Assembly: GCA_000182565.2 (NCBI GenBank)
Contig: KQ257451.1
Source: Spizellomyces punctatus DAOM BR117
Taxonomy: Eukaryota
Length of the DNA stretch: 64,000 nucleotides
Direction: 5' to 3' (one strand)
The notes under the pieces were generated by a model. It did not search any database and had not been told where the DNA came from. It saw only the letters and a list, made by a program, of their open reading frames with translations. A program made the position numbers and the translations under genes. This document shows positions 1 through 64,000 of the stretch, in pieces (the first letter of the stretch is position 1; every line of letters begins with the position of its first letter).

Positions 1-3000
1 GTCCTCCTTTTCCTTCTTTGGCACGGCGCCTTTTGAATTAGCAGCGGCCGTTGCTGATTGGTATCATTAGAAGTTCAGGAAATACTGTGATGAGTATCAG
101 ATGACTGTCAACTCACCAGCAACCGTTGCCGTTTTCCTTACAGCGGGGGTTGCTATCGCGGCCACTGCTTCGGAGGCGACTTGCGCTGCCTTTCGTGTTG
201 ACCGCATGCGTAACGGTGTGTCTGATATTTCAGCAACTGGTTCATTCTGCGCAAGTATCTGGTTTCTTCTGCTCTTAGTAGTGGCTTTCGGGGTTTCCAC
301 CTTCGATTGCGGCGCTGACGTTAAAGAATGAGCACATTAATTCATCCTCCGACTTCAGAAAAATTAGACTTACTCGGGATCGCTTCTGATGTTGGTTTGT
401 TGGCCTTTTTCGGAGGACGCCCTCGCCTCGGACTAAAAGGTGTTTCTGTCCCCTGCTTGACTTTCCCTTTGCGAGTAGGCTTCTGCACAGTCTCTTGCTC
501 TAATGCTGCCAGTCTGGACCGTGTCATGCGTTTGGGCTGATCATCATCTACATGAACGGCATCTCCGGCATCGCCAGCTGCTGACTCTTGAACTTCCTCT
601 ACGCTCGACACCTCCTCCACTGTCTTCACAGTTGGAAGAGGCTCTTCTTCTTTTGGAAAAAGCTCTCTCACCTTCCCTTCAGGCCACCAGTAGGCCCAGA
701 GGATGTGGAAGAACTCCGCAGGTGCAATACTCAGAATACCACTGTCCGGATCAATCGGGAAACCAGTAATCTTCTGTTTCAGCTCCTCCAGAAGCGGCCT
801 TCCACGTTTCTGGAACCGCTGCGCCGTCTTCCAGTAAGGGGTCTCCGGCTTGTTGTATGTCATACAATTTTGCCAGATGAGCTCAACGTCGGTCTTCGAT
901 ATCGGCAAAGTTAGTACAAAGGTTGAGCAGACGCTTACAACAATAGAGTACCTCAAATGACCCGACGTCCTTGTATTCGTGGTTCTCCAGTTTCTGCATC
1001 ATCGTGGAGAAATCCATGGGATTGGTGATGAAAAGGTGATAATCTGGGGCGAGTTCGGGTGTAACTGGTTCTGCAAAAATTCCGTCCTTGTCCCACCTAC
1101 CAATATGATCGGTGTTATTATCAACACACATTCACAACGCGAATGCAATAATGGTGCTTACGATCGAATGGTTTCAAAGAATGGTCGAATGAACCGTGTT
1201 ATAGGGAAGAGGACAAACTCTGCGTAGCTGATCCCAGCTTGGTACTGTTTCAATTTTTCCTTCTCTCTTTTCCGGACGAGTTCCGTCAATAGTCGTACGC
1301 GCTCCAAATCCTTGCGAATGATGATGGCCGTTTGATTTCTCTTGGCTCGAGCCTCTTCATCCTCTTTCAGAGCAGACGCAGACGCTGTCCATGGCTGAAT
1401 AACAGTTAGCACAGTCAATATGCATTGAGCAGCAGAAGCGACCACATACCTCTAGATGCAATCGTTTCAGTAGTGGTGCCCCTCGTCGTGACTCGCGCTT
1501 CAGCGACCAGTATTTACAAAGGCGTATGATAAAGTCTTTATTCTTCTTATCAAAGTCGCCCTTCTTCTTTTTCTCCTTGAATTCAGTTCGCAACGTATCT
1601 AGTACTCGATTGAGTATATACTCTGGAATTACAGGGACTGGCGCAGAGAACTGATGAGAACGAGAGGATCCAACCGTCTCATCGTCGTCGCTCCAACCTC
1701 CCACGCCAAAGTCTGCCGATGTCGATGATTCCAGTCTTCGCTGTTTTTTCTTTCTTTTCGATGACGATAAGTCGTCGGAGCCATGGTCCAATCTTGCGTC
1801 ACTTTCTTCGTCATCGGTGATTCGCATCAAGTTTTTTCGTTTTCGCTTTCTGCTGGAGCTCTCTGTATCGGTACCGACGGGTGGGTATTCGTCTTCGGAG
1901 TCTTCAATAGCGGCGGATCGTCGGGAATTCACGAGGGACAGCTTTTGCTCCAACATTTCACGCTGGAAAGCTGCCACAGCGGCTTCGACATCAACTTGCT
2001 CTCTGTACTCGGGCTATTTGAGGCGAGGATATACGTTAATTTTCACGAAATTGACGCCCAGAGATGATATTGGCATTACCGGTGTATGTCTGTCGCAGAA
2101 CGCCCTCAAGGCATTCTGGTCGGAACCATACTGGGCTCGCATCTTCATGTAGAGCTTCGCTTTGCGCGCACATGTTGGATGGAATGGCAAATAACAATTT
2201 TTGTTACTGCATTGGATGGGAGCGCCGCCTCTGGTATGACAGAGGTAACATTGCTAAAAGGCACCTTGGTTAAACATGGCACGCATCGGCCGACAGAACG
2301 ACGACCTACCAACTTCCATCGGCTCCGAGGTATCTTTTCGATATCCACGACCGGTTCCATCAGAGTGTAATTGCCGACACTACATTCAGGCACCCACATG
2401 GCGCAGAGAAGATGCGCCCAGCCTTGTCTGCTGGTTTGTTTGAACGCACCGTCTTTGTGTGGGCAGAGGACGCAATCCTGGCACCAGCAGTCAGCATGTT
2501 TACTGCGGGAAGATGCACGGCTGTGGATGCCTCACCACTGGTTTGTGCGGGCTAAGCATGCACTTTCGGCAAAGCCATTGACCTTCAGGGATGAAGGGGA
2601 TCCCGTAACAATCTGAGAACCGCCATTTATTACAGACATTAGCAACTTTGTTTAATAAAACTATACCGTTACCATCGTCCCATATATTATACCTTGATGG
2701 ACAGCAATGTTGCAACCGTCGCAGAAAACTATCGCATTAGCATTTTCACATTCGCCGTCGTCGCATACGGCGCACACGGGATCCTCCTCATCTTCTCGGG
2801 CAGATGGAATATCTTTCGTCTGAACACCGGAAGTTAGCGGTGGTTGAAGCTGCATGACAAGAAATCACATACGGACCAGATCAAACCATTCCTTTTCCAG
2901 GATATCCATCACTCGTTCAAAGTAATCCTCGTCTATTTGGACCAAATTTTCCTTCTTCCGCTCATCGTTGATCATATTCAACCAACAGAGATCTGAACCG

Positions 3001-4187
3001 TTGAGAGTTACCGTGTTAATCTTCTTGCGTTCATGTGCATCTAGACGCACAGCGTTGATTACCTTGCTCGTCCATATCGTATTCTATGCGCTGAGCCAGC
3101 TCATCCTCGGAAGGTTCTAAAATGACGCCGCCACATAAGAAAAACTTCGCCGAGAGTAAAGATGCAAGTGTGGCACACCTGTGTGCCGGATGTAGGCAGC
3201 TCCCAACCGAAACTTTTTTGCGGGTATAGGGCTCTCTGCCAGTTCAGAGAGACGTCGGAATGAAGGCTTTGGCAAGTTCTGTGGGGCATTCGGCAATGGA
3301 GGTAGCGATAACAAATCTGATACGCCTGCATATGGATCGTCATCCAATACTTGCAGCGCGCCTTCTTCTGTCGGTAAATCTTCAGTAATGTCCTTATTTT
3401 TCGCCACCTCCTCAATTGGTTCAGAAGATGCAGCAGGGAGATCGTCAGCGCCTTTATCCAGCACGCTCTCGTGCGAGGCTCGATCATATGGTGGTTTTGA
3501 AGATGGAATCTCTACGAGCTCTCGGGAAATTAGTTCTTCAAATGTTTCGACATCTGCAACCATTGGGGGCACTGGGTTTGCCATAGAGATTGACTTCGCC
3601 GCTTCATCCTGTGAGTTCAGCTGTCGTTCTGCGGGTGGTGGAGTTACACAGCTTTCATCATGACCGGTAGAAGACTCGTTGTGAGCGGGGTCATGGGGAA
3701 CTAGTGTCTCGCTAGATATCGTTGGCTTTGTTGCGGATGGAGAGGATGGGGACGTGGTAAGGTGGGGAGGGTGTGATGGGAGGGGTCGCGGCACCGGTAA
3801 TCGTAAGAAGTCCAGATGTCGGCTAATATCCAAATCTGGAAAAAAGTCACTATATGGCTTCTCTTCGGCTGGGGGTTCGATGGTGGGAGGTGTTGGCTCC
3901 AATGCAGGAGACCGCGATCGCATGCGTGACCGGGTTAGAAAATCCAGAGATTTGCGCGAGCGACTTCGACGCCCGCTACCCTTTGCACGATGGCCGCCCC
4001 GGTATCCGCTCCTTTCCGGTGAATTCCCTCGGTCCTCTTTCGAGTGTGCATCCGCGGAGGTACTATCGGAATCAACCTCGTCAGCTCTGAAGGGCGTGCT
4101 CGGCAGACCCGTATACACTGAACGTCGGGTTATCCGTCCTTGTAGCATGACGCTGTCTACGGGAGACTGCACTTGCACCTCGCTCAT
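1..4187 (-). CDS. NTO1: BRPF1/Nto1-like NuA3/MOZ HAT scaffold (EPc/EPL1 region, PHD finger, zf-HC5HC2H, bromodomain); multi-exon, 3' end runs off the window
   Basis: [86 protein letters not shown]; bromodomain [34 protein letters not shown]. Start ATG 4187 inferred (ORF track opens at TTG 4265). Confidence 0.88.
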
Positions 4188-4640
4188 CTCGTCGAGGCGC
4201 AAACCCGCCTTGTGGCTCCGCTGATCTCGACACCGTGAGACTTCTGCAGGAGGTTTGGTGACCAATGTGGATTGCCGTCTGCCAAAGTACGGTACTTTAC
4301 AAAGTGGGGATACCCGTTTGTAGTTTCAAAACTCGCTAATCCGCAGGTGCTGAGCGCGGAGATTTTGTTACGCTGGTTTGAGATGAGTTGAATGTAGCGA
4401 CGTGCCTAAATGGGCAGCTCGTCGTAGTCGAAGCCTCAGTAAGCATTTCGTCCGGAAACGGGGGTCAATCACGTGGAGTTAGGATGGGTTCTTTCCATGG
4501 TTACGAGTGGCACAGCCCTCTGGACAAGAATTCAGCACGACTTTCGTTTTTGTTCAAGACTTTTTGGCAACATTCTTCCTGAGGATTGGTCGGATGCCAC
4601 GTCCACTGCATACGCTTTCGGGTGGGAAGGGCACCAATTC

Positions 4641-6671
4641 ATGCTTGGACGGGGCTGCACGATTGGTAGAAAGACGCTTTCTATAGTATCCCGTCGAGTC
4701 AACAGACCATGTGTGTTTGTGAAATCTGCCGACTATAGATGGTTCAGCCATACCCCACCTGCTCCGGTAAAGCCACTGCAAGCCAAACAAAAGGTTCTGG
4801 CAGTCGGTTTCAAGAATTTTAATGATTTGCTGAGAGACTTTCGCTGGGCTCTGAATTTCTACAACCACGATAGAACAACTCCTGCATATCAAGACGCATG
4901 GAACAGGTTCGGAGCGGTATGGAATTATGCAAAACGTGCATCCTGCGGTGCCATACTACGAAATGAGATTGAACGAAAAGATTTTGGAAAGTTACTTATT
5001 GCCATCAATCGCGATGAATCATTGTCACTTCGAGACCGTTTAGACCGAGTTCACAATGTCCTCCGACGAATGCGGGAATGTGGCCTTCAAATGGATGAAT
5101 TCAGTTACAATCAGCTTGCAATTGCTTCCGGATATAGGATGACATATACCCAGGCTGTGGAGTTTCAGGATAGGATGCGAAAGGACGGAATCCAACTTAC
5201 GGTGCTCACGTACTCTGCCCTCTTCACGGGACTACTACGAGTTCCGCAGTCAGGATCAATTGTTATGCGTCTTCTCTCTGACATGAAGGATGCAAAACTT
5301 CCACCTGACATACCCTTGTATACCATGCTTATTGATCACTTTGCCGGCAAAGGCGATTTTGGGAGGGCCAATCATATCATTGAATTGATGAGAATGCAGA
5401 AGTTAAAGCTAAATGAGGTTACCTACACGACGCTCATCAACGCCTATATCGAAGCCGGAGATTTTGACCAAGTAGAGCAATACTTTAAGATGATGCAGGC
5501 TGACGGGTTGGATGCAGATGCTCATGTACTAAGTACTCTCATGAACTTTTGCCTCAAGTCTGGCAACCTGGAAAAAGCGGAAGAAATGCTGGAAGACCTG
5601 CGGAAGAAGAAGCATCGCAAGGAGCAACCATCGAAGCATATGTACACTCTCGTAATCGGCGGATATGGAGCTCGAGAAGACATGGTGAATGCAGATCGAT
5701 GGTTTCAACAAATGATAGCCGATGGAGTGCATCCCGACCAAGTGGCATGTACCAGCCTGATTGGGGGGTATGTGCGTATCGGCGATAGCACCAAAGCCGA
5801 CGAGGTATTCCATAATATGACCCGGTACGGGCTACAGCCAGACGCGTACGCATATGCTGTGATGATCAATGGATATGTCAAAAGGAAAGACTTGCGATCT
5901 ACAGCCAAGATGCTCAGGGAAATGCATCATTGCGGCGTCTCGATGGAAACAGTTCCATTTAGCAGAATCATAAAGCTGTATCTACTACGGGGTGACGACG
6001 ACGCCGCTTTGGACACCTTTTCCGCGCTGATCTCTGCTGTCAGTGAAAAAAAGGCTCGAATGGAGTGGACGCACATAATCCAATTTCTGGTGAGACTAGG
6101 TCGATTAACAGCTGTGCGAGCGTGGTACGATGCGCTACGAACCGCTGGTATGGAAGTTGGGAAGCGTACAGCTGGATTTGTATGGTCACCTGGGTCGTCT
6201 TGGAAAGCCGAGATCTTGCGCGAATTTGGAAACCAAGGAAGATTTAAGGCAGGCTTGGCTGTCTGGCGATACTTACGGCGAATCGAAAAGGTCATAGATG
6301 AAAGCACAATCTGTGCCTATGTTGATTTGTGCCGTATGGATGGTGCTGTTGACAACCTCCGTTTGGATCTCGAAAGTATGGTGGAAGAAGGATATGCACT
6401 CACTGCGCCAATATACGCGTCCTGGATGGTGACGCTGATATCTCGAGGGCATGCAAGGAAAGCAACTCGATTGCTGATGGAAGACATGCCGGACAATGGG
6501 ATACATCCCACCGTAGACACCTTTGTGAGGGTTGTGACAGAATTGAGAAGGCAAGCACAATGGGCAGAGGCCAGGCACGTTTTAGATTATCTCGCATCTG
6601 AGGAGCCGGAACTGGAACCAGAAGTAAATCGCACACTTGTAGAAGGGTTACATGATATAACGAATCAGTAG
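4641..6671 (+). CDS. Pentatricopeptide-repeat (P-class PPR) protein, probably mitochondrial
   Basis: Single long ORF (track 4473-6671) with repeated 35-aa motifs (VTYTTLINAYIEAGDFDQV, YTLVIGGYGAREDM, AYAVMINGYVKRKD). ATG 4641 gives a basic, presequence-like N-terminus; start uncertain. Confidence 0.88.
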   Translation: MLGRGCTIGRKTLSIVSRRVNRPCVFVKSADYRWFSHTPPAPVKPLQAKQKVLAVGFKNFNDLLRDFRWALNFYNHDRTTPAYQDAWNRFGAVWNYAKRASCGAILRNEIERKDFGKLLIAINRDESLSLRDRLDRVHNVLRRMRECGLQMDEFSYNQLAIASGYRMTYTQAVEFQDRMRKDGIQLTVLTYSALFTGLLRVPQSGSIVMRLLSDMKDAKLPPDIPLYTMLIDHFAGKGDFGRANHIIELMRMQKLKLNEVTYTTLINAYIEAGDFDQVEQYFKMMQADGLDADAHVLSTLMNFCLKSGNLEKAEEMLEDLRKKKHRKEQPSKHMYTLVIGGYGAREDMVNADRWFQQMIADGVHPDQVACTSLIGGYVRIGDSTKADEVFHNMTRYGLQPDAYAYAVMINGYVKRKDLRSTAKMLREMHHCGVSMETVPFSRIIKLYLLRGDDDAALDTFSALISAVSEKKARMEWTHIIQFLVRLGRLTAVRAWYDALRTAGMEVGKRTAGFVWSPGSSWKAEILREFGNQGRFKAGLAVWRYLRRIEKVIDESTICAYVDLCRMDGAVDNLRLDLESMVEEGYALTAPIYASWMVTLISRGHARKATRLLMEDMPDNGIHPTVDTFVRVVTELRRQAQWAEARHVLDYLASEEPELEPEVNRTLVEGLHDITNQ

Positions 6672-6734
6672 CACCGGGTGTAAATCGCATAGAGCTGTAC
6701 ATAATGATGGCAAACGAGTTCAGCAGGCTCAATC

Positions 6735-7422
6735 TCAACCGGGCTTCTTTCGCTTCTTGCTTTTCTCTTCCTTCATCTGCTCACTCATGCCAGATAGTAT
6801 TTGGTGCTACAAGGGAAAAACACAAAAAGCACCCTTCCCGCTTAGACCCAGATAATGCCGGATGATTTGTATCAGATATCATACCACACTATCGTTTCGC
6901 CGTGCGCATAACTTGACATCTTCAGTGGAAATCACTGTGCGTCTTCCGTGTCTGTCACATTGCAAACAGATCAGCGTCAGAGAACCAAGACTGCGCTCAA
7001 ACCAGTACCGCACCTTGAAAAGCACTCCAAGTCCAACGCCATAATTTCTGATGGCATATCGTCAGTATATCTATATGGCCACTACTGCTGTCCGAATTGG
7101 TGTGAAGACTCACCAGCTTGCTGATAGACCAGTTCAGAAAGGGCATGTATAAAGTGTGGAGATGGCATCATATTCGAAGAAGCTGCTACTCTTGTAGTAT
7201 ATTAGTGGCCATCAATGAATTAAAGTATGTCCTTTTGCGTTTGTTACGATGCAGTACCTTCTTCGTCACATATTTTTCCAACTGTATAGTGGACGGCAGC
7301 TCGTAACCGCTAAAGATTTAAAGATGCACATGCATATTAGGCTTTCCATAGCTCGCCAGAACCGACTCTGTTGCAAGCCTGTTTCTCACCTGCTTAAGCG
7401 CACTATCTTCGCCTTCCGTCAT
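6735..7422 (-). CDS. MHF1: CENP-S / MHF1 (APITD1) histone-fold protein, 6 small exons
   Basis: Manual splice: MTEGEDSALKQ|RLRAAVHYTVGKICDEE|AASSNMMPSPHFIHALSELVYQQA|EIMALDLECFSR|HGRRTVISTEDVKLCARRNDSV|HQILSGMSEQMKEEKSKKRKKPG*; all GT-AG. Matches the CENP-S signature RLKAAVHYTVG...DLE.F..HA.R..I..EDVKL..RR. Confidence 0.92.
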
Positions 7423-7604
7423 GATAGTGAATGTCGCCAACCATATGCTGCTTCGACACAGCGATGGGCTGTTGCAAATACCAGTAAGCAAGGTCCGATC
7501 GCGTCAGACGCGTCAAGATGCACGCCACGAGCACGAGCCATGAGGAGATACAGCATTTGCAACTAGCGGGGACCTTGCATGCGTACTAGTAGAAGACTAG
7601 GGAA

Positions 7605-9044
7605 ATGGACCCCGCTGACGACGCTGGAACCGACTCCTCTACGGGAGGCAAAGCACCCCAAAGAGACCTAATAACATGGCACATCTTTGTGAACCCCGCT
7701 TCCGGAAGCCGGTCAGGGACACATATCTGGGACACCATTGTGCGTCCCGCATTGGAAGGAGCTGGATGGCGAAAGAGTTGCTATGGAGAAGAGACGACCT
7801 TTGAAGAAACTTGCTTTCAAGTAACTTTTACTAAGCGGTGAGGCCGGGGTTCGTCAAATGGTGTACACAGGGAAACATTCCAACACCGTAATTGAATAGT
7901 GGTAACCATGCCGCCGATACTGTGCGTGAATTGGTTACGAAACGTCAAACCTTGGAGGGATTAGGATTTGTTTGTATTGGTGGTAGGTACAGCTGCCTTT
8001 ATTCTGCGTAAGGAGGTGCTCATGCGCTGGTATCAGGGGACGGAGTGGTGCACGAAGTCATTAAGGGCGTCATGTCGAGTATTTCCACATCGAACCCTCC
8101 ATCTTTGAAGGTTCCGATCGCCGTCATCCCCGCTGGCACAGGAAACGCTCTAGCAACATCTTTAAAATTGTCATCACCCGAGGAGGCAACGGAGCGCTTG
8201 ATCAATTATAAACAAACGGTTCCTCTCAAAATCAGCAGCGTTCATATCGGCCCGTCGACTTTGGACGAGTGTCCCGACGAGGTGCTGATGTACAGCTTTT
8301 GTGTCGTGAGTTGGGGTTTACATGCGCAGATTGTCAGACAATCCGAAACGTTACGGATGCTAGGAAGAAAGAGATTTCAGGTAGGAGACTCTTATTTTCG
8401 TAGATTATTGCATCCTGCTGATGGGTATTTTTCCTTAGGTGGCTGCCATGATGAACATTGCCCTGATGCACCAATACCGAGGACAACTTTACCTTCTTGA
8501 TCCAACAGAGCTCTCACAGACGGATCCAGACCCTGTAACATTCGCAAAGCCTGACTGGGCCGTGGATGAAAAATGGGTACCCGTTAACGGCAAGGACGAT
8601 GCAACATCCTTTTCATACTTTCTTAGTACAAAGGTATGTGCAATAGGGTTACCAAAGATCAAAGGTACGTCGACCTAACGTTAGCACATTTTGTTTATAT
8701 TGTAGATGTCATCCCTTGAACCAGGCTTTCAAATCGCACCACATGCTCATCCTTCCACTTCTAATATCGACCTCGTCCTCGCGCCATCCTTGAACCGCTC
8801 CCAATTGTTACACTTTCTCCAATCAACTCCCGCTATTCCAGAGTACATCCGCTACATCAAGACACGAGGGTTTAAACTTGCTCCGTCTCAGTCCAGTGGC
8901 CGAAGAACATCATGGGTGCCAAAAGCTGGGAAGCTAGTACATGACATCTGTATAGACGGAGAGATGGTAGAACTAGAAAATGGACAGGCAGTATGGGTTA
9001 AAATCCTAGATGAAAGAGCGCAACTTTTCAATGTAGTATGCTGA
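7605..9044 (+). CDS. Sphingosine/diacylglycerol kinase family lipid kinase, 5 exons
   Basis: FVNPASGS, GGDGVVHEVIKG (across splice), VIPAGTGNALATSL, SWGLHAQI, ICIDGE motifs of DAGK_cat/sphingoid base kinases. Confidence 0.85.
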
Positions 9045-9260
9045 AACTTTAGGAGGCTTTTTCTGGACTCTGAAGATAATCAAATTACTCGTCATGATGA
9101 TTATTCGTAAATGGACAAACTTGGCAAAAACACATAAACAGATCAATACCTATATATGAACAACACCTAATCTACAGTCTCAACCCATTATAAATCGTAC
9201 GGGTAAAAGACCCAACTACATCCTACATTCACAGCCCATCTCTATGTTCGACAATTGTCC

Positions 9261-10753
9261 CTACGATGTGAAACTAAGTGATCGACTATTCCTCAGTCCG
9301 CTTCTCCTTAGCAATGCCGACTTCAATCCCCTGGACTCCACCACGGTTGGAAGCGACGGAAGGCTAGGGTTTTTGGTGAGGGAACTCAAAGGTAGTGTAC
9401 AGGATCCTGATCGCGTCATTGTTGGTTTTCGTCGCCGGACGGAAGCTGGAGAGCCGGGAGGGGAAGGAAGAGGAGATCCGGGCGCAGAGGGGATGGGGCT
9501 TGGCGCAGTCTCTGGGAGGGGACAGAATAGGAGAGATAGCCGTTCTTCATCAGAATTCCAATGCGGGCAACAGAGCCTGTATTCCAAGGGCACTTTAACG
9601 TCATTCCGCTCCACGATTCTGCCACGTAAACAGACACTTTCAAAGTAAGGTCCACCGCAGAAAGTACATTTATGCGCCGATGCTAGGTACGCTTTCAATT
9701 CGTCGTGTGTCACCTCAAGGATTGGTAGCTGCTGGCGTACGATAACGCGGGCGGCCAATTCCTTGAGAGTTGGGGGAGAGTTCACTTTCTCCACTTCAAA
9801 CTTTGTCCGCAAGGGACACTCTTTCAATGCAAGCGTGCGGAGGAACTTTAGGCGGTTAAGCTCAGCGGGAATTACCGTGAGTGGATTCTTTGACAACTCC
9901 AAGGTTGTGAGAGTTTTGACTTGCCCTAACTCCGGGGGCAGTGATGTGATACAATTGTTTTCGAGATGGAGGGACGCAAGCTTCTTTAAACTGCCTATTG
10001 ACGAGGGGATGGTTTCAAGTAAATTGTCAGACGCCTTGAGTTCTATCAGCTTTGTGAGAAAGCCAATAGTGTCTGGTAGCGATGTGAGGCGATTTGATGC
10101 GACGGATAGATGCACAAGATTCTTCATGTGACCAATTTCGGGGGGTATTTCGGTTAGATCATTACAGCACCTACGACCAGGCGACAAGAAAGGTTAGTGG
10201 GACAGTTTTAACTACGCGAAGCATAGTAGAAATAAGCTGCTTGCAGCTAATGTTGCCCGTTGACTTACAGGTGGAGTGTAGTTGTTGTTGAGAGAAGACC
10301 AATATTGGGGGACAGCCGGACCAAGGCTTGGGAGCACAACCCGATTGTGCTGACGGACGTTAATTGACCAAATTTGATGGCTTTCATATTATTTCGCCTG
10401 AGGCTCTCTTCTGCAGCTCTGTCGAGGCGATAGACATCGGTCAAGCCATCGGTGACCTCGTCGGAGGATTCATTCAATAGTATATCAAGGTCATTCAGGG
10501 AAAATGAGGATGGCAAACGTCCGTCCTTTGCTCTTGCAAAAAGTCCTCCCAGTCCCTGTCGCTCACCACGCTCTGATCGATTGCCCCAAGGTCTTCGTCG
10601 CTCATCCTCTCTATCTATAACTGCCAGTGATGGCGCTATTTCTTGGCCACGGTGTGGCCGGGATTCTCGGTTCGAAGCCGATGATTCTCCAGAATCAATC
10701 AGAGCATACGCCACCGGAAGGCCGGCATGCTCTTTACTGATGCCTGCTCCCAT
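9261..10753 (-). CDS. LRRC58-like leucine-rich-repeat protein with BC-box and Cys-rich tail; 2 exons (10753-10269, 10170-9261)
   Basis: LRRs (LxxLxLxxNxLxxLPxxIG), then PPTLKELAARVI...YLASAHKCTFCGGPYF...VPLEYRLCCPH, which resembles the LRRC58 C-terminus; N-terminal MGAGIS myristoylation motif. Confidence 0.75.
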
Positions 10754-11644
10754 GTTCAGTTCTGGTCCCGAAAGGAGCCGTCACTGAGATGAAGACAGTA
10801 AGAGTGTAATGGTTGTCTGTGTAGGTTTTAGCGATCTAACGCCACAGGACAAGGAGTGGCACTGCCGCCCGCTAAAGGGAAATGAAGGGAAAGCGGATGG
10901 CTGGTCAATGAGATGAAAAAAAGAAAGAGGACACAGCCCGTCTCTCATGCAGCCGTCGTCGGGCTGTCAGACATGCAGGAAGGGGAGAAAAGAAGGAGGA
11001 GATACACACCTGGCCGGCACGTCTCTCGCGGATAAAACTTCACACGCGGCTTAGCCCCGGGAAAAGGGAATTGATAACGAAAAAAGCAACTTTCACGACG
11101 ACGACGAACGAACAAATGTGGAAATGGCCAATGCAACAAAAGGAAATGGGAGATTCCCACAAGAACAAAAAGCGCCCTTTTGTTTAGGGTTTGGAGGTGA
11201 AACCTGAACGGAGAGAACGTTTTGAATAATTACTATTTATAGTCTCTCTCGCTTTAAAACCCTCAGACTTTCAAGGGGATATCCTTTTGGTATCCTAGCG
11301 GTCATCGGAAAGTTTATTTTTGTTTTAGCATTTTGGGGCTTCATCAATATCAGGATATGCATGTTGCATTCCTGCTCTTATTCAGTCGCATGTTGGTTCC
11401 ACCTCTTTTGGCAGATGAAAATCATAAGATAGATTCGTTTACCTTGTGTAGAAGACTTGTCATCTCAAGGACCTCAAAACGTTAAACTTGTTTAAGCGCA
11501 GAATTCACTAGCCCACTAATGATCAAGTACCTGAAGGGAACGCGAAATTACCTGCGGCCGTTGATGGGATACCTTTGATAATAAAAATAATATAGATTGT
11601 ACATACACCACATATACACATATACACCGCTCGGCAACTGATAT

Positions 11645-12440
11645 TCATACGCTAACGACCATCGGAACGACAATGTCGCCAACTTGCTGGACGCGCATCT
11701 CGTGCACTGCAGTCTTCACTTGCTCCATAATATCCGATATTTGATCAATGTCCTCTCTTTTGATGGTCCCTGTTGCCAGCAACCGGGGAATCTTGTCCTT
11801 TGCTTCCTCAACAGATGGAATGCGGGCAGTATTTTTCTGCGTAAACTTGGCCAACTGTGGCTGGCATTCCTTTACAAGTGCGCTACGATCACCGCTTTAA
11901 AAAGAATGTCACCAACCAGAAACCCAGCGCAAAGAGTTTTACCTATATTCGTGCGCTCTCTGAGCTGCATGCTCATCTTGAATACGGTCCAGCATGCGAG
12001 TCGAGGAAATGTCAATCAAATTGCTGATAAAATAAAAGATTTTCAGCACACCGGGGATTTCAAAGAAAAGCCACCTATGCTTGTAACTTACTCGGCGGTA
12101 CGCTGAACAATTCGCTTCAATGTCTCCTGCTCACGCAGTTGGCTCAAGGCGTGATAATTGTGTGGTGTTCTGAATGAAACAAATCCACGTCGTAGTTGGC
12201 ACGCAGAACGCAAGGCAGCAGAAAAGTTGCATTAACAATACATACGGCTCTTCATTTTGAGAGACAATGTCTGCTCCTAGCAATCGAGATCGCTCGGTAG
12301 GATGCTGGGAAGAGTACAATTGTTCGGATAAGCACGTATGCGTATCCACACGACCTGAATCGTCGCCTACGCACCTGGTCAAAGTTGTCACTGCTTTCTG
12401 ACCGGCTATCGCCAAAGCAGGCAGAGCACCAATTGCCCAT
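11645..12440 (-). CDS. LAMTOR1/Ego1(Meh1)-like Ragulator/EGO complex anchor, 5 exons
   Basis: Splice 12440-12375, 12304-12246, 12169-12092, 12023-11943, 11882-11645 gives MGNWCSAC (myristoyl/palmitoyl), ERSRLL dileucine, LKRIVQRTADNLIDIS, and C-terminal VQQVGDIVVPM, all typical of LAMTOR1. Confidence 0.8.
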
Positions 12441-12688
12441 CAGGCACTGTTTTACCAAAGGTACGGAAAACTTGTTTTACTGGCGTTTTTCTCAATGTAC
12501 GATACGAGATCAATGCAGCTTCAGGGTGAGAGAAATAAGCTCGACGCTCAAAGTAGCCAGAGACGGCTAAGCCTCCTCGGTGGTAAATTTATAACAAGAT
12601 ATAATCGAGAGATCTTCTGATAGATTTTGGGTTTTTGTTCCGCTCTTCTCGTTTTACATATTGCCCTTGTCTCTAGATCACGGAGAAC

Positions 12689-14137
12689 ATGAGCTCTCAC
12701 GACCGGTATCAATCGCCACTTACGTCGCGCTATGCGTCGCCGGAGATGGCATACAACTTCTCTGACGATAAAAAGTTTGGCACATGGCGTAGGCTTTGGT
12801 TGACCCTCGCCAATGCCGAGAAGCAGCTTGGTCTGAAGGATATCACCGACGAAGCTTTGAAAGAGATGGAAGAAAACTTGACCAATATCGACTATACGAT
12901 GGCTGCAGCGGAGGAGAAGCGAAGGCGCCACGATGTCATGGCTCACGTTCACACTTTTGGTGTGGCCGCCCCAAAGGCCGCAGGTATCATTCACTTGGGT
13001 GCAACTTCTTGCTATGTCACCGACAACTCGGAGCTCATTATGATGCGGGATGGACTCGATATTCTTCTTCCGAAATTGGCGAGCGCCATTGACAAGCTGG
13101 CCAGCTTTGCCCGGCAGTACAAGGACTTGCCCACGCTTGGCTTCACCCATTTCCAGCCGGCTCAGTTGACGACAGTCGGCAAACGTGCTTCATTGTGGTT
13201 GCAGGATCTCTTGATGGATCTACGCAACATTTCGCGTGCTCGCTTGGATATGAGGTTCCGTGGAGTTAAGGGCACCACCGGAACACAGGCGTCGTTCCTC
13301 ACGTTGTTCGATGGAGACCATGACAAGGTGGAAGAGCTCGATCGCTTGGTTACCGAAATGTCTGGATTTCCCTCCGCATATGCTGTAACGGGACAAACTT
13401 ACAGTCGTAAGGTTGATCTCGATGTATTGAATTCCTTATCATCGTTTGGTGCAACAGCGCATAAAATCGCCACCGATATTCGTCTCTTGGCTCATTTGAA
13501 GGAACTTGAAGAGCCATTCGAGAAGGACCAGATCGGATCTTCTGCCATGGCATACAAGCGGAATCCCATGCGCTCAGAACGTGTGTGTTCCTTGGCGCGC
13601 CACCTGATGACCCTTGTTGGGAACACGCACAATACCGCCGCCGTACAGTGGCTCGAACGAACACTCGATGACTCAGCCAATCGTCGTGTGAGCATTCCGG
13701 AGGCATTCCTCACAGCTGATATTCTTCTCTCTCTGCTGCAAAACATTTTCTCGGGGATGGTCGTATATCCCAAGGTCATTGGTCGGCGCATTGCCCAGGA
13801 GCTTCCCTTCATGGCAACGGAGAATGTGATTATGGCTATGGTGAAGGCCGGAGGAGACAGGCAGGTCTGTCACGAAGAGATCCGAGTTCTCAGTCACCAG
13901 GCGGCCAGAAAGGTCAAAGAAGAGGGCGGCGAGAACGACCTCATTGAGAGGATTCGCGCCGCTCCTTACTTCCAGCCTATCGTCGGCCAATTGGACTCGC
14001 TTCTGGATCCCAAGACCTTCATCGGACGTGCACCGCAGCAGGTTGAGCGGTTCTTGACCTTGGAGGTGGAGCCCGCTTTGAAACCTTTTGCGGATGTGTT
14101 GGCCAAGGGCGTTAAGGAAGTTGAACTGTCTGTCTAA
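12689..14137 (+). CDS. ADE13: Adenylosuccinate lyase
   Basis: 482-aa intronless [56 protein letters not shown] signature. Confidence 0.97.
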
Positions 14138-14235
14138 GACTAGCGAACATTCATATTTTCATTGTTTATAGAAGTACAACTGGTTTTTCATCTCATAACT
14201 TGGATGATCCATTGTCTGCTGTCTCTATTTAAACA

Positions 14236-15874
14236 TCACAGCTCTCCAGCGTGACGGGGTGGAGGACCTTGCCGCTCTCTCCCTGGCGGCTCGTCTCCTG
14301 GCCTCTGTCCACCTTCAGCCTCATTTATTCGTATTATTTCAAGTCTCTCTCCTCGCTCTTCTCCTGCTTCTGCTACTGCTCCAGCACGGGCTCGTCTAAC
14401 ATTTTGTTCCGACTTTCCCCGATGCGCTTGCTCTTCATCATCCCCTATAGCTCCCCAAAGGTGGTACAACTCCTCGCGCATGTTCTCAAGTTCCTCCTCT
14501 AGTAGCCCTAGAACAGCGTCTCTCTTACGCAATCGCTCGGCTTCGTCACCCTCCTCGCCATCAAAGTCCAGGTCTCTCAAAAGATCATCATATTTATGAA
14601 GAAGATCCTCCTCGTCTGTGAGTGCGTCGCCTTCTGCATTAAACATAACCGTGTCTAGTAGTTCTTGCAAAGGATCGGTTTCTTCATAGGTATCTGCCAG
14701 TTCTAAAGGTGCAGTTTTAGGCGCTGTGACCGAGGACGATCGATCAGAGTCCTCCAGTGGTTCTTGCAGAGGGTCCTTTGAAGTGGGCGCTGCGTCACGC
14801 GACGGGAACTGAACAATCGGCATCTCAGTTGTTTCAAGAAGCCGGGCATTTTTTTCCTCGTCTGTCAAAACCGGTTGACATTTTATTACCCCCAATTTCA
14901 CATTCCGTTCTACCACTTGCGGGCCAGGTTGAAACCATGATAACTTGCATACTCTATGCGTGTGTATGATCATGACGTAGTTACAAACAGCCATTTCCCG
15001 AACAGAGGAGATATGCTCGTCTGGGCAGCAATGAAATTGTACTTCAATATGTCGCGGTTTGCCTGTCACTTCACAAAGAGTGCCTCCGCCCCAGCGCATT
15101 CGGAGGTAATGTCGTCCCTCATCGTCAAATTCGACGAGGGATACGGAAGCAAATGGTGAAGGGTCGTAACGCAGCATAGATTTGGGTGGCGTACCGAGTA
15201 CGTAGTCAAGAAGAGGGTGCCGTGCCAATTTCCCAGTGAATGAATGATATTGTCGTATTTTTTGAAGATGACAGTATTCGTAGGACCACCATCCTTGGGT
15301 CTGTCCAATATCAATGAGAATAATTGCAGATAAATGATATGAAAACATTCAATGACAAACGGGTTGATTCACGTACATAAGACAAACACTCATTCGCCAA
15401 ACTGCTCAGAGCCACCAACGTCTTTTCTACTTTTGAGCGGTATAGTTGAGGATTCAAGGTTTCGAGAGGTTGTCGTACCAGCGAAGAAGTGGAAGAGGTC
15501 GGTGATGGAAGTTTACATAGGAAGTACTTTGGAATTGTAGCAGAAGGTACGGGGAGGTGCGGTCCTCGACGAAACGGAAACAAAAGAACTTGCGGATTTG
15601 TCTATGCGCAAAACGAGGTAAATGGCTGTGAAGACGTTTTCGAAGAAAATTGCTTGGACTATCCATTAACCTTTTCCAACTCTAATGCCTCACTCTCTGA
15701 TAAAAAATGGGTCCCGTCGCCCTCGTCAACAGTGATTCGGTACCCTCCGAGCGATAGTACATTGTCCGAATACACAAATGCATGACTAACTCGCTCGGAA
15801 GGTGATACAACGCTGGGGGAAGCATGGGCTGCTCCGAGGAACAGAGCGAGAGCAAAGCAAGTGGAAGCTCGCAT
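14236..15874 (-). CDS. YOS9: OS-9/Yos9-like ER lectin (MRH/PRKCSH domain), multi-exon
   Basis: Signal peptide MRASTCFALALFLGAAHA; GWWSYEYCH..IRQYH, YLRMRWGGGTLCEVTGKPRHIEVQFHC, VREMAVCNYVMIIHT; C-terminus ...HAGEL. Confidence 0.8.
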
Positions 15875-16050
15875 GGCAAAAGCCTTGCTATAAATTGAAA
15901 GGCGAAAGCAGGCCTGCAAAGGTGCTGTCTTCGAAAACCACCGCGTTGGACGTGGTGTTGCCTGCAGTTTGCTAAGCCGCTATAATTTCATTTTCACCAG
16001 AAACTGTCTCGAACTGATCGCTGGAATGTCAAACGCATCAGACGATTGTC

Positions 16051-16527
16051 ATGTTTCTAGAAAAGCAGATTCTCGACCATCTCGGTCACTTTATCCGCTC
16101 TCAGGGATATACACCAAACGAACAGGAGGCAACCTGTATCAAGGTCTACGATAATTCACCCATATTCTACACCTTTGCAAACTTTGTCGTATGGGGAAGC
16201 ATGGCTTACTATACCCTTGATATGCGCTCCCTCTTTCCAAAGTCAACACCAACACCGCCAAAGACCGTTCCAGCAGCACTATCCCACCCGTCACGTACGC
16301 CAGTGCCACGGTGGATAACGCTATGGGGTATTGCTGCAATCACCGCTGGGGCCTTCGCCACTACGTATTATACCAGCAAAGTGGCGGCGAGAAGCTGTTT
16401 GCAATGTTTCTTGGATGTGGATAACAAAAAGTCAGAACTATATCTCGCGACCCGTAAGCTATTAGCGGATCACCATCCTGATGCTAAGAAGTTTTTTATG
16501 CAAGAGAAGCGAAAAGAGAGCCTGTAG
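16051..16527 (+). CDS. Hypothetical small membrane protein (two hydrophobic segments)
   Basis: 158-aa ATG ORF with hydrophobic stretches IFYTFANFVVWGSMAYY and WITLWGIAAITAGAFATTYY; no family recognised. Confidence 0.55.
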   Translation: MFLEKQILDHLGHFIRSQGYTPNEQEATCIKVYDNSPIFYTFANFVVWGSMAYYTLDMRSLFPKSTPTPPKTVPAALSHPSRTPVPRWITLWGIAAITAGAFATTYYTSKVAARSCLQCFLDVDNKKSELYLATRKLLADHHPDAKKFFMQEKRKESL

Positions 16528-16893
16528 ATACCTTTTAAATTAGATTATAGCCTAGAGCTTCCGCATTTCGTCAATAATATTTTAAGGGAGGAATGATTCG
16601 ACGATTATGTCTTTTGTTTCCATTTCGAATGGAAGCTACTTATTTCCTGTTTCAGTGGAAATCATCCCCCATTCGTATATTGGAGTAGCATATTCCAATT
16701 CTGGCCACCTGTACAGCAATTGCACCTTTCCCCACAGTCTACGGTATGAGGTTAGCTATCAAAGGATTCATGGGCTTCATAAGAGGATCTCAAGTCTGAA
16801 TGTATTGCAAAGTCCATTTGCAATAAGGATCACATGTTCCCGAAGCTCCCTCGGGCCATCCCAACACCCACCAGACTCTAACTACATAACCTC

Positions 16894-18636
16894 TTAGAAA
16901 AGCTCCATGCCTTGCTCATGTTGCTCCTTAACAAAGATCTCGAAATACTGGATTCGGAAAGGAAGCATCAATAACAAGTCACAACTCCTATAACAATGGC
17001 AGACGTACCTGGTAAATGATCGTCACAGCCAGCAGAATACCTGTACCTGAACCGATCGCTCCCAAAAGGTCTGCCGATACAGACAGCGCGCCAATACAAA
17101 GACCACCGAAAGCAGCAGCAGTTGGAATGATACGCTTCAGCTCCTTGTACATGGATTGGTCACGGTGACCGCGCATTACTAGCTGCTGCTCCTTCAACTG
17201 TCTTGCAACATCTCTAGGGGAGGAACCGGAAACCTCAATCCATGTTTTCGAGAACAGGGCGCATGCGGAGAGCATAAAGGTCACATAGATCACAAAGTGC
17301 ACCGGATCACTCAAGGCCTTTCCAAGATTCTGCGGCGGAGAGATGTAGTAGGCAAAACCACTGGCAGCGTATTCTTGAGGGACGCCCTCAGGACTCTTCC
17401 AAACGCCGAGAAGGCGGACAAGGAGGTTTTCCGGCCAGCGTTTGTACAATAATTGAGAGATAAAGTAGATGTTCGAAACCAGAGCGGACTGCAACATGAT
17501 GGGCATGTTGGACGTGTAGAAGAGCTTGATGGGGTAGTTACCCTGTTGACCACGGAATCGGTTTGACTTCACCGGGATCTCAACACGGAATCCTTGCAAG
17601 TAAATGACTACTGCAAAGACCAAGAGAGTCGCAGCCAGATTCATCAAGTTGGGGAGATTCTGCCTGTACATGGCCTCTTTCAACGCGCGGAACTTGTCGT
17701 GGCGTGTGAACAAGAGATGAAAAAGCGCAACCACAGCGCCCTCGAACTCAGTTCCTGTGAGACACAAAATGTCAGCGACTTCCTTAATGCAAGAAAATTG
17801 AGATCTTCAGTCACCTCGTCCAGTGTTGTAAGTAGTTGGGCTGAAAGCCTTCCAGACAATGGTCTCGCAGATGTTGGTGGCGATGAAGAGAGAGATACCA
17901 GATCCAAGCCCGTAGCCTTTCTGCAGCAATTCGTCCAACAACATAGTGATCAAGGCCGCGATGCAAAGTTGGAGGATCAACAAAATGGAGATGCCTGCTC
18001 CGATGTCCTTAGGGTCGCCGTAAACGCCTGACCAGACAGACACGGTAGCCTGTCCAACGGCGATCACCATGGCAAACACTACAGCGTATCAGTTAGAAGG
18101 TCTCTGAGCAAGAAATATTTATAGATCGAGGCACTTACGTTTCTGCGCTCCGGAGAAAAGGGCCCGATCTTCTTTCAATGAGTAATCGACCTCAATGATG
18201 TTCGCACCAGCCAACAACTGCATTATCATGCCGGAAGTCACAATCGGTGTGATACCCATCTCCATAAGCGTTCCTCGGTTCGAAGCCATAATCACACGGA
18301 GCCAGTACATTGGGTCGGACGTGTCAGAGGACATGATCCCGAAAAGAGGAATTTGGGAGCACACCAGGAAGATGAAAAGCGTGATAGCGGTCCACATGAC
18401 CTTTTCCCGGAACTGCACCTAGAAAGGACAAGAAGAAGACCGCGAATGTTGGTACATATTAACCTCATCCACATTCTTAGAGCGAGCCGTACCTTGCGGT
18501 CTGGTGCAGCGACCTCGGGCATCAGTGAGATGAACGGCCTCAACGCGTGGAGCAAGCGAACTACAAAAAATCGCTACAGTTAATCTACTGGCTTCTAGCT
18601 TGATATATCCCGCCATAACAATTCCTTACACGACAT
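16894..18636 (-). CDS. SEC61: Sec61 translocon alpha subunit, multi-exon
   Basis: [108 protein letters not shown]; stop at 16894. Confidence 0.96.
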
Positions 18637-18900
18637 GATTCCCAGTATACGAGGATTTCAACAAGGGTATGCTGCAAGATGTTCAGCCTGTTTCGCGCGG
18701 CGACAAGCTGATATCTCCGTCACGTAGTCCAACTAAAATTGGACCCAACCAAATCGTCCACGCAAAAACGTCCGCACTACGCACTTCGTTGGAAATGGCA
18801 GATCGCAGGGATGCACAATTTTGAGACGACTGTGCGGCGTGCAAAGCTGCGGGTTGCTGGTCTGCAGTTGTGGCCCAAAGGAAGGATGTGGAGACGATTC

Positions 18901-18980
18901 ATTGGCTGAAATGAGTCACGTGAAGAAATGCACGTGAAATTGTTGCTATAGCAATTCCACACGCTATGCGCGTATAAAAG
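18901..18980 (+). promoter_or_regulatory. H2A promoter: inverted CCAAT (18901), two CACGTG E-boxes (18917, 18931), X-box-like GTTGCTATAGCAAT (18942-18955), TATA box TATAAAAG (18973)
   Basis: Motifs read directly in the SEC61/H2A divergent intergenic region; function inferred. Confidence 0.6.
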
Positions 18981-19109
18981 GGGGCAGCAGCATTATGTTT
19001 TCCCTTCATCGCGTTATTGTCCAATAAACTGCCTTATCTTCTTCATCTGTCGTACTTATCGACGTGTTCTTTCGTTTGAATCGAACGTATCTTCTTACTC
19101 ACACTTGCA

Positions 19110-19667
19110 ATGGCTGGTTCGTATCGTTGTTCTTTTCATTTTTTTCAGGTGGTGTGTGGTGGACACTCATTACCAGGACACTTTCATCTTTCTTAGGAGG
19201 CAAAGGAAAGGCTGGTGCTGAAAAGGCTCCCAAAGGTGGCAAGTCGCGCTCTTCTCGTGCTGGTCTTCAGTTCCCTGTTGGCCGTATCCACCGTCTTCTC
19301 CGCAAGGGCAACTACGCTCAGCGTGTCGGTGCCGGTAAGACGTTGTTTTGTTCTTGCTCTTATTTCGCAGATTTTTAAGGTCAATGGTATTGTAGGTGCA
19401 CCTGTCTACTTGGCTGCGGTGTTGGAATACCTGGCTGCTGAAATTCTAGAGTTGGCAGGCAATGCCGCTCGCGACAACAAGAAGACGCGTATCATTCCTC
19501 GTCATTTGCAATTGGCCATCCGGAACGATGAGGAGCTTAACCGACTTCTCGGCAATGTGACCATTGCTCAAGGTGGTGTCCTCCCCAACATCCACTCTGT
19601 CCTCTTGCCCAAGAAAACCAAGACTGGAAAGGGCGAAAAGGGAGGCTCTCAGAGCCAGGAATACTAG
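19110..19667 (+). CDS. HTA1: Histone H2A (H2A.X-type tail SQEY), 3 exons (19110-19116, 19197-19334, 19396-19667), 138 aa
   Basis: [79 protein letters not shown]. Confidence 0.97.
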
Positions 19668-19683
19668 GCTGTCGGAAAGCCAA

Positions 19684-19699
19684 GGTGTTTTTGAACACC
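19684..19699 (+). promoter_or_regulatory. Histone 3' UTR stem-loop (6-bp stem, 4-nt loop)
   Basis: CCAA-GGTGTT-TTTG-AACACC-C, 16 nt after the H2A stop; basal G-C pairs, top U-A pair, loop U1 and U3 as in the SLBP-binding consensus. Confidence 0.75.
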
Positions 19700-20040
19700 C
19701 GAGTTTTGTATATATGTAGTATGGGTGCCGCCCAAATATGTCTATAAGGAGCTACGCTATCAGCCATTTGCTTGACCCTCTTTCGGCGTGACGATTTGAA
19801 TGTGTTATGATACTTTTGATGATGCTCTTGAGTATCCTTCTTTCTGCCATCTCAGTCCAGTCCTAATAATCATGACAATCTGCATAAAAGGCCGTATGCT
19901 GGAGCAGTTAAAACAGTTTGAGCAGCCAGATTATGCTGGAATGCATTCACGTGAGCACGGATGTTGCCATGGAAGATACAACTGTGTTCAACTGCCCTCT
20001 CTACCAAATGTCCATCGTATGCGACTGATTCCGCGCAAAC

Positions 20041-21992
20041 ATGGCAGAGACATTACCTCCGCCAAGCGCGGCAGAGCGGAAGAAGGCGCAAGACGAGGCA
20101 TTTCGGTTAACGGAACTGGTTGGTGAAATGTCTAATAGTATGCAACTTTTCGGTTTGAACTAACGCATGCGCTATCTGCAAGGTGGTGAACTCTCAGGAA
20201 CGCGAGCTGCGAGTGAATTCTATTCGTATTGAAGGAGTGGACTACACACGTCGGACTATTGTGGAAGATCTTGTCAAGCCAATCTTGGAGTCTCAGAACC
20301 TTGGTGACATTATAGCGGAATCGCGGGAAGCATGCCACCGTCTATCGCGCTTGGGGGTGTTCAAGGACGTGGGAGTCACTCTTGATACACCGACAGATCC
20401 CTATGGTGCAGCAGGAGAGCTTGTGGATGTCGTGCTGACAGTAAAGGAGGGTCCCAGATTGTACGCGCGGACTGGGGCGGACTTTTCCAATTATGATACC
20501 ACAACTGTACGTCGAACTCTCGTGAGATCTGCTATTCTTGTTATTGAGCATCGATATCGTCACTGTAGAATATTACCGCGCGGATATCAAATGCATTTGG
20601 TGCAGGGGAAACTATCGAGGGACATGCCTCTTATGCTGTGCAACCAAACGTCGCGTTGAATGAATCTGCCGCGTCTTTTGCTAGCGAGAGCGGTAGCTAT
20701 TTCCAAGTATGGATGCGACATGTACTTTGAGACGGATGCATGGCGCATAGAGCTGACTGATATGCATGTCCAATAGCTGCTTTTCAGTAAGCCCTTGGTT
20801 CCCAAACCAGTGTTCCAGCGCCCGAATCGCGCCGATCCGGACGCCCGGGTGGAGCTCGCAGCTTACAGTACCAATCGCAACATGTCTCTGTACATGTCAC
20901 ATGAGGAGGAAGCGAAAGGCGGTATTGCCCGCTACAAGGTAAGGGTTTTACGCATCCAACACCTGCTTGGTAGGGCAAGTTCTGAACATATGTGCTTGCA
21001 GACGATAGATCCTTTGAAAGGAACTCATGAATTCAGCTATGACGTGGCATGGAGGCATGTACATAAGGTCACTCAAGACGCATCCTGGAGGTTGGACAGT
21101 TGTTGTTTGTGGGTGTCATGCGTGCGTCCCGCTAATCCACGCAATTTGCAGCATCCGACAAGATGCCGGACATTCCCTCAAGTCGGCTGTTGGCCACACA
21201 TACACCAGGGATCATCGAGACGATTCTATGCTTCCGACGGAAGGATCCTTCATAAAAACGCGTGAGGAATTAGCGGGTCTTGGGGGCGATGTACGATTTG
21301 TGAAGGGGGAGGCAGAGGGACAATGGGCTCATCCACTTGGGGGCGGATTTGTAAGTGAAATGGCACCTTTTTGCTAATATCTGGTATTGAGCTCTTCCTA
21401 ACATCTTTGTCTCTTGATAGAGTTTGACGGCGTCTTTACGTGGTGGACTTTTGCTGCCATTGTTTGGGCAGCGCCCACGGATTAATGACAGGTTCACCTT
21501 GGGAGGTCCAAATACAATACGGGGATTCCGGCAAAGTGGAGTAGGGCCAATGGATAAACGTATGTGAAATCTCGACAATACGCCGTTCTTTTTTCTTACA
21601 ATTCTCTGCAGAGGACGCAGTCGGGGGTGATGCATACTGGGCTGGCGGTTTAAGCTTGTTCACACCCTTGCCGTATCTGATAAATAAGCCGCTGAAGGGA
21701 CACGTATTCGTCAATGGGGGTAGTTTAGCTCCCGTTAACACACGTATGTTGCGCGCACTTGGGGGCTTCCGTCTAAAAACTGAAATTGACACATTTGTTG
21801 ACTGTAGGTGACACACTCGAAAACAATGCCAGAAATTTAATTCGTTCCCCGAGCGTTTCAGCAGGATTAGGACTCGCAGTGCGGTTTAGTATACTGCGGC
21901 TAGAACTCAACTACTGTCTTCCTCTTACAGCAACCACCACTGATGTAGCAAAGCCTGGCTTTCAATTTGGCATAGGCATTACATATATGTAA
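20041..21992 (+). CDS. SAM50: Sam50/Tob55 mitochondrial outer-membrane Omp85 protein, multi-exon
   Basis: POTRA-like region (VNSIRIEGVDYTRR..LSRLGVFKDV), SIRQDAGHSLKSAVGH, DRFTLGGP..IRGF, GLAVRFSILRLELNY..FQFGIGITYM beta-signal. Confidence 0.92.
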
Positions 21993-22137
21993 CATTGAAA
22001 TAGATTTGCAACTCTGTCGAGTCATCTGATTATGGGAACATGTGCTTATGATTGCATCGATAGTGCAGGCTCGGTAGTCGTATTGTGCAATCGACTAGGG
22101 GTACCATAGCCAAGTGCTGACAATCCACTGGTTTCAT

Positions 22138-22971
22138 TCACCATTCAAGGTCTTCTGGACGGACGGGGTGTGGTAAGGGAACGATACTCTCTTTATTGAC
22201 ATCTCGTGGTAGCGCTTTCCGCATATCTAGGGATCGTCGAAATGAAGTCAGTCGTATCATTTAGACGTACAGACAGGGCAACCATCTACTCACCAAATGC
22301 ATCTTCCGAGTTGGCACCAGAATAGTACTGTAGAACCCGCCGGTAGACACTATACCCGAACTTCTCGTACATGCCTATCGCAACGCTATTTGACACTCGA
22401 ACGAACAAATCGACAAAATACGCATTATATCTGTGAAAAGGGATTAGAATGGTGCATAAGTTCATAGACGTTGCATCATACGTACATCTTCTCGGATACT
22501 GTCTCTAATATGCCCATGAGCTTGTCGGCTAGCCCAAGTCTTCGAAATTCTGGTGCAACAGTCACCGCCGTAACGTGTCCATGCCAAAGCTTCCCAGTAC
22601 CTTCAGCCTTTCCCATAACTACAATAAAGTTAGTAAGCGTGGTGCTATCGGCGTCCCCAAAAAAAACGTACTATATCCCATGCAGGCATTGTTTGGCGCT
22701 TCTGCAGCGACAAAGTAGTCTGGCCATTGTGCCAGATATTGTAGATAGAAGGAAATATTATACTAGAGTAAGCCGGTTAGGTTTCTCTTATAGCCGTATG
22801 AAATGAGACGGGAAGACGACATTATACCGTTTCAGTCAGCGGGTCTAAGTTGCTATGACGCAAATATCGTTCAGCACGGAGGCGATTCCAGGTATGACAT
22901 TGAGGGCCAATCTCTTACACATTGTTAAACCGAAAAAGATCGTCAGCAACAAATCGCCGTAGCGTGGTCAT
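22138..22971 (-). CDS. NAT3: NatB N-terminal acetyltransferase catalytic subunit (NAA20), multi-exon
   Basis: MTTLRRFVADDLFRFNN|NLDPLTET, MGKAEG..WHGHVTAVTVAPEFRRLGLA, YFVDLFVRVSNSVAIGMYEKFGYSVYRRVLQYY, DMRKALPRD; missed by the ORF track. Confidence 0.92.
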
Positions 22972-23111
22972 TGTTTGAAATGTTGCGAGTTCAAAATCGC
23001 GATCTCCGGTGCTTGAAGGTCTTGTTGCTATAGCACGTGCCATGCTTACGGGATGTCGATCTGAAGGGTTTGCTCACCTACTTTGGTTTTCCGACACCAA
23101 CGAGAACCGTA

Positions 23112-24631
23112 ATGTCCCAAGTTGCCCGCATCCTCCTTGTATCGGATGTACACTCAAAGGTCGATAATGTTCATCGCCTGGCAATGTGCCTGCAGCGACG
23201 GAATGTGAAGTAAGTAGGTTTTGGCTAGCCGTCCCAGCTGCAAGAGTTCGCCCTGTTTTACGAGGTTAGCGAAAGCCTTTCTTTTGGCCACTGTTTTTGA
23301 CATTATTGGTACTCTTTCCAGGCCAGATTTGATTGTACTCTGTGGAGATTTGGTAAACAGCAATCATGACTACGATTCTTTCTCATTATCGTCGGGGATC
23401 TCTACGAGTCGAAAGGATGCCAGCTCGAACCCGACTATTAGTAGCCCGTTCCAGGAGGCCGCCGATACCTTGGCACGAATGCGCCGACAGCAAGAAGAAA
23501 CAGAGTTCCGAGCTATACTTCACGGCTTGGGAGGAGTATCCAAGAATATCTTTTACATACCTGGTTAGTATGGCCACATGGTGTGTTAGGCCACTTTGTT
23601 ACCATCAACCTATAACTCACGGATTAGCTGAACAGGCAATCACGATCCATCCGAAGCGTTCCCCGACATGCACCCCACCACTTCGGTTACAGCAGACGAA
23701 ACCGAGACTTCAGCTGCAGCCCGTCCGTTGTGGTATCGCATGCAAGTGGCCACGGGTGCTATCAATTTCCATCAGCGCCTAGTACGCTTGGGTGAGTAAC
23801 ATGCCACAATTTGGCAACAGGAGTGCATCTACTTATCAATGAACGGCATATTAGCACCAAATCTAATACTGGCTGGCTTTGGTGGATCGGTTCCCCAAAC
23901 ATTACGAGGACACCAAAAGATTGTCCACGCTGGTAAGCCAAAATAATATAGACATTGTCTCATAAGATGACTAATACGTGGGTTACCATAAATTGTGGCG
24001 ATTGTGTAGGATATCCATACACTGAAAAACAGATGAGACAAGGGGTGCATGCTTTGCTAAAACAAAAGCGACCCATGCTGCCAAATGTTCAAGATGTCAT
24101 CAAAAGTGGCTATGATAGATCAAAAGCGATTCCACCCAATAATGATCCTGATGTTCACATTTTGGTGACACACTGTGGGCCAGCCAGCACTGGTAAGTCC
24201 GATGTTAGCTTTGGCGTGAACGCACAGAATAGTGGTGGCTTAAGGCAGGCACAGGGACCACCGATATAAACAAAACTCCGTTTGATGAGAAAACAACTCG
24301 ATTGGAGTCCGGTAGTCGTGAACTGCAAGAGCTGCTGTCATCTCGATTCTATCAGGGTGTCGAAGAAGTTCCTGTTATACCTAAATCCCCATCTCTGGCT
24401 GCCCGTCCAGCTCCTCCCAGTACGCCTTCAAAAGTGTCGCCAAATCTACTTTTCCACGTACATGGGCATTCGCACTCTGCGTGGGGCGTCTCGCACCTCG
24501 GAAAAATACCAGTCATAAATCCTGGTCCGCTTCGGGACGGAAGATTTGCAATCGCCACTATTGAGCATGGTCTAGGATTAGGGTTGGTAAGGCGGTGGAT
24601 ATTATCTTCACTAGAGTTCGCTACTGTATAG
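23112..24631 (+). CDS. Calcineurin-like metallophosphoesterase, multi-exon
   Basis: Ordered motifs SDVH, LCGDL, PG|NHD, LVTHCGP, HVHGHSH, INPGPL. Confidence 0.82.
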
Positions 24632-24767
24632 ATAGTAGACATTACAATTTGCTGTTACGTAGATCGGTACAGATGCGCATCAACCCATGTTAATACTGTA
24701 TATAAATTCTCATGCCACTCTAACCACAAGTCGATATGAAGAATCTAAACTAATTTGGCTGTTTGGT

Positions 24768-26407
24768 TCATTTCACTGACATCCGAGCCTTTGTTTGGAG
24801 TTGAGATGGAACATAATTTACAAGGTGCAAGTGCGAGCCTCGTCCTGCGGGATGTGCCGAGCGCGTTACTCGACGTGCCTGATGTGGAATGACAGGCTTT
24901 GAGGTTCGAGGAAGGTTTTCAGCGGGTGTGTGGCGGTGATGTCGAGCAGATTGCTCAGGACGTAGTTGTTTCTTGTCTCTGTTATACTGCGGTGAATGAC
25001 AGCGCGGTAGTTTCTCATCAGTGTCCTGCCAATGAACCTTTCCTAAGAAGCTATATGTTTGATGACTAGGATGCATTACATTGAAAGTTGGTGTCAAGGG
25101 TTGAGAATCGGGTGCTTCTAGCTGGGTCTCATACTGTACAGCCGCAATATGACGAAGAAACACTTTTGCATTCACTGCCGTGGGTCCGAGATACGCTTCC
25201 TGAAGACACATCTCCCGCTGTGTCCTAAGCTCCCGGAGCAAGCGATGTCGGCGACTTGGTGCCAGTGGAGGTGCTGAGCAGGCTCGGGTTATAGGTAACG
25301 GCTGACTGTACGAGGAGAAGATATCATCGGGGGAACGTAATGCCAAAGGTTCAGCGGGGAAGCGTGTGCGGAACCAAGATGGGATCGGTCTGCGGTCGAG
25401 AGCAGGTAAGGCGGGAACAGGGTCGCAATACTGTTCTTGACGCCATGGATTAGTTTTGGATGCCAGGACAGCTTCTAGGTCGTTTCCGGGAAGTGGATCT
25501 TGATCTTCCCGCACTAATACAATCAGTGTTCGTACAGAGTTAGCTACCTAGAACTTGATCACAGCGACGCTCTCTTCATACCTTCGAAGCTTAATCCTTT
25601 TTTCGTCAAAACAGTCATCGCCCGACCTTTCTTTACTTTTGCTTTTGCTCGTGCAAAAGATCCTCGTTTACCAGTCGTCGTAACCTCCTTCTTGTCAGTC
25701 GCAGATGAATCAAATATGTCTGCCATCTGGGGTGCCTTAGGCTGTCCCTCAGCCTTGAAACCCGTCATCAATCGACTAGGTATGTTGGAAGAGTCCGTTA
25801 TCGCAGTGCCCTGTCTACGGGAAATTGGGACAGGCAGGAAACTTTGGTGCGGAGTGCGTCCCCGTGTTGATGGCGTTTGTGGAATGGAAGCAGTGTTCTC
25901 TAGGAATCCCAGATCAGTTGAAGTTGATGTAGTAAGGTCGTTTTCCGAAGCTGAGGGTTTTGCAAGACTCTCTGCATCTTGGGGTACCATCGAGATCCCA
26001 CTCTCGGTTCGACGATCGGTCGGTAGAATTGTGATTGTTGCAGATTGACGGGATGGGGTAGGTATGTATATTGAACCTTCTTCCTGTGCTATCCTTCCTA
26101 CCCTTGAAGAACGTTTGCTTGTCGGGGCACTTTCTCCGGCTTCCTCGTCTGACGACGACCGACGGACCGACGCCACGGAGATTGTTCCTGCGAACGACGT
26201 ATCAACTTTCGTCTCAATCTGAGATGGAATGACTTTTGAATCATTCTCGACCATTGTGATATGCAAGCTTTCTGATACGCGCTCAGCCTGCAGTTGCTCG
26301 TTCACATTGTCAATGTATTGAGTTGAAGGGCTTTCACTGTCATCCAATCGGACAGAATTTGTCCCTTCGTTGTCTGATACGAATCGATCTCCCTCCATAT
26401 TATACAC
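24768..26407 (-). CDS. Hypothetical Ser/Thr-rich protein, at least two exons; 5' end probably further upstream
   Basis: Adjacent long same-strand ORFs 26407-25559 and 25514-24768 separated by an intron-sized gap; no domain recognised. Confidence 0.5.
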
Positions 26408-27045
26408 ACTTGGCCTGTTAGACCCCAGAAAGATATCTGAAATTGTCCGATAAATGTATGCCTAAGTTTATCCCGTGGGTTTCCACTGCGTTGATATTTG
26501 AATACATGGTCGGCCAACGCATCACGTAAGATATGGAGTAAGCATTTTATATCTGCATCGACATTCTGAATGAACTTGAACAACGCATTTGATGACCGAT
26601 ACAGCCACTGTTTTTCCCAATGGTCATGTCATTGCTATCACGAATTTATTAAGTCCACCGTGTGAGTTGCGTTCAGTTCGGGCCAGACAACAGATGCATC
26701 AAAAATCGTCTAATCGTCACTGCTTATTTCAAAGTTGATGCATCTACATTGTTCAAGTATGTTTTCTCCATGACTGAAGGACTCCAACCATCGTTACAAG
26801 AGGCCTGTGGAGAGATATTTGTTTGGAAGCCAGCGTGTGGATCGGCAATGTAGATCTTGTAGAGAACGATGGTTATCCGACTCATATTGGCATTCCGCAA
26901 AGGTCGACTTCTTACAAGTTCCATGTTGTAGTTACAGAAAAAATGAATTGGATAGAAAACCACTTGCTTAGTTTACAGACTACTACTACTAAATGATATG
27001 AATTACACAAAGGCGCAAGCCCCACCCAAATGTACATGCGCAATC

Positions 27046-29721
27046 CTAATTCCTCCCATCAACACCAAATGCAAACTCCACCACCTCCTCCAATCCGTCC
27101 TGCCCTACCGCATCCACAAATCCATCATGCAACGACCAAACACTCGTGCTCACCCTTGATGGTTTCTCCCTCCATCGCATAGGCGTCGGATTGGGTCGGT
27201 GGTGTCGTGCATTCGTTGTGGCTTCCAAAGCCTTTGCCACGTTCCAACGCCACTGATCAGCGGGTGTGACCGTAACTGGGGTCGGATCCACGGGAGGTGG
27301 AGCGCCTTGATATTTTCCTGCTAGCTCATCCAACCCTAATCCTCTGACACAGAGATCATGGTACAACCCGTCCAGCGACCCCTGCGAGAAAACGGACTCT
27401 GTTAGGGATGTGTGGGAGCGGGACAGTGTCGGAATACTTGCTAGGGACGGATTTGGGGAAGAAAAGGGTGAGGGTAGGATAAAAGGGTTCGACGGCACCG
27501 GTGTCGGTTCAGGGGTACTGACTACGCTGCGTATCGTCTCTGGCTTTACAAACTTGTTCTCGTTGGGAGTGCCACTCCAATTCTCATCATACAATTCGAC
27601 ACCAGATAACTCTGACCTCTCCAACCCCACATCTACTTTCTCAAATCCAGCCACTGGCACCTCAGTCCGCCCAGGAGGTGACGGAAGCTTTTCGTCCTCA
27701 TTGTCAGATATTCCCGCCGAGGCGACGCTCTTCGAATAATCGCTCTCCATTTCGGAAGGTTGACCGACTTCATCATCCCGATCCTCATCAGACTCATCAG
27801 GATTGGTGACCCGCAGACTCCCCGTAGATGCCGGGCGGCGAAACAGGGATACCCTTTGCGGTCGTTCCAAGGTCCCCGAGTCCGTATCTTCAGCACGCAA
27901 GTCGGACAGATACACATCCGACTTTGACGCATATCTTGCCACATTTGACGTTCGTATAATGACGGGAGGTTTACCGGATGCAGCTTCAACCACCTTGACG
28001 TTCTCCACTCCAGATTCAACTGCCCGTCCTTTTCCCTTTTCCTTTTTTCCTCGTTTCTCACCGCCGACAAGTTTGCGCATCCATCGCATACATGCTTGCA
28101 TTTTACTCTTCTTTGGCGGGTTAGGCTTCCGATCCGTGCGGTTCACTTGTAGATTGGTTTGAAGAGGTAAAGATGTGGACGAGTAGTTATGGAACCCAAG
28201 AGGGATCGTGTCAGAGTCGTCATCATCGTTGTAAGTTGGGCGTCCAAGGCTTCTGGGTCGCATATCGATGGATGGGCGGTCGGCGCGGTTAGACGTTGTG
28301 GATGGGGAGGTCTTGGAGTTATCCACCTCCTTCGTTTCGTTCGTCAATGCAGGGATATCGGAACGCCCAATCCCATCGTCTTGTATAACCTCACTAACCT
28401 CGACCGCCACGCCCTCCATTTCGCTCAGCTCATCCTCAGAAACTCCGAGAGAAGCACACAAAAACGCTTCTCGAACCGTAAGGTGCAACACGGTGTCCGT
28501 TGGAGGGTCAGGTACTGGATTGGAATGAATCGATGGAGAGTATGTTTCAAAATCGCCATCGAGAACGTCAGGCTCCTGCCAGCTTGTAGAATCTTCAGAG
28601 TACTTTGCATCGTACGGCACAGAGTGTGTATTGGGAGGGGTACGCACAGCCAGATTTGGTTCGGGGAGGGTCCCCTCCGTAGGGGTTTCAGTTGGATCGT
28701 GCTGATCCAGACAAGCTGGTGCGTCGTCCAATTCAAGCGCCTCTTGTGCGTCTGCACCTTTGTCTTGCGACAGCTCTTCTGACTTCATCAGGTCTTCCTC
28801 AGTCTCTATAACCACTTGCTCCTGAGCCCGATCATCAACCATTTCCTCGCTCTGATCCTCCATCCGCTCCGGTGTACCACCATCGCATAAGTCCGTTTTC
28901 TGTTCCCCACCATCATCGACCATTTGCTCGTTCTGATCCTCCATCCGCTCAGATGCAACCCTACCACATAAATCCGGTTTCTGTTCTCCACCATCATCAA
29001 CAGTCGTATCGCCATTCATCACTTGCTCCCTCTCCAACGTACTTTGATCATACAAAGCCAGCACGTCCGCTCCAGCGTGTTCCTGACTCTGATCAATTGC
29101 CATCTTACTTGCTTGCTCCTTCTCCATCTGCGCCCGTTCCAATGTATCCCGATCATACAAATCCAATAAACTCTTTTCAGAGCGCGGAAGACTCGTCTGG
29201 TAGGGATTGCGGCTCAGGACCACCGACAAGGGAAGATTGTCGTCCGAGTCCGTCAGGTTGGGATCCTGTTCGGGTGGCGTGACGGTTGTGTCGCTGAGGA
29301 GGTCGTCGGTCACAAGATCAGAGAGGTCCTCCGTTGGTTCAAAGATGTTTAGGTTGGGGGAGTCGGGGATGTGAACGTCCGAGTCATCTTTTTCCGACAA
29401 AGGGGTCGTCGACTCGGGCTCGTCCGCCATTTCCATGGAGGCAACGTTCACTACCGTGATCCTGCTTGCAGTCTCTTGTTCCGCGAATTCTTCTGCAGAT
29501 TCTACCACAATGACTGGTGTACGTTCCCTTTTTGCACTTTTGGACCGCGAAATGACCTGTACAGGCCGCTCTCCACCGTCCGGCTCACCGCCCTGCTTTC
29601 TCTTTATCCGAAAAGAACCTGTAGAGGCATTCCATTTTCTCCCATTCTTGTCCTTTTTGTCTCTAAGAACGGTCACACTCGACTCTGAGAATCGGGCCAA
29701 GAAGGATTTGAATTTGACCAT
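27046..29721 (-). CDS. Large acidic, disordered hypothetical protein (891 aa) with internal repeats
   Basis: Single ATG ORF, D/E/S/P-rich; 27-aa tandem repeat at ~28830-29000; no family recognised. Confidence 0.75.
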   Translation of the reverse strand: MVKFKSFLARFSESSVTVLRDKKDKNGRKWNASTGSFRIKRKQGGEPDGGERPVQVISRSKSAKRERTPVIVVESAEEFAEQETASRITVVNVASMEMADEPESTTPLSEKDDSDVHIPDSPNLNIFEPTEDLSDLVTDDLLSDTTVTPPEQDPNLTDSDDNLPLSVVLSRNPYQTSLPRSEKSLLDLYDRDTLERAQMEKEQASKMAIDQSQEHAGADVLALYDQSTLEREQVMNGDTTVDDGGEQKPDLCGRVASERMEDQNEQMVDDGGEQKTDLCDGGTPERMEDQSEEMVDDRAQEQVVIETEEDLMKSEELSQDKGADAQEALELDDAPACLDQHDPTETPTEGTLPEPNLAVRTPPNTHSVPYDAKYSEDSTSWQEPDVLDGDFETYSPSIHSNPVPDPPTDTVLHLTVREAFLCASLGVSEDELSEMEGVAVEVSEVIQDDGIGRSDIPALTNETKEVDNSKTSPSTTSNRADRPSIDMRPRSLGRPTYNDDDDSDTIPLGFHNYSSTSLPLQTNLQVNRTDRKPNPPKKSKMQACMRWMRKLVGGEKRGKKEKGKGRAVESGVENVKVVEAASGKPPVIIRTSNVARYASKSDVYLSDLRAEDTDSGTLERPQRVSLFRRPASTGSLRVTNPDESDEDRDDEVGQPSEMESDYSKSVASAGISDNEDEKLPSPPGRTEVPVAGFEKVDVGLERSELSGVELYDENWSGTPNENKFVKPETIRSVVSTPEPTPVPSNPFILPSPFSSPNPSLASIPTLSRSHTSLTESVFSQGSLDGLYHDLCVRGLGLDELAGKYQGAPPPVDPTPVTVTPADQWRWNVAKALEATTNARHHRPNPTPMRWREKPSRVSTSVWSLHDGFVDAVGQDGLEEVVEFAFGVDGRN

Positions 29722-30972
29722 GGGCGTCCTGGAGGTGATATCAGTACTCTCCGGTCATACTCGTACATACTCATTGCTACTCACTTTACAGAAGGCTCTT
29801 GGAAAACCCGAGAGGACGAGAGCACTGTCGGCATCTCCCTCCGCGTCAACAATTTCCCACACGACAAGTTTGTCAAAATTCAGCAACAAATCGTGCTGTG
29901 CGTACGTAATTGACATGCTTCCATGACTGTGCCAATCTCCGCCAGAATCAGCAGCCGTCATCCTCGGAGCCCTTTTCCCCCGAGAGCGGTTACCATGGAC
30001 GGTCGTTATGAGAGTAAGTTAAGGTTGTGTGACGGAAGAATCATGTGATGCGCAGAGGGGAAGCCACTTACGTATCGATCTATGAAACAGACTGCAAGTA
30101 GAGCAAGCAAATACTGGCCAAAATGTTAAACTAGTGTGAACCCATGCATGCAACGCACTTACGATCTGAAAAATGCAAAAGATGCAGTCTATTAGAATCT
30201 GATCCTCTGAAAATATAGTTGAAATCAAAGCCAATTGCTCGCTTGTCTGGTGAATAGGTCGATAGGAGTTGTGAATGGAATTTAAATGCACCCAACATAA
30301 CGAACAGATGTAGTCTTCACAATACAAGAGATATATTTATTCTTTACTGCATACAACATATTCTCTAACCTAACAATGTGCACTTCAACTCCACCGTCTT
30401 CTTCTTCCAGACTGCGACCGTCGTGGTCGAATCTATAAAGAAAACCTAAAAAACAGTGAGGGTATTTCAAACACGCAAACAATTGAAACACGAAAACGCA
30501 TCCCAAATGGAACCGCCTGCGACCACTAAGTCGCCTCCCGTGCCACGCAAGTCCCAGCAAGTGTGTAATTGGGCCTAGTAATAGTTAGTTACTTGTAAGG
30601 AGATGAGCTTTTCCGGGCTGGTTGTCGCCAGTCCAGCCACATTGGTGTATTTGTTAGTTCTTGCCAATACACTAACGAGTACTGTATGAGCCCATGCAAG
30701 CAACTGCACTTAAGAACTTGAAGATAACAAAAGATGCAGTTGTTTATTATTTCTATTCTATGAATGTATATTATAGTTGAAACCACTGCGGTGTTTGAAC
30801 GATGGATAGTTCGGGGCGAGTAATACTGGTATAGCGCATATATCCACGTCTTGTGGATTACACAACTTGTACGACACTCATTACGGTCACGTGCGGGTTA
30901 TAATCATGCCGAGGTGTTCAAGATGATGTTGGGTCTGTTCGCGAGCTTGTCCCTTTTGTCCCATCAAACATC

Positions 30973-32033
30973 ATGTCAACCGAACGAACATTTCGAACAT
31001 CTTCCAACCTCACACTCACAGCCAAAGAGTGGGGCACACCCGGTGGGTTCCCTATCCTCGCCTTACACGGGGTAAGTCAAAACCAAAACTCTTATGGACC
31101 TAGTTTCCAAAAGCTCAACCCATTCTCAGTGGCTAGACAATGCAAACACCTGGGACGTTCTTATACCACATCTTCTCGCTACACATCCCCACCTCCATAT
31201 CATTGCACTAGATCTAGCCGGACACGGACACTCCCAACACCGGCATGCGGAATGCGATTACTTGTTTTACAAGTACGTTGAGGAAGTTGTCAGTGTAGCG
31301 GACGCATTACGTATGTACCGAAGCCATCGCATGAGACATTATCGAGTATAAATTCATATCCAAAATCACAGAGTGGTCTCGATTTGCTCTCCTTGGTCAC
31401 AGCATGGGGGGCGGCGTCGCAGTCCTCGTTGCCTCCCTCTATCCCAACCGTATTACCCACTTGATCTCCGTTGAAGCTCTAGGCCCTTTTACACGTCGCC
31501 CAGCAGAGCAAGCAGCAAATTTCAAGGCGTATTTACAGGCTAAACCTGCTGTAGAGTCATCTCGTAAACGCATTTACACTGATTTGAAGGAGGCGGCCCT
31601 GGCGCGGGCGACCGGGAACCCTACTATGCCTCTTTCTGTAGAAGCTGCGGGACGGTTAGTGGAGAGAGGGACAATATATGTGGAAGAGGGCGGGGAGAAA
31701 GGGTATTGTTGGAGTACCGATCAGAGGTTGAGGGTACCATGGCCCGTGCATTGGAGTGATGAAGTCATTGTGGAATTACTGAAAAACATTACATGTCCTG
31801 TCTTGGTGATTGTCGGGACAAAGGGTGTCAAAGGTATGAATTTGGAGGCAAGGAAAAGGGCGGTAAAGGATCTGGAAATTTTATCCATAGAAGGTGGGCA
31901 CCATCTTCATTTGGATGATGCTGGGAAGGAATGTGCAGAGGCCGTTGGCACCTGGTTGTCCAAGACGCAAGGCGCGGCAAGGTCTGCAAGGAATGCACCG
32001 GTAAAAGCTCCTATTCGGCGGTACAAGTTATAG
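30973..32033 (+). CDS. Alpha/beta hydrolase, SERHL-like, 3 exons
   Basis: PILALHG|WLDNANTW, ALDLAGHGHSQH, GHSMGG nucleophile elbow, GGHHLHLD. Confidence 0.88.
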
Positions 32034-32305
32034 TGATAGGTAGACAAAATTAGACTAGACCTCTAACATATTTCATCCATTTCATAAAAAAATAACCGGA
32101 CCGAGATGAAATAAATGAGATCGTTAAAAACACGACGAAGAGAAAGAAAAATATTGTATGGTATTTTTAGATAGCGCATCCCACCAAGTCAACACAGGAC
32201 CTTCATGCAAAGCAAACCCCCTCTTGTTCACATGAGCGCACGGACCAACTCTGTGGTTGACATACATTATCATCCCCAAATGATACCGCAAATGTCCAGG
32301 ATGAC

Positions 32306-33907
32306 TTAGTGAGATTTTGCAACCTCCTTGCTGGGAGGAACAGTCATCTTTGGCACCTGTCATTTGCAATATCAATATTAATAACAACGTCCACTAACAA
32401 AGATCCAAGTAAAAGCTCACCTCGTTAAAGTGATGGTAGTCGGGAGGAGAGGGAATGGCCCATTCAAGGGACACGGTAGCTGGTGTCCGGATCTCCTTGT
32501 TGCTTCCGAATGTACGCTTCTCAAAGAAGGGAGGACTGAGGACTTCGGACCAGTAATCGGCGCTCAAACCGTGGCCGGCAGCGTCAACGGGGCGGAGAGG
32601 AGGGTCAAGGGCACGGAGCTTGTCGGGAACGTTGGCTTCCGTAGGGAAGGCGCCACCTAAACCGAACATTATGAGCCAGGCTCAAGAAAACGCGGTAGCA
32701 CGATTTGGCACGTACGGATTTCAACATTTATGACCTCCAAACCAAACTCTGCCTCCTTGGCCTTCAAAGCAGCAGTGATCTTTTGGGCAAGGGCGGTTTT
32801 GTCGGCGCTCGAGATCTCGCCGTCCGCGGTAACACCAAAGTTGGCCACTTCGCGCTGCAAAATCTTACGCACGGTCTTGGCGGCTGCGCGCTCAGAGTCG
32901 GGATGGTTGGTCTCGGCGTCAACGTAGAAAGCAGACTGGTTGACAGATTTGTATATTAGATCAGCGGATATATAAGCAGGCGAGGAACACAGTACATACC
33001 GCTACTGGGTCAGTAACCTTGATGTACACAACAGCGTACGCGTCCACCTTCTTTCCATCTAAGGCATCATTGAGTTCAAGGGCATCAAATGTAAACATAC
33101 CACATTTTCACATACCCTTGGTAACATTGCTGGGGCTAACAACACCCATAACGACAGGGTGCGCAGCCTTGACAGCCTTGATCTTGTCGATACCAGGGAT
33201 CAAAAAGTGGGTACCAGCCTGAAGGACCTTGGAAGGCTGTCCACTTCGCTCCATAACCCAAATCTCGCCGTTAGGAACCCAGCTAACACCCTATTGTTCC
33301 CCCAGAAAATCAGTATCCACCGTTTCACCTGCCTTCATCCTCCAAAAAGGAACACTCACCCCAAACTTGGGCTTCACCTCCGAGAACGCATCGGAAGTAG
33401 TCCAGAAGTCCCAGCGCTTCTCACGGGGATCCAATTCACGGACCTGCTCAGCTGGCACACCGTTCTGGAAGTCGGTGATGGCGAGGTGCGCGTAGGGAAC
33501 GACGAGAGAGTGGCCGTTGGCAATGGGGGTGACGGTGCGGGTGGGCTGTGATGTAGCGAGGGGGTATAAATTGTAAGAACAGAGTGTGGAATGGTTCGAT
33601 GATGACGGTTCATGCTCGGTCTGTCACATCCGCTCCTCGCGTGTCGAAACTGTTTGTCAACAGAAACCTCCACGAACCCATTGTACACCCCATACTCTTG
33701 CCCACCAACATTCCAATACACTATCGGTCCCCCCATCACCCAAATCACTAAATTCCCATCCTCCCATCCAATCCACTTTCAAATCCACAGCGCCTCGCGC
33801 CCTAAAACGAGACACACTTGACACGTTCCCCAGGGGCTTACCTTGACAGCAACCACCGAGCGACGAGCACCAGCCCTCACCGAAAGCATAGCAAGCTTGG
33901 AAGCCAT
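32306..33907 (-). CDS. Mitochondrial SPFH/stomatin-like (SLP-2-type Band 7) protein fused to a Cox1 C-terminal-like domain; 7 exons, 330 aa
   Basis: Exons 33907-33842, 33545-33360, 33290-33116, 33058-33000, 32935-32716, 32656-32421, 32356-32306 (993 nt, all GT-AG, frame intact). Presequence MASKLAMLSVRAGARRSVVAVK; SPFH VSWVPNGEIWVMERSG..LQAGTHFLIPGIDKI..VTKDGKKVDAYAVVYIKVTDP..FGLEVINVEIR; tail SLEWAIPSPPDYHHFNEVP. Confidence 0.85.
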
Positions 33908-34529
33908 GTCTATAATGTACAAAAAACGGATTTCCAAATGTTGAAGCGTAAAGGGCGGGTGTACCGTTTCCAACCTCTTCTTCTTCTTTGCCCGATATTT
34001 CCCATTAATTCCTTTTTGAGTTTGCAGATTGGAACAAGCCACGCGCTGGCACAGTCATATTGATTATGGTAATCACTTGCTCAGTCATTCTGACGTTCAA
34101 TCAGGTCGTTTGAGGAGATATCTGCCCTAGATGGAGTGAACTTACTTGCCTCTTCTTGGTCATGGCTCGCAGTGAAAATGCAGTTACGTGGGTGCATTAC
34201 ACCCCCGCATGTTGAAACGAAACTAATATGACAGGAATGCCCTGGCATTTGGCGTTTCGAGAGTTGCAGCAGCACAAATATCACTCCATAATTTGTTGAG
34301 GAAAAGTATTAAGAACCTCTGTTTACAATCTTTAATTCCTCTGCAGAATCGTTTGGCCTGCTTCTTCCTCAAACTTGGGTATCATCTCCTCCATGTCTAC
34401 CAAACCGTGCTCGTGGGTAGGGCAAAGCACACATTACAAAATGGCTACCACTGGGGTATAAACTAAATGGCCAAGCCAGTAAAAAAACGCAACCCTTCAA
34501 ACCAGAAATGTCCCGAAAAAACCATTCTA

Positions 34530-36042
34530 TTACACAACCCCATTCAAACTCTCAATAACACTCTGCAATTCGTCATCCACTTGCGCACTAGACCAGGCAC
34601 TCGTTTCTTCATTTAGCGATACAGCGTCCCACATGCCTCCGACCTCCTCAACAACCTCCAAAAACGGTCGTACCATGGACGTATCGTTACCGAATAACAG
34701 TGACGCGTCTCTTGTTGTCGATTTTGATATCGGTTCAGAGGAGGAGAGGGATGTGATGGCTGCCGTTGCGGCGGCGGTTTGGACGTGACAGAGCGGACAG
34801 GTTGGGTGGTTTAGCGTTAGGATGCAGTGTGGGCAGGTGGGAGTCGTTGCAGAGTCTTGTTGGGTCGAGGGGGCGGGAGGAGTGGGTTGGGGGTTGCAGG
34901 TTGGACAGTCATCTTGATAATGTACTCGACGGTCGGTCGCGCCGTTTCGGGAGGCTTCGAGGAGTCGCTGGACTTGGGTTTTGACATCTGGTGGGTGGTT
35001 TCGGCGGCGGTGCCTGCGACGGCGGGTTTGAAGGATGTTCTGGAGGAGCGCGCGGAGGTCAATGTTTGGGTTGGATGGTGGTGGTGGGTGTGGTATGGGA
35101 GGTGTCTCTTCCGCTTGCTGAGTAGGTGGAGGTGGTGGGCTTGAGGCCCGAGAGACTTTTTCTGGAGCTGTGGGTGCGGCGCTGGATTCCTTTTCCTCGC
35201 GATGCACATTTTTCGAAAGGAGGTTCGTAATCTTTGATACCTCCACCTACAATACCAACACATGAGCAAAAACACAACACACTACCCACGCAGAACGCCA
35301 TAAACGAACCTGTAGTTGCATCAACGCTTTCATTTCCGTTGACGGTCCATCTCGTACAGGTTCATCCCGCACAATTCCCTCTTGAAGACGCACCATCTCT
35401 GCCCTCGTCTTATCAATCTCAGCCTCGTACTGTCGCAACAAATCTTGGGCCTTGTTCAACCGCTTGGTAATCACTTTGACAGGATTAGACCCGAATGATA
35501 TAAAAAGGTTACTAGGCATACAGCATACCTGCATTTCGCTCAACAATCTCCCCTTTTTCCATTCGGATTTTCTTAACCTCTTCCTCCAATGCGTCACGCT
35601 GCGTTCGTGCATTCGTGGCCTCGTCCACAAGTTTTTGTCGTTGGGATTCCGCTATTGCTAATTGTCTTATGAGCGCAGCTAACCGATGTCGGTCTTGCAA
35701 GCGGAGGGATGTGAGTGTTGTGGCGGGTGTTGTAGTAGGAGGTTGTTTGGGTGGGTTCGTTTTGGTCGAATGTAGACGGTCATGAGGAGTGACTTTGGGA
35801 AGGGACTCCCAATGTGGAGCAGAGAGGACGGGGTCGCAGTCGCATTGGGGAGGTTTGGGATGAAAATGGGGAACGATTCTCCGTTGGCGGGTTCGGGCTG
35901 GAGTCATGTTCGGTGCTTGTCCGCCAATCCTCAATCCCAATGCTTGCTTTAGTTTGTTGCGCGTCGGCTGGCGCGTCCGTGGTGTGTCACATGAGAGGAA
36001 CGTGACTTGTCGAAGTGTTCCAACTTTTGAAAAGTGTTCCAT
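34530..36042 (-). CDS. Coiled-coil protein with KIAA1328/hinderin-like segment, 3 exons
   Basis: TLTSLRLQDRHRLAALIRQLA...KKIRMEKGEIVERNA|VITKRLNKAQDLLRQYE resembles the hinderin motif L.DL..EDK.RIANLI.ELA; Cys pairs near the C-terminus. Start uncertain. Confidence 0.55.
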
Positions 36043-36456
36043 TTCGCGGTGCAGCACCACTGCCCAAACGAGACCGAACTAGGCAGCAAGACCGCAAAAA
36101 GGTCTTATGTCAAGGACCCCAGCTATCATATCTCTGTTGAGCGAATGACGCGATACTGGCCAAGGATAACGCGCATGTTGCCAGAAGAATTAGCGTCAAG
36201 TCCGACCCCCGTGAACAAGGGAAGGCGAAGGCGACCCCCTGCTGGAGCTTTCTTTGGCTCGTATCTGCTTGAGTGATATTTTTATAGGTGCTTGTTCTTT
36301 GTGATGTGCAATTTGGTAATGAATGCTTTTGGGACGGAACGGAATTATAAAACACGGCAAACGGACTTCCCTGTTCTCCCCAAATGAAAATTAGAGGTAC
36401 AGAGCTGTGTATTTTGTTGCATGTGCAATGTTTTATAGAAAGTTCGATTGGACCAA

Positions 36457-37271
36457 TGTTACGAATGTGAAGCGTGCAAATGTATTACAATACGAGAGAA
36501 TAGGAGAGAAGATATTCGAAATTACAAGATATAATCTATTGGCGAGTAAGACTTCAAATGACTGCTAATAGGACCTCGACCAAAAACAAACCACCTGCAC
36601 AAAGACGGGCCCCTCTGTGTTCCCTTCTTATATAAAAAGAAGAAGGGCTGTGGGCTTGGGACCACTATAGCCACATTAGCCCGGTGGTTGCTGTGCGCCG
36701 ATGCGCTCGAGGGCTCCCTGCTCGATGCTGGCAGGGTCGAGTGTCGACGATGGTAGGATGCGCACCGCAGACGACGTTACTGGCGCCCTTCTTGCTGTCC
36801 CGCTGCAATGGATCCAGTCCCACTCGAGCGAATCGAGCTTGGCCTACCAACGCTCTTATGTGGCAATGAACCCGATGCCAGGGCAGAGCGCCTTCCCTGG
36901 TATCCAATGGATGGGGTTGCAGCAGCAAGAAAGGCGGTCGTGGGTGAAGGTGGGTGCTGAAGGACCGAGTCGTAGTCGTAGTCGAGTGCCGAATGTCGAA
37001 TGTCGAAAACCGAAGGGCCCACCATGACCCGGTCGAAATCGAACCTCCTCGATGCTGTAGAAGGTTTGTTGGCCCCCCAATTTCCTGCCTCACCCCCGGA
37101 GCATGGTCCCACTCGAGCGAATCGAGCTTGGCCTACCAACAAGTGTGCCGACTACATCGGGACGCCGACAGACTTGCCTTCCCTCATGCTGGGTCCAAGG
37201 GCAAGGGAGAAAACTGAGGAGATTGACGCCGTCTGCGGGTATCTACAGAACAGACAAAGAGAAGAGTGACA
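36457..37271. mobile_element. Possible LTR-like relic (TGTTAC...GTGACA termini)
   Basis: Near-inverted TG..CA termini, internal TATA-like TATATAA and a 35-bp direct repeat; no target-site duplication and no coding domain found. Confidence 0.3.
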
Positions 37272-37339
37272 GAATACCAGGCCGGGCAGTACCAGCCTGC
37301 CCGGTCTGAATAATAGATATCATGCACAGAGGTGAAGTC

Positions 37340-37475
37340 AGAGAATAGAGGAGTATCGAGATATGAGGCCAGAATAACTTGTGCGGAGAGACATAGAAGA
37401 GTATCGAGATAGGAGGTCAGTCAAAATAGCTTGTGCGGAGAGACATAGAGGAGGAGTCGAGATATATGAGGTCCT
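37340..37475. repeat. Degenerate ~50-bp tandem repeat (gagtatcgagata...cttgtgcggagagacataga)
   Basis: Two full and one partial copies visible. Confidence 0.7.
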
Positions 37476-38344
37476 TAAGTAACTTGCATCGAGAGCCGAG
37501 GCCGCCGAGAGGTAACTTGAACCCTGAGGACAGGTTAGAAGAAAACGCGGGTGCCCAAAGGCTATGAGGTCCCCGTGAGGGAGATACTTATGAGGTCTGA
37601 TGAATGGGGGGGAATGGGCGAGAGGGTCCCTTTTTATAGACCTGGGGATCGGGATGGGCCGGGTGAAAAAAAAAACTCCTCGGGATCCCGGGCCAGGTGG
37701 TTCATAAAAAAACAAGGGGGAGAATATTGAGGAAGGTGGTGACTCCGACAGGGCCACGAGAACGTGTCAAACGCGCGTGGAAAAGAAGGAACGCGAGAGT
37801 GTTCGCGTGGTTCGGACATGGCATTTGGAATTGGGGGGGAAGAGAAGGACGACGAGGAAGAGAATTGAGGGGAGGAAGAAGAATGCTGTTCACAGGCATC
37901 TGTTCATGAACGCTCATTGTAAAGATGGGAAAACAAAAGAACGACAATACGCAACGCATCTATCTGCCTCTGGCGTGAAAAAAAGTCCAGACAGGCAGAA
38001 CAGCAAACACCTCAAAAGTGTTCACATACTGCAAAGTGCCTGACGGAAAACACGGCATATCTCTGCCTCAAAAGGAATGGCAGACTCTGCTGCTGTTCTG
38101 GGAAAAACACAGACGACACTTTTGGGTGGTAGCCAAACTCAACAGAGACGACCCCCCTCAAAAACAAGACAAAACGCTCATACAAGACAGCTATGCATTC
38201 CCCCTACGTATTTCCCTTGAAGCTGAAAACGACGGTCAAGGCACCTACGAACAAAAGCTTACGGCACTGCTACAAACCCCGTCGCCAAAACACTCAACTA
38301 CAAGCTATTTTCCCACGCGATGGAGCGGACCAAAGCTTTACACG

Positions 38345-38790
38345 CACTCAAAGAGCAGCTCTATAAACCGTTTCTGTCAACCTCCTATTGCCACGTCCCT
38401 ATTGTTTCCCACGCACTCAATACACACACCCAAAGAACAGTTCTTTGAACACTTTCCTTCAACCTCCTACTGCCAACCTTCACGACGGTGGACGTCAACC
38501 GTTTCCCTCGCGCACTGTCCACACACACCAAGGGGCAGGTCTATAAATCCTTTCCGTCAACCTACTATTGCCAAGCGTTCGCGACGGTGGACGTCCCCGG
38601 TTTCCCACGCGCACAATGTACGCACCTAAGGAACAGTTGTTTGAACCCTTTATTGCCAAGGGTTCACGACGGTGGACTTCCCCCGTTTCCCATGCGCACC
38701 CCAAAGAGCAGCTCTATGAATCCTTTCTGTCAACCCACTATTGCCAATCCTTCACGACGGACAAGACGGGGACACCCGTTTCCCACACAG
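38345..38790. repeat. Degenerate minisatellite, about five copies of a 75-98 bp unit
   Basis: Recurring caaagagcagctctat...caacctactattgccaa...ttcacgacggtggacgtc...tttccc at ~38349, 38431, 38529, 38626, 38701. Confidence 0.8.
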
Positions 38791-39400
38791 ACGGTCTACA
38801 TCCACACATCACCGAAATCCAAAACCCACATTGTCAAGATTCAAAAATAGGCACGCTACGCATTCAAACGTCATGCGCAAACACAAACTCGTCAAGTGTC
38901 CTTTTACTAGCAGTTGAAAGCGTGCCCATCAAACAGATCCCATCATGCAGGGTTGCATACCCTTACAAGCACACACGTAATCCTATCAAGAAACTTGACA
39001 CTCCTACATAAAACTACCTATCGTCCTCCATGTAAAATCCCATACCTAATAAATACCCAATACACAAACGTAATATAAAGCTCGTACGTAAATTAAATAT
39101 CTGCAATACAGCAAGTCCTCTTGTGCATACGGGTCACGTGTGCTTAGCTTGGCGTTATTATGAGTCTGTTTGGTCTGTCCTCAGTGCCAACCATATTCAT
39201 CTCATCACACACCGCTTCCTTGCATTATAACCACAAATGATCCTTTACAGCCTTGTTGCGGTCCATGAATAGGCAGATATCGATGCAAGGATGCACTGGC
39301 GGTGGGGAATGTATGTATGATATACGTCAACCATCAATCACGGACCAAAGCGTCGGGCGCATAGGCCTAGGGTGGGTGCACCATTCAACCATACCGTATA

Positions 39401-40162
39401 TTACATACGACGAGGAAGTGGAGGTGGTTGTGCCGAAACGGGTCTAGAACAAATACATATATAAAAATCAATCCATAAACTGTCAACAGAGGCACAAATA
39501 AAACGTACTGTACAAAACTTTTTGGAAAGATGCCTTCCATGGCACGTAAGCGGCCCCTATACCAATTTTCATCCACTATCAAATAAATAATTAATGAGAC
39601 GATGATGGTGGCGGGGTTGACCTTTTGCAAAATCGAAAAAGCATTACCATCACCAAGAACTTGAATCACATCACCAGATTTGAAAGGAAGGTCCCCTGGT
39701 TCCTCACTCTCGAAATCCGCAATGGCTAATACAGATACCAAAGGACTTCCAACAGGTACACTAGGTGCACTAGGTCCGCTCACCAAACTACTACTCGCGA
39801 CTTTTTTCTGCTGGTAGGTCTTGACTCGAAATGCACCCACGGTTACATATGTTCCTTCCGAGACTGATTGCGAGAGGGGTACACCTGCACCAGCGCCAGA
39901 AGGAGCCGCCCCGTTCCGTGCGGCAGATGGATTCGTTTTTTCGAAATTGAGGTATTGGAGGACTTGATCTAACGCAATGCGGATTAATATGTTTGTTATA
40001 CAGTAGGGTTTCAGATAGTCATTTTATTGTACCAAAGTGGGTATTGGGCAACCACCCGTGTTTTTGGAGGGTGGTGACGTCGGATATAAGGGAATCGAGG
40101 AGGTAGGCTCTGTGGAAGCTTTGCGCGGGTGTGAGGCCGAATGAGGCTGAGGCGAGGGTCAT
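39401..40162 (-). CDS. Small SH3-domain protein, Lsb1/Pin3-like, multi-exon
   Basis: N-terminal helix LLDSLISDVTTLQKHGWL; SH3 VLAIADFESEEPGDLPFKSGDVIQVLGD|VDENWYRGRLRAMEGIFPKSFV; tail QPPPLPRRM*. Confidence 0.78.
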
Positions 40163-40419
40163 GTTGGGGATGAGAGGATGAAGGGAGAGGGAGGGAGATG
40201 CAATGCACAGAGTCGTTGCTGAATGTAAAAGTAAAAGGCAGAGCAATGGACGGAGCGATAGGATTTACATGCCGAGTTTGTGTCAAAGTGTCATCAAACC
40301 CATGTGGCTAAAAATGCATCCAATGCACATTCCATCCAACCGACCTTGCTGGTTGAACGACAGAGTACTGTAGATCTCGGTGGATCTCTTCCACATCAGT
40401 AGAAAACAAAAACATCACC

Positions 40420-41574
40420 ATGCCAAGCGAGAACCCAATAGTATGTAAACATGCATTGCGAGGGTAAACACACTACTGACAAGTGTTTCTTTGTAGGTGT
40501 TTTTTGATGTCACGATGGGTTTGTATTGTTGCAAGGTGTACCTTGACATGTGTTTTTTCGCTGATTGTATTTCTGGTTTTGTATAGGTGGCCAACCAGGT
40601 GCGTTTATAAAAGAGTAACAGGATTAGTTGACAGAAAACCAATCACAGCATCCTACACAGTTGGACGGTTAAAGATGGAGCTCTTCAAAGACGTTGTCCC
40701 GCGTACTGCCGAAAACTTTCGACAGTTGTGTACAGGAGAATACAAGTACCGTAAACCTTTTTCCGAATGTTTATATGAAAGGCGAACAATGTTGAATGTT
40801 ATTTTTTGGATTTAGGAGGAATGGTATACCGCAGGGGTACAAGGGATGTCATTTTCATCGGTAGGTTGACTGTAATAAGCGCATGTTTTCGATCCCGTCC
40901 TTACATTTCTTTTTCCTATCGGTAGGGTGATCAAAGGTTTGCTTGTTGTCATCATGCACCCACAAAGAAATAGCTCTTTAAAGCATCGTGTAGATTTCAT
41001 GGTACAAGGCGGGGATTTCCTAAAGGTAAGGCATACTCAACCACACAAAAAAAAAGCTGTGACTCAAATGTTTTATTTTAGGGCGACGGAACGGGGTCAC
41101 TGAGTATATACGGTGAACGATTCGAGGATGAAAACTTTGGGTTGAAGCACAGTGGACCTGGTTTACTTTCAATGGTATGGATACCCACAAGGAATCCACT
41201 CGTTTACAATGTACTTATGTGTATCTTAGGCGAATAGTGGACCCAATACGAATGGATCACAGGTAAGTATTGGAAAGAGAACATGTATTGGCATGGTAGC
41301 TAATCGTCTTTTCTTCTGGTGACGCCCAGTTTTTTATTACGTGCGCAAAATGTGATTTTTTGGATGGGAAGCATGTTGTATTTGGGAGACTTGTAGATGG
41401 GTTATTGACGTTACGAAAGATTGAAAATGTACCAACGGGGCCGAATAATCGACCAAAGGTGCGTTGTATGAACACTGCTGGAGGCTGCTTTTGTTGTTAT
41501 TTTTGCAGTTGTGCTGATGGGTGTTTTTGTTTTTGTAGCTTCCGGTTATTATTTCAGAGTGTGGGGAAATGTAA
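40420..41574 (+). CDS. PPIH: Spliceosomal cyclophilin H (PPIase), 11 exons
   Basis: [81 protein letters not shown]...[19 protein letters not shown]...|[11 protein letters not shown]. Confidence 0.93.
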
Positions 41575-41888
41575 AAATCTTGTGTGTGTTTGACTATGTT
41601 GAAGAGACAAGTGGTGTACCAAAATGCATACTCGATAAACGATGCCTATCTAGTACCCATTACAAGAGGCCCTTTAGAACAAAAGTCGACACCCATATGG
41701 CAATTTTAGCGACAAAAAAGGCTTCCACTGTCGTCCATACGAGTAGGTTTGTTAGTCGTTTTTGGCCTGATGGCGCTTTTAACTTTATGTCGCATGATCA
41801 GCTTTCCACAAATCATTGATTTTACGACAAAAAATGTCAACCTTGCAATGGTATTTCCCTCAAAAACTATTATGCACACACACACAAT

Positions 41889-44186
41889 TTACAAAGGCAC
41901 CTGCTGCAAAAACCCCTCCAAACTCCCAACAACAACATACCCCAAATCCTTTGGAAACCTCACACACAAGATTCCCAAATTAAGCACCCGAATCTGACGT
42001 ACCCGGGTACACTCTGCAACTTTATAAATACTCACATTATTATCAAACGACCCCGTCGCCAAATACTCTCCATTCTCTGAAAAACAAACACTACAAGCCC
42101 AAGAAGGCGCCAAATCAAACACGGCAAGTTCCTGTCCAGACACAAAATCATTGATGCGAACCGTACAATCCCTAGAGGTGGACGCAACCAGGGAAGGCCG
42201 TGTGGTCGCCATATCCAATACATAATCCGTATGAACTTCGATACAACGTGTATGAGAAATCGCACGGGAGTGAATAAGGATTTTAACATCCCATACATAA
42301 ATTCTTTTATCAAGGCCTGCTGTGAGGAGGTATCGCCCATCATGCGAGAACCGAACAACTTTAATCCATCTCGAGTGTTTACGAATCACAGTGAGGTTTT
42401 CGCCTGTATGAAAATCCCATAGACGGATGGTACAATCTGTTGAACCGGATGCAATGTATCGGCCGTCGGATGAGATATCGCAGGTTGTCACAGAGTCGGT
42501 GTGGCCGGTTAGTGTGCGTTCACAGGAAGCTGATTGGGCGTTCCAGATTTTAAGTGTACGATCAAAAGAGGATGAAATGATGTGTGTGTCATCGTGTGTG
42601 AAATGGACGTCGGTGATGATGGATTTGTGACCAACGTATTGGGATAGGCATGTATGGCCTGTTGTTCCGCCTGCTGGGCCAGGGATGGGGACGGGGGGTA
42701 TGGATGTTGGTGTGGCAGGTGTGGTGGACGACAGTTGAGGTCGAATATCGTGAATCCGGATAACGCAGTCATACCCCCCCGTAAGCCAAAGACAACTATC
42801 AAATGATGAGAATTTGGCGGCTTTGACACCTTCACGATGGGCTACTAGGAAATTAGGAAAAAGATGAACGTCCACACTTGTAAAGAGTTCATGCAAGAGT
42901 GCGAATTTGCGGTATAGTTTTCGCCAGCGGTATTTGGGGGTTTTACCGTGTTGGGATGTACGTAGCGCTACCACTTTTTGGATTTTGAGTTTTAGTAAAT
43001 CGGGGTTGCGGAGGTCTTGCAGAGAGAGATCCGTTGGAGGGAGTTCACGGTGTAAAAGGTCCCAGACCGTTTTCAGTGTATTCGACACGAAATCCATCGA
43101 GAGTTCTTGCGCAAACGATGCGTATTTGAGAAACGTGTCTTGGTGTCCGAGAACTTGGGAAAACGTTAGGACGCAAAAAGCGGTTGAGAGACAAACGAGG
43201 GTGTAGTCGGTTGCACGGTCGAGTTGGACGTAGATTTGATTAATGTCGCGTTGGAGGGAGCGGCGAATGTCGTCTTGGCCAGGGGCTTCGTGGAGGGTAC
43301 CTTTGCGGATAGAGTTGGGAGAAGAGGGGGAAAAGGGTGCGTCCATGGGTTGGGAACCCTCCAAGGTACCAGATGATGCGCTGGATTGTTCTGTTGCTGG
43401 TGCCATTGTTGTAGAATTCGCGGTTGTGGCCGTTGCACTTGTCGAAGCCATGTCCTCTGTTTGTGACTTGTGTTCTCCTAGTTCCCCTTCTTCATCTTGC
43501 TCCAAAACACTACCTTCCACTCCCCGTCCAGCCCTCTCATGCACCGTCGTAGAATAAATCTGCGTCTTTCTCCGAACAACCATGCCCGCAGGCCGAGACA
43601 TGCGCAACAACTCTTCCATTTCCTTATCCAACGAATCCGAACTCCCATTCTCACTCTTGTTTTCCTCGTCAAGTTCGTTTTCTCGTTTTCGTTGCTGAGC
43701 CCATACGCGTTCGACATTATCCATTCCATCGCCTTCATCATGTACACGATCATCACGAGCAGAGATATCCGAAGCGCCTAACCCGATTTTAGGCACAAGT
43801 TCCTCAATGTCGAGATAATACCGTTTAAGAACCCGTCGACTGAGTCCAAAGAGTGTTTCAAAGGTTTTACAAATCCGATCACATTCAACACGTTCACCTT
43901 CTTCTCGAACATCAATCTCGCGGGGAACACGCCGCATTCGAAAATGCTCTGTCCCAGTTTCGGCTGTAGCATCCGTTACATTCCATCCATAAAACCAGTC
44001 ACAGAGCATATGATATGCGGAACGGTAGTCGGCGCTCTCGAGGTCTCGGAGATGAAAGTTTGCAATGGACGATGCGAGGGCTTTGGATTTTTGGGGATCG
44101 AAATGGGAAAAAAAGTGAGTGAGGAATGGGACTGGGATGCGGGTGGAAAAGAGGGAGAGGTCGTGATAGAGTTTTAGGCACTCCAT
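41889..44186 (-). CDS. WD40-repeat protein (C-terminal beta-propeller), 765 aa, intronless
   Basis: GHKSIITDVHF..SSSFDRTLKIWN, GHTDSVTTCDIS..SGSTDCTIRLWD and further WD repeats. Confidence 0.88.
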   Translation of the reverse strand: MECLKLYHDLSLFSTRIPVPFLTHFFSHFDPQKSKALASSIANFHLRDLESADYRSAYHMLCDWFYGWNVTDATAETGTEHFRMRRVPREIDVREEGERVECDRICKTFETLFGLSRRVLKRYYLDIEELVPKIGLGASDISARDDRVHDEGDGMDNVERVWAQQRKRENELDEENKSENGSSDSLDKEMEELLRMSRPAGMVVRRKTQIYSTTVHERAGRGVEGSVLEQDEEGELGEHKSQTEDMASTSATATTANSTTMAPATEQSSASSGTLEGSQPMDAPFSPSSPNSIRKGTLHEAPGQDDIRRSLQRDINQIYVQLDRATDYTLVCLSTAFCVLTFSQVLGHQDTFLKYASFAQELSMDFVSNTLKTVWDLLHRELPPTDLSLQDLRNPDLLKLKIQKVVALRTSQHGKTPKYRWRKLYRKFALLHELFTSVDVHLFPNFLVAHREGVKAAKFSSFDSCLWLTGGYDCVIRIHDIRPQLSSTTPATPTSIPPVPIPGPAGGTTGHTCLSQYVGHKSIITDVHFTHDDTHIISSSFDRTLKIWNAQSASCERTLTGHTDSVTTCDISSDGRYIASGSTDCTIRLWDFHTGENLTVIRKHSRWIKVVRFSHDGRYLLTAGLDKRIYVWDVKILIHSRAISHTRCIEVHTDYVLDMATTRPSLVASTSRDCTVRINDFVSGQELAVFDLAPSWACSVCFSENGEYLATGSFDNNVSIYKVAECTRVRQIRVLNLGILCVRFPKDLGYVVVGSLEGFLQQVPL

Positions 44187-45124
44187 TTATTTTCGTTGTT
44201 TTGGAACGCAATCTTTATAAATAAACTGAAATTCAAAAGCTTAATCCCATGTCAAAAAACAATTGAGGTGTTCCAACGACGCGAACCGTGTTCATGATTA
44301 CATACGCAGCGTTTACAAAGTGGTAGGACGGACCTGGACCAACTGGCAAGCAAGGTTCAATCAACCACATGTACCAGGGAATACGGATGGGGATACTTTG
44401 GAGTCAAGCAATAAGGAAACATAAAAGGCGGTGTGCCCAACATCATCAAAGGAGGAATACTAACAATCCAAGTCCCCGTAGTCATCATGGAGGCTTTTCT
44501 CAAATTCATTGCTGTGGTCTTTGCGGCCTCTTCATGTACTTGATACAGTCAAACGAACACAAGGAAGTAAACGAACAAAAACCGACATGGCATGAACACA
44601 AACCTGTTTTTGCAAAGCTCTAAATGTACTAGCCCACTGTGTCACAATTCGGTCCCCAATACAAGAGTAATTGACATGATCTCCTAGGATTCCAGCAGAC
44701 CCCCAAAATTACGACAACTGTATCTCCTGTTCCTGCTCACGCTCTTGCTCGTGGTTGCGTAGGCTCAGATTTCAAGTCACATCCGCTTGAAGTCATTAAA
44801 GAAAATCGTTTGCAACAAAGTGTTCATATATGCCATTTCGCAGATATGTGTTTAATAACATTCTGTAACTCTTTGTAATATACAAAAAAATATATGTAAA
44901 AAACAAATCTTACGGACTGGTAGGTGCATTGGACTTTTTGTGAGCAGGATTTTAATGTTCAACCAAAAAGTCAGTGTTTTAGCCAACCATGTCACTTGCC
45001 AGCTAGCATCTTTTTCTCTGTCAATGTCTTTTCATACATGATTTCTTTGCCATGCTATCTGTCCAGTCCTTTTGAGACGATTTTCCAATCCGATATTGCT
45101 TCCTGTAAGGTATCCGTTTTTCTT

Positions 45125-45569
45125 GGTTGTTGACTTGGGATGTCCATTTGCATTTTGCAATCCAAATGAAACGGGAAACATCGGGCGCGGCAGCTCCTTC
45201 TTACCGCAAAAGTCCGGTGCCTCGGAAGAGTCTTTTGTACACACCACGTTGTCGCTGCTACCAATTGAATGCAGCCGGGACTCAGGCGCATAAGGTTGGT
45301 TAATTTAGAGCAAAGGTCGACACATCAGTGTATGTCAAAGGTTGTTGACTTGGGGGTGTCCATTTTGCATTTGCAATCCAAATGAAACGGGAAACATCGG
45401 GCGCGGCAGCTCCTTCTTACCGCAAAAGTCCGGTGCCTCGGAAGAGTCTTTTGTACACTCCACGCTGTCGCTGCTACCAAATTGACTTACCCAGATTGAG
45501 AGCGTTGGTATCAGCAGCCGGGACTCAGGCTCATAGGGTTGGTTAGTTAGAGCAAAGGTCGACACATCA
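45125..45569. repeat. Recent tandem duplication (45125-45327 and 45340-45569)
   Basis: Near-identical copies; the second carries a ~27-nt extra segment. Confidence 0.9.
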
Positions 45570-46222
45570 ATGATGACAACGGATCGGCTCCGATATGGCT
45601 GTTGCTTTAGGTCGGCTCCAGAAGTCCGAGCCGGTAGTTAGGCCACTCATCCGTGGCCGAGGATTGGAATTCGCAAGTGTAACTAAAACAGTTGGGATAC
45701 GTTACGGGAAAGCCAAAGATCGGCATTGGAAACCGGCCCAAAAGGAAACGTGTAAAACGAAACGGAAACAGTGTACAAAGGTATTCTAAAACACCCGTTT
45801 GGGTTAACAGGGAATCCATACATGTTTCTGGACCCGATCATGCCAAAGCAGCCCACCATCCTCCGCAATTGCGCAAACCTCCCTAGGATAAGGATAAACA
45901 AAACCCGTTAGAAAGCGTTCAATGCAACAGTACAATATGTGCACATTAACCACCGTCGCTTATGATTTACGTACATCCAACCGTGTGCACACTCCACCAA
46001 CTATGCAGGAAAAAAAGAGTGGTACGACAGCCCTTGACCTAGTGTGCAAAGCAACGTTTTGAATCAATATGTTTACTAGGAATATGATGGAGTCAGTGCA
46101 ATTGCGGAAACGTTAAAAGAAGGGAGGGGATACGATCTTTTCTTTCTTTCCTTTGCATATTACCCAACATTAGAGTACGATTTCGAGCATAAACTGTATC
46201 ACTAAAAGCAACCGATAACGTC

Positions 46223-46688
46223 ATGAACGCTTTTCTAAAGTTTATTGCGGTGATTCTTGCTGTCTTTTCAGGTACGTAAAAGTCAAACTGCACTACTCAA
46301 AAGCGTCCAAGGAAGACAAAAAAAAAATGGAAAAAGCTGTTTAACGGATATTTCTTTTGCATTAGTTGTGAACATGGTATTAGCCCGCCCCGTCCGCCAA
46401 AATGCGGTAGCTTTTGCTGCTGACGACGGGCCCGTACCCTCAAGTTCCCTAAAGGGCAACCGCGGTGCTACTGGAAAGTTGCGTCCTGACGACGGGACCG
46501 TGCCCTCAGATTCCCTAACTCGCAACCGCGGCAGTGGTGGAACGTTGCGTCCTGACGACGGGCTCGTACCCTCAAGTTCCTCAAAGGGCAACCGCCGCGG
46601 TTCTGGACCGTTGCGGCCCGACGACCCACCCTCAGATTCCGTATCGGACTTCCGCGGCCGTTTGCGTCCTGTCCCCGGACCCGCTTGA
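46223..46688 (+). CDS. Secreted repeat-peptide protein A (123 aa; exons 46223-46271, 46366-46688)
   Basis: Signal peptide MNAFLKFIAVILAVFSVVNMVLA, then ~4.5 copies of a 22-aa unit RGxxGxLRPDDGPVPSxS. Confidence 0.8.
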
Positions 46689-47507
46689 ATAGCGCCTCCG
46701 GGATCTAGCAGAACCTGACGGTTACTCTTCCGCACTCTTGTTGGTCGGTGCGTTCAGAGGGACTGGTTGCAGGTCCTCCTTGGAATGAAGCCATTATAAG
46801 AAAAGTGAGGATGTTGTTACGTATGTATGTGTATAGGCATGATGGCATTTCTTTGTACATAAGTTTGTGATGTGTTTTTGTAAAAAGTTTTAAAAAAAAA
46901 GATGTGTTTAAAAACAACTCTTTACTTTTTCTCGCATTGGGAACCCACTACACACACATTTCTGGAGACGATCACGCCAAAGTCAAAACGCATCCTCCTC
47001 AATTGCAGCAAACGCCTTGACAAAAAAGATAAACAAAACCCGTCACAAAGCGTTCAATGCTACGTGCTTACGTACGCATCCAACGGTGTGCTCACTCTGC
47101 AACGAGTATCAAAGATTTGAATAGCAGCGGGTTTGAACTGGGTGTATTGTGGATGCCATCATTCAACTATTCAATTAGGCCATACATCAAACCTGGTTTA
47201 ACGCACGCACTGCAATGTTTCTGCTATGCTTTGTCCGATCGAATATTCGATACTCGTTGTACAGGTGAATAAGAATCGTACGACGATAAACAAGAATGGT
47301 GCGACAGGCCTTGACCAAGTGGCAGGTAAGAGTTTCAATCAATATGTTTTACTAGGAATATGATGGAGAGTCAGTTGCAAACGCAGAAACGTGTAAAGGC
47401 GGACGATTGTCTTTATCTTTCTTTCTTTTGTGTTATCCTGCGAGATCATCAGAAGGACGACCTTGAACACAAGACCTGTTACAAGAAAGTAACCGATAGT
47501 TTCCGTC

Positions 47508-48287
47508 ATGAAGGTTTATTTAAAGTTTATTGCGGTGATTCTTGTTGGCTTGTCATGTACGTTCAAAGTTCAAAACTTGCAACCCATTTCAAAAAAACGT
47601 CCAAGGAAAGGAAAAAAAAAAAAAAAACGGGCATTAACAAATCTTCCCTTTTTTTTTGACACAGCTCTGAATATGGTATTCGGCCAAAACCGCGGTGGTT
47701 CTGCACAGTTGCGTCCTGACGACGGGCTCATAGCCTTAGATTCCCTAACGCGCAACCGCGGCAGTGGTGGAACGTTGCGTCCTGACGACGGGCTCGTACC
47801 CTCAAGTTCCCCAAAGGGCAACCGCGGCGGTTCTGCACATTTGCGTCCTGTCGACGGACCCGCACCCTCAAACTCCGTATCGGACGACCGCAGCAGTGGG
47901 GTACATGAGCGTCGACACCGCGGCAGTGCTGGATGGTTGCGTCCTGACGACGGGCCCGTACCCTCAGATTCCGTATCGGACTACCGCGACAGTGCGGTAC
48001 ATTTGCGTCCTGACGACGAGCCCGTACACTCAGGTTCCGTATCGGCCTACCGCCGCGGTCTCAAGAGCGGGGGTCGTGGCGGTACTGCACAGTTCCGTCC
48101 TGTCGACGGGCCCGTACCCTCCAGTTCTGCATCGACCTACCGCAGCAGTGGGGTACATTTGCGTCCGGTCGACGGGCCCGAAAATGACTTGAATATCCCC
48201 CCTGCGAATCCAGCAGGCTTGACGGGTACCGTTCCCCGTCTTGTTCGTCGTTGCGTAGGCACTGGTTGCAGACGCTCCTTGGAATGA
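47508..48287 (+). CDS. Secreted repeat-peptide protein B (223 aa spliced; exons 47508-47556, 47665-48287)
   Basis: Paralog of A: MKVYLKFIAVILVGLSSLNMVFG, then seven (L/F)RP(D/V)D repeats; 108-nt GT-AG intron is in frame, so the ORF track reads through it. Confidence 0.8.
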   Translation: MKVYLKFIAVILVGLSCTFKVQNLQPISKKRPRKGKKKKKRALTNLPFFFDTALNMVFGQNRGGSAQLRPDDGLIALDSLTRNRGSGGTLRPDDGLVPSSSPKGNRGGSAHLRPVDGPAPSNSVSDDRSSGVHERRHRGSAGWLRPDDGPVPSDSVSDYRDSAVHLRPDDEPVHSGSVSAYRRGLKSGGRGGTAQFRPVDGPVPSSSASTYRSSGVHLRPVDGPENDLNIPPANPAGLTGTVPRLVRRCVGTGCRRSLE

Positions 48288-48710
48288 AGCCATAAGAACA
48301 ATCAAGATGTTTGTACATGTGTGTGTATATAGGCAATTGGCATTCCTTTGTATATATGTTTGTGATGTGTTTTGTACATATTGAAAAAGTTTAAAAAAAA
48401 AAAGTGTTCAAAAACAACGCTTTACTTTTCTCGCATTGCATCTTGTCTTGTGGGTTTTTGTTCAATAATTGTCTGGCTTGCGAGGCCGTACACACTCCTA
48501 CCATGGTGTGCAGATAAGCTTTTTCTGGGGTCCACAAGACCCGAAGACCAGCTTTTCGGTAATCCGCCACATAGTTCCGAAGACCGAGACGATGGATAAT
48601 GGCCAGAAGAGTCTGGTAATGGAATATAATTCCATATTTGGACTCTAGCTCATGCTGGACCTCTCGGAAGGGGGCAGAATCGGAGTTCCAGTACCGTATT
48701 CTTGATCATG

Positions 48711-48941
48711 TTAATCTGTTCCGGTGTGGCGGTACGAAGGCGTTCCGGGGCGTTTGGTACTGGTAACAGTTTCAGTAATCCGGTATCGTGTAATGGTGGC
48801 TTGAACTGTGGCTTGTGGCACAGATTGCTCTCTGGTGCTGTAGCCCTGCTCGTATCCCCCAATGATCTTGCCCCGGATGAAATCTGAGAGTTCAGCGCGA
48901 CGGTGCGGCAGATTTGAAATTTCTTCCATCGTTGCATTCAT
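48711..48941 (-). pseudogene. Tc1/mariner transposase N-terminal HTH fragment
   Basis: RAELSDFIRGKIIGGYEQGYSTRE..VPQATVQATITRYRITETVTSTKRPGTP matches Tc1-like ELS..ERG.IIG..G.S.R.I..P.STV..TI.RY..TG......R.GRP; no DDE domain follows. Confidence 0.7.
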
Positions 48942-50130
48942 TGTGTGGTTGCATTCTTTTCAACGCGTTTTTAAAGCAATTGCTATGGCAGTACGCTATG
49001 CCATTTAACCTAGTCATGCGCTGCTGTGTTTTTTGCTCTAGATTCTGCGCTGTCTGAGTATTACCACTCCACCACCATTAACCACACATGTCACCCATTT
49101 ATGGCACACTGCAACTGAGATGGAACCACGGGCTTAGCGTGACTGGAAAGACGTGTGCAGTGACTGTGCGCCCTGAATTGAGGTAATGCACTATAACCGA
49201 CATACTAGGGTGACTATTGGTTAACGGTGTAGAAGTGGTAAGCACCTCGACTCGAATTGTATCAGTGTTTTTACATAGCAGTGGGTTGAATTTGATGTAT
49301 TTACATAACGAATATATGTGTACAAGTATTCCACTCCATTTTGCTGCGTGCACCTCACAAAAACCCGAGTGTTCCATGCAGGTTCTTCCATTGCGGGTTG
49401 TTGCGGTTGCTCGCCATTTTATAGCTGTTGCTCTGGCGGGATTACACCTAGTTAACGCCAACGTTGGCTATGTTTACTGCTCTGTCTGACCTGTAAACAC
49501 TTTGATACGAGTAAGTAGTGCGAGGGTTGGTCCATATTTCGCGTAATGTATTCTGCATGGTGGTGCCCATCCTTGTATCGGCCATCCAACTGAGAGAATG
49601 ATAGGTTCCCATTGTAAGTCTTCAATAAAAAATAAACACATGTAGCCAAGATCAAACACCCAACAAAACCCCAAAAACCTCTAATCAAAAAAAAAAAAAA
49701 AAAAAAAAAAACTAGACGTATATCTAAAACGTAACTTTTTGTTTCGAAGTGTTCTTTAGAAACAATTTACGCATCCAACTTTCCATCCCTATTTTAGAGG
49801 GGTTTCTCTGATACCCGCACATAAATGGAGGGGTTGTTGTGAATAGGGACCCGACCTATTAGAGAACAACCGGTAGATAAACGGAGGGAGTTGTTAGGAA
49901 TATGGGGACCTGACCTATGAGCAGCACCAGTTCCCAATGGCCCATGTTACTCGAGAACCAACCAATACGCGCATCAGCAGTATTGGTAATGCGGGAACAG
50001 AAATGGCCGTGGAAATATAAAAAGGTGGGCTTTGCTTTTGTTCTTTATTTTCGATATCCTCTAAATAGAGTTGCTCCTCTACGCCCCCATAGATTCACAA
50101 CCTATTGGAAACGTAAACTGATAATTTACC

Positions 50131-51360
50131 ATGAACGCTCTTGTTAAATTCATTGCTGTGCTCCTCGGTGCCTCTACATGTACGTAACAACCCAGGAAGG
50201 AAAAGAAAATAAAAAAGTGGGATATTTGACATTAACAAAACCTTCTCGTTACAGTTCTAACCATGGCATTGGCCGCTGTCATCCAGCCCGAAGCAAACCC
50301 ACTGTCAGGTAAAGTCAATCATATATTCCCCTCTTTTTGTTAACGCTCCCATACTTAAGATTCTTGGATTTCCAGGAGTCAATGCAAAGGCCACGCCCTC
50401 AAGTCCAGGTAAAAAAAAAAAATCGTTATTTAGCTTTGTTTATACGTATCTAACTTACTTGGGAACCGCAACAGCCCCGAAATTCAAGACGCTGGTCATT
50501 GATGGAACGACACATGTATATGATATCTCAACATCCACTCTTGTCTTTGATGCGGTCGCTACGCCTACGGTTACTCCTGCTGCTGCTCTCCAGCCAAAGA
50601 CGGCGGTGGCTCCTCCCAAGCCAAAGGCTCCTCCTGCCCCTGCCCCTGCTCCCAAGGCAAAGGCGGCGGTGTATCCTCCCAAGGCAAAGGCGGCGTTGGC
50701 TGCCCGCGATGATATCCCACAAATCCCTCCAAATCCAGCCCCGACATTCAAGACGGTGGTCGTTGATGGAAAGACATATATACGTCAAGTTTCAAAAACT
50801 CTTGCGCCGACGGTTTCTCCTACCCCTGCTCCCAAGGCAAAGGCAGGAGTGGCTCCCCGCGATGGTCTGCCACAAATCCCAGGTAAAAGTCCTTCCTAGT
50901 ATCCCGGTTCATTACGCCATATCTAACCTACTTGGGAAACCCCAACAGTCCCGAAATTCACAACGTGGGTCTATGATGGAAAGACATATACCCGTCAAAT
51001 TTCAACCACTCTTGCGCCTACGGTGTCTCTAGCTACGTCTACGGTTACTCCTGCTCCTACGGATCAGGTTACGCCGTTGGCTCCCCGCGATGGTCTGCCA
51101 CAAGTCACTCCCAACCCAAAGGTCACCATACCCGTACGTCCAGGTAAGAGATCCTTTTTGTATCTCCCGCTTTGTTAATTATCCCGTATCTGAACTTTGA
51201 TGGGAACCCAACAGCTTCTTCGACTGTGGTCGTTGATGGACAGACACGTGTAATTCTTATTACTCCTGCTCCTGCTCCTCCTCCTAAGGCAAAGGCTTCT
51301 CCTGCCCCTGCTCCCAAGGCAAAGGCGCCGGTGGCCCCCCGCGATGGTCTGCCACAATAA
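50131..51360 (+). CDS. Secreted Pro/Ala/Thr-rich repeat protein C, 6 exons (50131-50179, 50255-50308, 50376-50408, 50475-50882, 50949-51143, 51215-51360)
   Basis: Signal peptide MNALVKFIAVLLGASTFLTMALA homologous to A/B; repeats T(V/L)V(V/I)DGxT...PAPKAKA...APRDGLPQ; all introns phase 1. Confidence 0.75.
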
Positions 51361-52074
51361 ACCCTCCGAATGCATAGGCCAACCGCCATACCCGTACGTC
51401 CAGGTAAGAGATCCTTTCCCTTGTAATCTCCCGCTTGTTAATGCGTATCTGAACTTGATGGGAACCACAACAGCCTCTTCGACGGTGATCGTTGATGGAT
51501 CGACACGTGTAGTTTTTATTGAAACTCCTGCTCCTGCTCCAAAGGCATAGGTTGTGGGGGCCCAAGTTGGCGGTGTTGCTCATCCGCAGTAAGTTATTGT
51601 AGAAAAAGATTATTTTGCAGGAAAAAGATTGCATATGTGTGTATAGGCATGATAATGTTTTTGTGATTTGTTTGTAAGTATATATGTGAAAATAAGATGT
51701 ATGCACCTTTGACTTTTGTGCTGCGAAATGAGATATGCAAACAATGGCCATATGAAATTGTCTTCTTCCTTATATTTTCATGTTGCCAGATATTTGCTCC
51801 TCTTGTTCTAGCTCTTGGACCCGCTACTGTTTAGCTTTTACTGCACGGCACTCTGAAAGGAACGAGGATGCATTCTAAAACAGCATTTATTTCAGAAAAT
51901 AGTAAAAACATGTACAAATCCACACCAAACCAAATACCCAAAACAACGCATCATTTCTCATCCCTCAATCCTTTTTTGCACACAAGAAAAAAAAATCACA
52001 TATGTCTCTATATAATCGTATCCCCTATTTTTAAAACTTTTTTGGCTCATGCATTTGTTACGAATACACGATTT

Positions 52075-53304
52075 CTAATTAACCTTTGTCTGAGATTGAA
52101 CATCTTGACCACTACCACCACGTTTACGCAACTGAGCTTCAGCAGCATACCGAATAGCCCACGTCAATTCATACGTCTTGGAAGCATCTTCCCAACTCGA
52201 GAGGATCCCGCCCGTCTTGCCCGTTCCTTCTCCAATATCCTGTTGCTTGCCCAATTTGACAGCATCGACCAGGACGGCCATTTGAGAGAGGTAGGGATCA
52301 TCCTCGGGGAACGTGTACAATTGCTCAGCGTCGTCCAAGGGAGAGCGAACGTAGAGTTTGGGTTCATTGTAAGGATCAACCATGCGGAGGAACCAACCGT
52401 CGGCATGGACTTCGAGTTCGCAATTGTATTTGGTGCCTTGGAGGTTGATGCCGTGGACAATGGTTCCCACGGCGCCCGACGTGTATTTCCAAATGGCGGT
52501 GGTGATGCGAGGCACGCGATCCTGTGGTGGGATGGAGGATTCGTCAATGGGGATGACAGAGAGGTGGCCGGGGGGTTCGTCGTGTTCGACGGAATGGGCT
52601 TGGACCGAGGAAATCTCCACGTCGCCTCCAAAGTAGCGCGACAAGTCACAAAAGTGGGTGCCTTGTTCGACAATGGGAGAACACGAGATGGATTTCATCC
52701 ACCAGTCCTTTTTGGCAATGTGGGCATAGGAACAAGTGTAGCGGGCCATGGTGGACATGACGGTCAGGTTGTTTTCGGCAATCAATTGCTTCATTTTTTG
52801 AACGACTTGGAGGTAGCGCATAAAGTAACCGACCGAGACGAGGTTGCGGGACGCTTCCAAGTGTTTTCCGACGAGCATGACGTCTTGAACGGATGAGCTT
52901 GACATTGGTTTTTCGACAAAGAGCGTCACGTTGGGGATGGCGTTGGCGAGGGCGAGTTCCATGTCCTTGCCGGGGAGCGTGCTCCCGTGAAATGCGGGAG
53001 GGACGCCAATGAGAATCATGTCTGGCTTGTCTGCGGTTCCAGCGGTCATGTCGTGGAGATAGGCGGGGAGCGAGTCGTACTCTTTGGTGTGCTCATAGGA
53101 GGGGCCTGCGGAAGAGAGGCGTTTGAATTCCAAGACTTGCTGACGGCGCGGAGGAGCCGGGTCAATGATTGCAGTGACGACAAGGTTGTTGCCAAGCGTT
53201 TGTTCCAAGCGTGTCGAGTGGTTCCAAGGCCCTTCGACTGTTCCAAAGTTGATTCCCCCTGCACCTACGAATGCCACCTTGAGGGTGCCCACAACCCCAG
53301 GCAT
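52075..53304 (-). CDS. Gfo/Idh/MocA family NAD(P)-dependent oxidoreductase
   Basis: KVAFVGAGGINFG Rossmann motif, FVEKPMS, VGYFMRY, IVEQGTHFCDL; ATG at 53304. Confidence 0.9.
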   Translation of the reverse strand: MPGVVGTLKVAFVGAGGINFGTVEGPWNHSTRLEQTLGNNLVVTAIIDPAPPRRQQVLEFKRLSSAGPSYEHTKEYDSLPAYLHDMTAGTADKPDMILIGVPPAFHGSTLPGKDMELALANAIPNVTLFVEKPMSSSSVQDVMLVGKHLEASRNLVSVGYFMRYLQVVQKMKQLIAENNLTVMSTMARYTCSYAHIAKKDWWMKSISCSPIVEQGTHFCDLSRYFGGDVEISSVQAHSVEHDEPPGHLSVIPIDESSIPPQDRVPRITTAIWKYTSGAVGTIVHGINLQGTKYNCELEVHADGWFLRMVDPYNEPKLYVRSPLDDAEQLYTFPEDDPYLSQMAVLVDAVKLGKQQDIGEGTGKTGGILSSWEDASKTYELTWAIRYAAEAQLRKRGGSGQDVQSQTKVN

Positions 53305-53729
53305 GTCTATTGTCGCGAGCGTTGTGAGAATTGTGATTGTTGGGTGGGTGGCGAACAAGAGAGAGCGTGCAAGAGTCCCCGTGAGTCGTGCGTGAGTCGT
53401 GTGCGTGAGTTGTGTGAAATGTCCCAAACGATGAGCTGTTTAAAAGAAGAGTCTGATAATAAAAAAACAAGGAGAACAAGGGAGAATACTGCGCAATAAA
53501 AATAAAAAAAAGAAGCGTCTGTGTGTGGATAAAGACGAGAGAAATGCAACAAAATAAAAATTGTAGATATACTCAACACATGCATGAGATAAAAACTACA
53601 AATATAAGAGTGTTGAATATGAGTGAGATACAAGAGTGTGAGAGTGTGAACATGCGAGTATGAATAGATGTGTGATATGATAAAAGGAAAGAGATATTGT
53701 GACAATTCCCCCATATGTTGAGTGAATGA

Positions 53730-53915
53730 ATGAGAGAGAGAGAATAAGCGTCTAGTTGGCAGAGAGAGTAAAGGGTAGAGAGAGAGAGATGAGACTCTTA
53801 TCAATCAACAGCAAATGCACGAGAGAGAGAGAGAATTCCCAAGTGTGAAATAGAGAGAGAAAAGCAATTTCCCCAATAGCCATTTTGTTTTTCCATTTCT
53901 CATCCATTTGAACGA

Positions 53916-53949
<34 letters not shown>

Positions 53950-54176
53950 ACACACACACACATTCATTATAATGACATGGAATCGATATTGCTATCGGTA
54001 TCGCTCACACTCAAACTATTCATATCCATCGTCACTTGGACTATCTCATCAATCTCCATCGCCTCATTAGATTCTTCTTTTTCTTTTTGTTTCAATTCTT
54101 GCATGGGTTGGGTTGGAGATATCGTACTTGTCTTTTTACAGAGCGAGGATTTACAAAGAGAGAGAGAGAGAGAGAG
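53730..54176. repeat. Cluster of (GA)n/(TC)n/(CA)n microsatellites
   Basis: Runs at ~53732, 53778, 53821, 53919-53945, 53950, 54158 in the divergent intergenic region. Confidence 0.85.
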
Positions 54177-54713
54177 CGGGTGGTCAGAAGCCGAACACCT
54201 TACAAGTAAACAAACAAAAAACGTACCGGACTCGGACATCCCCCATAACATCCATAATCGATCCAGTGCAGCATAGAAGGACTAGCAGAAAGACAAAGTT
54301 GCAAGTGTTTGAAATAAAAGTGCATACAAGGAAAAAAGCTCTTTTTTGTTTCTTGAGCCGCTCTATTACGTGATGATCATTCCCCTCCATCACGCGGCCG
54401 AGCAAACAAACGAATCTCCATTCCCCAAAACCTTGCAATGCACCTCAACACTTACCTGCTTGCCAATCGGTTGTGTATCGTTTGCGTATTCGTCTTGCGT
54501 ATCAACCTCACCAGAGAGTGCGTTACTATTTGCATAAAAGGTACGAATTGTTTATGAGATATGAGGGAAATAACCGCTGATTATGTCATCATTCATCACA
54601 TGATGTTATCCAATCAAATCACTTGTCCACAAACTGCGCTTTTCCCATTATTAAGGGAGCTTTTCCCCCCGCATTCCCCCTTTGGCATTGCACATGAAAT
54701 CACACGATTGTCC

Positions 54714-56138
54714 ATGGCTCTAGATTCATTGTCGTCGTTGTCAGAAGAGGTAACCCCTCACCCATCCTCTCCATCTTGTACTGATGCTGATGATGCACAT
54801 GTTTTGTTGTTGACAGAAGTGTTGAGCGGTGCAGAGGTGTTGAATGTTGAGAGTTTGATTGTCGCCGCCGCCGCCGCAACAACACTGGGCGTCGACGATG
54901 CGAGTGTGCTAGGTATCGATGCCAGTCTGCTGGGTCTTGCAGAGGTATTAAAAAATGTGTTGGAGGAGAAAGAGTGGGAGATGCTCATGGACCCTTTTCG
55001 CCAGTCTCGTGGTCAACCTGTAAATGGCCCGCATGACGGGATTGAGACTGTCGACACCTCTCCGTCGCCCATGGAGGCACATGTACCCGAGGATACTCTT
55101 GAGCGTGTCGCGGGTCTGTTTCCGGGATTAGGTGCCCAGGAGGAAGAGGACGTCAATGACCTTTTCAAGGATATCTTGCAATTTGAGGGAGACCTTGATT
55201 CGACAATGGGTGTGGGGGCGGATGCCATCAATCAAGAGACAATCGTTTCCGATGGGAATGTGTCCGAGGCAAATGTGTTTGATGCAATGTTGAACGCAAC
55301 AGTGAGGGACGCCGATACAATGACAAGAGACGCGGACTGGACCGCCAACGCTGTTTCCAGTGACTTGCCAGTGGCCGAATTGCCAGTGGCCGAATTGCCA
55401 GTGGCTGGGTATACATTCGATTCCGACGGCCTTGACAACCTCCTCTCTTCTCCCATGCTCTCTCTATCAAGCGACATGTCGAGCGCCTCTGGCCTCGACT
55501 GGGCATCACCCGAGATCTCTACTGTTCCCGACACGTTCAATCTCCTCACATCCCCCACACTCTCGCTCTCCGATAATGTCTTTGATTGCGGGGGTCTCTT
55601 GACGAACGAATCCTTTTTTTCGAATGGCGACGTCCCTAGCGACACAATGCCCGAGTCGACTGGCAACATGACTACTTTGAAACCGCCTACCGAATCGACC
55701 AGTCAAATTAACACGGACGCCCTCCTCGCTGCCATCTCCACACCCCTCTCTCCCACGCCCACGGTGACGGCCCCTTTTGCCGATCCCCCGACACCCACAC
55801 CCGACGCAATAGCCTCCATCCTCGCCACGATTCTCTCCACCCCTCAGTCCGCCGACGGCCTGTACCACTGCCCCCTCCCCACCTGCGCACGAGGCTTTGT
55901 CCGCCGATACAACCTCAAGACCCATTTTGCAGCCACCCACGCATCCGTACGCAAGTTTGTTTGTCAGTACTGTTGTCGGGAGCCGTTTGCGAGACGATAT
56001 GATTTGCAAAGGCACGTGAGTAATAAGCATGGTGAGAACCCAGACCAAGAGACCAATGCGTGCGAGCATAAGCGAAAACGTGGTGCGCAAGATGATGAGC
56101 ATGATGGGAGGAAACGGAAAGCTGTATGTTGTAAATAG
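54714..56138 (+). CDS. C2H2 zinc-finger transcription factor (two C-terminal fingers, acidic activation region)
   Basis: YHCPLPTCARGFVRRYNLKTHFAATH and FVCQYCCREPFARRYDLQRHVSNKH, then basic NLS; start uncertain (ORF opens 54561). Confidence 0.85.
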   Translation: MALDSLSSLSEEVTPHPSSPSCTDADDAHVLLLTEVLSGAEVLNVESLIVAAAAATTLGVDDASVLGIDASLLGLAEVLKNVLEEKEWEMLMDPFRQSRGQPVNGPHDGIETVDTSPSPMEAHVPEDTLERVAGLFPGLGAQEEEDVNDLFKDILQFEGDLDSTMGVGADAINQETIVSDGNVSEANVFDAMLNATVRDADTMTRDADWTANAVSSDLPVAELPVAELPVAGYTFDSDGLDNLLSSPMLSLSSDMSSASGLDWASPEISTVPDTFNLLTSPTLSLSDNVFDCGGLLTNESFFSNGDVPSDTMPESTGNMTTLKPPTESTSQINTDALLAAISTPLSPTPTVTAPFADPPTPTPDAIASILATILSTPQSADGLYHCPLPTCARGFVRRYNLKTHFAATHASVRKFVCQYCCREPFARRYDLQRHVSNKHGENPDQETNACEHKRKRGAQDDEHDGRKRKAVCCK

Positions 56139-56254
56139 AAAATTGTAGTAATGGATTGCGAATCTCTTTAATTGGATTCCACAAAAAGAAATATAAAGTT
56201 GTCGTCGTTGTTGATCTCTATACACACGGTTTATACAAGGTCTGCCCCCCACCT

Positions 56255-58598
56255 TTATGAATCCATCTCTGTCACCCACCCCACCTTCAACTCCACTTTT
56301 CGAACCTGACACTCTACCAAAGCCCTCACCAAAATCTCCACCTCCTTTTCCTCATACTCTGCACACTGTTTCGCGGATTGAACTGCCGCTTCCAGCGCAG
56401 CATCCACCATGACATCCACCTCAATCTTTTCCGTATTCAAAACACTCAGAGCAGCTTTTGCTGCACACGCCGCAACACCAGGACTCACCACCTGTTCCAA
56501 CACCCCTAAAAGCACCAAAACGGGATTCCCAACATCCCTGAACCACCCCCTCCCATCATCATCAACCATTCTCAACCCCTCCAAAAAACACTCTTGAACA
56601 CTCTTTCCAACTTTTTTGGAAACACTTTCCCAAGACTCGATTCCATCCATTCCATCCAACACTAGACTACGATCCATATCCGTCCATTCCCCCCTCGCCA
56701 AAAGTCTATCTCCAGCAACACGGACAAAATCCTTACTCGACACATCAAACGGGTATTTACCCATCAAGTAACAGTCTTCACAGAATAGAACATGTGGTGG
56801 GTGAACCAGCATGTATGTACACAACTCTGTTTGACATGTATGGCAAGTACGTGATGGATGGTGTGTTGTATGTGGTGTATATACGGTCGTATCGGTATCC
56901 AAAAGGGGTTGGAATCCAGCGTATAGGCGAGTTAGACCGGTAGGTTCTCCTTGTCGAACCCTGGAATGGATTAACCCCCAATACCCCAAAAACCGATGCA
57001 CGGGACAAATATCTAATACAGGTACACCTAACCGCTCACTGCATTCCGCAATGGGTAGATACCGATCCATGCGGCGTGTATAGGCTGTTATGATCCCGTT
57101 TCGAATGGTTTTGTATTCGGTTGGACGGGTCCGGAAGGTGGGGAGGGCGTCATATTCGATTGGGTGGATACTTTCCATGGAGAACCAGGGGGCGTTGGGG
57201 TGATGGAGGATGGTCCATGTCGCAAGATCCGTTGGAGAGGTCTCGGTAGTGAAATCCCATTGTTGGGCGGGTGTGGCGGTTTGAGAGAGTAATGTACCAG
57301 ATGGCATGCACGGTTGGATCGTTTGGGAAATGTTTGAAAGGATACCGTTTGGTATGGGTTCGTATTCGTATTTTTTGGCGCGGATGCCTTTTCGGTCTAG
57401 ATCTATTGGAGTTGTGATGGGGATTGGGAGGGCTTTGGGTGTTGGTTCAAGAGGTGTGTTGGGAGTGGGCTTGGGGGGTTGGTTGTCTTGGCCGTCCATG
57501 TCGCCTTCAATGGATACATCGGACATGTCGTCTTCTTCTTCGTCTTCGATTTCCTCTTCTTCTTCTTCTTCTTCTTCTTCATCATCATCGTCGTCGTCAT
57601 CCTCTTCGTCGTCATCTTCGTCGTCATCTTCTTCATCTTCTTGGTCATCGTCTTCGCCGTCATCAGGTGGCTCCGGATTCTCAGCTTCATAATCTTCTTC
57701 ATTCTACACATATTGGAATCTATCAACAAAAACCCACCACCACCAAAACATTAAACATTCGTAACAAACCATCCACTCATTATTCGCGACACTATCCCTC
57801 AACCACCGGACCGATAACCGCCAAGGTCCCTGATGTTCAGGCGCCGGCTCAGGATCCAAATAATCTCCTGAACTCTCTGGCATCCATACATCGGCTGAAT
57901 CGGGTTTATACCAATAATGCAATAACACGTATCCATTGCGTTTTTCGAGGGTTCGGTACCATTCTTGTTCGGTGGTTGTTGCTGCTGTTTCGTGTTCGGG
58001 GGATTCTTGGAGGATGTGTGTTACGGATGGTGTCATGTAGGGTACAATAGTGGCTACCAAAACACAAAACACCCAGAAAGATATTGTAAATGTTATCGAG
58101 AAAAACTATTGTATACGCATATTTAAAATGGTCATTACCTTGAACCAACGGCGCCAATTCCACCAATTCCTCCCTAACATCCTCCCCCAAAGACTTTCCA
58201 AAAGCAATACAAGGATACTTTACAAACCCCTCACGCACCAAGCCTTCCACAATAACCCTCAACAACCCAATATAAGTATCCCGTTTCGTAGGGTTCTCCA
58301 AATCCCATCGCTTGACTCCATGATCCATCCGCCACGTAAATGCAATCTTGAGTACAGTATACAATGCCCCATCGAGATTAAAATCCTTGAAGAGTTTATG
58401 TGGGATCCGGACGAATGGACGGGTTTTGTTGGGGGACCCGAGAACAGCGTGTTGGAATCCGACGAGTTTTTCAGTGAATTTCGCGAGTTCTTTTGCGGTA
58501 TGGTCTATGGTGATGCTGAGGGAGAGTTTGGAGCGGAGGGGTTCGAATTGGGCGATAATGTCGGGTTGGCGGTAATATGCATACTTTGATGAAGCCAT
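56255..58598 (-). CDS. SWI/SNF-RSC subunit SMARCC/Swi3 (N-terminal MarR-BRCT-chromo module, SWIRM, ZZ, SANT), 3 exons (58598-58139, 58053-57770, 57703-56255)
   Basis: VLLHYWYKPDSADVW..PWRLSVRWLRDSVANNEWM|NEEDY; SWIRM WFSMESIHPIEYDALP..YKTIRN..VHRFLGYWGLI; CxxC..CEDCY..GKYP..SKDF; NPVL..L..VSPGVAA. Confidence 0.88.
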
Positions 58599-58830
58599 TC
58601 AATGGGGGAAGGCTGTGATCTCTTACAAGTCGATATAGCGTTGCATCTACTGTAATGACCGACACCAACTCACACACGCCTAACGCTTAGTCACGTGTCT
58701 AATCGTTGCTACAGCAACAAGGAACGCTTGCCATTGCCAGTGGCCATTGACACTGTCACATCCACCACTCAGATCACCACCAGATCACCACAACCTCCAT
58801 CCACCCTTTACACAACATTTCTCTTCCAAC

Positions 58831-59926
58831 ATGGTACGTTTTTCATTTCCCATTCTCATATCCATTACACTCTAAAAAACTAACCACACCCCAAGGCCCG
58901 AAATGAAGAAAAAGCCCAATCCATGCTCTACCGCTTCCGAGAAGCCCAAGCCGCCGAACTAGGGTTCAAAAAGTCCGAAAAAAGACCCTACCTAGCTTCT
59001 GAAGTACATGTCCTCAAAGACGCTGAAAAATGGCGTCAACAAATCATTCGAGAGATTTCAAAAAAAGTGTCAAAGATTCAGGATTGTATGTTGTGTTTTT
59101 TTCGCTCTATCCATGTTGGCGTATTGGATTTTTTTTATTGATTGATGTATGGGATTTGGATTTTTAGCGGGGTTGACGGATTACCAAGTCCGAGACCTAA
59201 ACGACGAAATCAATAAACTGATTCGAGAGAAACGACATTGGGAGTATCGGATTCGAGAATTGGGTGGACCCGATTACAAAGTCCGTTTATCCACTTCCCT
59301 CAAGACCGTTTGAACGGGTTCACTTATGCTTTTCTTTTGTAGAGAATGGGACCAAAGTTGCTTGATCAGGAAGGAAAAGAAGTTCCTGGGAATAGAGGAT
59401 ACAAGTACGTATATATCAATAACTCGTGTTTGCTACAATGGTTTATTGTTTTAATTGTATCATAAAGGTATTTTGGTCGTGCAAAGGATTTACCGGGTGT
59501 AAGAGAACTCTTTGAACAAGAAGGTATCCATTCTACATTTTATCTTTTCGTAACAATGGCGTTTTCTAATGTCCTTTGTAGTCCCTGAAGCCCCCAAACC
59601 GACCCGACAAGACCTATCCCGACGAGTCGACGCTGATTATTACGGATACAGAGACGAAGAGGATGGGATATTACTTGAATATGAAGCAGAGATATCCAGA
59701 CGGGGTATGTCACAAAAAAACCCCCCGCACCTTACTCATACACTAATTTTTCTTTTTATTAGAACTTGGACAAGTGATGGATACACCACTAACGGATTTC
59801 GTAGCGCATGTTCCCGTCCCATCCCAAAAAGATGTGGAAGCTTGGCTTGTTCGACGACGACAACAGGAATTGGCGGATCGGTTCTTGTCTGATGAACATT
59901 CACTGAGTAAACAAGTCACATCATGA
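58831..59926 (+). CDS. ISY1: Pre-mRNA splicing factor Isy1, multi-exon (first coding exon is ATG only)
   Basis: [94 protein letters not shown]. Confidence 0.94.
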
Positions 59927-60084
59927 GAACCGTTCAATGTCTTTTTTTTGTATTATACTATTTGTTGTAATAAAGAAAATGTATATCACATGAAGAAAGA
60001 AACCAATGAAAACCCCCCAAAAAAACCCCCACTTGGAAAAGCCAATAAAGGGTATCTATACAAAAAAAAAAAAAAAAACACTTT

Positions 60085-61365
60085 TCAAACCATTGTCCGC
60101 AACCGTTTCGTAGCAGGCGGCGATACTTGGACTATATCCCCCGAATACTCATCATACTCTTCATACGCAGACTCTGTCTCCGATTGCAACCCATGATCCT
60201 CTACAAGAGGCGGTGACGACCTGTTATGAATGTGTCGATCGATGGAAGGCAGTGGATTGGGTTTTGTATCTTGTGGTGAAATCTTTGCTACCTCGGCCTG
60301 TAATATATCCACTATAAAAAAAACCATACATTAATAAATGACGTAAAAAACAAGCATTATGCATAATGCTTTTTACCATCGAATTTCCGTTTTCGAGAGG
60401 TATTATCCCCATCTTCTCTATATATCGATGCCAAAAATGATGTAATATTGGTAATGACTTGATGGTGTTTACTCTGTAATAGCCGGCAAGCGACGGTTTC
60501 GGACCAGAGAAGGTTATACGATTCGTGGACTTTGGCTCTACATTGCATATATGAATATCCCAAAAACGGTTGAAAAAGATGTGTGGGGGGTACATTACAA
60601 TTTTTCTTCCAGTTCCAGTACTTTGTTTGTTAATTGCTCGATACGCTCGTCTTTGGATATAGTTAGGTTCGCGGCGGCTTGGGCGCGTTGTTGTTGGGTC
60701 ATTTTGGAGCTTTTGCGTTTGATGTTTTGTAAGAGTTCTACTTGGCCTCGACGAAAATCGGGGTGCTATTATTACGGTTAATTGCTACTTTTTTCGTCGA
60801 GTTTTTTAGAGTGGTTTTGTGCGTACCTTGAATTCCCATGTTTCCGATGAATTACCGTGGTACATGTCGTTAATCTTGTGAAAACCGTACATGTTAAGTT
60901 GTCGAACAAAACTTGCAAACTATAGCAACATGCGTGAGTAAGGTTTCGTTTTTTTAAAAAAACTTGGAATGCTCGGGTATAGTACATTGTTGTGCTTAAA
61001 GTATTGGGGTAAAACCGTTTTTGAAAAATCTAAAGCCATATAAAATAATGAGTATGATTTGCCCGTGATGTCGCATCGCCAACGTCGGTCGAAAACAATA
61101 ACCCCTCCCACAACAACAAACTGAACATACCGGTAATGTTATTTACGATAAAATACGTGCCAGTCGGGTCCCAGCAAATAAGATGCTGAACGGAAGAATC
61201 TTCCAACATTCTGATCACACAATGAACATTGTCAGAACCCCACACAAGACACCAAAGTGTACATTCCACTTATACTTGCGAGTAAAGTTTGTTGATAAAG
61301 GCTGCTTGGGAGGAATTCCCTGCACCCGCGTCAGGTTTCTTGTCCGTCGGCGTCATTCGCTCCAT
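60085..61365 (-). CDS. HSF-type DNA-binding-domain transcription factor, multi-exon
   Basis: AFINKLY|MLED..LICWDPTGTYFIV|DFSKTVLPQYFKHNN|FASFVRQLNMYGFHKI..WEFK|HPDFRRG..LLQNIKRK, then coiled coil. Confidence 0.9.
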
Positions 61366-61821
61366 GATCGGCCGTTTGTTTTTCCAAAAAAAGCTGGCAC
61401 AAAGGACTAGAGGTTTGAAACTATTCCAAGTATGTTGAACCAAAGGGGTAGAATGGCGACGATGCCCTTTTAGAAACCGTGCTCAAAGCATGCGTTGAAA
61501 AAGAACGATCCAATGCAATGTAACAAGAAATCTGTTAAAACCCAAAACTCTTAAAATTCACGCTTCTAGAAATTTCGTAAACGTCCAGAAAACAATACGG
61601 GCGGACACAAAGCCCTATTGCATAAGCAAAGTCATGTGAATCGCGGTATGAATGAATGGGAAATGCGCGGCGGTCCAAAACCGTGTTGTGTTGCCCTGGG
61701 TTGGACTTAATAACCCCCAGATTTCTGATCGTTCAACAACAGGAAGGGATTGCTTTTTTTTTGTTCTTGTTGGTTTCCCAGTTACGTTTTTGACAAACGG
61801 TGGGTTCTTTTTGTTACTACT

Positions 61822-64000
61822 ATGGCTACTGCCACGACAAGGTGTGTTTACTCGGTACAGCCCACTATTCTGGCGTTTGCTCAACCTTTAACCGCTAGAG
61901 TTTCGGGAGCGGGATACCCAGGCGCCGAAGATGTCTTTGTAGAAATAACGGACCCTCAAACTGGCAAGACATTTTTTGCCAACATTGCGACGGGGGAATG
62001 TTGTTGGGAACGACCGAGACATGCTCGTGTGTGCGTATTTTTGTCGCTTTACCGAGCGTTATGAGATTATGGGGACTTAAGAGGGTGATTTGTGAGATGA
62101 AACGTTGGAACCAGGTCATTAATTCGTAAAATTGTTTTCCTGATCGTTTGCAGGAAGCCAAAGGATGAATCGGGTATCGAGTGGTGGGAACTCTTTGATG
62201 ATCATCACAAGTTGGTATGTGGAACATTTGCGTTTAGGATACGTCATGGTGTGAGGTATCTAAAATGGAAAAAAAACGACAGCCCTATTACTACAATACC
62301 AAGACGGGAGAAACGGAATGGCTTCGACCGACTGTGGGGACAATCATCCCAGTATGTGTCTTGATCGTGTTTATGGAATGGAACATTATGCTTATGTTTT
62401 TTTGAATGTGTGAAACAGCTGACAGCTATACAGGTATGTAGAGTACCCTCGTTCATTTGCATGTCGTAAACGAAATAGAATAATATCTTTGACGATGCAC
62501 TGTCAACAGAACTCTTCCATCGGAAAGCGCGTTTCCGTTCTCGTACAACAAGCTTCCATCGCCAATTCTTTTGCTGGCACGTCCTTGTTGGGTGCTGCAT
62601 CACTGGCTGCCGATAGCCCTATGCGCTACATGTCAAATTCACCGCCCCAGCGATCCATACCCGAGGAAGTAGGTCATCCTCCTGTCCCTTCCCAAAACAC
62701 CTCCTTGCTCATTCTTTCCATGCAGCCTGTATACCCCAGGCCAACAACCCGCTCAGGCTCCCATCCAGATATCAGTACGACCCAGCAATACTCTCCGCTC
62801 GCCTCACCGAATATGAGACAAAGCAACTCGTCAAAGAATTTGTCTCAGTCACCTCCTATATCGGCTAGCGGGAATCGCACATCGCTTACTCAGTCATCTT
62901 CCATGCATAGTCTTCGTGATGCGGCAGCAAGGGCGCGTACCTATGGGATTAGTACACCGGTTTTGAACCCAGGTACGTGCACTCTGTGTTTGTTTCGGTC
63001 GATGAACGTGCGCATTCTGAGCCTTTCTGTGACTATTAGAAGCAGCAGCATCAATGAGTCCATTGAATAGTCCAATAAATGCAAAGATACAATCCAGTCC
63101 CGAGCTACAATCTCCTATCAATGAGTCCGTGATCTTGGTTCATTTGAATCCGCAGTCCGATAGCTAACACTCTCTGTCACAGGGGAAAAGCCCTCCCAAA
63201 AGACTTGAAAGCGCAACTAAGCCAGTTTCGGATAGAAGGATTTGCGACAAAGTACTTTTCAGAACATAGAAAGGGAATATTTTTCCGACGAAGAGTCCCT
63301 GTTGAAAAGATGTTGGTGTACCAAAAGGTTTGTTCCAAATGTAGTATGTGCCATGGTTCCTTATCTAACAAAACATTGCAGGAGCCTCTGAAAGCCCCAT
63401 TAATGGTCTTGAACAAGGACTTGCACAAGGATGCACTAAAATGCTTCAAGCTCATACAAAAAATAATGAAATCCGACCCTGCCGCTGCGGTAACAGATAC
63501 ACATACACTACTGGAAAAAGGGATTGCCCATGGTGGCCTTCGAGATGAGATTTACGTGCAGATCTGCAAGGTATGTTTGTCCCCATCTTTTGTATCCTAT
63601 TTTACAAAGGTCCTTGACCAACTTTTGATATCAGCAATTGAAAAACAATCCCGATGGGTAGGTGTGTGCATTTTCGAGTCTAGGCGGATAACCCCGCTCC
63701 AAGGCACCTCTAACCAACCGAGTGAACGCAGAGAAAGCGTATACAGAGGCTGGATACTCATCTCAGTAGTCACCATCGCCTTTCCTCCTTCCAAAAACTT
63801 TGAAGATTACCTCAAAAACTTTGTTCAACAGCATCAAGGAAGCACGGCTGGAAAAGTCGCCATGGTCGTGCAACACTGTTGGAAAAAGCTGTTAAGAATC
63901 TGTAAAACGGGGCCACGCGGGAAAACCCCCACCACGGCCGAAATCCAACGGGCTCAGGTTCAGTGTTTTATGAAACTCCAATTTGTGTTTCGCTAATTCC
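61822..64000 (+). CDS. ARHGAP39/Vilse-like WW-WW-MyTH4(-RhoGAP) protein, multi-exon, truncated by window end
   Basis: FVEITDPQTGKTFFANIATGECCWERP, EWWELFDD..YYYNTKTGETEWLRP..IIP; MyTH4 LRDEIYVQICK..RGWILISVVTIAFPPSKNFEDYL. RhoGAP domain inferred, not in window. Confidence 0.82.

Follow-up and report, generated by a model that had tools for sequence, protein, structure and literature searches.

Fungi were long thought to have lost the SLBP/stem-loop system of histone mRNAs entirely. This view was overturned by a recent preprint (Zhao, Bond and Ni Leathlobhair, bioRxiv 10.64898/2026.10.14.759114, 16 Oct 2026), which reports that orthologues of SLBP have persisted, together with stem-loop motifs, in Cryptomycota, Blastocladiomycota, and Chytridiomycota. 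According to this preprint, a stem-loop and a poly(A) tail occur together at many loci, a state termed 'SLBP-SL-PAS'. In the H2A mRNA of Allomyces macrogynus, the stem-loop is followed by AATATA and poly(A), and in the H4 transcripts of Catenaria the poly(A) tail comes directly after the stem-loop, without a poly(A) signal. The fungi are described there as largely devoid of U7 factors, with no recognisable U7 system, and the Chytridiomycota as heterogeneous, with stem-loops eroded locus by locus at many loci. Candidate hairpins were accepted by a permissive criterion (6-bp stem with one mismatch, at most 300 nt from the stop codon); the fungal candidates averaged 5.8/16 identity to the metazoan reference, and stem-loop-like hairpins were also found in fungi without SLBP. 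For Spizellomyces punctatus, the same source gives an SLBP coding sequence, which is co-expressed with the histone genes in the multinucleate stage (Zhao et al., 2026). A preprint on Cryptococcus Rmt5 states that C. neoformans has no SLBP. A full-text literature search returned no further paper tying chytrids or other fungi to a retained SLBP/stem-loop system.

Among animal genes, mammalian H2AX is of particular relevance, because it encodes an SQEY-tail protein from a gene in which a poly(A) site lies downstream of a histone stem-loop, and gives rise to two mRNA forms, one ending at the stem-loop and a longer, polyadenylated one. It is intronless and has a U7-binding element, and its stem-loop is the true 3' end in S phase. 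The locus described here encodes an H2A.X-type histone and lies in a stretch of 64 kb from a Spizellomyces chytrid, the whole of which is referred to as the window. Its features are as follows (window coordinates):

19110 to 19667, plus strand: H2A.X-type histone gene with exons 19110-19116, 19197-19334, and 19396-19667; product of 138 aa
19668 to 19766, plus strand: 3'UTR of 99 nt, from read depth and poly(A) reads
19680 to 19700, plus strand: histone stem-loop-like element, CCAA-GGTGTT-TTTG-AACACC-C, read from the sequence
19684 to 19689 with 19694 to 19699, plus strand: stem GGUGUU/AACACC of this element, enclosing the loop UUUG (19690-19693) and followed by C
19709 to 19714, plus strand: TATATA, candidate UA-rich efficiency element, placed by motif position
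19734 to 19739, plus strand: AAATAT, candidate A-rich positioning element, located 27-32 nt upstream of the poly(A) site
19766, plus strand: cleavage/poly(A) site, last templated base (..CAGCCA); 26 reads with A16 behind it, agreement 1
19638 to 19801, plus strand: read depth in RNA run X12, 696 over 19638-19678, 327 over 19679-19719, 254 over 19720-19760, and 34 over 19761-19801

The identity of the gene is clear from its product. Pfam Histone_H2A_C and Histone were both matched on the ORF 19197-19664, and the spliced protein ends in GGSQSQEY, thus in an SQEY tail. It matches the 'histone H2A.X' of S. punctatus DAOM BR117 (P0123) at 134/138 residues (given also as 99%), and a second, non-SQEY H2A of S. 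punctatus at 122/138. Both introns have GT..AG ends; intron 2 is spanned by five RNA reads, and intron 1 is based on a dip in read depth together with the protein alignment. The intron-containing H2A gene of the original prediction, made from the DNA letters, is therefore confirmed by reads joined across intron 2. No second histone gene was found in the window, either by a short-motif screen of 794 ORFs of at least 45 aa or by Pfam, which was run on 150 of the 164 ORFs of at least 100 aa, the longest ones, ORFs below 100 aa being covered by the short histone motifs only. The H2A.X gene is thus solitary in the window, lacking a divergently oriented H2B partner. The region 18900-19110 in front of it differs from the head-to-head H2A-H2B pairs that are usual in fungi according to PMC13525598. 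There is a TATAAAA box near 18975; the neighbouring gene upstream, on the same strand, apparently ends near 18462.

The window's best named protein matches were to Spizellomyces, Gaertneriomyces, Phlyctochytrium, and Powellomyces, that is, to Spizellomycetales chytrids, in agreement with the early-diverging fungus that had been proposed as the host. An oxidoreductase ORF (52078-53439, minus strand) is 96% identical to its counterpart in Spizellomyces sp. 'palustris', 61% to that of S. punctatus, 60% to Gaertneriomyces, and 57% to Phlyctochytrium. The ORF 63148-63993 on the plus strand, which runs to the end of the window, contains a MyTH4 domain (Pfam E=1.4e-24), a domain that is, to our knowledge, not common in Dikarya.

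The hairpin follows the H2A.X stop codon (TAG, 19665-19667) closely. It had been placed, together with its CCAA flank, 16 nt past the stop; this distance is correct for the start of the stem, whereas the flank begins 12 nt on. All structural features listed in the original prediction are present in the sequence. The stem consists of six Watson-Crick pairs and carries a 4-nt loop. Its positions 1 and 2 are G-C pairs (GG 19684-19685 with CC 19698-19699), the loop UUUG has U at positions 1 and 3, and the U-A pair U19689-A19694 closes the loop. A U at loop position 1 and a U-A closing pair are criteria of stem-loops bound by SLBP. A G-C pair at stem position 2 and a U at loop position 3 are, according to Zhao et al. 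(2026), the marks that are kept across eukaryotes for SLBP binding. The hairpin therefore carries the features of a histone stem-loop. The flanks deviate: in the 5' flank GCCAA two A's abut the stem, as compared with three in the Rfam consensus (ccAAA), and on the 3' side the ACC(C)A flank is absent, with CGAGUU in its place. The stem also starts closer to the stop codon, at 16 nt, than the 25-60 nt that Zhao et al. (2026) give for metazoan stem-loops.

In secondary-structure predictions, the hairpin was kept in the minimum-free-energy fold of a 63-nt stretch and, when the complete 3'UTR of 99 nt was folded, in the minimum-free-energy and centroid structures alike. The folding z-scores were without significance (+0.88 for the 63-nt stretch and -0.88 for the 3'UTR), as is expected for so small a hairpin (16 nt), and folding energies thus cannot discriminate here. 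A further palindrome, GGCTCT-C-AGAGCC, is found at 19644-19656 within the last H2A.X codons, in the G-S-Q-S-Q stretch. Its arms equal the metazoan consensus histone stem, but its loop is a single nucleotide; it was matched on the minus strand with 12.5 bits by R1, a covariance model described below, and is probably a coincidence of codons.

The position of the mRNA 3' end could be read from the RNA data. Run X12, which bears the same species label, contributed 2461 reads as 60-nt records at the locus, nearly all of them first mates on the plus strand, and its coverage was strongly 3'-biased, as in an oligo-dT-like library. Twenty-six reads carry a non-templated A16 behind position 19766, 67 nt past the stem. 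Since the genome reads TTTGCTTG there and contains no A-run, the tail is a real poly(A) tail. RNA contigs from three further runs cross the hairpin with zero differences and end at 19731, 19744, and 19733. The detected transcripts thus run through the hairpin and do not end there, as seen in a poly(A)-primed library that is blind to ends without poly(A), from which a minor poly(A)-less species would escape and from which the function of the hairpin is not readable. Among the best-supported loose ends, behind which stand 219 weaker ones, none was an A-run near the hairpin.

Neither AATAAA nor ATTAAA occurs in 19668-19800. The TATATA and AAATAT motifs presumably take the roles of efficiency and positioning elements, which we assigned from yeast and fungal poly(A) signals. 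By inspection, 19701-19766 contains no purine-rich downstream element of the U7 type, in line with the original prediction, which had seen no clear one. Its fallback, a polyadenylated mRNA, is likewise borne out by the 26 tailed reads, the action of the hairpin aside. At the gathering threshold, the 64-kb window gave no match to U7, and Pfam found neither an SLBP domain nor LSM10 or LSM11 among the 150 longest of its 164 ORFs of at least 100 aa. Two of the three runs that yielded contigs (X1 and X2) are root metatranscriptomes, and their contigs are identical to the 3' part of the H2A.X mRNA. This identity indicates that the host species of the H2A.X gene, or a very close strain, was transcriptionally active in the root sample.

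The locus is closest to the early-diverging fungal loci that combine a stem-loop with poly(A), such as Allomyces H2A. As described by Zhao et al. (2026), they share with the Spizellomyces locus a hairpin of 6 bp and 4 nt shortly past the stop codon of a fungal histone gene, a stem with G-C at position 2, a loop with U at position 3, the lack of a U7 element, a variant A/U-rich signal with poly(A) downstream, and a host from a lineage that has SLBP, here a chytrid of a genus for which SLBP is reported. The differences are that the species is another one, that the Spizellomyces gene is of the H2A.X type and spliced, and that its hairpin matches the Rfam Histone3 consensus at 9/16 positions by our count, in contrast to the average of 5.8/16 for the fungal candidates of Zhao et al. 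(2026). With a stem-loop past the histone stop and a poly(A) tail further downstream, the H2A.X locus joins a class that Zhao et al. (2026) have already described, and it opens no new category.

The metazoan system represented by Rfam Histone3 (RF00032) has in common with the locus the lengths of stem and loop, the GG/CC base, the U-A top pair, the UUUN loop, the presence of A in the 5' flank, and a site just past the histone stop. However, the inner pairs are UGU/ACA in Spizellomyces and CUC/GAG in metazoans, neither an ACCCA flank nor a purine-rich downstream element is present, and the gene has two introns. Moreover, metazoan mRNAs are cut 4-5 nt past the stem, whereas the Spizellomyces mRNA is polyadenylated 67 nt downstream of it. 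Compared with mammalian H2AX and its two mRNA forms, only the poly(A) form was seen here. Histone3 was the top-scoring of 4227 families on the 61-nt stretch 19662-19722, with 10.7 bits against a threshold of 34 and E=2.3, which, divided by 4227, comes to about 5e-4 for Histone3 by itself on these 61 nt. It was not among the matches at E<=10 in a scan of 401 nt, and nothing in the whole window attained an Rfam gathering score. The label 'metazoan-type', which the original prediction had attached to the element, therefore goes too far: the Histone3 score is 10.7 against 34 bits, the ACCCA flank is absent, and the transcripts pass the hairpin to reach a poly(A) site.

To judge the element against non-metazoan stem-loops, we used a metagenome scan with H2A exon 3, which yielded 80 loci from many eukaryotes, 79 of them with an in-frame stop. 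The taxon labels of these loci are rough, because the protein set used was biased towards chytrids, and no DNA of a close relative of the window was seen among the 80 loci. A strict GG..CC hairpin with a 6-bp stem and a 4-nt loop was present within 100 nt past the stop in 43/79 loci (36 distinct 28-mers). The exact arms GGTGTT-NNNN-AACACC occurred in six loci (L032, L042, L045, L060, L063, and L065), and a relaxed scan of 24 loci added two with the same arms and a 5-nt loop (L019 and L067). As judged by sequence comparison, the arms of the Spizellomyces hairpin are thus identical to those in eight environmental H2A loci that appear unrelated to it. None of the seven Dikarya-like loci with an SQEL tail (L014, L022, L026, L027, L028, L035, and L062) had a strict hairpin, in line with what is known of Dikarya, which lack the element.

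The six loci with the exact arms share with Spizellomyces the GGUGUU/AACACC stem and a U-rich 4-nt loop and belong with the protist and algal stem-loops, such as those of Chlamydomonas and Volvox named in PMC13525598. They differ in having an ACC/ACA 3' flank, a CAAC-type 5' flank, and a distance of 25-94 nt from the stop; Spizellomyces has neither flank. An ACCA/ACCCA 3' flank is present in most of the environmental stem-loops. In an Rfam control with 12 loci, metazoan-like stem-loops scored 35.2-39 bits, and the GGUGUU-type stem-loops of L045, L032, L065, L060, and L042 scored 19.6-29.7 bits for Histone3, which gave no match in L063, L019, L067, L004, and L023 (for L004, none at E<=10). A score below the threshold is therefore normal for non-metazoan stem-loops, as these controls also fall below 34. 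That the Spizellomyces element is the weakest of the GGUGUU type is explained by the missing ACC(C)A 3' flank and the loss of most of the A-rich 5' flank.

Several observations from this set stand apart. L032 was rejected as a chytrid relative, being an intronless divergent H2A-H4 pair with an unusual H4. A GGUGUU-type stem-loop follows each gene of this pair (L032:42-87 on the minus strand and L032:1117-1163 on the plus strand), with sub-threshold Histone3 scores of 24.2 and 27.9 bits. Marine H2A loci that resemble those of green algae and encode SQEY tails formed a further group (L004, L005, L008, L009, L011, L013, L017, L018, L020, and L078), and the L004 group has the variant GGTGAA-TATC-TTCACC with an AACCA 3' flank, 50-68 nt past the stop. 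Pair counts on the alignment A1 were discarded as evidence because they are circular, the rows having been chosen for pairing.

From these data, we consider that the hairpin, which lies inside a polyadenylated H2A.X 3'UTR, probably goes back to the ancient histone stem-loop by genuine descent. [quoted passage not shown] The conjectural part of this reading is the binding by SLBP, together with whatever regulatory effect it may have. For the survival of an SLBP system, which the original prediction had proposed, the support comes from Zhao et al. (2026).

The alternative that fares best against it is a decaying relic, that is, an ancestral stem-loop that SLBP no longer uses, in a gene whose 3' end depends fully on polyadenylation, and which persists by inertia or in a minor structural role. 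The lost 3' flank, the lacking purine-rich element downstream, the lowest Rfam score among the GGUGUU-type stem-loops, and the polyadenylated H2A.X mRNA would all be in keeping with such a relic, and so would the locus-wise erosion in chytrid genomes and the hairpins of SLBP-less lineages described by Zhao et al. (2026). However, a neutral element of 16 nt would be expected to decay, and the Spizellomyces species are far apart, as the only 61% identity of the metabolic enzyme at 52078-53439 to S. punctatus indicates; yet 6/6 pairs are still Watson-Crick, and every position that Zhao et al. (2026) name for SLBP recognition is intact. SLBP is, moreover, retained and expressed in S. punctatus according to the same source. 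A relic is thus an unlikely explanation, although it has more in its favour than those that follow.

Another possibility is that the mRNA has two 3' ends, as in mammalian H2AX, some transcripts stopping just past the hairpin with no or a short poly(A) tail and the rest reaching 19766, so that the hairpin would still be a processing signal. The read depth does halve over the hairpin, from 696 (19638-19678) to 327 (19679-19719), but such a drop is usual for a 3'-tag library near a poly(A) site. Poly(A)-less ends would indeed escape a library that is apparently 3'-biased and dependent on A-tails, and the Catenaria H4 transcripts, in which poly(A) directly follows the stem-loop, offer a precedent (Zhao et al., 2026). 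On the other hand, the best-supported loose ends (219 lesser ones lie beyond them) include no A-run near 19700-19705, and the contigs of the three other runs extend 32-45 nt past the hairpin. The locus also has neither an ACCCA flank nor a U7-type element, and Zhao et al. (2026) recognise no fungal U7 system. We therefore regard two 3' ends as improbable.

The remaining explanation concerns the specificity of the hairpin itself. Perfect hairpins of 6 bp and 4 nt that start with GG were observed twice per strand in the window, as compared with 0.93 expected. When a U-A pair at the top of the stem and U at loop positions 1 and 3 are added to give the full motif, the expectation per 64-kb strand falls to 0.060, and the one occurrence observed is the H2A.X hairpin on the sense strand. 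The expectation was derived from 300 first-order Markov simulations, and as the motif was set after the site had been seen, the p-value is indicative only. We also searched the window (128 kb on both strands) with the covariance model R1, built from 36 environmental stem-loop sequences with the window left out and run with filters off. At E<=10 it returned 21 matches, among which the H2A.X hairpin ranked second (14.0 bits, E=0.27). The top match, 59260-59290 on the minus strand (15.2 bits, E=0.13), adjoins no histone gene and is likely due to chance; its stem, of the GGACUU/GGGUCC type, encloses a loop of 7 nt and is flanked by AUAAAC on the 5' side and by ACCCAA on the 3' side. By score alone, the hairpin is thus not significant window-wide, and it draws its weight from its location. 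An origin by chance, or as a palindrome that acts at the DNA level and has no part in histone mRNA control (for example, as the site of a dimeric factor within the 340 nt that precede the next gene), would be compatible with the chance-like rate of GG-start hairpins, the better R1 score at a non-histone site, the unremarkable folding z-scores, and the post hoc motif statistics. It is improbable, however, when the full motif is expected only 9.4e-5 times per 100 nt and yet lies on the sense strand directly past the one histone gene that the screens detected, its arms recurring after H2A in eight unrelated environmental loci and no such hairpin occurring in any of the seven Dikarya-like SQEL loci.

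Returning to the retained stem-loop inside a polyadenylated 3'UTR, we propose the following mechanism. An ancestral eukaryotic histone stem-loop would have been retained in the H2A.X 3'UTR of a Spizellomyces chytrid. The detected transcripts continue past the hairpin and are polyadenylated 67 nt downstream, presumably directed by UA-rich and A-rich signals of the fungal type, and the mRNA 3' end would no longer be set by the stem-loop. The hairpin would then be an internal binding site for the predicted interaction with the chytrid SLBP orthologue, and the bound SLBP may couple the stability or translation of the mRNA to the replication of nuclei in the growing fungus, for which the U7 snRNP would not be needed. 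The stronger version, that the stem-loop is a working SLBP site in a spliced, polyadenylated H2A.X mRNA, acting without U7 and without defining the 3' end, is put forward tentatively as a real but less than even prospect; a minor class of transcripts may end at the stem-loop.

The H2A.X locus is an unusually clean example of its class, combining a near-perfect stem-loop, a spliced gene, and read-level proof of a downstream poly(A) tail. It offers a concrete RNA for studying the role of the histone stem-loop once 3'-end formation by it has been lost. If the hairpin is a working SLBP site, the locus would represent a living intermediate, its mRNA stability or translation being under the control of SLBP without U7 or 3'-end definition. 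Because Spizellomyces has been reported to be transformable, an ancestral, U7-independent role of SLBP would then be directly testable in this genus.
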